From positions 17,484,001 through 17,548,000 of the forward strand of contig CATNEN010000038.1 of NCBI GenBank assembly GCA_950097015.1: DNA of 64,000 bases. Reading direction: 5' to 3'. Shown piece by piece: positions 1 to 64,000 of the stretch. The notes under the pieces were generated by a model, which did no database searches, was not told where the DNA came from, and saw only the letters and a program-made list of their open reading frames with translations. This stretch comes from Macrostomum hystrix. Taxonomy: Eukaryota; Animalia; Platyhelminthes. Position 1 is the stretch's first letter. The number at the start of each line of letters is the position of its first letter. Made by a program: the position numbers and the translations under genes.

Positions 1-569
1 GTCAAAAAATGCAACGTGATTTTTATATCTGCGCAAAGTTGCCACAGATTTAGCTAGACACAGAAACATAAAAGCTGCAAAACTGCTTCAAGTAGAAGAA
101 TAAAAGCTTTAAAAAACACAATATATCGTATAGGAAACGATCAAAAAGACTTGGCAAGCAACACAATGTTGATAAGTTGACATGCAAGACAACTAAAAGG
201 TACTCATCTGATTTAAATCACTGGTCATGGAAAAGCACCAAATTATATGGTACACTGGTTAAAGTTATCGGGTCTCAAGAATAGATCTTAGTTCATGACT
301 ATCATTAGGGTCAGAAGGATTTATCTTTGGTCATAGAAGACAAAGTTATTTTTTGTTCGTAGGCATGGAATGGCTTCTTTGTCACTAATTAAGACCGTAT
401 TCATAAAATTACAATTGTTATATTTTTGTAAAAAACTAATAATTAACAAAAATTATAAAAAAACGCTGCATGCGCACTGAATTTTATACTCATAGTAGGA
501 CACAAAGAACGACCTTCAAATTGTAAAAAATTTAAGTACATAAAATTTACCGTACCGTAAAAAATAGCC

Positions 570-2285
570 CTAATTAAAAATGCTCGCAGTACCGTACAAA
601 ATGGATCGACAAATTTCGCCAAACATTGAGTCCAATTTTTTCACCTGTGACTCTGTATAGACCTTATTGTGAATTCGATACCACAGGTGTAACAGGTAAT
701 TACGCCGGCGCCAGTCCCACCTGGCCTGCTGGCCTGTGTCATAGATCAGGGCCACCTGTTGCGGGGTCCAATTCGGTCTGGCCATGCTCTCCTGCTCCAC
801 GTGGCACAGCTGCGGGAGGGCTCGAGCTAGCCTGTCGGGCAGGTGTACGGAATGGATGGCCCAATCGGCAGTGTTAAATGTCTGATAGGCCAGGTGCCAA
901 ATTGCGACAAAGCTGGCATTTGGTGCGGAGAGCATCGCCGCGTTACAGAGGCCGCTGGAATGCTCCCGACCGATGGTGAAGTCGTAGAGTCGCAACGGGT
1001 CGAGGGGTTTGAGCACAACAACGTCCAGGTCGAGATAGACTCCGCCAAAGATGAGTAGGGCTTCTAGACGCATGACGTCTGACTGATGCTCCGGTGTGGC
1101 TATTGGGCGGGAGTACACTCGCTGTGGTAGCTGCCTGGTTGCCATGACAACGCGATCATCCCAGTTGTGCCCGGTAAGATTGCGTCGAAGCGCCTTCCAC
1201 CAATGGCCTCCGAGTGGACGGCCGGGCGGCTGCCACAGCAGCAGCAGCTGGGGCCGCATCACGTGCACGCAGCTGAGCAGGCTGACGAAGTGATGAAAGC
1301 GCAGGCGGGCTTCCATAAACGGCAGGATATAGTGGGCCGCGTTTGGCACCGGGTTGCCCTGAGAGCGGTTTAGAGTTACTCGGAGTCTTGGAGACATTGT
1401 GTCTAACAGCTGACACGTGTCTAACACCTGACACTAATGTCTAGCAAAAGACACTCAAGTCTAACAACAGACACTCATTTCTAACAGCTGACACTCGTGT
1501 CTAACAGCTGACAGTCAGTTCTAACAGCTGACACTCCAGTCTAACAGCTGGCACTTAAGTCTAACAGCTGAAACTAATATCTAACAGCTGACACTAATAT
1601 CTAACAGCTGACACTAATATCTAACAGCTGACACTAATATCTAATAGCTGACACTAATATCTAACAGCTGACACTCATATCTAACAGCTGACACTCATAT
1701 CTAACAGCTGACACTAATATCTAACAGCTGACACTAATATCTAACAGCTGACACTCATATCTAACAGCTGACACTCCAGTCTAACAGCTGACACTCCAGT
1801 CTAACAGCTGACACTCCAGTCTACAGCAAACAAACCTGAGATCCCTGTAGAAGCGTTCTCTGCACAGCCTCCACCGTCAACACTCGGCCAGACAAGGTTT
1901 TCAGGCGCCAGTCGACAGTAGAAAACCGCGGCACCTGGTGCCTCATCAGGCTGTGCAACAGCAGCCCAGAGCTGCCATGGATTCTCCAGGCGATCTTACT
2001 GACAATGGGAAAATGTTTTCTCAAAACAGCGCGATCCAATGGAACAAACGGTGGCGATCTGGACAGGATTCGATCCATGGCCTGCTTGTCGAATCGGTGA
2101 GGAGTTGACTGAACTGTGACATCGTCACGATGGCCATTAAAGTCAGCTTCATTGGATGCCAAATCAGTGTCCAACTCGGATGTTAAAGATTTTGTGAGCA
2201 ATCTGGGCAATACAATGATCGTGCTCATAGTTATGACAGTGGCAATTGCGAGTATTAGCTGGACAAGTCGTTTTAATTGAGTCAT
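570..2285 (-). CDS. GT32-family (DXD, alpha-1,4-GlcNAc/Gal transferase-like) type II membrane glycosyltransferase, 2 exons (2285-1836, 1358-570), ~412 aa
   Basis: Exon 1 has an N-terminal TM anchor (LVQLILAIATVITMSTIIVL). Phase-0 donor CAG|GTTTGT at 1835 joins acceptor CTCTCAG|GGC at 1359 in frame. Exon 2 has HQSDVMRLEALLIFGGVYLDLD, the SDxxR...GGxYxDxD signature of GT32. Confidence 0.85.
1402..1825. repeat. 20-bp minisatellite (ctaacagctgacactaatat) filling the glycosyltransferase intron
   Basis: About 21 tandem units seen directly. Confidence 0.95.
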
Positions 2286-2756
2286 GCTTTAGATTTCAAT
2301 CAAGGCTGCCAACAATTATTTTCTTTCCGCATGCAGATACTAAATTTAGAATGTAAATCCATTTTAAAAGCCGTTCCTTTGCGCTTAGACAAGAACTGTG
2401 AGAAAGCGTAATTGTGAGGCTAATTTCATTACCAGGAATGAAAATTAACGTACAATGCTTATCTTCTCATACCTCCGAATGCACGGCACCTGAATGTACA
2501 TTTCCAGTGTAAGCTATGATCACACAATGCAGGGCAGGGAGGGACGTACTCAAGCTCACATTCTTGAACTATACTATAGCTCTATCCTCTTCAAATTTCA
2601 GTCGGTGTTCATGACTTCACACCCAAAGTCAGATGTAGAGATGCGAACTACAATTGAAGTAAATTGTAGTTTTGACATGAAATACATTCATGTCAACATG
2701 AATGCAGATGTCAACTGCTATTGAACATGAATGTAGATCTACACACTAAAGCCCCA

Positions 2757-4500
2757 AGACAAAAAAATCTTGTGCAATGCAGAAGGACAAAACACACCTG
2801 ATAGCAAACAAAAACGAAAACTCATCTCGTCAGTCATAATTTCCCCGATTGCGAATATACGTGATTGCAATTCAACGAAAATTTGAATTCTCATTAAATA
2901 CAAAAATAATCTGTCTCAGCTTGAATACATTCCGAGACATCCGGTCTGTACACCAAGAGCCCGTTGGGGCAAAATTACACAAGTAACTTACGTTTGATAC
3001 AACTCAGCTTAATGCTACTTAGGTACATGTGAATACAATCCCCCCAGCAGCAGAGAACTAATTAAATGTCTCCCAAACAGCAGAGAACCGATGTTCCGTC
3101 AGCAGCAGAAAACTTATTTCTCCCCAGCAGCAGAGAACTAATTTCTCCCCAGCAGCAGAGAACTAATTTCCCCCCTGAAGCAGAGAACCAATTTCCCCCC
3201 AGCAGGAAAGAACCAATTTCCCCCCAGCAGCAGAGAACTAATTAAATGTCTCCCAAACAGCAGAGAACCGATGTTCCGTCAGCAGCAGAAAACTTATTTC
3301 TCCCCAGCAGCAGAGAACTAATTTCTCCCCAGCAGCAGAGAACTAATTTCCCCCCTGAAGCAGAGAACCAATTTCCCCCCCAGCAGGAAAGAACCAATTT
3401 CCCCCCAGCAGCAGAGAACTAATTTCTCCCCAGCAGCAGAGAACTAATTTCCCCCCTGAAGCAGAGAACTAATTAAATGTCTCCCAAACAGCAGAGAACT
3501 AATTAAATGTCTCCCAAACAGCAGAGAACTAATTAAATGTCTCCCAAACAGCAGAAAACCGATGTTCCGTCAGCAGCAGAGAACTAATTTCTCCCCAGCA
3601 GCAGAGAACTAATTTCTCCCCAGCAGCAGAGAACTAATTTCTCCCCAGCAGCAGAGAACTAATTTCTCCCCAGCAGCAGAGAACTAATTTCTCCCCAGCA
3701 GCAGAGAACTAATTTCTCCCCAGCAGCAGAGAACTAATTTCTCCCCAGCAGCAGAGAACTAATTTCTCCCCAGCAGCAGAGAACTAATTTCTCCCCAGCA
3801 GCAGAGAACTAATTTCTCCCCAGCAGCAGAGAACTAATTTCTCCCCAGCAGCAGAGAACTAATTTCTCCCAGCAGCAGAGAACTAATTTCTCCCCAGCAG
3901 CAGATAACTAATTCCCCCCCCCTGAAGCAGAGAACCAATTTCCCCCCCCCCCAGCAGGAAAGAACCAATTTCCCCCAAACAGCAGAGAACGGATGTTCCG
4001 TCAGCAGCAGAGAACTAATTTATCCCCAGCAGCAGAGAACTAATTTCCCCCCTGCAGCAGAGAACCAATGTCCCCTCATTAGCAAATAACCAATGTCCCC
4101 TAAATAGCAGAGAAGTAATGTCCCGTCAGCAGCAGAGAACCAATTTCCCCTCAGCAGCAGAGAACCAATGTCCCACCAGCAGCAGAGAACTAATTTCCCC
4201 CCAGCAGCAAGAACTAATTTCCCCCCTGTAGCAGAGAACTAATTCCCCCCCCCCAGCAGGAAAGAACCGATTTCCCCCAAACAGCAGAGAACGAATGTCC
4301 CATCAGTAGCAAATAACCAATGTCCCCCAAACAGCAGAGAACGAATGTCCCATCAGTAGCAAATAACCAATGTCCCCCAAACAGCAGAGAACGAATGTCC
4401 CATCAGTAGCAAATAACTAATGTCCCCCAAACAGCAGAGAACAAATTCCCCTCAGCACAGAGAAGCAATGTCCCCCCAGCAGAGAAATAATGTCCAACCA
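2757..4500 (-). mobile_element. Partial inverted copy of the Helitron-like element at 20453-23724 (3' subterminal ~280 bp plus 25-bp satellite), lacking the hairpin/CTAG end
   Basis: 2757-3040 is the diverged reverse complement of ~23400-23685 (e.g. aactcagcttaatgctact vs agtagcattaagctgagtt), followed by the same satellite. Confidence 0.75.
3040..4500. repeat. ~25-bp minisatellite (cagcagcagagaactaatttctccc)
   Basis: Tandem units, including a 180-bp higher-order duplication (3061 vs 3241). Confidence 0.95.
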
Positions 4501-4614
4501 GCAGCGGCTAGTCATTCCTGAATCTATGTCTATGGCAAAAGGCACCAAAAGTTTTAAAGCAAATGCAGTCTCACGCTGCAGGGCATCAAGTTAAACACAG
4601 CTTCGTTTGCAAAG

Positions 4615-4818
4615 ATTGCCACTTCGGCTTCGTTCACACGATACGACGTCAGAAACATCATCAAGTTATCAGTTTTGGCTGGCAAATCAACATCAGGGAT
4701 TCATGGAGAGCTTGGACAAGTTCTGAAAGAAAATGCTCCATCAATTCAAACGGTTCGGAAATGGGTCCGTGAAGTTCAAGGAGGCAGGCTGTCGATGGAA
4801 GACAAAGAGCGGTCTGGA
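4615..4818 (+). pseudogene. Mariner-type transposase N-terminal HTH fragment
   Basis: Translates RYDVRNIIKLSVLAGKSTSGIHGELGQVLKENAPSIQTVRKWVREVQGGRLSMEDKERSG, matching the mariner pattern 'IH.EL..V....APS..TV.KW...F..GR.S.ED..RSGRP'. It is truncated by a satellite. Confidence 0.75.
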
Positions 4819-4940
4819 CAACTGCTAGCTGGAAGACTGCCACCCGACAACTGCTAGCCGGAAGACTGCCACCCGACAACTGCCAGCCGGAAGACTGCCA
4901 CCCGACAACTGCCAGTCGGAAGACTGCCACCCGACACCCG
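4815..4940. repeat. 15/29-bp repeat (gacaactgccagccggaagactgccaccc)
   Basis: Tandem units; same family as 5762-6500. Confidence 0.9.
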
Positions 4941-4949
4941 ATCCCATAT

Positions 4950-5550
4950 CCAGATCCTGGGATCAAGGATCTGGGATCAAGGATCTGGGATCAAGGATCT
5001 GGGATCAAGGATCTGGGATCAAGGATCTGGGATCAAGGATCTGGGATCAAGGATCTGGGATCAAGGATCTGGGATCAAGGATCTGGGATCAAGGATCTGG
5101 GATCAAGGATCTGGGATCAAGGATCTGGGATCAAGGATCTGGGATCAAGGATCTGGGATCAAGGATCTGGGATCAAGGATCTGGGATCAAGGATCTGGGA
5201 TCAATGATCTGGGATCAAGGATCTGGGATCAAGGATCTGGGATCAAGGATCTGGGATCAAGGATCTGGGATCAAGGATCTGGGATCAAGGATCTGGGATC
5301 AAGGATCTGGGATCAAGGATCTGGGATCAAGGATCTGGGATCAAGGATCTGGGATCAAGGATCTGGGATCAAGGATCTGGGATCAAGGATCTGGGATCAA
5401 GGATCTGGGATCAAGGATCTGGGATCAATGATCTGGGATCAAGGATCTGGGATCAAGGATCTGGGATCAAGGATCTGGGATCAAGGATCTGGGATCAAGG
5501 ATCTGGGATCAAGGATCTGGGATCAAGGATCTGGGATCAAGGATCTGGGA
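4950..5550. repeat. 14-bp minisatellite (gatctgggatcaag)
   Basis: About 42 near-identical units. Confidence 0.97.
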
Positions 5551-5761
5551 GTTGTACACACAGAATCGCAGCAGGAAGTCATATACGTAGTGTCTGCAGT
5601 AGTTAATATATTATGCGTGCATTTTAAGCGCACATAGCTTTTCCTATCCCTGTTAAACTGACCTCGCTCAGTGTTCGTTATGAGTCTCAGCTACTGTATC
5701 TCAGGTTGTTAAGCCTGTAAGCTACTTACTAGACTACTCAAGAATGTCTTTCTAAGAAAGG

Positions 5762-6500
5762 GAAGCCGGAAGACTGCCACCCGACAACTGCCAGTCCAGA
5801 CAACTGCCAGTCTAGACAACTGCCAGTCTAGACAACTGCCAGTCCAGACAACTGCCAGTCTAGACAACTGCCAGTCTAGACAACTGCCAGTCCAGACAAC
5901 TGCCAGTCCAGACAACTGCCAGTCCAGACAACTGCCAGTCTAGACAACTGCCAGTCTAGACAACTGCCAGTCCAGACAACTGCCAGTCTAGACAACTGCC
6001 AGTCTAGACAACTGCCAGTCTAGACAACTGCCAGTCTAGACAACTGCCAGTCCAGACAACTGCCAGTCCAGACAACTGCCAGTCTAGACAACTGCCAGTC
6101 TAGACAACTGCCAGTCTAGACAACTGCCAGTCTAGACAACTGCCAGTCCAGATAACTGCCAGTCCAGACAACTGCCAGTCTAGACAACTGCCAGTCTAGA
6201 CAACTGCCAGTCTAGACAACTGCGAGTCTAGACAACTGCCAGTCCAGACAACGGCCAGCCGGGAGACTGCCACCCGATAACTGCCAGTCCAGACAGCTGC
6301 CAGCCGGAAGACTACCACCAGATTAACTGCCAGTCTAGACAACTGCCAGTCTAGACAACTGCCAGTCCAGACAACTGCCAGACGGAAGACTGTCACCCGA
6401 CAACTGCGAGCCGACAACTGCGAGCCGACAACTGCGAGCCGACAACTGCGAGCCGACAACTGCGAGCCGACAACTGCGAGCCGACAAGTGCCAGCTGCCG
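5762..6500. repeat. 15-bp minisatellite (gacaactgccagtcYa)
   Basis: Tandem units. Confidence 0.95.
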
Positions 6501-6729
6501 AGTATATGACTGACATCTGTTTGTGCCTTCTTTGTAATTACTGTAGAATATTCTCCCCTGGTGCCCGTGGTGGTATATTCTATGGTAATGTGTATACATA
6601 ATGGCGGAGTGATTTGGACAGTCGTCGATTTACGCTTGTAATGCCGGTCGCTCAATTGCGGGGTTATCCAAAAAGAAGTGAGAATTTACAGCAACTCGTT
6701 CAGGAAGTATCCAATCGATAACTATATAT

Positions 6730-7940
6730 ATCCTGCTACCCCTCGATAATCCAGGCGACCCTCTCGGTAAATTATGCAAGCGAGTTGATAAATCATTCTA
6801 GCCCTTTTATAAATTATGCATCCACCTAGATAATACATGCTTTTTCATTAATAGTTCATTCTTTCCCCTAAAAATTCATGATTCCCCCTCGATAATTCAT
6901 GCTAGCTCCTCGATATTTAACGCTTTCCCCTCGATAATTACTGCTTACCCACCGATACATCATTTTTTCATCGATAATTCATGCTACCAAATTGATAATT
7001 TATGTTCTTCTTTAATAATTCATGCTATTTCATGCTCTATCGTCGACGATTCATGCTAGCCTCTTGATAATTCATGCTTTTCTCTCGCTTTATCATGCTT
7101 TCCCCTCAATCTATGCTACCACTTTGTTATATCATGCTATCCCTGGAGAAATCTTGCTACCCGCTCAATAATTTATGCTTTTCCCTCGAAAAGCCATGCT
7201 TCCCCCTCGAAAAGCCATGCTTCCCCCTCGAAAAGCCATGCTTCCCCCTCAAAAAGCAATGCTTCCCCCTCGAAAAGCCATGCTTCCCCCTCAAAAAGCA
7301 ATGCTTCCCCCTCGAAAAGCCATGCTTCCCCCTCGAAAAGCCATGCTTCCCCCTCGAAAAGCCATGCTTCCCCGTCGAAAAGTCATGCTTCCCCCTCGAA
7401 AAGCCATGCTTCCCCCTCGAAAAGCCATGCTTCCCCCTCGAAAAGCCATGCTTCCCCCTCGAAAAGTCATGCTTCCCCCTCGAAAAGCCATGCTTCCCCC
7501 TCGAAAAGCCATGCTTCCCCCTCGAAAAGTCATGCTTCCCCCTCGAAAAGTCATGCTTCCCCGTCGAAAATTCATGCTTACCCCTCCATAATTCATACTT
7601 TTCGCTCGTTATTTCAAGCTTCCATGGATAATTCATGCTTCCACAGCGATTATCAATGCCATTCCCTAGAAATATCATGATATCCCCTGGAAATCTCATG
7701 CTATACCCCGGAAATCTCATGCTTTTCCTAGAAATCTCATGCTTTTCCTGGAAATCTCATGCTTTTCATGTAAATCTAATTATTTTCTTCATAAATCTTA
7801 TGTCATTTACTAAATACCTTACGCTTTTCCCCGGAAATCTCATGCAATTCCTGGAAATCTCATGCTATTCCCCGGAAATCTCATACTTTCTCCTGGAAAT
7901 ACAATGCTTTCTTTATAAACCTCATGCCATTCACCTGATA
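6730..7940. repeat. 21-bp minisatellite (cccctcgaaaagccatgcttc), homogeneous core ~7175-7580 with degenerate flanks
   Basis: Tandem units; the catgct periodicity persists into both flanks. Confidence 0.9.
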
Positions 7941-8169
7941 CCAGATGCTATTCATTGATATAACTTAATTTAGCTATATTATTTACTTTCATGTATTCTT
8001 TTGTTAAAATCTTCATGCGGCTCTCGAAATATTGAGAAAATATTGCTAGCTGCTATGCTCGAAAATCGCTTAAGTAACAAAAATAATACGGCTGTTTGGT
8101 ACCCTAAAAACAATTTATTTTGTGCTTAACCTAATAACAATTGCAGAAATGCTAGAAAAACTTTTCATT

Positions 8170-8655
8170 AGTTATTTAGGAGACAGGCTGGATAGATATT
8201 TAGGAGACTGGCTGGGTAGATATTTAGGAGACTGGCTGGGTAGATATTTAGGAGACTGGCTGGGTAGATATTTAGGAGACAGGTTGGGTAGATATTTAGG
8301 AGACTGGCTGGGTAGATATTTAGGAGACAGATTCGGTAGACATTTAATAGACAGGTTGGGTAGACATTTAGGAGACAGGTTGGGTAGACATTTAGGAGAC
8401 AGGATGGGTAGATATTTAGGAGACAGGTTAGGTAGATATTTAGGAGACAGGCTGGGTAGATATTTAGGAGACAGGCTGGGTAGATATTTAGGAGACAGGC
8501 TGGGTAGATATTTAGGAGACAGGCTGGGTAGATATTTAGGAGACAGGCTGGGTAGATATTTAGGAGACAGATTTGGTAGACATTTAATAGACAGGTTGGG
8601 TAGATATTTAGGAGACAGGTTGGGTAGACATTTAGGAGACTGGCTAGATAGACGT
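8170..8655. repeat. 24-bp minisatellite (gggtagatatttaggagacaggct), left arm of an inverted pair
   Basis: About 20 units; reverse complement of the 9905-11400 array. Confidence 0.95.
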
Positions 8656-9044
8656 TTGTAAGTCTCAAACTTTCAGCGCCTGTGACACTATCAAAGTTCC
8701 AATTTTTGCAGTTTGAAAATGATTTGGAAATGAGAAAATGAGAAACAAAGAGCAAAGAAGTGTACGAGCTGCATTTTGGGTGTCCTCATACACGTATCAA
8801 TTTCCGGTATCAATCTGGACCTCGGACCAATAGAAAAGCGTGTCTGAGCAATCTGATTGGCTAGCCCAGACGTCAACTGTTTCAGCCTCAGCTAATAGCG
8901 CGCACACTTTTGTAAGTATTTCTATTCTTCCACTGCTGGGAATTATCTAGCTGTCGATCTGCAGAAACCATCGTCGAAAATTTCAACAATCAATAACTAT
9001 AGATTGCGATTAGAAAAGTCAACGATTTATATCGGTCTGGAGCC

Positions 9045-9718
9045 ATGACTGCTGCCACACACCAGCAGCTCCTTGGTGGAAGGCGAATCATCTCGCTGCT
9101 GCTGCTGCCATTTCTGGCTGCTGTCTGCTTGGCACCCGCTGCCGCTTCGAAGGTGACGACAGAATTTGGCGATATTGGCGACAAAATCGAAGGTTCGTGG
9201 TTGCTTTTCATTATAACTCATATCTGTTGATTTTTAATCATTTAAAAGAAACGCATATTTAACACCTTCTGTCATTCAAATCTTCACTAGTTTGTCACTT
9301 AATTTTTAGCTGTCTCTTTGTCTGTCACTCATTCTAGTCTGTCACCCTAATCTAGTCTGTCACTCAATCTAGCCTGTCAGTCTGTCCATCCGTCCATCTG
9401 TCACTCATTTCTTTGAGTCACACCAATGACTGTCACTCCGTCTGTCTGTCACTCCGTCTGTCTGTCACTCTATCTGTCTTTCACTCTGTTACCCGGCCGC
9501 GAACCCTTGTCCATGCAGAATGGCCAGTGCGTGACTCCGTCATCCAGTCGCCCTACCAGCTGCAGCCAGCTGCAGTCGGCTCCGCGGATGTCGCTGAGAA
9601 GCGCGGAATCGAGCTCACGGGCAACATCCACTGCTGCTTGCGCAACATCGCCGTCTGCTGCCGTCGGAGACGCCGAAGGCGCAGGCGGCAAACGGTCGAG
9701 AATCTGGAATTCCCTTGA
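9045..9718 (+). CDS. Secreted prepro-peptide, 115 aa, 2 exons (9045-9192, 9519-9718); predicted mature peptide GIELTGNIHCCLRNIAVCC (allatostatin-C/somatostatin-like C-x6-C core, CC-x6-CC framework)
   Basis: Signal peptide (IISLLLLPFLAAVCLAPAAAS). Phase-1 donor G|GTTCGT at 9193 and acceptor CATGCAG| at 9518 join in frame (GAA). KR dibasic site precedes the Cys peptide and Arg9 follows it. Confidence 0.75.
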
Positions 9719-9904
9719 AAACTGCTGAGTAGAATTTGCCGCCAGGCATGTCAAGCCGCGACAGTTTTTTAATCTAACAATTAAATCTGAACACTTTCTT
9801 CGATTCAGTGCTGAAAAGCACTCGGTTCAAAGCTCTTGTGCCTTGAGTTTAGCTTTTTGCTGCTTTTCATACCAACAACACCATATCAACGCAATATGTC
9901 TCAT

Positions 9905-11400
9905 TAATTTCTACCCAATTTATCTACTAAATGTCTACCCAACCTATCTCCTAAATATCTACCCAGCCAGTCTCCTAAATATCTACCGAATCTGTCTCCT
10001 AAATATCTACCCAATCGGTCTCCTAAATATCTACCCAATCTGTCTCCTAAATATCTACCCAATCGGTCTCGTAAATATCTACCCAATCTGTCTCCTAAAT
10101 ATCTACCCAATCGGTCTCCTAAATATCTACCTAATCTGTCTCTTTAATATCTACACAGTCTGTCTCCTAAATATCTACCCAGCCTGTCTCCTAAATATCT
10201 ACCCAATCTGTCTGCTAAATATCTACCCAATCGGTCTCCTAAATATCTACCCAATCTGTCTGCTAAATATCTACCCAATCGGTCTCCTAAATATCTACCC
10301 AATCGGTCTCCTAAATATCTACCTAATCTGTCTCTTTAATATCTACCCAGCCAGTCTCCTAAATATCTACCGAATCTGTCTCCTAAATATCTACCCAATC
10401 GGTCTCCTAAATATCTACCCAATCTGTCTGCTAAATATCTACCCAATCGGTCTCCTAAATATCTACCCAATCTGTCTGCTAAATATCTACCCAATCGGTC
10501 TCCTAAATATCTACCCAATCGGTCTCCTAAATATCTACCTAATCTGTCTCTTTAATATCTACCCAATCGGTCTCCTAAATATCTACCCAATCTGTCTCCT
10601 AAATATCTACCCAATCGGTCTCCTAAATATCTACCCAATCGGTCTCCTAAATATCTACCCAATCTGTCTCCTAAATATCTACCCAATCGGTCTCGTAAAT
10701 ATCTACCCAATCTGTCTCCTAAATATCTACCCAATCGGTCTCCTAAATATCTACCTAATCTGTCTCTTTAATATCTACACAGTCTGTCTCCTAAATATCT
10801 ACCCAGCCTGTCTCCTAAGTATCTACCCAATCTGTCTGCTAAATATCTACCCAATCGGTCTCCTAAATATCTACCCAATCTGTCTGCTAAATATCTACCC
10901 AATCGGTCTCCTAAATATCTACCCAATCGGTCTCCTAAATATCTACCTAATCTGTCTCTTTAATATCTACACAGTCTGTCTCCTAAATATCTACCCAATC
11001 TGTCTCCTAAATATCTACCCAATCGGTCTCGTAAATATCTACCCAATCTGTCTCCTAAATATCTACCCAATCGGTCTCCTAAATATCTACCTAATCTGTC
11101 TCTTTAATATCTACACAGTCTGTCTCCTAAATATCTACCCAGCCTGTCTCCTAAGTATCTACCCAATCTGTCTGCTAAATATCTACCCAATCGGTCTCCT
11201 AAATATCTACCCAATCTGTCTGCTAAATATCTACCCAATCGGTCTCCTAAATATCTACCTAATCTGTCTCTTTAATATCTACCTATTCTGTCTCCTAAAT
11301 ATCTACCCAATCTATCTCCTAAATATCTACCTAATCTGTCTCCTAAATATCTACCCAATCAGTATCCTAAATATCTACTCAACATGTACCTCAAATGGCT
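9905..11400. repeat. 24-bp minisatellite (ctaaatatctacccaatcggtctc), right arm of an inverted pair
   Basis: About 60 units with higher-order blocks. Confidence 0.95.
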
Positions 11401-12117
11401 ACTCGATCTGTAACTCAAGCAGCTACTCACAATGGCACCCAAATGTCTTGTCAGCCAGAATCAGAATCTCTCCATGCTTGTTATTCCATACTCACCAAGT
11501 GCTCAATAATTCACAAAATTGAGTCACGATCGACCCAAATGTCACACACCAAACGTACTCGCAGTCACACGTTTTTTAACACCTGAGGGAACTCAACTAG
11601 TTGGTACCTATAGCAGGAAATGTTAAGTAGTTTGAAACCGAATTGTGTTAGTCTGTCTGCACCAGTAGCTGTTCATCAGGGACAGGAAAGTGTCAAATTT
11701 AAGGAAAATGAAATTTCCGCCAAAATCAGTAAGCTGATAGCCTGCTAGTCTGTGTCAGTATCCTACGCTGATTATAGTCAGTATAGTAATAGGTGAGCAC
11801 ATTTTTTGTTAAGATTTCCTGCATGACGGAATCAGGAAAAAATGTCTGGAATTATGGCCTAGTTAATTTCGTATTGAGAATAGGTGAAACGAACAAGCCA
11901 TTAGTTACTATAAAATATTCATAGAAAAATTTTACTCTACAAATCTGAAGATAAGGGGCAGGATCTTTTGTCTCTTTAGACACCAGAAAACTGACTGCTC
12001 TCTTGAGAACGGGCTGCAAAGTAGTTTGCTAAAAGCTTTGAAATTATTTACCGTGATTTGTAACTCTCTTTCAGGACTTTTTTTCGACTAATAAAGGTAA
12101 TCACAATGAATCACAAT

Positions 12118-12738
12118 GAGAGTGAGGTGTAGTGTGGGAGAGTGAGGTGTAGTGTGGGAGAGTGAGGTGTAGTGTGGGAGAGTGAGGTGTAGTGTGGGAG
12201 AGTGATGTGTAGTGTGGGAGAGTGAGGTGTAGTGTGGGAGAGTGAGGTGTAGTGTGGGAGAGTGATGTGTAGTGTGGGAGAGTGAGGTGTAGTGTGGGAG
12301 AGTGAGGGGTAGTGTGGGAGAGTGAGGTGTAGTGTGGGAGAGTGAGGTGTAGTGTGGCAGAGTGAGGGGTAGTGTGGGAGAGTGAGGTGTAGTGTGGGAG
12401 AGTGAGGTGTAGTGTGGGAGAGTGAGGTGTAGTGTGGGAGAGTGAGGTGTAGTGTGGGAGAGTGAGGTGTAGTGTGGGAGAGTGAGGTGTAGTGTGGGAG
12501 AGTGAGGTGTAGTGTGGGAGAGTGAGGTGTAGTGTGGAAGAGTGAGGTGTAGTGTGGGAGAGTGAGGTGTAGTGTGGCAGAGTGAGGTGTAGTGTGGCAG
12601 AGTGAGGTGTAGTGTGGGAGAGTGAGGTGTAGTGTGGGAGAGTGAGGTGTAGTGTGGCAGAGTGAGGTGTAGTGTGGGAGAGTGAGGTGTAGTGTGGGAG
12701 AGTGAGGTGTAGTGTGGGAGAGTGAGGTGTAGTGTGAG
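12118..12738. repeat. 20-bp minisatellite (agtgaggtgtagtgtgggag)
   Basis: About 31 near-identical units. Confidence 0.97.
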
Positions 12739-13139
12739 AGAATATTTAGCGTGAGGTATTTTAGAGTATGGAATCACATTCGTCTTCCAACAATAGTCAC
12801 GCTGCCTTACGAGTATTTTTACAACTAGCCAATCAAAATTCAAGCGCTGACAGCAAAATGATCCCATTTTACAACCTTATTTTCAACGGGAGTCAGTCTG
12901 CTAACAATCTGACTACTGCTTGTAAAAGGAATCAAGCGATTGTCTTTAAAAAAAGCATGCAAATTAGTCTATCCTAAACTAAATATGGTTTAGATTTTAC
13001 AAGTCCTCCAAAAACAGGAGCATATGCAAATCTTTCAACGAAAGGCCTCACTCACTAACTGCTCACAGACAGTTGTGCGGTTGTCGTAGCTTGAAAATTG
13101 GGATATTCTGAGGGCCGTAATTGATTCTTGGGCTACAAC

Positions 13140-13437
13140 ACTAGACCCAGCAGCCAGCGAGTAGGCGATTCTGCCCATTTCGCTGACTCCTGAGCACACA
13201 CGCACACAGATACTGTACGCAGGCACACGCTCACACAGGTGTGTACATCTGCCCAGACTTTCTCATCGTCAGGCAGTGTATACTTCTCACTGTGCCTCAG
13301 AGGCCTAAATTGCACGACAAGTCCCCAAGCCTTCTCTCCGCGGCTGCGCCCCAAATGAATGTGGCCTCGCCGTGGAATCGAGCTCAGGGACCTTGGTGCG
13401 ACAGGCAAACGCGTTAACCACTCTGCCACTCACCACC
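13140..13437 (-). mobile_element. tRNA-derived SINE, family A (3'-truncated copy)
   Basis: Minus strand has A box TGGCAGAGTGG and B-box-like GCTCGATTCC; body matches 35452-35816. Confidence 0.85.
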
Positions 13438-14014
13438 CAGATAAAAATGTTGTACATGAAATTCGAAAAAGCAAAGCTAAACAATATTTAGCGCAACTTT
13501 CAACCATTGTGTTGCTAAAATATAAATTAAAATTTCATATGGTGAAGCAGCATTTTTAAATAATATATTTTTTGTTTAATAATAAATTCGACCGTAAATA
13601 AATAAACATATTCCACTTATAGCGTAAGCGTAAATATATATATATTATATTAGTTCCGCTTTATGTCTTAGTGTGCATATAAGAAATGTATGTAAATAGA
13701 GAAACATATTTGATTGCCACAGAGAAGCTAGCAAAATAATGACAAGAAGATAAAGCGACGAGGCTGCAAACCGGGGCCTACTCTTATTTAGGCATGAGCA
13801 TGAGACTAATAAAAAACATGTTACAAAATTATTGTTAATCAAGTTAAACCATCAGTTACTAGGTGCTTTAGCAATACAACTGGCTGTCGCAGACTCAAAA
13901 GTTAATATAGAAAGACTGAATAATGAACTAAAAACTGATAAATATATTTTAGTAGACAGTAATAATTATACCTGATAATATTTTTAGTGAAAAAACTTAT
14001 TTTTAAGTAAATGT

Positions 14015-16170
14015 TACGGATTTGGGGAGTAGGAGTGACAGATTTGAGGATTAGGAGTGACAGATTTGAGGATTAGGAGTGACAGATTTGAGGATTAGGA
14101 GTGACAGATTTGAGGATTAGGAGTGACAGATTTGAGGATTAGGAGTGACAGATTTGAGGATTAGGAGTGACAGATTTGAGGAGTAGGAGTGACAGATTTG
14201 AGGATTAGGAGTGACAGATTTGAGGATTCGGAGTGACGTATTTGAGGGTTAGGAGTGACGGTCTTGAGGATTAGGAGTGACAGATTTGAGGATTAGGAGT
14301 GACAGATTTGAGGAATAGGAGTGACAGATTTGAAGATTAGGAGTGACAGATTTGAATATTTGGAGTGACAGATTTGAGGAGAAGGAGTGACAGATTTGAG
14401 GATTAGGAGTCACAGATTTGAGGAGTAGGAGTGAAAGATTTGAATATTTGGAGTGACAGATTTGAGGAGTAGGAGTGACAGATTTGAGGATTAGGAGTGA
14501 CAGATTTGAGGAGTAGGAGTGACAGATTTGAGGATTAGGAGTGACGGTCTTGAGGATTAGGAGTGACAGATTTGAGGATTAGGAGTGACAGATTTGAGGA
14601 TTAGGAGTGACAGATTTGAAGATTAGGAGTGACAGATTTGAATATTTGGAGTGACAGATTTGAGGAGAAGGAGTGACAGATTTGAGGATTAGGAGTCACA
14701 GATTTGAGGAGTAGGAGTGAAAGATTTGAATATTTGGAGTGAAAGATTTGAGGAGTAGCAGTGACAGATTTGAATATTTGGAGTGAAAGATTTGAGGAGT
14801 AGGAGTGACAGATTTGAGGAGTAGGAGTGACAGATTTGAGGATTAGGAGTGACAGATTTGAGGATTAGGAGTGACAGATTTGACTATTTGGAGTGACAGA
14901 TTTGAGGATTAGGAGTCACAGATTTGAGGAGTAGGAGTGAAAGATTTGAATATTTGGAGTGAAAGATTTGAGGAGTAGCAGTGACAGATTTGAATATTTG
15001 GAGTGAAAGATTTGAGGAGTAGGAGTGACAGATTTGAGGAGTAGGAGTGACAGATTTGAGGAGTAGGAGTGACAGATTTGAGGATTAGGAGTGACAGATT
15101 TGAGGATTCGGAGTGACGTATTTGAGGGTTAGGAGTGACGGTCTTGAGGATTAGGAGTGACAGATTTGAGGATTAGGAGTGACAGATTTGAGGAATAGGA
15201 GTGACAGATTTGAAGATTAGGAGTGACAGATTTGAATATTTGGAGTGACAGATTTGAGGAGAAGGAGTGACAGATTTGAGGATTAGGAGTCACAGATTTG
15301 AGGAGTAGGAGTGAAAGATTTGAATATTTGGAGTGACAGATTTGAGGAGTAGGAGTGACAGATTTGAGGATTAGGAGTGACAGATTTGAGGAGTAGGAGT
15401 GACAGATTTGAGGATTAGGAGTGACGGTCTTGAGGATTAGGAGTGACAGATTTGAGGATTAGGAGTGACAGATTTGAGGAGTAGGAGTGAAAGATTTGAA
15501 TATTTGGAGTGACAGATTTGAATATTTGGAGTGACAGATTTGAGGAGAAGGAGTGACAGATTTGAGGATTAGGAGTCACAGATTTGAGGAGTAGGAGTGA
15601 AAGATTTGAATATTTGGAGTGAAAGATTTGAGGAGTAGCAGTGACAGATTTGAATATTTGGAGTGAAAGATTTGAGGAGTAGGAGTGACAGATTTGAGGA
15701 GTAGGAGTGACAGATTTGAGGATTAGGAGTGACAGATTTGAGGATTAGGAGTGACAGATTTGACTATTTGGAGTGACAGATTTGAGGATTAGGAGTCACA
15801 GATTTGAGGATTAGGAGTGACAGATTTGAGGATTAGGAGTGACAGATTTGAGGATTAGGAGTGACAGATTTGAGGATTAGGAGTCACAGATTTGAGGAGT
15901 AGGAGTGACAGATTTGAGGATTAGGAGTGACAGATTTGAGGAGTAGGAGTGACAGATTTGAGGATTAGGAGTGATGGATTTGAGGGTTAGGAGTGACAGA
16001 TGTGAGGATTAGGAGTGACAGATTTGAGGATTGGGAGTGATGGTTTTGAGGATTAGGAGTGACAGATTTGAGGATTAGGAGTGACAGATTTGAGGATTAG
16101 GAGTGACAGATTTGAGGATTAGGAGTGACAGATTTGAGGATTAGGAGTGACGGTTTTGAGGATTAGAAGT
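14015..16170. repeat. 22-bp minisatellite (gatttgaggattaggagtgaca) with 880-bp higher-order repeat
   Basis: The variant 'tgaggattcggagtgacgta' recurs at 14221 and 15101 (40 units apart). Confidence 0.95.
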
Positions 16171-16634
16171 TTAATCTTTGAGTTAATTTTCAAATTTAAA
16201 GTTCCCCAATTGGAGTTAAATTTAACCCACAAGAGATTGCGGCCAGTGTTAAAAGTACAGAAAAAAGGCGAATCTTCGGACTTGGTCAACTATAAATTGT
16301 AAATATACAAGTGCTTGTATTTGCTATGCAGTAGTAAAAAAATTGTCTGCGATAAGAGAATTCAAATTCAGTGACCAAACAATTTAGTTCAAGAGTAAAA
16401 TAAGGACGAGTAGAGAGAGAAAAAAGCACAAGCAACACAGTTATTTGGGAAGCTGAGAAAATCAGCATGCAATTGTCTAGGCATGCCAGACGGGGATAAC
16501 TCAGTAGCTTAGTGTAGTTTAGTATTTGAAAAGTTACCAGTATTTTTGATAATTTGTTAATCAGAACTGAAGCTAGTCATTTTTCTGTTCAGCTCGCCAA
16601 ATTTTTCTGCCGATGCGAATTCATTTATTTCTAC

Positions 16635-19790
<3,156 letters not shown>

Positions 19791-20974
19791 TTATGACGAT
19801 TCAATTAAGTTTATTTTTTAGACAACTTTAACGCCTAGTTTCAGGACGGACTGATTGTGGTAGCCTTTCCCAGCTGAAAGTGAAAAAAACTATCTGTTTT
19901 AGGAGGCATCGTAGCAATGTACGCGTAGCAACAATTGAATGGTACTTAATAATTTAAATAATTATAAGATCAAAATACTACGAGCTTGTTGAACTAAACG
20001 ATATAATATTTTTCTAACAATATACAGTACATGTATTTAATATAGGCAATTCTTGAAATTGCATAAGTACAGACTAATTAGAGAAAAATGCATTTGGATC
20101 AACACAGACAAGTAAGAATTTCGATAGAAAGCTCGACTGAAAAAATGTGTACGGTTTAACATTGAAATTTATATAAAGTTAGTTAATTATATTCTAAACA
20201 TCTACTCTATAAGCAGAACTAACGCATATGATATAGTAGACTCCACTAAAATAAGCAGTCTCGAGAGATTATGCAGACAACATTTGATAAATATATATTT
20301 GGTCGTCAAGCAAAACATATGCTTATATTTATATACTTATATAGAAGTATAATCGGTTTTTCATCTTTAGAAAGCAAAAAATATCGGCCATAAACTGCAT
20401 CCGTTCCCTGCATCAATTTCACACCTCAGATCAGGGGGTTCGTAATTGCTAGTCTTATATACTAAAAATGAAATGGTTGCTTGGTTGCTTGTAATTGATT
20501 TTCTCCCGAACGGCTCAACCGATTTTCACCATTTCTTCACCAAAATATGCCAAATATGGGCAGAATTTTACACGTATTTTTAATAAGCTTAACTTCATTG
20601 TTAAGGGGATTAAATATTCGAAAAACTGTTTTAGATAGGATTTTTAATGCATTTCATCAGAGCCAGTTTTGTCAACGTGCATTCCACTGCCAATTTTAAT
20701 GATTGCATCAGGGCCAGTTTTGTTAATAGTGAGTACACTGATAAGAATTTCACTGTGTCAAATGTACATAGCTATGTCAACCCCACTGGCGAGACAGTCA
20801 GTGCGAATTTATAAATAGATTACATCACAGCTTTTCTCACCCGTGTGTGTGATTTGAATAGGTAAAATGTGCATAGCCCTGCAGACTTCAATTCAACGAT
20901 ATATTGAGACATCTACTCCTTTCTTACTACAACATATAAATCATCAAATCTTTAACAAAATGTCAATCGAGAAA

Positions 20975-22820
20975 AGTGTCCAACAGTTTTTTAAATGTCT
21001 AACAGTTTTTTTAATGTCCTACAGTTTTCTACATGTGTTTACCAGTATTCTAAAAGTGTTTACCAGTATTCTAAATGTTTTTACCAGTATTCTAAATGTG
21101 TTTACCAGTATTCTAAATGTGTTTACCAGTATTCTAAATGTGTTTACCAGTATTCTAAATGTGTTTACCAGTATTCTAAATGTGTTTACCCGTATTCTAA
21201 ATGTGTTTACCAGTATTCTAAATGTGTTTACCAGTATTCTAAATGTGTTTACCAGTATTCTAAATGTGTTTACCAGTATTCTAAATGTGTTTACCAGTAT
21301 TCTAAACGTGTTTACCAGTATTATAAATGTGTTTACCAGCACTCTAAATGTGTTTACCAGTTTTCTAATTGTGTTTACCTGTTTTATAAATGTGTTTACC
21401 AGTACTCTAAATGTGTTTACCAGTACTCTAAATGTGTTTAACAGTTTTCTAATTGTGTATACCACTATTCTAAATGTGTTTAATAGTTTTCTAAATGTGT
21501 TTACCAGTATTATAAATGTGTTTACCAGTAGTCTTTATGTGTTTAACAGTTTTCTAAATGTGTCTACCAGTTTTCTAAATGTTTTTACCAGTAGTCTAAA
21601 TGTGTTTACCAGTATTATAAATGTGTTTACCAGTTTTCTAATTGTGTTTACCAGTTTTCTAAATGTGTTTACCTGTTTTCAAAATGTGTTTACCAGTATT
21701 TTAAATGTGTTTAACATTTTTCTAAAAGTCTTCAACTGTTTTCTAAAAGTGTTTAACCGTTTTCTAAATGTATTTATCAGTTTTCTAAATGTATTTATCA
21801 GTTTTCAAAATGTGTTTACCAGTATTCTAAATGTGTTTAACATTTTTCTAAAAGTCTTCAACTGTTTTCTAAAAGTGTTTAACCGTTTTCTAAATGTATT
21901 TATCAGTTTTCTAAATATATTTATCAGTTTTCAAAATGTGTTTACCAGTTATTCTAAATGTGTTTAACATTTTTCTAAATGTGTTTACCAGTTTTCTAAA
22001 TGTGTTTACCAGTTTTATAAATGTGTTTACCAGTTTTCTAAATGTGTTTATCAGTTTTCTAAAAGTGTTTACGAGTATTCTAAATGTGTTTACCAGTTTT
22101 TTAAAGTGTTTAACGGGTTTCTAAATGTGTTTAACAGTTTTCTAAATGTCTTTAACAGTTTTCTAAATGTGTCCAACAGTTTTTAATGTGTTTACAGGTT
22201 TCTAAATGTATTTAACAGTTTTCTAAATGTTTTATCAGTTTTCTAAACGTGTTTATCAGTTTTCTAATTGTGTTTAACAGTTTTCTAAAAGCGTTTAATA
22301 GTTTTCTAAATGTGTCCAACAGTTTTCTAAAAGTGTTTAACCGTTTTCTAAATGTGTTTAACAGCTTTCAAAAGTGTCTAAAAGTTTTTTAATGTGTTTA
22401 TAGGTTTCTAAATGTGTTCAACAGTTTTCGCAATGTGTTTAACATTTTTCTAAATGTGTTTACCTGTTTTCTAAATGCGTTTTCCAGTGTTCTAAATATG
22501 TTTAACAGTTTTCTAAATCCGTTTTCCAGTATTCTAAATGTTTTTTTTCCAGAATTCTAAATGTGTTTATCAGTTTTCTAAACGTTTATATTAGTTTTCT
22601 AAATGTGTTTACCATTTTTCTAAAAGTGTTGAACTGTTTTCTAAATGTGTTTATCAGTTTTCTAAATGTGTTAAATAGTTTTTTAAGGTGTAAATCGTTT
22701 TTCAAAATGTTTCCAGTAGTTTTTTAATGTGTTTAATATTTTTCTAAATGATTTCAAGAGTTTTCTAAATGTGTCCAGTAATTACCGCTTTTCTAAATGC
22801 GTCTAAAAGTTTTTTAATTC
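20975..22820. repeat. 21-bp AT-rich minisatellite (ttctaaatgtgtttaccagta) inside the Helitron
   Basis: Tandem units decaying towards the 3' side. Confidence 0.95.
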
Positions 22821-22844
22821 GTTTATTGGTTAAAAATGGTTATT

Positions 22845-23400
22845 TGCTGCTGGTGGGATTAGTTCTCTGCTGCAGGGGGGGATTAGTTCTCTGCTGCAGG
22901 GGGGGAATTAGTTCTCTGCTGCTGGGGGGGAATTAGGGGGGGAATTAGTTCTCTGCTGCTGAGGGGAATTAGGGGGGAATTAGTTCTCTGCTGCTGAGGG
23001 GAATTAGGGGGGAATTAGTTCTCTGCTGCTGAGGGGAATTAGGGGAGAATTAGTTCTCTGCTGCTAGGGGGGAATTAGGGGGGAATTACTGCTGGGGGGA
23101 ATTAGCTCTCTGCTGCTGGGGAGAATTAGTTCTCTGCTGCTGGGGGGAATTAGGGGGAATTAGTTCTCTGCTGCTGGGGGGAATTAGTTCTCTGCTGCTG
23201 TGGGGAATTAGTTCTCTACTGCTGGGGGGAATTAGTTCTCTGCTGCTGGGGGGAATTAGGGGGGAATTAGTTCTCTGCTGCAGGGGGGGAAATTAGTTCT
23301 CTGCTGCTGGGGGGAATTAGGGGGGAATTAGTTCTTTGCTGCAGGGGGGAAATTAGTTCTCTGCTGCTGAGGGGGGGACATTCGTTTTTTATTGCTGAGG
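22845..23400. repeat. ~24-25-bp minisatellite (gggggaattagttctctgctgct) inside the Helitron
   Basis: Reverse complement of the 3040-4500 satellite family. Confidence 0.93.
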
Positions 23401-24008
23401 GGATAGTATTCACATGTACCTCAGTAGCATTAAGCTGAGTTGTATCAAACGGAAGTTACTTGGGTTATTTTTGCCCCAATGGGGCTCTTGGTGTACTGAC
23501 CGAATGTCTCAGAATGTATTCAAGCTCAGCCTGACTATTTTTGTATTTAGTGAGAATTCTAATTCTCGTTGACTCGCAATAACGTATATTCGCAATCAGG
23601 GAAATTATGACTGACGAAATGAGTTTACGTTTTTGTTTGCTTTCAGGTGTTTTATCCTTCTGCATTGCACAAGATTTTTTTGTCTGACCAGTAGTGCTCC
23701 CCGAAGGGGGGCAAAACTTGCTAGTCTATATACTAATTTTATTAATTAACTTTTTGCACTGCTAAATGGGTGTCGGAAATTCCGTGTCTAATTTTGTTAT
23801 TTGCATTTTAAAAGGCAAAAAAGCGACTAAAAAATTATAATTTTGAGATTCTGTGCCATTCTTTCTTACTCCAGATGGGATTTTGTACTGTTGGACAAAT
23901 ATAGAAGATTAGTACACCCAATATCGAAATTACTCTTTTACTGTAGAGCCCAAAACCAAAGACTAAAAATAATGATACTTAGAATTGTTCCCATACTCTT
24001 TTAATTGC

Positions 24009-25849
24009 TTACTGCAGCAAGTCCTCTAGGCAGGACATGACAGCGGTGGCTCTACTAGCCAGCATCTTGGCCCACAATGTCACCTGACCCTTCACCACAA
24101 AGTCATCGATTGACTGATTGTCACCGGCTTCTTCACAGCGAAGACCAGCCAGCCAGGCGTCGCTAGCTGGCCTACAGCCGGTTGAGTTCGGCACAATTAA
24201 TCGCTCCGACATGCCCGGCACAGATGCCAAGCTACTTCCCGACAGCCTAGAAAGCTCTTCTGTCACCATCCAGACGTCCCAGCCGGCTTCAGTGACCGCG
24301 GTGACGAGATCGGATCGTACAGAGTCGCCAAAGTAGGCAATAGTCCTGCCAGTCGGTTTCTCAGATTCGCTCAGTCTAGGATGAAGAAATCTTCGCTCAA
24401 ACTCGGCGGCGCTGCCCCCAATGTAGGCCTTGCCTCGACCGAATGGCAGTCGTTCGAAATGGCGCGTGGAAGCGGAATTGAAAAAGAAATTCGGCTTGTT
24501 AGCCTCCAATAAGCAACAGTCGAACAGGTCGGGCCAATCAGCGCCCAGGATGTACTCAAGGTGTCTGGCTCCGAATTGAGCCTCGGATGAGGATAAAAGA
24601 AACACATAGACTCCACTACGGCGAAGTTGGCTCAATAGGTCTCGAACTCCGGAAGTCACTGGGCAGAGATAATTGCCAGGATTGGCAAGAACGGCTTTGA
24701 AATAAGAGCCGCCGTCTGAGTAGACGTGAATCAAAGCGGAGTAGCAATCCCGCCATAGGGCGCTGCAGTCGGCTAAAGGCTCTGAACGGCTCTCCTCGGC
24801 CATGTCCACCTGCGGATTCGAGTTCAACAATGGGCCATTATGTAAACTGAGGGGAAAGGAATAAAAATTACACCTAACCGATTTGGGCTATATCTACCGC
24901 ATCTATCTCGGAGCGCATCCGAAGGCTGTGTACATCTTGTACAGTCCATGGACTGGGAGGCTAATACCCATTTTACTACGGGGTGAACTAGGAAATTAAG
25001 TGTCTTGATCTAGCGGGCGGAGAATGTGAATGGAGAGGAGGCAATTCTGACCATTTCGCTGAATCCTGAGCACACACGCACACAGAGACTGTACGCAGGC
25101 ACAGCTCACACAGGTGTTTACACCTGCCCTGATTTTCTCATCGTCAGGCAGTGTACACTTTCACTGTGCCTTGGAGATTGGCCACCAAGCTTTCTCTCTG
25201 CGGCTGTGCCCCAAATAAATGTGGCCTCGCCGCGGAATCGAGCTCAGGGACCTCTGCCACCCACCCACTGGAATTACTTAAAGTAGGATTTATGGTATGA
25301 TAATGCAAAAACTAGCGGCAGATATTCAAAACGACAAGTTTTTAGATGTACTTTCTAATTGTAAGGCATTGTTATATAAAAATTTTTATCTAAAAGCAAA
25401 GCAGAAATGTATTGAATGCGCACCAGCTTAGCAAAGATCAGACTGCCAGGCAGGTCATAATGGGTGTCCTGAAATCGGTAGCGACCCTCGCGCTCGTGCC
25501 GATAGCCGCTAGTCAGAGCATCGTCGGCGAATGCCGGCCGACCGTCGGGCGGGTAGGCAACCCTGGCGTCCAACTGTTTTGTGCCGTGGCAGACCCGCAG
25601 AGCTGAGCCTGTCGGCGACATCAAAAGCAAATTGCCGGCTAATTTATCTAGCATTGCGGCGCGACTCATAATGCCACACTCCATTGGCGACCAATCTAAG
25701 CGACGCAATCTTTCAGGATAGCCCCGATGATTGATTAGATAATCAGCTAGCTGGCCATAGACTAGGTTGACAAGGTTGCGCAACTGATAACGACCCAGGG
25801 TTAGATCGATATCGAATCCAACCGCGCTGTACTTTAATAGTCGATTCAT
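24009..25849 (-). CDS. NT5DC1: 5'-nucleotidase domain-containing (HAD, NT5DC1-like) protein, 2 exons (25849-25424, 24809-24009), ~408 aa
   Basis: HAD motif I VGFDIDLTLGRY, motif II FLLSSS, motif III ANKPNFF, motif IV YFGDSVRSD. Phase-0 junction CTG|GTGCGC ... CCGCAG|GTG. Confidence 0.85.
25030..25265 (-). mobile_element. tRNA-derived SINE family A, internally deleted, in the NT5DC1 intron (preceded by a family-B fragment at ~24940-25010)
   Basis: Similarity to the other family A copies in the window. Confidence 0.8.
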
Positions 25850-26118
25850 TTGTTATTATCGAGGACTATGCAGCTGAAAAGATCAGTGAGCAATGTTTTG
25901 TATGAAACTGAAATGCGCTTCATCAAGCTTTCTAGATTTATGCTTACAATATTCTAAATGCCGTCTAGCGCCGTTTCTATAGCTGAGATACTCGCAGCCA
26001 ATCAGAGACGAGTTCCGTAGATATATATATATAAAGAAAATAAAGCAACGAATATTTCTTCGTATAAACAACGACAAACTGAGCTGTTGCAGTTGACAAA
26101 TTTAAAAATTATTCAGCA

Positions 26119-29100
26119 ATGTTAGAACCTTTAAAACCGTTTTTCTTGACAATAGCGCTACTGCTTGCTTGGGAACAAGTTAATTCTGCACCCAGAAATT
26201 GGGAATGGCAGAGAGCATCGATCAGTGTGAACATCGATTCGGCTGCATCGGTTAGTGGCACAGTTGTAGAAAGAAAGATAATTCAACTGGCTGGATTCTA
26301 CGCACCAAAGACATCACCGACGACATTTCTGAGTGGCGGCAAATTGGTCAAAGTGAGTAGGAACTGCCTGACTGACTGACTGCCTGACTGCCTGACTGAC
26401 TGACTGCCTGACTGACTGCCTGACTGCCTGACTGACTGACTGCCTGACTGACTGCCTGACTGACTGACTGCCTGACTGACTGACTGACTGACTGACTGCC
26501 TGACTGACTGACTGACTGACTGACTGCCTGACTGACTGCCTGACTGACTGCCTGACTGACTGCCTGACTGCCTGACTGACTGACTGCCTGACTGACTGAC
26601 TGCCTGACTGACTGCCTGACTGACTGCCTGACTGACTGACTGACTGCCTGACTGACTGACTGCCTGACTGACTGACTGACTGACTGCCTGACTGACTGAC
26701 TGCCTGACTGACTGACTGCCTGACTGCCTGCCTGACTGACTGACTGACTGACTGACTAAGCATTGTCACACAATGCATTTTTAGACATAATAACAAATAA
26801 TTCTTTCAAAAAACTATTTACTTCCTTTGAATCTAAAATTTTAGCGCCAATTCATGTTTCGAAAAGCGATTTAGTGACACGGTCGAATGAGGATTTAGTA
26901 AATTGGGGATGGCAGCAAATGAATCACGATAGAGAGCAGAGTATAATTACTAAAGGAAAAATGATCCCAATGTATCACTGACCTCTTACCTGCTAGGCAA
27001 GCTGCAATCGAACACCTGATCCTTTACACTCCTTTGACTATGATCTAATCAGCTTAAGGAGGTAGATTTTAGCATCAGATTTCAGGTGCACTATCATAAA
27101 GCTCGAGGAATGTAAGCAAACTAATGATTATTATAAAACTATGGTGCACAACAGGTCTAGATAAGGCAGGTAATCAAAGCGAAAGCTGTTTATGTTGGGC
27201 TTGTTTAACAAAAAAATTCAAACAGATAATAGCCACCTGCTGAAATAAACTAGCAATGTGTGAGGTACTTTGCCTATGACTGTAACTTCTACTTTGATAA
27301 ATCCCACACATAAATAGTAATTCAAAGACACACCTTCCCTCTATCTCAACAACTGTCACCCCACCGTATTTTCTACTAATTTTAGCGATTAACTTCACCT
27401 TATAACTTCACCTTATTCGCACATTTTCTGCCTCTTCACTCTCTTCACCCCTTCCCACTGTTCCTGCTCCCTCTATCTTTCTCCTCTTCCCACTGTTCCT
27501 GCCGCCTTATCATTCTCCTCTTTCATTGTTCCTGCCCCTTATAATTCTCCTCTTCCCCACTGTTCCTACCCCTTATCATTATCCTCTTCCCCTGTTCCTG
27601 CCGCCTTATCATTATCCTCTTCCCCTGTTCCTGCCGCCTTATCATTATCCTCTTCCCCTGTTCCTGCCGCCTTATCATTATCCTCTTCCCCTGTTCCTGC
27701 CGCCTTATCATTCTCCTCTTCCCCTGTTCCTGCCGCCTTATCATTCTCCTCTTCCCCTGTTCCTGCCACCTTATCATTATCCTCTTCCCTTTTTCCTGCC
27801 GCCTTATCATTCTCCTCTTCCCCTGTTCCTGCCCCTTATCATTATCCTCTTCCCCTGTTCCTGCCCCATATCATTCTCCTCTTCCCACTGTTCCTGCCCC
27901 TTATCATTCTCCTCTTCCCCTGTTCCTGCCCCTTATCATTCTCCTCTTCCCCTGTTCCTGCCCCTTATCATTCTCCTCTTCCCCTGTTCCTGCCGCCTTA
28001 TCATTCTCCTCTTCCCCTTTTCCTGCCGCCTTATCATTCTCCTCTTCCCCTGTTCCTGCCCCTTATCATTCTCCTCTTCCCCTGTTCCTGCCCCTTATCA
28101 TTCTCCTCTTCCCCTGTTCCTGCCCCTTATCATTCTCCTCTTCCCCTGTTCCTGCCGCCTTATCATTCTCCTCTTCCACTGTTCCTGCCGCCTTATCATT
28201 CTCCTCTTCCCCTGTTCCTGCCCCTTATCATTCTCCTCTTCCCCTGTTCCTGCCCCTTATCATTCTCCTCTTCCCCTGTTCCTGCCCCTTATCATTCTCC
28301 TCTTCCACTGTTCCTGCCCCTTATCATTCTCCTCTTCCCCTGTTCCTGCCGCCTTATCATTCTCCTCTTCCCCTGTTCCTGCCCCTTATCATTCTCCTCT
28401 TCCCCTGTTCCTGCCCCTTATCATTCTCCTCTTCCACTGTTCCTGCCGCCTTATCATTCTCCTCTTCCCCTGTTCCTGCCGCCTTATCATTCTCCTCTTC
28501 CACTGTTCCTGCCCCTTATCATTCTCCTCTTCCCCTGTTCCTGCCCCTTATCATTCTCCTCTTCCCCTGTTCCTGCCGCCTTATCATTCTCCTCTTCCCC
28601 TGTTCCTGCCGCCTTATCATTCTCCTCTTCCCACTGTTCCTGCCCCTTATCATTCTCCTCTTCCCACTGTTCCTGCCCCTTATCATTCTCCTCTTCCCAC
28701 TGTTCCTGCCCCTTATCATTCTCCTCTTCCCACTGTTCCTGCCCCTTATCATTCTCCTCTTCCCCTGTTCCTGCCGCCTTATCATTCTCCTCTTCCCCTT
28801 TTCCTGCCGCCTTATTATTCTCTCCTTCGCAGTTATCCTAGACACCCTCTTCTGTTCAATCTTCTCTAAGGAAACCCATTAAATCAGGAAAAAATGTGGG
28901 AAAATTACCAAAAAACTAATAAAAGAAAATCCGAGAAAACTGTAATGAAAATTCGGACACTAGACATTATTATAAGGGCCGTATCGTGAAGTCCAAACAG
29001 AAAATGCAGAACGGAAATTAAAAATTCCGCAGTTTAATTCTGACACAAGGCCTTGATCTAGTGTCTACCCTGAGTCCCGATTGACAGACAGGCCTAGCCA

Positions 29101-32100
29101 AATGTTAAGAAAGTAAAATTCTGATTATGATTATGAGTAATATATGTTACAATGGTAATAGATTGTAGAGCATTTAGCGCGGCAGCTAAAACATAGGCAC
29201 TTGTGTTAACCACGCGCTAGTCGCATTAACATCGCCAATCTCCGTTAAACAATATTGGCCAACAATTACGAAATATTTTAGCATTGTACCCCAACACAGT
29301 GCTGGCTGATGATGAAGCAAGCACTGAGTGACACGCAGTGTGAGTAATCCAACTGTTTTTTGCTCAATAAAGCATTTGCAGTCAGTGAGAGAAGAGAGAG
29401 AAAGTGTTAAATAGGGAAAGTTAGTTATAGCTGTCAATCAAGCCAAACGAGTCCACTCAGTTGAGGCCGCAATTCTGAGACTCAATTGCCAAGCTGGACT
29501 CTGCGGAGATCTCAAAATATAATAGCGCCCTTACAGAACTGCGCCTCAATTGCTCCAGAAAATGATTGCGTCACTGTTTTGAGCCTTTGTGGCTTCACTG
29601 GTTGTGATGAACAACAAAAAGAAAGGAGAGAAATTGGAGAAGCTTAAACAGCCTGACTCAGTTGAGCACGGAGATAATCGATAGACCCCCCTCACCATCG
29701 CCTTCCTGCATTGGAGGCTAACTGGCATCCCCAAATTCAATGAGGTATGCAACCTGCCAATCTTCTGGAACTTTCTTAGAAACCTGCAGGGATTTCTATT
29801 CTCACCTTTACTTCATATGGTACCTCTTGCGGCTTTCGCAGAGTCCAAAAACAGGAGAGCTCAGTGACGCATGACGATAGAGATTGTGTGAAAGAGCGAC
29901 TGTCACTGTGGACGTGAGTGGAAGCCTAGGACCTATTTTTTGTCACCAATCCTGGCTTAAATGCTCAATTTTAAAAGCCGGCTCTACTCAATTCTATTTA
30001 CGTAGGTGGGAGATTACAGGGAATCCAAGTAGGCATTTAGGCGGGAAAAAAAAGAGAAAGTGGCGCTCGCATACACAGTGCTGAGATCTGTCTGTCCTAC
30101 TCATACTGGAGCTCCGTCACGGTGGGCCTAAAACTGGGAGTGCAAGAAGAGCTCCGCCCACAATGCCATTCCCTGCGCGAAGTTTGAGTCGCCATTCTCT
30201 GGGCAATATGCTCAGCATGGAATTATTCCCACCCTCCTCTTCGCAGCTCAACACCCCGGCACACCTATTCACACCGCATTGAATGGGCGCTCGCAATTCT
30301 CGCGTCCCAAACCCCCAATAGACGCACTCCGCTCACTGCCTAAATTCTTCGTAAAAAGAGGCCCCCTCACTCTTCTCCTCGCCTTCTGCCCCCCCCGGTC
30401 ATTTAACTTGTCAATCTTGTTTTAATAAGAGCCCACGGAGCAGGCACATAAACCCACTAACACGCACAGTGCCTCTCTAAACACCTACTGATGCTTCAGA
30501 ATTATGCCACCAGAAAACATCACCGGAAAACTAAATTTCAAATCTTCAAATTCACAATTTGAATCATATACAAATATGAGAATGCATAGAACAGGGGTCG
30601 GCAAACTTATTAGCTAGCGGGCCAAAGAGAGAACCTAAAAGACTACAGCGGGCCACATTGCCTTTAGAAATATGAGACAGGGGAGAGATTAGACAGGGGA
30701 GAGATGAGACAGGGGAGAGATGAGACAGGGGAGAGATGAGACAGGGGAGAGATTAGACAGGGGAGAGATTAGACAGGGGAGAGATGAGACAGGGGAGAGA
30801 TGAGACAGGGGAGATATGAGACAGGATACTGTAGGTGTTGGAAGGGGCAACGGGCTGAATTTGGGAGCTTCGAGGGCCGTAACTGGCCCGCGGACCGGAG
30901 TTTGCCGACCCCTGGCATAGAAGCTGTTTGACTCATGACTTCAGTACTATTCAGCCAGGTTTTCCATGCTTAGAGTAGCGTAAATTGCCCGACTCAGTCA
31001 ATTTTCAACTATATTAAATCGATAATCCAGAAAGCTCACAAAAATGCTACACAGGAAACAATTAAGGATAGAAATTTGAGCTTGAAACGTTTGAAACGCC
31101 AATGAATAGGGCCTGAGCTAACATCCTTTATCTATCTAGGCATTGGAAAAAAAATGGAGATAATAAAGACAAAAACAACACCACACAACGTCTATCCAAC
31201 AGACGACCCAGAGAAGCAGATTTAACCCAACGAAGCGGAGAAAATTTCTCTGAAACAAGAAAAAGTTACTCCCTTCCCTGCTTTTTTTCGCATCCAACCG
31301 CACCCATCGGTAAACCTTGCTTCCACACTTTGCTTAGCTGGCTGGAATTAGGAAGCTCAGAAAACTGCCACGCCCTTGCAGCGGGAATTCCAGCTCATTT
31401 AATTGCTTGGATCGATTTCAGTTTCACCGGGTAGCAATACAGTATAGGTAGAAGTACTGCGCATTGTCAGCGATTCTTGTGCCAAACTTTCGCTTTATAA
31501 AGCCGAAACCGAAAGAACAAAAGCTTCTTCTGGGTCTTCTGGGTTAACAAACATTTTGATTAAGTTTGAATACAGAAGTTTTGAGCATTCAGAAGCTTTG
31601 TGGACAGATTTTTGAACACGTGTGCAATAGTCTATGGACAGATTTCTGAACACGTGTGCAATAGTCTATGGACAGATTTCTGAACACGTGTGCAATAGTC
31701 TATGGACAGATTTCTGAACACGTGTGCAATAGTCTATGGACAGATTTCTGAACACGTGTGCAATAGTCTATGGATAGATTTCTGAACACGTGTGCAATAG
31801 TCTATGGATAGATTTCTGAGCACGCGTGCAATAGTCTATGGATAGATTTCTGAGCACGCGTGCAATAGTCTATGGACAGATTTCTGAACACGTGTGCAAT
31901 AGTCTATGAATAGATTTCTGAACACGTGTGCAATAGTCTATGGACAGATTTCTGAACACGTGTGCAATAGTCTATGGATAGATTTCTGAGCACGCGTGCA
32001 ATAGTCTATGGACAGATTTCTGAGCAAGCACGTAATAGTTTGTGTACAGCTTTGACTGAACAAGTATGCTCAATACGATGCTAAATGCTCAAGTTATAGC

Positions 32101-33789
32101 CGACCTAAATTCGACAATTACAACAGGTACTGTCCCTGGGTCTATGTCGCGATGAAACCGACCAGCTGCATCACGAAGCCTGGATTGGTCTTGTCTATCC
32201 AAAGAAGTCCGACTGGTACGCGCCAAGCACCTGTAATGAACTAGCTGAACAGGTGCTCAGAGCGGCTAGGCGTGGCGCAGCTGGTCTCGTATTCGATTTG
32301 CGCAAAGCTCACGGACACCTGCGAGATCAGGTGAATAGAATACCTGTTTACCAATGAAGAGTGAAGAAGCAAGAATAGAGCAGTTGAAAATAAACTATTG
32401 AAACGATTCTTTACAGCTCATGGAAATATCTACCGCTGAGAAAGAGCGCTTCAACATCACAGTGACAATAGTGGACTCGAGGGAGGCGAAAAATCTAGAC
32501 ATGCTGGAGTCACTAGACCTGGCCAAGCATCACGCCGAGGTCGTCATAAGACCCGCGAAGGCTGCCGCCAGAGTCAGCGGTCGTACAGGCGGAGTCAGCG
32601 GCGGACATCAAAGAACTAGGGCCACTTTCTACGCGGAGATCGCCGCATTCTTATTGTTCTTTCTGGTGTTCTGCGTCACAGGGATTGTGCTGCTGTTAAA
32701 GGTGACAAAGACACTAATTGAAGGGACGAGTGCATAATTAAGCATAGTTTAAAGTACTCTGAGCACATACGCACGCACTGGTTAGTAAGCCTGCTCAGAC
32801 GATTGTTGGGCGATTATAGGCGTCCATATTGTATCTACAAACGCAACAGTTGTTCTCTGGAATGCGTCAAATAATTTTACTAATAACTGCGGGAGGGCTG
32901 CGCGCAATGGCACATCAATTGGAGACACGAGACTCGCAGCCAGCGAGGAGGCAATTCTGCCCATTCCGCTGACTCCTGAGCACACACAGGTGTGTACATC
33001 TACCCTGACTTTCTCAATGTCAGGCAGTGTACACTCTCAGTGTTCCTTTGAGGTTGGCCCTCAAAGGAGTAAATTTCACGACAAGCCCCCAAGTCATTTC
33101 TCCGCGGCTGCGCCTCAAATGAATGTGGCCTTGCCGCGGAATCGAACTCAGGGACGTTGGCGCAAGAGGCAATCGCGTTAACCGCTCTGCCACTGACCCT
33201 CTAGCTAAATATTTCGCATTCTCAACGCATTCTAATCGCGCAGTTTTACTCAAAGCGGGACACGACAACGGCCTCAACAACTAGCACATCGCTTCTATCA
33301 ACGACAAACAAGCTGACACGATCCATAATGGACCAGTTGGAGACTAGGCCATACAAAGCGCCATCTAATCGATCCAGCGTGGACAGGTGCGACTCGAACA
33401 GTCGAGAGGCTGCGAGTTGCCCGGTCTGTCAAATCGAGTTTCATTACAACGAACCGCTTCGTGTGCTACCGTGTCGGCACCAGCTGCACCTGAGCTGTGC
33501 TCAGAACTGGCTAGCTGATTATCAAACCTGTCCTCTGTGCCAGCACAACATCCTGGGTGAGCCACCGACAAAACCTGACGACAATAATACAACGGAAACC
33601 ATGACAACTACCGCCACCGCGAGGACAACTGCGCTAGCCGTCAATGCGACTGGCCACTGTGACGACTCATCGTCAAGCTACAGTGCGCTATGCGACGATG
33701 TCTCTAGCACCGTCACAAACAGCGGAGCAGTGTCCAAGCCTGTAGATCTGATTGGTCGCAGGCCACCATCAAAGGAGACGACATTGTGA
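26119..33789 (+). CDS. ZNRF3: ZNRF3/RNF43/PLR-1-like PA-TM-RING E3 ubiquitin ligase, 4 exons (26119-26352, 32127-32330, 32417-32701, 33244-33789), ~422 aa
   Basis: Signal peptide. PA domain LSLGLC...AWIGLV...C..LAEQVLRAARRGAAGLVFD resembles ZNRF3 HPLGLC...GWVGVV...C...AKRAVQRGATAVIFD. TM helix. Juxta-RING KLTRSIMDQLETRPY resembles RLAVQALEKMETRKF. RING-H2 CPVC...LRVLPCRHQLHLSC...W...TCPLC. All junctions are phase-0 GT-AG. Confidence 0.85.
26364..26757. repeat. (CTGA/CTGC)n tetranucleotide microsatellite at the start of ZNRF3-like intron 1
   Basis: Seen directly. Confidence 0.97.
27450..28830. repeat. 32-33-bp pyrimidine-rich minisatellite (gccccttatcattctcctcttcccctgttcct)
   Basis: About 40 units. 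Confidence 0.95.
30592..30914. mobile_element. hAT (Charlie-type) MITE with an internal 16-bp tandem repeat
   Basis: Perfect TIR CAGGGGTCGGCAAACT / AGTTTGCCGACCCCTG; 8-bp TSD GCATAGAA at 30584-30591 and 30915-30922. Confidence 0.92.
31598..32060. repeat. 34-bp minisatellite (gtgcaatagtctatggacagatttctgaacacgt)
   Basis: About 13 units just upstream of the exon 2 acceptor. Confidence 0.95.
32878..33200 (-). mobile_element. tRNA-derived SINE family A in ZNRF3-like intron 3
   Basis: Minus strand: A box TGGCAGAGCGG, B box GAGTTCGATTCC, tta tail. Confidence 0.88.
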
Positions 33790-34309
33790 ACTTCTTATAA
33801 GCAGCAAAATACATTGAAAAGCGCAGCAAACTAATGGACGACAAACCGAATAACAATGGTAGCAATAATGAGAAGCTGAATGGTAGTAAAGAAAATAAAT
33901 AATAAAAACCTGCCATAATAGTAGTTCTATAACAGCGGCTTCAGAAAACGGAAAGAAGGATCGAAAAAATTTCATACAAAATGACCCATAAGAATAGAGA
34001 CTAAGCAGGAGATGGTTAGACTAGACATAAGGTTGCTAGCGGATAGACTTAGAATGTTAACAGAAGAAAGAACACGGGGGTATTTCAAATACCTACATTT
34101 TTTTTCCTTTTTCTTTATATCCCGCTCTATCCGATGAAACAAATTCCAGAATCACAAAACATCAGAATCGTCGAGATATTCAACGATTCTCGTTGGTGTA
34201 CAGGCTTAATTTTTCTGTTCACAAAATTTCATCCTGTAACAGTGTCGGCTATGATTGTTGACTACTTAAGATTGATTGTATTTTTATTATTTTTTTAATG
34301 CTAGTTGTC

Positions 34310-34546
34310 AGGGGGTCGCTGGCAAAACGGTTATCGCATTTTTCTCGCAGCAAGGTCCCAAGTTCGATTCCACGGCGAGGCCACATTTATTTGCGGCGCA
34401 GCCGCGGAGAGAAGGCGTAGGGGCTTGTCGTGCAATTTACGCCCTTGAGGGCCAACCTCCAAGGCACAGTGAAATGTACACTGCCTGACAATGAGAAAGT
34501 CAGAGAAGATGTACACACCTGTGTGAGCGTATGCCTGCGTACAGTA
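34310..34546 (+). mobile_element. tRNA-derived SINE family A, 5' part
   Basis: B box AAGTTCGATTCC; body matches 35452 onward. Confidence 0.85.
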
Positions 34547-34549
34547 TTT

Positions 34550-35445
34550 ACCTTAGATTCTACCTTCGATTCTATCTACGATTCTACCTTCGATTCTATC
34601 TACGATTCCATCTACGATTCTACCTTCGATTCTATCTACGATTCTACCTTCGATTCTATCTACGATTCTATCTACTATTCTACCTTCGATTCTATCTACG
34701 ATTCTATCTACGATTCTACCTTCGATTCTATCTACGATTCTATCTACGATTCTATCTACGATTCTACCTTCGATTCTATCTACGATTCTATCTACGATTC
34801 TGCCTTCGATTCTATCTACGATTCTATCTACTATTCTACCTTCGATTCTATCTACGATTCTATCTACGATTATATCTACGATTATATCTACGATTATATC
34901 TACGATAATATCTACGATTCTACATTCGATAATATCTACGATTCTATCTACGATTCTACATTCGATTCTATCTACGATTCTACCTTCGATTCTATCTACG
35001 ATACTATCTACGATTCTGTCTACGATTCTACCTTCGATTTATTCTACGATTATATCTACGATTCTATCTACGATTCTATCTACGATTCTATCTACGATTC
35101 TACCTTCGATTCTATCTACGATTCTATCTACGATTCTGCCTTCGATTCTATCTACGATTCTATCTACTATTCTACCTTCGATTCTATCTACGATTCTATC
35201 TACGATTATATCTACGATTATATCTACGATTATATCTACGATAATATCTACGATTCTACATTCGATAATATCTACGATTCTATCTACGATTCTACATTCG
35301 ATTCTATCTACGATTCTACCTTCGATTCTATCTACGATACTATCTACGATTCTGTCTACGATTCTACCTTCGATTTATTCTACGATTATATCTACGATTC
35401 TGTATAGGATTCCTTCAATGATTCCATCTACGATTCTTTCTTCGA
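34550..35445. repeat. 12-bp minisatellite (gattctatctac) with a 336-bp higher-order duplication
   Basis: Variants recur 336 bp apart (34801 vs 35137). Confidence 0.95.
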
Positions 35446-35451
35446 TTTTAA

Positions 35452-35816
35452 GGGGGTCGGTGGCTGAGCGGTTAACGCGTTTGCCTCTCGTACCACGGTC
35501 CCTAAGTTCGATTCCAAGGCGAGGCCACAGTCATTTGGGGCGCAGCCGCGGAGAGAAGGCTTGGGGGCTTGTCGTGCAATTTACGCCTTTGAGGGCTAAC
35601 CTCCAAGGCACAGCGAGAGTGTACACTGCCTGACGATGAGAAAGTCAGGGCAGATGTACACACCTGTGTGAGCGTGTGCCTGCATACAGTATCTGTGTGC
35701 GTGTGTGCTCAGGAGTCAGCGAAATGGGCAGAATTGCCTCCTCGCTGGCTGCGGGTCTAGTGTCACCAAATGATGTGCCATTGCCCGCAGCCCTCCGGCA
35801 ATCATTATTATTATTA
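35452..35816 (+). mobile_element. Full-length tRNA-derived SINE, family A
   Basis: GGGGGTCGGTGGCTGAGCGG (A box), AAGTTCGATTCC (B box), ~300-bp body, (ATT)n tail; five copies in the window. Confidence 0.9.
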
Positions 35817-37049
35817 ATGCTCGACGATGCTGACTCTCATGAATGGTGGACTGTCACAAAAAACGGTCATTCATTTTGGGAGATATCGTAAAGTAGAAAG
35901 CGGGTATTTGAAATACGAAATATTTGAGAATAGATAGTAAATTTCAGGCCGAATAAACACCTATTTTGGAAGTGAACTGAAATTAAAAAATTGCGTCAGC
36001 TTCACCCAAGTTTAGTCTACTTGAATGGAAAGGAAAATGAGTAAAACAACAAAACTTGTTAAAATAAATCAAATATTCTCAAAATGTAAATAGTTATTTA
36101 TTTATACCACAATATTTTAAGCAATGCAATAATAATGAAAAAGCACAGCAAAACAAGAATTGAACAATTCCATTGTTCTGAAATGTATAAATATGTTCTG
36201 AATTTCATCATAACGCAATCTGAAACAGCCAATGGAATGTACATCTATAGATGTGTTATAGAGCAGTAATGTCAATAGTAAAACAAATGTAAAACAAATC
36301 TGAATTATGTAAATTAGCAATGCCAAATGTCAATCCGCTTTCATGAATATGAGATAACAAACTTAAACAAAATATTTATTAAAAAAACTTATAATGGGGT
36401 TTGTGTCATAGTGGTTACAGCATCTGACTTAATTTGAAGGTCGGTGGTTCGATTGCCGTCAAGATTACTAGGCGATTAGATTCCCCTATTGATCAATAAA
36501 ACGTTATTGATACATATGAAAACGAAAACAATTGAAATCGAAACAAAACAAAACACAAAAACAATACGCCAAAGTACAACAAATGCTCAGGCAACAATAG
36601 CTGATATGTGGTTGCATTTCAGTGCCAATAATCTTGATCACAGAGCTTTAACACGTTGAGATTTAATTTGACAGTTTCATTATCACCCGCTCTCTGTTGC
36701 CGGCTTCTGAAATTTTTACGAACAAAATTGGGTTAGGAAAGTGCGCTAATACTACTTACACTACTGTTAGTAGGCGGTAAATAAGTTCGAGATAACGAAG
36801 CTAGGACAAAACTAGTTTTTGTAGCTAAAATTAGTGGAACTGAAATCTGATCAATTATGCAGGAATCATAATTTCGAGTCCTGCAGGATAAAAGATTTTT
36901 TTAACTTGGTATTTTTTTAGAATTTGCGATTTGGCACTCAGCTACTTAGCTATATAAAAATTTGTAGGAAACAGAATTTATGGGATTTTCCTATTTCTAG
37001 AATTTTTGTTTTGTAGATTTCTGAATTTTTTAATATGGAACTTGTAAGA

Positions 37050-38990
37050 CATCGGATTTGAAGGATATGGGATTTGAAGGATATGGGATTTGAAGAACTT
37101 GGGATTTGAAGGATATGGGATTTGAAGAACTTGGGATTTGAAGGATATGGGATTTGAAGAACTTGGGATTTGTAGGATATGGGATTTGAAGAACTTGGGA
37201 TTTGAAGGATATGGGATTTGAAGGATATGGGATTTGAAGGATATGGGATTTGAAGAACTTGGGATTTAAAGGATACGGGATTTGAAGGATATGGGATTTG
37301 AAGGATATGGGATTTGAAGAACTTGGGATTTAAAGGATACGGGATTTGAAGGATATGGGATTTGAAGGATATGGGATTTGAAGGATTTGGGATTTGAAGG
37401 ATATTGGATTTGTAGGATATGGGATTTGAAGGATATGGGATTTGAAGGATATGGGATTTGAAGAACTTGGGATTTAAAGGATACGGGATTTGAAGGATAT
37501 GGGATTTGAAGGATATGGGATTTGAAGGATATGGGATTTGAAGAACTTGGGATTTAAAGGATACGGGATTTGAAGGATATGGGATTTGAAGGATATGGGA
37601 TTTGAAGGATATGGGATTTGAAGGATATGAGATTTGAGGGATTTGGGATTTGAAGGATATTGGATTTGTAGGATATGGGATTTGAAGGATATGAGATTTG
37701 AAGGATATGGGATTTGAAGGATATTGGATTTGTAGGATATGAGATTTGAAGGATATGGGATTTGAAGGATTTGGGATTTGAAGGATTTGGGATTTGAAGG
37801 ATTTGGGATTTGAAGGATTTGGGATTTGAAGGATATTGGATTTGAAGGATATTGGATTTGAAGGATATTGGATTTGTAGGATATTGGATTTGTAGGATTT
37901 GGGATTTGAAGGATATGGGATTTGAAGGATATTGGATTTGAAGGATATTGGATTTGAAGGATATTGGATTTGTAGGATATTGGATTTGAAGGATATTGGA
38001 TTTGAAGGATATTGGATTTGAAGGATATTGGATTTGAAGGATATTGGATTTGTAGGATTTGGGATTTGAAGGATATGGGATTTGAAGGATATTGGATTTG
38101 AAGGATATTGGATTTGAAGGATATTGGATTTGTAGGATATTGGATTTGAAGGATATTGGATTTGAAGGATATTGGATTTGAAGGATATTGGATTTGAAGG
38201 ATATTGGATTTGTAGGATTTGGGATTTGAAGGATATGGGATTTGAAGGATTTGGGATTTGAAGGATATTGGATTTGAAGGATATTGGATTTGAAGGATAT
38301 TGGATTTGTAGGATATTGGATTTGTAGGATTTGGGATTTGAAGGATATGGGATTTGAAGGATTTGGGATTTGAAGGATATTGGATTTGAAGGATATTGGA
38401 TTTGTAGGATATTGGATTTGAAGGATATTGGATTTGAAGGATATTGGATTTGTAGGATATTGGATTTGAAGGATATTGGATTTGAAGGATATTGGATTTG
38501 AAGGATATTGGATTTGAAGGATATTGGATTTGTAGGATTTAGGATTTGAAGGATATTGGATTTGAAGGATTTGGGATTTGAAGGATTTGGGATTTGAAGG
38601 ATATTGGATTTGAAGGATATTGGATTTGAAGGATTTGGGATTTGAAGGATATTGGATTTGAAGGATATTGGATTTGAAGGATATTGGATTTGAAGGATTT
38701 GGGATTTGAAGGATATTGGATTTGAAGGATATTGGATTTGTAGGATATGGGATTTGAAGGATATTGGATTTGAAGGATATTGGATTTGAAGGATATTGGA
38801 TTTGAAGGATATTGGATTTGTAGGATTTGGGATTTGAAGGATATTGGATTTGAAGGATATTGGATTTGAAGGATATTGGATTTGTAGGATATGGGATTTG
38901 AAGGATATGGGATTTGAAGGATTTGGGATTTGAAGGATTTGGGATTTGAAGAATTTGGGATTTGAAAGATATGAGATTTTTAAGGGATTT
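37050..38990. repeat. 16-bp minisatellite (gggatttgaaggatat) with degenerate flanks
   Basis: About 120 units. Confidence 0.96.
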
Positions 38991-39399
38991 TTAGGATTTA
39001 GGATATGTAGATTTTTATCTGTAGGATTCAGGATTTGTAGAACTTGAGATATTTATCAATAGTTAGACAAGCTTCAATGGATTTTTTTAACTTAGGTAAT
39101 TATTGAATTCGGGATTTGAAAGCATTCGGGATTTGTAGGGCTTGAGATTTTTAGGATTTGGGATTAGTAGTATTCGGGATCTGTACCACTTGAGGGATTT
39201 GTCAATTTGGTAATTATTGGCTTTTTAGGATTTGGGATTTGTTGAATTTGGTATCTGAAGGACTAGCGACTAGGAAAATTTTGGATTTAAAGGACTTGGA
39301 ATTAATATAGGATTTGGGATTTTCCTAATTTTAGACATGTAGGATTTGGTATGGATCGATAAAATACATCAATGGAAACTTGACCAGCAGGACAATATG

Positions 39400-39635
39400 C
39401 ATTGCCACTAGCACAAGCACAGCCATTGTGCGTCGCCTACAAAAGATTTGTACAACTGCTCAGTCCGTAGACTAGTGGGAAGCGGGCATCATAAGCCTCT
39501 AATGTCTCCAACTGGGTGAACTGAAGCACTTCAGGGAATTGTGCGTTCTAGGCTCAATGACAAGGACCGAGATTCGAACTCCGGACCTTTCAAGGCATAG
39601 GACCAAAGGTTTCAGCCCCAAGGCTAAAAGCCCCT
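39400..39635 (-). mobile_element. tRNA-derived SINE family B (diverged)
   Basis: Minus-strand B box GGAGTTCGAATCTC; shares ctgggtgaactgaagca and cagtccRtRgact with 52770-53020. Confidence 0.65.
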
Positions 39636-40184
39636 AAAATATTGAATGAAATTTTAGATTTTGATTCGATATTCACAGCTTCAAGCAATCTACTATTAGT
39701 AGCACGCGGGGGTTGATAAGAGAATGAATAGAGAAGAACACAGCAGAAGAAAAACAATAGATAAATACCTGTTCAAAAAAAACCTGCATTACAATAGGCA
39801 TTTAAAAATGCAAAAATTCAATTGATCACCTTTTATCAATAGTTAGACAATTTTCAAACGATCTGACAATTCTAATATGTGAATATCGTATGCGAACAAT
39901 AGCGACAAATAAAGCGACAATTCGCTTTTGTCTTAACAGACTCTCACGCCTAGATAAACAATTTGAAAAAAGCACCTATATACAACTGGCTGAATGTTGA
40001 AGAGAAACTGTTGTATTGAGCATATAAAACAGAAAATGGTTCACTGATTAATAGCTATTTGCTTTTACTGCCTAATAAAATGGTTCACTATCAAGCGGAA
40101 AGTGGAAATGATAGAATATTAAAAAAAGTTGATTGGGGAATAGGATAAAGTATACAGGAGAGTAGACGAAATGAATAAGAAAAA

Positions 40185-40850
40185 TGAGACTGTTGTGAGA
40201 TAGGCTGAGACTCAAGTGAGATAGGATGAGACTCAAGTGAGATAGGATGAGACTGTTGTAAGATAGGATGAGACTCAAGTGAGATAGGATGAGACTCAAG
40301 TGAGATAGGATGAGACTCAAGTGAGATAGGATGAGACTCAAGTGAGATAGGATGAGACTGTTGTGAGATAGGATGAGACTCAAGTGAGATAGGATGAGAC
40401 TGTTGTGAGATAGGATGAGACTCAAGTGAGATAGGATGAGACTCAAGTGAGATAGGATGAGACTCAAGTGAGATAGGATGAGACTCAAGTGAGATAGGAT
40501 GAGACTGTAGTGAGATAGGATGAGACTGTAGTGTGATAGAAGGAGACTGGAGTGAGTTTAGATGAGACTGTAGTGAGATAAGATGAGACTCAAGTGAGAT
40601 AGGATGAGACTGTTGTGAGATAGGATGAGACTCAAGTGAGATAGGATGAGACTGTTGTGAGATAGGATGAGACTCAAGTGAGATAGGATGAGACTGTTGT
40701 GAGATAGGATGAGACTCAAGTGAGATAGGATGAGACTCAAGTGAGATAGGATGAGACTGTAGTGAGATAGGATGAGACTGTAGTGTGATAGAAGGAGACT
40801 GGAGTGAGTTTAGATGAGACTGTAGTGAGATAAGATGAGACTAGAGTGAG
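40185..40850. repeat. 21-bp minisatellite (gagataggatgagactcaagt)
   Basis: Tandem units; 252-bp block duplication. Confidence 0.95.
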
Positions 40851-41439
40851 TGCGAATAGCAGTCTCAGATATTAAAGAGAGGCTATGAACAGTGACAATG
40901 AAATATAAAATGAAATATAAGAAAAATGTATCGAAAAAAGAACGATAAGAACGGAGGAACCCGGAGGAAGTGCCCCAGTCTTAAAAAAGGTTCCTGTCAA
41001 ATATATTTATTAAGCATGGGATAAGCAATCCTCTCACAATGGGTGTTTTTCGCGTGTCAGCGGCACAGTTAAGGGATATATATAACGAGCCTTACTGAAG
41101 CCAACCAGTTTTTTAATCATCTACTAAGCACATTATATTTCGAATGAGTTACAGCATTAATCTTAAGAGGGGACGATAGCTGCTGCCTAAGGGCTGCATA
41201 ATCTACTAGTAGGATCCTAATTTAACCAGAAACAAGGCCAAATGCTAGATAGGGTAGGGAACACTTTCAGTCCACAGCTACTACACATGAGGAAAATAAT
41301 AAGATAGTAAGGTTTCATTTGAGCATATTATTTGATTGAATCTGACGATTCTAAGAACTAAAAAAATTCTTAGAACTTTAGGATTAGTGGAATTTTGGAT
41401 TTGATGGACTCGGGATATGAAGGATTATTGATTTGTGGT

Positions 41440-42430
41440 ATTATAGATCTGAAGGATTAGGGATCTGTAGGATTAGGGATCTGTAGGATTAGGGAACTGT
41501 AGGATTGGGGATGGGATCTGTAGGATTAGGGAACTGTAGGATTGGGGATCTGTAGGATTAGGGATCTGTAGGATTAGGAATCTGTAGGATTGGGGATCTG
41601 TAGGATTACGGATCAGTAGGATTAGGGATCTGTAGGATTGGGAATATGTAGGATTAGGGAACTGTAGGATTGGGGATCTGTAGGATTAGGGATCTGTGGG
41701 ATTAGGGAACTGTAAGATTGGGGATCTGTAGGATTAGGGAAATGTAGGATTAGGGAACTGTAGGATTGGGGATCTGTAGGATTAGGGATCTGTGGGATTA
41801 GGGAACTGTAATATTGGGAATCTGTAGGATTAGGGAACTGTAGGATTAGGGAACTGTAGGATTGGGGTTTCTATAGGATTAGGGAACTGTAGGATTTGGG
41901 ATCTGTAGGATTAGGAATCTATAGGATTAGGGATCTGTAGGATTGGGAATATGTAGGATTAGGGAACTGTAGGATTGGGGATCTGTAGGATTAGGGAACT
42001 GTAGGATTAGGGATCTGTGGGATTAGGGAACTGTAAGATTGGGGATCTGTAGGATTAGGGATCTGTAGGATTGGGGATCTGTAGGATTAGGGATCTGTAG
42101 GATTAGGGAACTGTAGGATTGGGAATCTGTAGGATTAGGGAACTGTAGGATTAGGAATCTGTAGGATTACGGATCAGTAGGATTAGGGATCTGTAGGATT
42201 GGGAATCTGTAGGATTAGGGAACTGTAGGATTTGGGATCTGTAGGATTAGGAATCTGTAGGATTGGGGATCTGTAGGATTACGGATCAGTAGGATTAGGG
42301 ATCTGTAGGATTGGGAATATGTAGGATTAGGGAACTGTAGGATTGGGGATCTGTAGGATTAGGGAACTGTAGGATTAGGGATCTGTAGGATTAGGGAACT
42401 GTAAGATTGGGGATCTGTAGGATTAGGGAT
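41440..42430. repeat. 16-bp minisatellite (ggattagggatctgta)
   Basis: About 60 units just 3' of the Q-rich ORF. Confidence 0.95.
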
Positions 42431-42514
42431 CCTGAATTCTGAGTTCTGAGTTCTGGGATTCTGAATTTTACAGAACACTACAAGCAAGTGACACCTACCA
42501 GTTGATGAAATGCT

Positions 42515-43873
42515 TTAGTTGGGACGCGTCCTCCCAGTAGAACCATGCCGTGACACACTGTCACCTTCGTCAAAGTCAACACTCCAGTAGCCGGAGCTTC
42601 TAGCAGTTCCAGGGGAAGAATTTTTCAGAGCTTCAGCCAACGCCAGAGCCTGTCTGGACAGCGGGGTAAGCGATGATCGAGCTGGTTGCGACACCCTGGA
42701 GTCTGGCTGATTGACACCGGCATTGCTTTGATAACAATCTGAGGGATCAGATCTAGCTGACGACGCCATGCCGACTATCTCCAATAGAGACGCGTCGAAA
42801 TCTTGCAAGCATTCCAATCTGGCGCTGTCAATGCCGCCACCCGACGATGCTGCTGGCATGACGACAGCCGAGCCGACCGCAGCTTCGGCTTGGTCTAGAT
42901 CGGCTGCGGCGGTTGTTAGACACCGCTTAGACAGCGCAGCGGTACAGTCCATGGTATCACAGCCAATGTTGGAGTGACGTCGTTTCTGATCCAACCTACT
43001 CGACGCATCATCCATCTCGAGGCTCGAGTTGTCCTCGCTGGCTGTCGCCTGCAGAAGCGCCTTGGCTAGCTGCTGATAGGCGCTGGCTAAAGGCTGAGGC
43101 ACAGTGTACCGCCTACCAGGCATAGTGGTGTCAAGACTGGCGAATTCACCTGGCTGACCGTGATCTTCAATGTTAAATACGTCGACAACTTCTAGACAGT
43201 CTATGTCTAAACTATCAACGTCTGATTGTTCGCTATCGTTGGAGCTGTCCTCTTCAGTGTAGCAAGATGGTAATTGTGGCTGCTGCTGCTGCTGCTGCTG
43301 GTGATCCAATGGCGTTGTGGGCTCGGCGTGATGGCTACCAATTGTGGGATTAGATAACGGACACTCTGAGCTAGATACGATACTAGCTGGAGCTTCTAGC
43401 TGATCTGTCATAGCTTGGAAACCGGTTGAGGCGAATAGAGAGGCCGCTTCTGCCGCGGCCGACTCAGCATCCGCCTCCAGGCTGGCTTCGTCGCCGTCTT
43501 CGCTAATGACTTCAAACACTGGCGTCTGCAGAGTTGACGCCCGCTCTTCAATAAGCTTCTTGACCACCTCCTCCTCCTCGTCCTCGTCTTCGTTATTTTC
43601 TACTCGCTTTTCTTGTTCAGCTGCTTGTTCTGATTCGGAACCAACAATACTTCTAGTAACTGCTTGGCCTCTATTATTAGTGGCTGACGACGCGCAGGTG
43701 TCCTTTCTAGGAAAGGCTTCATAATTTTCCGGATAATCATAGAACAGGCTCGGATACAGGCTATCCGCGTGGGTGATCACTTCGTCTTGGCTGGGTATTA
43801 GCTGGCCGAAATCGAAGCTAAGCGGCTCGTCCAACTGCAGCAGATCGGAAGGCGGTGAAATATGCGGCAGGGC

Positions 43874-43909
<36 letters not shown>

Positions 43910-44236
43910 ATAATAATAATAATGATTCTGCTGTTGAGCATAACCAATAGCTTGCGGCTCAAACAGCTGTTGCTGCTGCAGTTCTAGCTGCTGCTGCTGC
44001 TGCTGCTGCTGTTGGTCCTGGGAAAATTCCATACCGTCAAAGTAGCGAGCTAGCGCTAGTCTAACATAGTCGCGCATTTCTCCGGTTCGGCAGCGCGAAT
44101 TTTTGCCGCTACGCACCGGACAGTGTCGGACCCAGCGACGACTGCGGCGCCAGGTGACCTGCGTCAGGGCTGCGTCAGGGCAGGGGGCGGGGTAATATCT
44201 GCAGGGTTTCTCACAATCACATACAGTGGTATTCAT
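42515..44236 (-). CDS. Uncharacterised Q-rich, acidic, largely disordered protein (~570 aa ORF; true start or upstream exons uncertain)
   Basis: 1.7-kb stop-free non-satellite ORF with coding-like GC content and polyQ/polyE tracts; no recognisable domain; possible acceptor at 44199. Confidence 0.65.
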
Positions 44237-44284
44237 TTTATTCAATTATTTAAACTCACGACTGATTTTGTACACAATCTAGTG

Positions 44285-44990
44285 ACTGAATGACTGAAGG
44301 ATCTGGGGAGAAGGGGTAATGACTGAAGTATCTAGAGTAGAAGGGGTAATGACTGAAGTATCTAGGGTTGAAGGGGTAATGACTGAAGTATCTAGGGTAG
44401 AAGGGGTAATGACTGAAGTATATAGGGTAGAAGGGGTAATGACTGAAGTATCTAGGGTAGAAGGGGTAATGACTAAAGTATCTAGAGTAGAAGGGGTAAT
44501 GACTGAAGTATCTAGGGTAGAAGGGGTAATGACTGAAGTATCTAGGGTAGAAGGGGTAATGACTGAAGTATCTAGGGTAGAAGGGGTAATGACTAAAGTA
44601 TCTAGAGTAGAAGGGGTAATGACTGAAGTATCTAGGGTAGAAGGGGTAATGACTGAAGTATCTAGGGTAGAAGAGGTAATGACTGAAGTATCTAGGGTAG
44701 AAGGGGTAATGACTGAAGGATCTAGGGGAGAAGAGGCAATGACTGAAGGATCTATGGAAGAAGGGATAATGACTGAAGTATCTAGGAGAGAAAGGGGTAA
44801 TGACTGAAGTATCTGGGGCAGAAGGGGTAATGACTGAAGTATCTGGGGCAGAAGGGGTAATGACTGAAGTATCTGGGGGAGAAGGGTAATGACTGAAGTA
44901 TCTGGGGGAGAAGGGGTAATGACTGAAGTATCTGGGGGAGAAGGGTAATGACTGAAGTATCTGGGGGAGAAGGGGTAATAACAGAAGGAC
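44285..44990. repeat. 30-bp minisatellite (aaggggtaatgactgaagtatctagggtag)
   Basis: About 23 units. Confidence 0.95.
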
Positions 44991-46124
44991 CTGGGGGAGA
45001 ATGGATAATGATTTTAGGATCTCGAGGAAAGGGTGTGGAGCAGGAAATTTTTGATGCACTCACTAGCAAGTAATTAAACACGCTAAAATAAACTTAGGTG
45101 GGAAATAAAAGCATGCAAACAACAATAAAAACTATATATCGTACAATCACGATCACAAAAAAGTTACTTACAAAGAAAGCACTGCTTAGACGATAAGAGA
45201 TTTAAAATGTGCCCTTACTGATTTGTTATTAGGAAGAATAGATGCGAAACATATAGCCTAGTAATCTTACCTGTAGGAGTGCCTGACGGCCAGCTGTATC
45301 CTAAATATGTGTATCTCAGCTCCATTCGTGCTCAAACAGTGATGCGGGGGGGGGTTGAGTGAGCGATCGAAGCTGCTTTTCATTGGCTTTGAAAAAGAAT
45401 AATAATAGGGACACAGCACAGGGCCTGTGCTGGTTGAGACCGCGAGACAAACAGAGTGAACACCCTATCCGCCTTGCCCGTTGAGTCCTCAGCAGGAGTA
45501 CACGCGCCCACCCCTTGCTCGCCTCAATCCCCAACATTCTGTCCCCTGCAAAAAAGGCTCAAAGCACAGCAGTGCAATGGACGGTAGCTAAGGAGAGCGG
45601 CTGGAAAACACAACCTAAACATATAGCCTAAAACTGTTGCAGCGAGGGTTAGGGTTATGACAACTCTCCTCAAAATCTCTATCCAAACTGTCTTCCGCTT
45701 CTCCTCACTAAACTCACACCGATGCTCAAAAATTCTAGAAAAATTCCTAGACTGAATGGCCAAACGGTATAAACCAATGTGACTGAGAACAAACCCAGAT
45801 AAATGTAGATACATAAGTCAATGCTTAACAGTAACTGTGTGAGCTCGAAATTTAATGATTTATTGCACACCCCATTTTCTTGTGCATTTGCAATGCGACT
45901 TCTTTATAACCTTATTTTTTTAATTCTAATTTTTTTACGAGTTCCGCACAGTTCGTTTGAATACAGAAATCGATCATATCTGTGTTACTCTCTCTTTTTC
46001 GAATTTCAACTCATTTAAAAAGAAATAAAAATCAGTAAAGGAAAATATATATGAAGCGTTTACAACAGAAAATACAGGATGTTGCTTTAATTAAAAGCAT
46101 TGATTAGAAGTGCAAGGTAATGGC

Positions 46125-47180
46125 TTATGGCCTAAAGGATCTGAGGAAAAGGGGAGAATGACTGATGGCCTGAAGGATCTGAGGAAAAGGGGAGAATGAC
46201 TGATGGCCTGAAGGATCTGAGGGAAAGGGGAGAATGACTGATGGCCTGAAGGATCTGAGGAAAAGGGGAGAATGACTGATGGCCTGAAGGATCTGAGGAA
46301 AAGGGGAGAATGACTGATGGCCTGAAGGATCTGAGGGAAAGGGGAGAATGACTGATGGCCTGAAGGATCTGAGGAAAAGGGGAGAATGACTGATGGCCTG
46401 AAGGATCTGAGGAAAAGGGGAGAATGACTGATGGCCTGAAGGATCTGAGGGAAAGGGGAGAATGAATGATAGCCTGAAGGATCTGAGGAAAAGGGGAGAA
46501 TGACTGATGGCCTGAAGGATCTGAGGAAAAGGGGAGAATGACTGATGGCCTGAAGGATCTGAGGAAAAGGGGAGAATGACTGATGGCCTGAAGGATCTGA
46601 GAAAAAGGGGAGAATGACTGATGGCCTGAAGGATCTGAGGAAAAGGGGAGAATGACTGATGGCCTGAAGGATCTGAGGAAAAGGGGAGAATGACTGATGG
46701 CCTGAAGGATCTGAGGAAAAGGGGAGAATGACTGATGGCCTGAAGGATCTGAGGAAAAGGGGAGAATGACTGATGGCCTGAAGGATCTGAGAAAAAGGGG
46801 AGAATGACTGATGGCCTGAAGGATCTGAGGAAAAGGGGAGAATGACTGATGGCCTGAAGGATCTGAGGAAAAGGGGAGAATGACTGATGGCCTGAAGGAT
46901 CTGAGGGAAAGGGGAGAATGACTGATGGCCTGAAGGATCTGAGGAAAAAGGGAGAATGACTGATGGCCTGAAGGATCTGAGGAAAAGGGGAGAATGACTG
47001 ATGGCCTGAAGGATCTGAGGAAAAGGGGAGAATGAATGATGGCCTGAAGGATCTGAGGAAAAGGGGAGAATGACTGATGGCCTGAAGGATCTGAGGAAAA
47101 GGGGAGAATGAATGATGGCCTGAAGAATCTGAGGAAAAGGGGAGAATGACTGATGGCCTGAAGGATCTGAGGAAAAGGAT
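46125..47180. repeat. 38-bp minisatellite (aaggggagaatgactgatggcctgaaggatctgaggaa)
   Basis: About 27 units. Confidence 0.96.
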
Positions 47181-48114
47181 CGTATATATAGCAGGTAGCA
47201 CTGATTATAACCGAGTTGTGAAACTACTCTAAGTTATGCATAAAAAATAAAATACACAATGAAGATGCACTCTATCGGAAACAACAAAATTAGTTTTAGT
47301 CATGCAAAAGCTTGGCAGCGACCAGCTTCACTTTAGCTAGTGACGTCTTACCTTTACCGGTGTCCTGCAAAAAACATTAGATTTTTATATAAATTTACAC
47401 TCTAGCATTTACCATTTACCATCATTTTTATTTAATTTTTGCTTATCGAATAAAACTTCCATAATACCCTTTAGGTAAGTGAAGGAAAAAATTGTATGAA
47501 TGCGCAGAGGCGTTAACTGCTGCTGCTGCCGAAACAAAAAAACCCATAGAACTCATTGGTGAAAAATGCTTTTTAAGGGATGAAGGGGAAAATAGATGCC
47601 TAGGTAGGCCGAGTGCTAGAATAAAAAAAGCTCATTTCAACAGACAGTCTACAATAGCCAGGTGGATATGTAGACAAAGGGGATAGGAAGAGACAGAAGG
47701 GGAAAACTAGAGCCCTTCATGCGCATTGCGGGAAGGGATGTCAATGCTAACTAGGCGCATTCCATAAGCTGAATAGCTCTAGGGCATTGTTGATACACAC
47801 ACACACACCAAAGGCTGTAATGACATGTGTGTGAGGTCTATACACACACGGCATGCAGCTCACAGACTACAGGATTGAAAAGAATGAGTGGTTGAGCAAA
47901 TCAACTATAATGAATGGCGCAATACTAAATAGCTGAATAAAATGCATTTTTGCACTTTTCATATTCTATTCATTTCCATATAACTGCCTCAGAAAACATT
48001 TGAAAGCCGTTTTCTGTTTGTTTTTGTTGTGTCAATACAACATTGACATTGAGGGGTGGCATTCGCTTATTGATCAAGAATCAACAGATCCATCAATTAT
48101 AGAGCGGCTATTAA

Positions 48115-50081
48115 CCCTAAGACTGCGGATGGCCCTATATCTATGGCCCGCGGCTCAAATAGCTACTGAGTGGCGCTAACTTACTGAACAGTTTGTAGTT
48201 TGCGGATATGGCCTGCAAAGCAGGTCACACATTTCGTATTTTTCAGGATGACTTGTTTTAGACCACTTTGGCAATAGTAAGTACGAGTATAAAATAGCAA
48301 TAGAGATCATGTAGTGAAGAACGGTAAACTAGACAAATCAGTAATAGCAGTTGGTAAGCAGTGTTTAACAAACACAGAAAACAGTAATCAATACATTCTA
48401 AGCTTAATTTTTTTTAGTTTTAGGGTTCCGAATAAGCGATTCGAGAGCAGCAGTAAGCAATAGAGCTGAAGGCGCATATTGACATGCACAACCTACGAGT
48501 ATAAGGTAGTATGACACAATATTTTTCATTTTTATAACCAATAACTGTAATGGCGAGACGAGATGGTAGAGCAATGAAATGAACAGGTACAGTTACTCAT
48601 TCAAGATTGATTTTAAAAACTGTTTTCGAGTTAGTTTTCTTGTTAATCATTACGATTTTCAATTACTCGTATTTAGAGCTAACGCTGCCAAAAAAGTAAG
48701 TTCTGTTATAAAAGTTATAAAACTTGACGGCCAGGATGTTGCCGTTCCGCATAGCAGGCACAGCCAATTCTTTTAGTGCATCCGGGACACCGCGGTTTGC
48801 ACGCACGGTGCACGTAAGCAGGGTCCAACACTGCAACAAGTAGGCTGCAAGGCGAACTGATCCGAACCAGCTGTCGCAGAACACATGGTATCCAACGTCG
48901 AGAACATACCTACATGACTCAACCAACACCCTTTGACTCAGTGAGAGTCCATCGCAATCTAGATCTTGTCCAAACTTTTCGTTCTCCGCCCTGCTCGAAT
49001 GCACAAGAAAATTGCTAACGTAGCCTGTTCTCGCCTCGCACAGGCAGTAAATCTTTATTCCATACCGCGCCTTCTTGGCAGGCATATACTGGCGAAACAA
49101 TACGCGCCCTCTAAAGAGCACAAGCTCCTCGTATGCACTGAGCTCCTTTCCAGGCATGTAAACACGCCGACAAATTTCAGAAACGATGCTGATGAAGGGT
49201 CTCACCTTTGCCAGGGGGTCCGACGCATCAAAGTTGTTGCAATCGTAGAAACGAAGCAAACTGCTGATTTGTTGATAACAGTCTCTGGGCAAGCAAACAG
49301 GTTGTTGAAAGAGTGGTGTTGCATAACTCTTTTTTAACCAGTAGTGGGTCACCTCCGGCTTCTTGATGACTCCCATGCATAGTGACATGGCGATAAACTT
49401 TGTCATGTCGTTAGCGGTGACGTCTTTCCATGTCGAGAATCGCCACGGCAAGGAATTCAGATCATCTTGCAGTTCCTGGAATTTTCGCCATGCACGCGCA
49501 TTCGTCCATTCGCACAGGCTTTGCAGCAACTCAGCAGTGACGAACATTCGACTAAAGGCCACTGGATCGTCGTACGCATTTTCGGGTAGCACCAAGCCGG
49601 GGGCAGGACCTGGCGTGCCCGAAAACGCGGGATTTGGGTCCGGCTTCTGGTCATGGCCTGGCTCGCAGTGAACCCACCCATCAGTTTCAGCAGCTTCTGG
49701 TAGAAGCTGCGCTTCGTCTTGAACGAACTCAGTTTCGTGGTGATCGTCATCATCATCTGTAAACATATCACTCTCTTCCCAAGAAGTCTTACTGCCTGTG
49801 TCAGGATCGAATTGTGCAGCTGCGGCAGCCATGACTATTAAAAAGTCCAAAAAAATTTTTCTGTCAATAACCTTCATTTTCTCTCGGCAATGAAAAAACT
49901 GTACAAACGTACATGCAACGTACATTACTTTTAAAAAATATTATACCATAGAATATTTGGTTTGAGCTGCTACCGCAAACTACGGGTCTGGCTTTTAAAT
50001 TTAAAAGTTGTCTATGGCCTGTAGTGCAGGCCATCCAGCAAACTACGTTTAAACCGTGCAGTAGACAACGCAGTCTAAGAG
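48115..50081 (-). mobile_element. Defective piggyBac transposon
   Basis: TTAA TSD at 48111-48114 and 50082-50085. TIR CCCTAAGACTGCG vs CTCTTAGACTGCG (11/13). Subterminal inverted repeats (gtagtttgc...tggcctgca). Confidence 0.88.
48663..49832 (-). pseudogene. piggyBac transposase (DDE_Tnp_1_7), C-terminally deleted, first catalytic Asp replaced
   Basis: DPLAKVRPFI, ELSAYEELVLFRGR (D replaced by Y relative to SIDESM..FKGR), RQYMPAKKARYGIKIY, FCDSWFGS, CTVRANR; no GGVD third-Asp motif or Cys-rich tail. Confidence 0.85.
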
Positions 50082-50592
50082 TTAAAGGGCGAGTTCATTG
50101 AGTAGCTATGAATGAATGTACGAGTAAATAATTTGGCTAAGTTAGAAAGCCAATTATATGTATCAAACAAATTTTTCACCTGTGAGCAACCTAGCATTAA
50201 CACGGCACCTCTATTGTAAACGTCATGAATCGTATGGGGTAGCGTTGCTAGTCTTATATACTATTTTTATTTTTTTCAGATCTCCTAAAATATTAAAACA
50301 ATTGCAACAAAATTCAGAACACGGGCTAAAATTTCCCGCTCTATTCGATAAAACTACTTCCAGAATCACAAAACATGGGCATCGTAGAGATATTCAACGA
50401 TTCTCGAAGATCTCGACGATGCTGACTCGGACGGCTTTGAAAGTTAGTTCATCGTAAAAGGTGGAAACATTTAATCCATAAAAAATTGCTGTGTTTGTGA
50501 ATATGGTGGACTTTCACGAAAATTGGTCTTTCGGTTTGTGAGCCATTGCAAAGTAGGCAGTGAGTATTTGAAAAATACCCATGGGAAAAATA

Positions 50593-52178
50593 TCGGTCCT
50601 ATCGGTCCTAATTTCAATATCGGTCCTATCACGCCCTCCGAGGTTCGCAACACGCTTAAAAGCATGAAGCCTGATGCTGCGCCTGGTGTCGATGGGGTGC
50701 CTCCCAGGGTCCTCAGACTTCCAGAGCTTACTTCGGTGATCACCACGCTCCTCAACAAATATTCCGTTCTTGGAGGCGACGCCGGCGCCGAGGCTCCCTG
50801 CATCTGGCGCACCTCTAAGATTGTCTCAATTCCAAAGAAGGGCCTGTCCACCTGCCTGGACAACCAGAGGGGCATCGCTCTGGAGTGTACCCTGCCAAAA
50901 CTCCTCAATTCGATCCTGAGGAACAGACTGCTGCCGATCATCAACCCGCTTCTGCTGGGCGCTCAGAGTGGATTCCGCCCTGGCAGATCTACTGTTGAGC
51001 AAATAGCCACCGTCCGCTGCATCATCGAGTCCTGCATAACGCGGCAAAAGTCGGTTACCATCGTGTTCGTCGACTTTCGCAAAGCCTTTGACTCGGTCAG
51101 TCGAGCTGCCATCGAGTGGCTCCTCTCTTACTACGGTGTTCCACCAACTCTAGTGACGGCAATCATGGACCTCTACTCCGACACCCGCGCTTTTGTCGAG
51201 ATGAGAAAGGATGTCACCGAGACCTTCACTACCAGCTCCGGCGTTCTCCAAGGAGATACCCTAGCCCCTTTCATATTCATCATTATCATTGATTATGTCC
51301 TTCGCCGTTCCCTCTCTGAAGACGAAGCCTATGTTGTTGTCCGCCGCCGCAGCTCGCGTCACCCTGAGACCACGCTGGCTGCCCTCGCTTTTGCCGACGA
51401 CATCGCCCTGGTGTGCAGAGACCCTTCGGCCGCTCAGTCAGCGCTCAACAGAATCTGCGAGGAAGGTGCCAGAGTCGGCCTCGAAGTGAACGCTCGCAAG
51501 ACCGAGGTGCTCCACGTCGGCATCAGCGACCCGGCTCCTCTTACCCTTGCAAACGGTGACGAAATCTCTGTCTGCTCGGATTTTCGGTACCTCGGCTCGC
51601 TGGTGGTCTCTCCGGAGGACATCGTCGCCGATCGTCGTGCGCAAGCCTGGAGAGCTGCTCGACAGCTGAGCCCCATCTTCTGCTCGCCCGTGCCTGACCA
51701 ACTCAAAATCCGGATTTTTCGTGCTGCCGTAGAGCCGATATTCCTTTATGGCTTGGAGGCTCTCCCAATCACGGAATCTCGCAAGCGGGCTCTCGACGCC
51801 ACTTTCAGAGCCTTCCTGCGTTTCGCTCTGGACGTACGCTACCCCGAAAGGCTGTCAAACCGTGCGCTCGCTGCTCGCTCCTGCGTCCCGCCGGTGAGCT
51901 CCATACTCAGGGCGCGGAGACAGCGGCTTCTCGGCCACGTGTTACGCAGCTACGGACGCGGAGAAACCAACCCCCTTGCGATCGTTGTGCTAAATCCGCC
52001 AAGCGATCCTTTTCGACGCGGACATGCGCGCACTGAAACTCTCTTAAAGACCTTCACTAATGACCTACAGGCCATCAACCTCACTCCGCTTGAGGCTACT
52101 TCCTGCCCCTCTGAGCTTTTTCGCGAGCGTGTGAGCGCTAAGGGTCTCTGACTCTTCAGCGTCTTAATAATAATAATA
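50593..52178 (+). mobile_element. 5'-truncated non-LTR retrotransposon (RTE-like) with an uninterrupted RT ORF to 52151
   Basis: RT motifs IPKKG, QSGFRPGRST, FVDFRKAFDSV, GVLQGDTLAP, FADD, FRYLGS. Very short 3'UTR with (TAA)n tail. 12-bp TSD ATGGGAAAAATA at 50581-50592 and 52179-52190. Confidence 0.92.
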
Positions 52179-52769
52179 ATGGGAAAAATAGCGTGTTTAA
52201 CAGGATTCAATTTGCTACTGCTTATATACTAAAATATAATGATAGCTATTTTAATAAAATTAGTATACAATGTACATGTACTCTTGTAGGATCGAGGCTT
52301 CTTCCCCTTGGGCTGAGATTCGAACTTCCGACCGCTCAGTCAAATGTCCGAAGCTCCAAATATTGGACTACAACCTCCCTAATCCCCATTGATAATTTTT
52401 TAATGTTCAAACTTCGTTCGCAAGGATTTTTTACAATAGATGATTTAACAATCAACTTATAAGTCATCAACTTACGATGCTTTAGAACTTGAGTTTCCCA
52501 ATGTCGTATTACCAAATCTGTGAGGCTCTCCAAGTGTCTGGCCGATGGCGCATTGAGCGAAGCGATAGTAGCTTGATTGCCTTCTAAGCCGGAGAAAAGA
52601 TTTATTCTGCTTATTGTATAATGTAGCGGTCGCAGGCAGCCGAAATGATACTGAAGCTGCTGCTTGGCAGTTTTCGATGATTTCTGACTAACTGAAACTG
52701 TATTTCAAGCGATAAAATATTATATTACAATTTTAAAAGCCTTTTATGCGCTTAGATATACGCTCGAAC

Positions 52770-53020
52770 ATAATAATAATAACTGGTTACACCCGCCCCA
52801 GTTGGGCCAGAGGTCCACCCGACAGCACAACCACCACAACTGTTCAGTCCATGGACTGGGAGGACGCCAATTAACCCAGCTAATGCTGGTACCCATTTAA
52901 TAGCTGGGTGAACTGAAGCAACGCAGAGTTATGTGTCCTGCTAAAGGAAACCAATTGTTGTCGGGAATCGTACCCCCGACCTTCAAGTCGTGAGTTTGAC
53001 GCTCCAACCACAAGGCTAAA
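52770..53020 (-). mobile_element. tRNA-derived SINE family B
   Basis: Minus strand: TAGCCTTGTGG (A box-like), GGTACGATTCC (B box-like), central TTCAGTTCACCCAGCT...AAATGGGTACC block, (TTA)n tail; further fragments at ~24940, ~39400 and ~53070. Confidence 0.7.
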
Positions 53021-53520
53021 ACCTTAGATAGATAGGTAGATAGATTGTAGATAGGTACATAGATTGGTACACACAACCCAGTTAAGCCAGATGCACAGCC
53101 AGTGGAACAGCCGGTGTTCTAGCACGGCACTCCAAAAAGGTTGTATACAGCTACTCAGTCTATTCGAGTGGTTAGGTAATCCATTAGGTAAATTAAAGCA
53201 TTATGAGAATTAAGTGTCTATCTCATAGATAGTGTCCAAAGAGCTCAACCTTGAAACTCGACCATGCTTCTCCGAAACTGATTTGATAATCGCGCTCGAA
53301 AATCGATAGTCAGTGTACTTAAACTTCGATCAAATCCGTTGGCGGTGTTGCCGCCTCTAGCTGGTGCCACATGGCCAAAATTAGTCAGGCTAAGCTGCAG
53401 CCAGCGCACTTTCCTTGCCACGCGCAGCAAGTCATGGCAGGGCTGCCGAATCAGCTCATCTAAAAGGTTTGGGAAGCTTTATTTTGAACATAGCGTCTCA
53501 AAAACCTTGCTGTACTCGAC

Positions 53521-53712
53521 CATATCACACCTGACATTAACCCTCTGGAGAATATCACACCTGACATTAACCCTCTGGAGAATATCACACCTGACATTAA
53601 CCCTCTGGAGAATATCACACCTGACATTAACCCTCTGGAGAATATCACACCTGACATTAACCCGATGGAGAATATCACACTTGACATCGACTCACTGGAC
53701 AATATCACAGCT
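53521..53712. repeat. 30-bp minisatellite (atatcacacctgacattaaccctctggaga)
   Basis: About 6 units. Confidence 0.92.
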
Positions 53713-56123
53713 GGTATTTCTTAAATATATGACGACATAAACAAATATGTCTTTAGTCCTCTTTCTTTTTAAGCTTCAAAGTCTTAAGAAGCTGCACTCT
53801 AGAAGTGCAGTATTATCATGTATAGTGAATCGGAAAACAGACTATATTTATTTGTGCACGCACAAGGCCAGACAGAACAGAATGATGGCTTCACAAAAAA
53901 TGTATCATAAAGACTGCCGTGCCCAGAAGCCTAGCAACTCTGTTCGACACAAGCGTAGTCTGCAAAATGGCTAGCTATGTATCATTACAAGATCGTAACA
54001 TGATTGAAAAAGATAAGGTGAAAAACCTTACGGCCCATGGCGAAGCGGAAACGAACTATTTTCACTGCACAAAGAATAACTCCAATATTTGGTACTCACT
54101 ACTTAAAGTTTTTGTTAAGTAGTCATTAGAAGACAAAAATTGTTTATTCATAAAAATTCACAGCTAGCAGATTCTCGTCCTTCCATGGGTCACAGCTTTG
54201 AACTTCATTTTGTTTAGTAGGTCGCAGATTTTCCTTTGCTAATACGAGGTACCATGAATAAAACATTGCTAAATTAATGATAAAAAAATACTTACAAGAA
54301 GATATTGGCCAGTTTGTCTTTCGAAATTTTTCTAAGCATCGCGCCTCGGTTCTATCAATTCTTGACTTAAACACTGTTTCCACTAGTTTGCCTGGAAAAT
54401 AATAGAATTTTCAATTACTTATTCTGAAATTTGTCAATTACACATGCTACAGAGACTAACTTACACTTATTTGTCCATTCTTCAGTTGAATCAATGGAAG
54501 CACTTTGGCTATGCTGTTCTGATGCCGAAGGATTTATCATTATTTGAAAAGAAGTTAGCTGATCTTAATTGTACTTTGTTAATATATATCTGAAAAATGT
54601 ATATGAAAATCAATAAATATTCTAATATATTTGTGGTGATTTTTGGACTGGTAAGAAATGCCATAAACTGCATAGCACATGACTTGAATATTAAATTCCT
54701 TAATTCTTAATGCTTAATTATTTAGTAATCATAATCTTTATTCATTTTTTCTTAATTATCATATCATATTATTTTATTATAAAGGTTTTTGCTATAATAT
54801 CATAATAACCATAATTATAATTATGCCACTTTTATGTACAAGTTATGACCAAGAAAAAATAATAAATATATAGCTACAACCTATAAACAATATAAACAAG
54901 GGCCTAATGTACATCACCAAGACTTGTAGCCCTAGAACACCATTTTGTTGTAATCTCTATGTCTCTCTCTCTCCAAAGCTCACGGCAGTTTTTACCCAAC
55001 CTTTAGGCACTAGTAAGAGTTCTGTGATAGCATGATGAATATGATAGAGAAAATAGTTATTGTTTATTTGTTGTAATGAGGTTAGAATTAGATTTATGAA
55101 AAATCTGTCATCAGCCTCACAGTCTTTTAAATTAGCTGCTGTTGTTGTCATAGCACTGAGACTGCTCTTTTTGCTGCCTTACATTTGCCTATTTAAACCA
55201 CCCTAGTTATGTTGCCTGAGCAATTTTACTTCTGAATAGCTGCTCCAACTTAAATTTGTGCCCTAATGGAGTGAATTTAAATAAGCTGCAGACACTCCTG
55301 CTAGGTGCGCAGGTGCGCAGTTGTTTTCAAGAAAAAGAGCACAAATCCGCAATTGCTATATATCTTCAGTCTGACTCAATGTAGTAATTTATTTCACGAA
55401 AAAATGTTGAAAGACCTTTTTTTGATCTCCATAGTGTATTTCTATAATTAGAACAGCTAAGGTTGTCTTTTCGCACTTGGGCCCTGCAGTGCATGTATTC
55501 GTGTAGGGGCATAAGGGCGCACTGTTTGTTATAAATCTACATACTTACGACAACTTTACACACACAAGGTGTAGCTGCATGGACAGGCATTTCTTTCTGC
55601 GCAGCCACGCAGGCAATTTTTCACAAGCACGCCGGACGCTGTCTCCATTGGCTCCAATAGGGATTTTTTGTGAACCTTCCTTTCTATCTACCTTCCTCAC
55701 ATTGCTGATTGGAAATCATTTACATTGATATAAATAAGAATTCTTAAATTTTTGCAAACAATTTTCTGCTTCTTCAGCTTTCATTTTACCTACAAAAGCT
55801 ATGTAGCTTTGTATGCACCCTGCATCTGTTTTAGCTTTGTAGACCAACAAACCAGTTAGGCATACCCTAGGGCCTATACTCTATAGCTCAATATGTTAGA
55901 CATTTAAAATGTAGCTATTAACAAAAAATATTAGCTAGGGCCTAGTCATATCCATATCTATAGGCTAGCTATGTATCTAGCTATATATGCTTATTTAGAC
56001 CTAGCTAGCTACTCTAACATTCTTTTGGATGACAATCATTCTTTAAAATACTTTTTTGACTGGCAATTACCTTTAAAATTTGTCTGTGGTGCTTTAACAA
56101 TCATAGTTAGTTAAACACTAGAT

Positions 56124-57279
56124 CAGCGGTTCTCAACCTTTTATTCAGGCGACCCTAATTTATTCCCTTGCATCTTTTTTGTTTGTTTGCGACCCCTATA
56201 ATAAGCATGCGACCATGCGATAGCCAGCGAACTTTGGTGTGGAGAAGGAAGGAACTGTGCTCAGCCCCCATTTCCTCGCACAGCGCTGTGAACAGTCGAT
56301 GATTCAGAGGTCAGCTTTTGATGAAATTCACCACGGGAACGTCTGTCAAGACGGCGTCGGTCAGCTGACAAGTCTTTGGCTGCCAGTGCTTCACGATGGA
56401 TGAAGCAATGTGTCCAGCTAGCGTCAGGCGTGACATCCTGGATGCGATTCACAGCACCACTGTTCTTTCATGTGCACGCTGCCTGTGCACGCTGGTTCAG
56501 TGATACCAACTGATGGAATTTGACGCCTTAACTTCTCCATGAAGTATACTTACGTGGCTTAGTCGCAACTTCAGGGTGCTGTGTTTGCAGATGGCGCTAG
56601 AGTTTTTTTGGTTTCATTGACTCCTTTGACAATAATGTGACTTCGCAGATAATGCATTGTGGTTTTTCATTCGCAGTTGTGAAACCTAACTCAAGAAATG
56701 CTTCATTATAACTGCGCTTAGGTGAGTTTGCAGACGATGCCATTAACAACAGATGAGATTGAATATCTAAATAGATGCCTCTAATCCTAATCTAACCCTA
56801 ATCCTAAGCAGGTTATTGTGCCTCCAATCGGCTAAGCCAAAAGGAATGGGAATGCGTTTAAATGTGGGGGTGGATTGTTGAGAGGAGTTCCTCCTCTGGG
56901 TAAGGAGTTGCGATCGTTCGTTTTAAGCTCGCTGGGGTAACAAGGTAAAAGGGAGACAGGGAAGGAAAGTTAGTTTTGCTTGTCGTGTGGTGTCGTGTGA
57001 CTCAGCCCATATCTAGCAGAACAGGCTTAGCTTGCGACTGCGTGCATATTTTGTGTTGCGACTTCAAGTTGAGTGCTAGGCCGCTAGTGCTATAGCCATT
57101 GCAATGTAGCTAACAGCCTTTGACTTACTTTTACTTTTACTAAAAATGTTTTACTCTAATATCTCTAAAGGGTTCTTCCCCAAAAAAAATACATTTTTTA
57201 TTTTTCTTTTTGCTGCGACCCCCAGAAAATGGTCACGCGACCCCACTGGGGGTCGCGACCCACAGGTTGAGAACCACTG
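56124..57279 (-). mobile_element. Internally deleted hAT (Charlie/Buster/SPIN-like) transposon
   Basis: TIR CAGYGGTTCTCAACCT. 8-bp TSD CACTAGAT at 56116-56123 and 57280-57287. Minus-strand transposase remnants: BED finger (KPQCIIC...SMKP.KL.RHLQTQHP), THCFIHREALAAK, LLHTKVRWLS. Confidence 0.92.
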
Positions 57280-59512
57280 CACTAGATCAAACAATCAGAC
57301 AATCAAACAAAAAACAAACAAATGTACCCAAAACTGCTTGATTCTCTGGCAGTGTTAAGCTCATTACAAAACAGTAATGGCAATATCAGTAATGATAGTT
57401 ATTGACCATTTGGTAATGAAAAAATACCAAAATAGTAATGTTGTTATTTTTTATTATTACTTTGTTTTTTACACTTTTACCATAAATCTCCCATATTATG
57501 TAAGTAAATATGTTGTAATATGTTGTCATATGTTGTAAATATGTGTAGCTTTGCTTATAGGTCATTAGTAATTACTCATATCATGTGTTATAATCTTGAA
57601 CATTGTCCACTTTTAAGACTCCATCATCATAATCACTCTCACTGATTTTGACCATTTTGGACATGGGTTTAGTATCTATGAGATCACATGAAGATTAGAT
57701 TGATAACATTGATGATTGATGACAATTTTATATCGTCATCAAAATAAAGTAACAGACTTATAATCTGTCTATCATCCTTATGTGTCTCATGACACATAAT
57801 GAGACACTCTCATGTCATTATGGTTAGAGCAATGTGAATTGAGTTGATTTCACATTCACATTTTCAGATTGCTACCCTGTGTACTGTGTACATATACATT
57901 AAAGCATAATTCATCTTATAGAAGCCTAGTCACATCACATCATGACTACCTAGCCATGATTCATGACATGATTTATGATCATCAGCCGTAAGGTTTTGTT
58001 GTTTGTAATGCTATATTTACAACCTAGCCACCAAATGGGGGCAATAGGCAAGTATACATTCGTAATACTATAAATACAAAGAATAAATGCTTGTATTATT
58101 CATTCAGACAGCATGGTACTCTCTAAGAGAAGCTTTAATAGCAATAGTATTTATGCGAATGCCTGCATCAACAGTCGTCAGTCATGGGAATTTAATTGAG
58201 TTCCTGAACATTATTTACAAACTAGATAAAAATAAGGAAATAAAGACAACATTGATGTTTATTTAAGCATATTGACAAAAGCTTAGAAGGCTTGTGACTT
58301 TAACACACTAATAGTAAATAGATACATTTGGTTCACTTATAATGTAAAAACACATGACTAATTTTATGTTTCCTGGAATAAAAACTCAAGTTTGAATATC
58401 CTTGCGTTTAATTCGCCGTACCATAGCGCTCGCGGTGTACACTCGGATAAACTACAAATCGATTAGATGCATTGCTAAAAAATTGTTACATTGATGAATT
58501 TAGGAACCTGCAACTGCTGTATTTGACAGATTGTGAATTTTTAATGTAGTTTATATATTTGGGTACATTCTATGTAAAGCACACAGGAATACAATGACGG
58601 ATCTTGAGTATATATCGTTCTGAGTAAGGTCTATTGAGCGTCTCGAGCAAGCCAAACCGCTTATCTTATTAGTACTCGTATTGGCAACTTTAGCAATATA
58701 TAGGAGGCTTCCCTGTTAAAAACATTTAAAACAATTACGCATGCAAAGCTCTCAAGTCAACACTATCGCAGCCTTTAGACTGATCAGCTCCTCAAAGTCA
58801 TCTCTCCTGCCTCGTCTCTCCTCTGTCAATCGGGTTTGCTTTTTTCTTCTGGATTCTCCCTCTCTTTTTGACTGTACAGCGTGCGCGCCAATTTATTTGA
58901 TGAGTTATTAGAAGGGTCGAGTTGTACGATTCCGTTAAATAAAATAATAACTAAAAGCGTCCAAAGAAGAAAAATTATCGTTCTAAATTAGCAATGAACT
59001 TCCCAAGTGCACTTCAGTTTACCTAGCTGTAAGGTTAGTAAGCAGCATGAGCTGGAACAAGGCCACCCACCCATATAATTTAGGTGATCGACGGCGTCTC
59101 TCACAGTATTCAGACTGAATTTAAAAAAGCACCACGTACACTGCAGCAGCTGTATTGGATGCGCCTGCAATATAGCTATGACTGCAGTGTCAGTGCTGTA
59201 CATCAGGCCCAACTGGGCTAAGTGAAATTTCTATTCCATCTATGCAGGTAATTTATTTTTTATAGTTGGCAAGCAATACCATACTTCAGTAGTTACATCC
59301 ATAATCCAAAGTCGATCAAAATTAGCTAGTTATTAACCGGAGCAAATAACCTGAGGGTGGTGATCGCACAAGCTCACTGTCTTTTTTGTCTATGGGGCAA
59401 AAGTTTTAGACCGTTGAGACCGCTGTTAAAATGCAGACTTGCTCGCGTTCTATGCGTTGGCAGTTAAAATGCGCTAAATTCATTAATCACTCACTTTGGT
59501 TTCACGCAAAAA

Positions 59513-59962
59513 ATGATCAACAACGGCTGCAGCGCCGATTGGGGTCATCAGGAGCAACGACAGCGCAATGAGATCGCCAGCATTGATTGGAAGGACTGCA
59601 TCCACAGGTGGAAGCGCAGCCGGGAGAAGTGGCGCACGGAGGCCATCCGCATGCAGAGTCAGCTCTGCGATGGAAACCGCAGCGCCATGCACTGGCGCCA
59701 GCAGGCGCTCAACGTGAACACCCAGCTGAGTGAGGTGCGCAGCGTACTGATTAGCTGGCGCGCGTTGGCTCTGCGCTCTCGGGAGGCCATGAACCAATGG
59801 CAGGGCGAGGCGGTCCGCTGGCGCGAGCAGGCGCGCCAGTGGAAGCAGCGCTGCTGCGAGCTGATGGAACATCGCGAAGATCAGCTGATAAGTCAGCTGT
59901 GCGGAGACAGTCAAAGCCGGGGCTCCAACTTACAGCGCAACGTGTGCCAACCTGGCTTTTAA
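59513..59962 (+). CDS. Orphan 149-aa coiled-coil protein with Trp in heptad register
   Basis: GC-rich ORF in an AT-rich context, AAAATG start, strict 7-residue periodicity without DNA-level tandem repetition. Confidence 0.6.
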   Translation: MINNGCSADWGHQEQRQRNEIASIDWKDCIHRWKRSREKWRTEAIRMQSQLCDGNRSAMHWRQQALNVNTQLSEVRSVLISWRALALRSREAMNQWQGEAVRWREQARQWKQRCCELMEHREDQLISQLCGDSQSRGSNLQRNVCQPGF

Positions 59963-61059
59963 TCAGCGCAATTTTTTTCCGTGGCGTTTTTTGCGCAGAT
60001 GACATCCGTGACTGAACAATCTTAATCATCCCTGCAGTTTCTGCTTCATCTTTCTCAGATAGATGCAACTGCTCTGTGAATTTTTTTCACACGCTTACAT
60101 GTGACAAATATACACGGCACGAAAGAGGGCCTAAAAAACAAGGCCGGCAACAAGCTTTTTATTATATTGGATAAATGAAAATATTTTTTTTCAAGTTGAA
60201 GTAAACTCATGCAGATTGACTTGCTTTTTCTGTTTTGTTATTTTCAGTCTGAGTTTTCAAAGTTAAATCGGCAAAGGTCAAATATGTGAAGTATAGCAAT
60301 GTGGAATTTTTTGTCTTGCTAAGGGCAAAAATCCTTTCTTTTAGGTTGAAATTCGAACTACCGACGTTCTTGGTTCCAAATTAAAAAGCTTTCTGTTTAG
60401 CTCGTACAGCTTGTAGCCTATAGCCATTATAGCATCGGCGGCGACTGCTTTTGTTGAAGGTCCCGACGGTCGCCGCCGATGCTCCAGACGGCGATAAAGG
60501 GGACCCTGGTGCCTGGGATGATGAGTAAGTCCCTGCGACAGATGGACTCAGATTATTAAACTAATTATATGTATTCGCCATTTTTCTAGAGCTAGAGCAA
60601 TGCTAGTTGTCCGTGTCAGCAGGGTCTTCGGCAGGAATCACTGAATATCTCGAAGATTCTGACGTTCCCGTTGGATGTCTCCTTGCTCGGCCCCTGATCG
60701 GGGGCCTTGTGGAGGCATGCGTCCATTTGCTCTTCGGTCTGCAGAAGATGCGGAAACGTCGAGAGGTCCGACCACGAACTTTTTCAACAATGCAATATAA
60801 TGCGTTTGAAACAAAACAGTTAAAAATAAATTGTTTATTCATACTTGCAGAATCTAAAAACAACTATTTAATTTAAAACATTATTCTTATTGATTGAAAC
60901 TATACCACAGCGAGTTGAAGTGCTGTTAAATAACTATAACTGCGGATTGGCGGTAACTGATCACTGATCATTGATTACTGCCATTGATCTTAAACTTTCT
61001 TTCGACTGCGCTGAGCACAATATTCTCAACGACGACCTGCATGACTCTCCGCTACCAGA

Positions 61060-61770
61060 TTTGGCCACTTCTTGCTGGCTTGCCAATTAGCTCGTACATT
61101 TGCGGAAGGCAATGTCGCACCTGCTTCCGACACTCTCCCTGGATGCGGGTGCGCATGGGAGCGCCCTCATGGCAGCGCCATCAGCCATCTCCTCTTTGTC
61201 TACTACCTGAGAGGATGTCCGGTCCTCGAGCCTCCGACCTTGACGGGCTACGCGGATGACCTCTCGGTCGTCTTATCCCGGGTTTCGGTGAATAGACAAT
61301 GAGCTTAAGTACTGCAATGAACATGCCACACACCAGCTGGAGGAGAGCGAGAAAGCTCATCTCCCATAACAAGCGCTCGGTCAACTAGTCGCTCGCCGGA
61401 CCGAAGGCAATACGGCTTAAATTTTCTATCCGTGGCCAGCCTCTGTCGAACGTCACCAACCAGAAAATCCTGGGCGTCACTCTTGACCCCATGGGGTCAT
61501 GCTGCAGCTTACCCTCTCGGAGCATGCTCGAATTTCGGTCGAAAAAGAGAGAGCCCTCGCTGGTACGTTCTGGAGAGCCGACACCGAGACACTCTTTAAC
61601 ACATACCGCATGACCAGTCGCTCCGTCCTTAAACACGCGGCTCTGGGGCCCCATCAGCTGGCAGAAATTGCAGACAAAATCAGGCACTGTGGGCAGCCAC
61701 GGCGGCACACGATTCTGACAACCCATGCCACGAGCTGCTTCATCAACTTGCTCCCCACCATCCGATGAAG
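61060..61770 (+). pseudogene. Degenerate non-LTR retrotransposon RT fragment (I/Ingi-group-like)
   Basis: Frameshifted remnants PHGSAISHLLF...GYADD, KILGVTLD, ALAGTFWRADTETLFNTY...RSVL. Confidence 0.75.
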
Positions 61771-61892
61771 CTCACGGTCTTCACGCGCTGACACAAGAAC
61801 GATCGCTGGGGCATCGTCAGTGAGCCTCCCCTCATCCTCTACGCTCGTGCCAGTGCGTACAACTGAGCTCGTGCCAGCAACCACACGTCGGC

Positions 61893-61958
61893 TTCCCAGG
61901 CGATCACGCATCCAAGTACTAACCAAACCCAACGTTGCTCAGGGTGATCGGTGATCAG
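61893..61958 (-). pseudogene. 5S rRNA-derived segment (5S pseudogene or SINE3 head)
   Basis: Minus strand ...AGCAACGTTGGGTTTGGTTAGTACTTGGATGCGTGATCGCCTGGGAA matches the conserved 5S internal region GGTTAGTACTTGGATGGGxGACCGCCTGGGAA; the 5S 5' and 3' ends are absent. Confidence 0.8.
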
Positions 61959-63170
61959 AAAATCTTGATCCATATGATGGACTTTCACGAAAATCGATCA
62001 TTCTGTTTAGAGACATTGTGGCAAGTAGGCAATTTGAAAGACCCCCCGATGGTATTTCTATTGTGGTAGCGTGGTCTTTCTATTGTTAAAAGAGATAAGC
62101 CTTGTTTCGTATCTAGATTAGTAAATTTGTGCTTGATTGGCCTGATAGGTTATAGGAAATCCTGTAACATAGAGCCACCAACGCAGTTCACTAGATTTAT
62201 ACTAGACTTCTGTCTAATAAAAATTTCATTATAAATCTGTATAGTCGGGTAGTACTGAGGACAATATAAGCGAGGTAGTATTTACATCACTTTAATCGTC
62301 CTTTAATTAGTCTAAACGATAGTCATGGTACTCTAAACTGCATTTCAATTACCAGACATGAACTAATTACTTCTTTGTGAAATTACTAATTATATTCTCA
62401 TAATTTTCGTTCATTGCTCTTTGCTGGTTGCAGAATCTTTATTGTCAGAAAAAAGAGTTTTAAAGAATTTTATTTTAACAAATAAGTAGCATGTCAAGGG
62501 AGTTACAACACAATATTTATTGCACTTTAAACTAATTATTTATGTTGTTCTTTCTGCACGGTTTAAACTTTGAAATTGTACAAACGCACTTTATTTTAGC
62601 CATCGCCGCTATACGGCCCAGATTAGATAGTTAGTTTGGAGTCTGAGGCGTATTTTGAGGTACCAGAAACTGTTAGTCGGAATTTCCACGGTTTTTCCAT
62701 GGCAGTTTTGGCACGCCCACGGTTTTTTCCGCCAGCTAAAATCCTTGCATCCAATGAGAAGGCTCCTTCGCACTCCGACCAATGGCGTGCGCCGGCAGCC
62801 CGGGTGTGGTAAAAAAGACCTTAAATACGAGGCACATGCAAGCCCCGCCTGCGCCAGTTTGGGCAAACATTTCAGCTCAAAATTCGAACCCCAAACCTAC
62901 CAACGCCTACCGACTGTTTAGATTAATTAAGGGGTGTCACCACGCATATGTATGCAATCATTTATGCTATCACTTGGTGTATGCTTGTGGCGCATTCTAT
63001 ACGTTTTGTGAGAGATTCAGACAATTCAGACTACTGACAACAGTAGAAAAGCAAAGACTTGGCTGCAAAACTCTCACATAACACTAAAAAAGTATCGCCA
63101 TAAAAATGGCTAGCTTAAAAGAGACTTCTGTGCACACTGAGAGTGGTGGGAGAGGACTGCGTGTGGCTAT

Positions 63171-63213
63171 GGCTGACTGACGAAGGCAAACAAGCCAGAA
63201 ACCGGTCTCGGTC
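63171..63213 (+). ncRNA. Minimal type I hammerhead ribozyme motif (Penelope/retrozyme type)
   Basis: Stem I GGCTGA/TCGGTC, core CTGACGA, stem II GGC-aaacaa-GCC, GAAA, palindromic CCGG, GTC cleavage triplet ending at 63207; one extra A before GAAA. Confidence 0.6.
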
Positions 63214-64000
63214 TGCCAGCACGAGGTTCGTTCCCCACTTTTAGTGTGTTACACAGGTTTTAAGCTCGCACATAAAATCTGACATCATCGCTGCTGTTGC
63301 TGAGGCCTGTCGGCATGGCAGCGAAGTCCAGCAGATGGCACAGGCCAGACTCCGGGATGAAAATTGCTGCCTCGCAGTCACCACCGGAGCACAGCATCAG
63401 GCATTGTGCCAAACTGAGTGTGCTCAGCGTCCGTCGAGTCGGCGCGTCCGGGTTGCCAAATCCAATCAGTGTACGGTTTCCAGGAATCAGCTTGCTGTCT
63501 GAAATTAGCGAAGTGTGCCGACGCTATAGACAAGAATTTACACCAAGACGTGAAAAAATGTAAGCACAATGTACATAAAGATTTGAAAAGAATATACATA
63601 AATTATGAATGTACAATTAGACTTGAAAAGATTTGCTGCACAGGAATGAACACCATGACTTGACTAGATGCTACAAGAATGTACTAAATCAAGGCCTGAC
63701 AAGCCCGTTAACAGTAGATCAAATAGCCATATTTTTGTTTTTTCTGTATCTTATAATATATTTAGCCAATCCAATTTGAAATTGACTAATTGGCTATTTG
63801 AAATACCCCCGTGGTCTTTCCACAGGAGTAAAAATGGCTGCAAAACCTACGGCATGTCCCAACGTAGGCATAGGTGAGTTCGAAGACTCGATTCCGGTAG
63901 TCGCCGCCGCAGTTCTGACTAGAGTTTCCTAAGCAAGGCGATGAGCAGGCTGTAGCAGGACCTTGCGAGCCGTACGAGTTGCCACAGAAACACCAACCCC

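What the first reader, a model, noticed from the sequence alone, without database searches (positions are those of the whole stretch)
9045..9718. Hidden two-exon prepro-peptide releasing a CC-x6-CC peptide: an allatostatin-C-like core with doubled cysteines
Seen: splicing 9192 to 9519 gives signal peptide, propeptide, KR, GIELTGNIHCCLRNIAVCC (9605-9661), Arg9 and a short tail. The ORF track splits this into unrelated ORFs. Knowledge: AstC/somatostatin-type peptides have a C-x6-C ring, and lophotrochozoan AstC as I recall reads C-L-V-N-[ILV]-x-x-C. The inner CLRNIAVC fits this. Vicinal CC...CC is also the framework of T-superfamily conotoxins. Inference: a neuropeptide paralogue that gained a second disulfide, possibly a signalling mimic, toxin or seminal-fluid peptide, or a new peptide family.
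Basis: partly seen in the sequence, partly recalled or inferred. Interest (0 to 1): 0.85.

Follow-up and report, generated by a model that had tools for sequence, protein, structure and literature searches.

The report
Macrostomum double-cysteine-pair signalling peptide family
This is a real, spliced flatworm gene, with two relatives in Macrostomum lignano, whose product is predicted to be secreted and cut to a 19-residue peptide with two cysteine pairs that likely acts as a signalling peptide; it appears undescribed, and its proposed kinship to allatostatin C is possible but weakened by the relatives.

Summary
Contigs in 4 of 4 public runs (one study) join 9192 to 9519 across a GT..AG intron, with no mismatch. 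This gives a 115-residue precursor: hydrophobic leader, pro-region, KR, a 19-mer with CC-x6-CC, Arg9 and a short tail. The window is from a Macrostomum-type flatworm.

The only relatives found are two unnamed M. lignano proteins. One is a likely orthologue by shared neighbourhood. Both keep KR, CC-x6-CC and the basic run. The mature peptide is conserved (14 of 19) while the pro-region is not (2 of 30), the pattern of a signalling peptide and the reverse of conotoxins.

Both M. lignano loops read V-N-G-I-[AP]-G, so the AstC-like L-x-N-I is likely derived in this species. The intron is phase 1, not the phase 0 of AstC genes. Loop size and the C-terminal register still fit AstC. The M. lignano transcripts are not tail- or gonad-enriched, which argues against seminal fluid.

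Verdict: an undescribed, so far Macrostomum-only, two-disulfide peptide family, likely neuroendocrine. Processing, disulfides, cells and receptor are untested.

The parts
8945..9044 (+). 5' untranslated region (minimum extent)
   Evidence: earliest contig start 8945; no ATG before 9045
9045..9192 (+). coding exon 1: predicted signal peptide and start of the pro-region
9045..9146 (+). predicted signal peptide, residues 1-34 (cut site judged by eye, SignalP not run)
   Evidence: best 11-residue hydropathy window 2.77 at residues 18-28, the only hydrophobic stretch; preceded by RR
9193..9518 (+). 326-nt phase-1 intron, GT..AG
   Evidence: skipped by one contig in 4 of 4 runs; phase
9519..9831 (+). 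exon 2: rest of pro-region, peptide, tail, stop at 9716-9718 and 3' untranslated region
9599..9604 (+). KR dibasic site, predicted convertase cut
   Evidence: invariant in the alignment of all 5 sequences
9605..9661 (+). predicted mature 19-residue peptide with CC-x6-CC
   Evidence: 14 of 19 identical to Mlig010892 and 9 of 19 to Mlig027086
9662..9688 (+). nine Arg, predicted C-terminal cleavage and trimming site
   Evidence: basic runs kept in both M. lignano genes
9689..9715 (+). 9-residue C-terminal tail
   Evidence: weakly conserved (3 of 9)
9780..9785 (+). ATTAAA, likely polyadenylation signal
   Evidence: contig ends at 9801, 9806, 9808, 9831

Best explanation
The gene is spliced and conserved in Macrostomum, and its 115-residue product is predicted to be a secreted prohormone that would be cut at KR and at the Arg run to release one 19-residue, non-amidated peptide with likely two disulfide bonds, which likely signals to the animal's own cells through an unidentified receptor. 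Mechanism, step by step. Transcription and splicing are shown by contigs. Entry into the secretory pathway is inferred from the hydrophobic leader. Convertase cuts at KR and in the basic run, then carboxypeptidase trimming back to the last Cys, are inferred from standard prohormone processing; no Gly follows, so no amide is expected. Closure of two disulfides, crossed or nested around the six-residue loop, is inferred and the pairing is unknown. Action on a peptide GPCR from neurons or endocrine cells is inferred. The family has at least two old paralogues and no relative outside Macrostomum that current searches can see, so I treat it as a lineage-restricted family of unresolved origin.
For: Junction in 4 of 4 runs. 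Two M. lignano relatives among 1.84 billion representatives, E 1.9e-8 and 2.5e-5; the profile search found the same 2 of 354 candidates. Invariant KR, G, E-L, G, CC, I, CC and basic run. Against the likely orthologue the mature peptide is 14 of 19 identical, the pro-region 2 of 30 (Fisher p 1.5e-6; non-Cys residues alone 10 of 15, p 5e-5), the leader 8 of 31. Orthology: Mlig010892g2 (PAA50230) and the best hit of the neighbouring 5'-nucleotidase gene (PAA50232) are two accession numbers apart and both list an 82,613-nt contig. One peptide copy near the C-terminus between basic sites is the usual neuropeptide layout. M. lignano transcripts are 'Non-Specific' by body region, with no germline, stem-cell or mating annotation, in 4 of 4 rows found. 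ESM Atlas look-alikes of the M. lignano protein include four neuropeptide or hormone precursor families among 7 rows shown, at 0.76-0.82, a lead only.
Against: No cell-type data, peptidomics or receptor. 'Non-Specific' does not show neuronal expression, and I did not see how low-count transcripts were classed. The six loop residues differ at 4 of 6 places between likely orthologues, which is loose for a neuropeptide, though not significant against the 62% background of the neighbouring gene (p 0.15) or against the N-terminal nine residues (p 0.09). Only three distinct peptides from two species were available.
Confidence: 0.5

Rival explanations
1. It is the Macrostomum branch of allatostatin C, strongly diverged. 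The residues just outside the six-residue ring became cysteines and added a second disulfide, and the peptide would act as an inhibitory signal on an AstC/somatostatin-type receptor.
For: The ring has six residues, as in all protostome AstC; it starts with an aliphatic residue and holds an Asn (PMC9048919 passages). The register KR, short N-terminal arm, C-x6-C, one residue, basic run matches the mollusc and annelid AstC entries seen. Ile at ring position 4 is invariant and AstC has I, L or V there. The window's ring shares 3 of 6 residues with the Platynereis AstC ring. AstC is not among the polyclad peptides listed in the texts read, so the slot may be open.
Against: Both M. lignano rings have Asn at position 2 and Gly at 3. 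AstC has Asn at 3 in 7 of 8 and 11 of 12 peptide-bearing entries seen. Position 2 is hydrophobic in all those entries but Arg or Asn here. The residue after the ring is aromatic in 8 of 8 and 12 of 12 but Cys here. The two M. lignano paralogues share 5 of 6 ring residues, so parsimony makes the AstC-like ring the derived state. The intron is phase 1, against phase 0 in all AstC genes examined. No AstC protein appeared in any search.
Confidence: 0.25
2. It is an exocrine effector (defensive, feeding, mucus or antimicrobial peptide) that reached the CC-CC framework independently, as cone-snail T-superfamily peptides did.
For: CC-CC is framework V of T-superfamily conotoxins. The loop varies between likely orthologues (2 of 6). 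Head glands would also be classed 'Non-Specific'. A retained Arg run would make it strongly cationic.
Against: Conotoxin precursors keep leader and pro-region and vary the mature part (PMC9048919). Here the mature part is the conserved one. Only two gene types are seen in M. lignano, and no second copy at 80% likeness in the four runs, so there is no sign of a toxin-like expansion. No Pfam family matched at E up to 10 for the three M. lignano proteins scanned.
Confidence: 0.14
3. It derives from a CCAP-type cyclic neuropeptide, with one residue added to the ring and extra cysteines.
For: The M. lignano rings end in N-G-x-x-G-C, as nemertean CCAPs do.
Against: CCAP rings have five residues, an aromatic residue before the first Cys and after N-G, and sit in several copies per precursor in the entries seen. 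None of these holds here, and the window's own peptide lacks both Gly residues.
Confidence: 0.06
4. It is a seminal-fluid or other reproductive peptide passed to the mate.
For: Secreted, lineage-restricted, and the loop differs between species; tail-region genes are enriched for signal peptides (PMC7336406).
Against: The M. lignano transcripts are not tail-, testis- or ovary-region enriched and not responsive to mating group, in 4 of 4 rows found; Mlig031427 had no row. One other reproductive-expression supplement held none of the three ids.
Confidence: 0.05

Closest known systems
Lophotrochozoan allatostatin C (AstC; somatostatin-related superfamily)
   Same: Single peptide near the C-terminus after a dibasic site; six-residue ring; aliphatic first and fourth ring residue; one residue then a basic run after the ring; no amide expected.
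   Different: Four cysteines, not two; Asn not fixed at ring position 3; polar or basic residue at position 2; Cys in place of the aromatic residue after the ring; longer Gly-Ile/Val-Glu-Leu arm; a tail after the basic run; phase-1 intron.
T-superfamily conotoxins (framework V, CC-CC), including tau-CnVA (SST3 antagonist) and conorphin-T (kappa-opioid agonist)
   Same: Two pairs of adjacent cysteines in a short peptide released from a prepro-precursor. Some members act on receptors of the somatostatin/opioid group.
   Different: No sequence match; conserved mature region with divergent leader and pro-region, the reverse of conotoxins; few gene copies; a different phylum.
CCAP (crustacean cardioactive peptide) of spiralians
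   Same: N-G-x-x-G-C at the end of the ring in the two M. lignano peptides.
   Different: Ring of six, not five; no aromatic residues; one copy; four cysteines.
M. lignano hypothetical proteins Mlig010892/Mlig031427 and Mlig027086
   Same: Same layout and cysteine frame; Mlig010892 is the likely orthologue (shared neighbour, 14 of 19 in the mature peptide).
   Different: Ring interior differs at 4 of 6 residues; these records carry no functional name.

Membership tests
Allatostatin C | single peptide copy near the precursor C-terminus, after a dibasic site | tested here: met
   feature from PMC7536072 passage
Allatostatin C | six residues between the ring cysteines | tested here: met
   feature from PMC9048919. 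Assumes the inner two cysteines pair, which is untested
Allatostatin C | aliphatic first ring residue (mollusc and annelid type) | tested here: met
   L, V, V in the three peptides; feature
Allatostatin C | common Asn in the ring (position 3 in 7 of 8 and 11 of 12 entries seen) | tested here: inconclusive
   Asn at 3 in the window's peptide, at 2 in both M. lignano peptides
Allatostatin C | hydrophobic ring position 2 and aromatic residue after the ring (my reading of 8 and 12 entries) | tested here: not met
   Arg or Asn at position 2, Cys after the ring
Allatostatin C | phase-0 intron in the pro-region | tested here: not met
   the one coding intron is phase 1; feature. M. lignano introns not seen
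Allatostatin C | two cysteines forming one disulfide | tested here: not met
   four cysteines in all three peptides
Allatostatin C | activates an AstC/somatostatin-type GPCR | not testable with these tools
   needs a receptor assay; no genome was held to look for the receptor
Somatostatin-related peptides (SSRP) | WK motif in the ring | tested here: not met
   no Trp or Lys in any of the three rings; feature
T-superfamily conotoxins | CC-CC cysteine framework | tested here: met
T-superfamily conotoxins | conserved leader and pro-region with a hypervariable mature part (described for consomatins, taken as the conotoxin pattern) | tested here: not met
   leader 8 of 31, pro-region 2 of 30, mature 14 of 19; feature
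T-superfamily conotoxins | match to conotoxin precursor profiles | tested here: not met
   no conotoxin family in Pfam scans of the two exon frames or three M. lignano proteins at E up to 10
T-superfamily conotoxins | Cys I-III, II-IV pairing and venom-gland expression | not testable with these tools
   fold model too poor (mean pLDDT 54); no tissue data
CCAP | five-residue ring with aromatic residues, several copies in spiralian precursors | tested here: not met
   six-residue ring, no aromatic residue, one copy
CCWamide, CLCCY and prohormone-3-related peptides | longer mature domain with six or more cysteines | tested here: not met
   four cysteines in 19 residues, against the entries seen

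The most novel reading that the evidence does not exclude
This is the missing flatworm allatostatin C lineage, rebuilt as a bicyclic peptide. The two residues flanking the ancestral ring became cysteines, giving an endogenous neuropeptide on the CC-CC frame that cone snails use in toxins aimed at somatostatin and opioid receptors. The loop then diverged quickly between Macrostomum species together with its receptor.
Probability: 0.2. Interest if true: 0.7.

Novelty: new variant of a known kind. Interest (0 to 1): 0.42.

Why it matters
Macrostomum is a tractable model with RNA interference and transgenesis (PMC5730564 and PMC4490696 search listings). Its neuropeptides are barely catalogued: two large reference sets searched for 'Macrostomum' gave 2 and 4 occurrences, and those shown are NPY, vasopressin-like and allatostatin A. 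A conserved, expressed precursor with a CC-x6-CC peptide gives a ready ligand for receptor matching. If it is AstC-derived, it fills an apparent gap in flatworms and shows a somatostatin-family peptide gaining a second disulfide. If not, it is one more lineage-restricted flatworm peptide family, with an unusual cysteine frame. Either way the question can be tested directly with a synthetic 19-mer.

Tried and rejected
No whole genome is held, so paralogues, a canonical AstC or CCAP gene and receptors could not be sought in this species.

No RNA holder is listed by label among the four runs.

A word-seeded search with exon 2 gave 5 candidates and 0 hits. The full HMMER scan then found the two M. 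lignano proteins, which shows the limits of the word search. The profile search found nothing beyond them.

Pfam: one weak hit of exon 2 to NICE-1 (E 0.0075, 17.5 bits, below its cut-off of 27), rejected as a Cys/Arg composition match; none for the three M. lignano proteins. PDB sequences: one chance hit at E 0.81. ESM Atlas: no usable hit for exon 2; hits under 0.9 for the M. lignano protein.

AlphaFold model: mean pLDDT 54, pTM 0.23, so no fold search was run and no disulfide pairing is claimed.

Laying the four runs on exon 2 at 80% likeness showed one contig per run and no paralogue; contigs show presence, not absence.

Earlier findings of the scan: nothing in three look-ups.

Literature: a search for the three Mlig ids, one accession and the loop motif returned 2 conotoxin papers; the one I opened was a chance match in an M-superfamily sequence. 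The motif was absent from the supplements of PMC8557429 and PMC9048919, and one chance match in PMC6425005, two of whose files were cut when stored. Supplements of PMC5946080 and PMC10396302 could not be read; the latter lists polyclad neuropeptides and may bear on whether flatworms have AstC or this family. Figure 1C of PMC13551398, which charts AstC by lineage, could not be seen.

No quantitative profile of AstC peptides was scored against the family; that comparison is by eye on the entries shown.

Full report
1. The observation. Exon 1 (9045-9192) and exon 2 (9519-9718) give a 115-residue open frame. The intron is 326 nt, GT..AG, phase 1. KR lies at 9599-9604, the 19-mer with CC-x6-CC at 9605-9661, then nine Arg and a 9-residue tail. 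The only hydrophobic stretch is at residues 14-35, best window 2.77; the leader's cut after residue 34 is my judgement by eye, as SignalP was not available. The full pattern occurs once in the window and in 0 of 100 shuffled windows.

2. It is transcribed and spliced. Four public runs from one study hold about half of the region's words. In 4 of 4, a single contig of 526-561 nt covers both exons with 0 mismatches and skips exactly the intron. Intron and flanks are covered only by short, mismatched microsatellite and minisatellite pieces. The runs are not labelled RNA; exon-only cover makes that the likely reading. They are one study and may be the window's own strain, so this is one line of evidence. 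Contig ends at 9801-9831 follow an ATTAAA at 9780.

3. The organism and the relatives. The neighbouring 5'-nucleotidase exon has one hit, a Macrostomum lignano protein at 62% identity, so the window is likely another Macrostomum-type flatworm. HMMER over 1.84 billion representatives found 2 proteins at E up to 0.001, both M. lignano hypothetical proteins: Mlig010892/Mlig031427 and Mlig027086. A profile of the three peptides found the same 2 among 354 candidates. Mlig010892g2 and the nucleotidase hit are accessions PAA50230 and PAA50232, both with an 82,613-nt contig. This points to the same neighbourhood and so to orthology; I could not read the M. lignano DNA itself. All keep leader, KR, the G-x-E-L-x-G arm, CC-x6-CC and the basic run.

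4. What conservation says. Against the likely orthologue, the mature peptide is 14 of 19 identical, the pro-region 2 of 30 and the leader 8 of 31 (rough pairwise alignments with boundaries I chose). Mature against pro-region gives Fisher p 1.5e-6. The peptide is therefore the selected part. Cone-snail consomatins show the reverse: conserved leader and pro-region, variable mature part (PMC9048919 passages). There is one oddity. The likely orthologues share 8 of 9 N-terminal residues but 2 of 6 ring residues, while the two M. lignano paralogues share 4 of 9 and 5 of 6. With so few residues this is not significant (p 0.09 and 0.15), but parsimony makes V-N-G-I-[AP]-G the older ring and this species' L-R-N-I-A-V the derived one.

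5. The AstC question. For AstC descent: six-residue ring, aliphatic positions 1 and 4, an Asn in the ring, and the register ring, one residue, basic run. Against: the Asn is at position 2 in both M. lignano genes; position 2 is hydrophobic and the post-ring residue aromatic in all those AstC entries but not here; and AstC genes share a phase-0 intron in the pro-region (PMC7536072; PMC9048919) where this gene has phase 1. The M. lignano rings resemble the end of the CCAP ring about as much as the window's ring resembles AstC, which shows how easily six residues between cysteines match something. Membership of AstC fails on tested features; working like an AstC, as an inhibitory GPCR ligand, remains open.

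6. Where it is made. In the M. lignano annotation table of PMC7336406, 4 of 4 rows found for the two genes are 'Non-Specific' by body region and blank for germline, stem-cell and mating response; Mlig031427 had no row. The classes are non-specific, testis, ovary and tail region, and prostate genes fall in the tail class. This argues against seminal fluid and tail adhesive glands. It does not separate neurons from head glands, and I did not see the rule for low-count transcripts.

7. Mechanism. Shown: transcription, splicing, the frame, conservation of the cleavage sites and cysteines. Inferred from standard prohormone processing: secretion, cuts at KR and the Arg run, trimming to a free C-terminal Cys, two disulfides. 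Inferred more weakly: release from neurons or endocrine cells and action on a peptide GPCR. I put an orphan Macrostomum signalling family at 0.5, diverged AstC at 0.25, exocrine effector at 0.14, CCAP-derived at 0.06 and seminal peptide at 0.05. The first, second and fourth share the signalling role, about 0.8 in all. One aside keeps the novel reading alive: CC-CC conotoxins act on SST3 and the kappa-opioid receptor (PMC8859281 passages), relatives of AstC receptors, so this frame can engage that receptor group.

8. Novelty. I found no description of the family. Ten paper searches gave listings with none on it; one search covered the gene ids and loop motif directly. The library lacks most subscription papers, and two relevant supplements were unreadable. 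What I saw of each paper: passages of PMC8557429 (plus one supplement part and three supplement searches), PMC7536072, PMC9048919 (plus one supplement search), PMC13311285, PMC8896804, PMC7336406 (plus one supplement search), PMC6471084, PMC6114109, PMC10396302 and PMC8859281; part 1 of 4 and passages of PMC13551398; supplement searches only for PMC10786194 and PMC6425005; nothing of PMC5946080 beyond its listing. That flatworms have many lineage-restricted peptide precursors is recalled knowledge.

9. Verdict. A real, expressed, conserved gene for an undescribed two-disulfide peptide, so far only in Macrostomum. It is a new variant of a known kind. The headline claim of an AstC core with doubled cysteines is possible but not supported as membership. 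Interest 0.42; 0.7 if the AstC reading proves true.

Noticed in passing
window 8169-8657 and 9883-11448: The gene sits between two arrays of the same 24-nt minisatellite in opposite orientation (about 86% alike), and the left array matches nowhere else in the window. The 80-100 nt flanks printed showed no shared outer inverted end. It may be chance or a foldback-type remnant; the shared neighbourhood with M. lignano suggests the gene did not move.
   Followed up: partly
window 3039-4505 and 22845-23403: A second pair of related minisatellite arrays in opposite orientation, about 18 kb apart, judged from the consensus units.
   Followed up: no
protein P0004/P0007 (M. lignano Mlig027086): The paralogue has a 43-residue tail with six more cysteines, including two further CC pairs. 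It could be a second peptide or a gene-model error.
   Followed up: no
window 570-2288 (-): Glycosyltransferase with a DXD sugar-binding region (PF04488 in the 573-1433 frame).
   Followed up: partly
window 18549-18989 (-): Exon of a Ras-family GTPase (PF00071); Ral-like by recalled sequence features.
   Followed up: partly
window 24009-25852 (-): 5'-nucleotidase domain gene (PF05761), 62% identical to an M. lignano protein; used here for organism and neighbourhood.
   Followed up: yes
window 32402-33789 (+): RING-H2 finger exon downstream of a frame with a likely membrane span; likely a membrane E3 ligase.
   Followed up: partly
window 48663-49940 (-) and 50475-52151 (+): A DDE transposase frame (PF13843) and a reverse transcriptase frame (PF00078), side by side.
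   Followed up: partly
window 42515-44245 (-): A 576-residue Gln- and acid-rich open frame with no Pfam match.
   Followed up: partly
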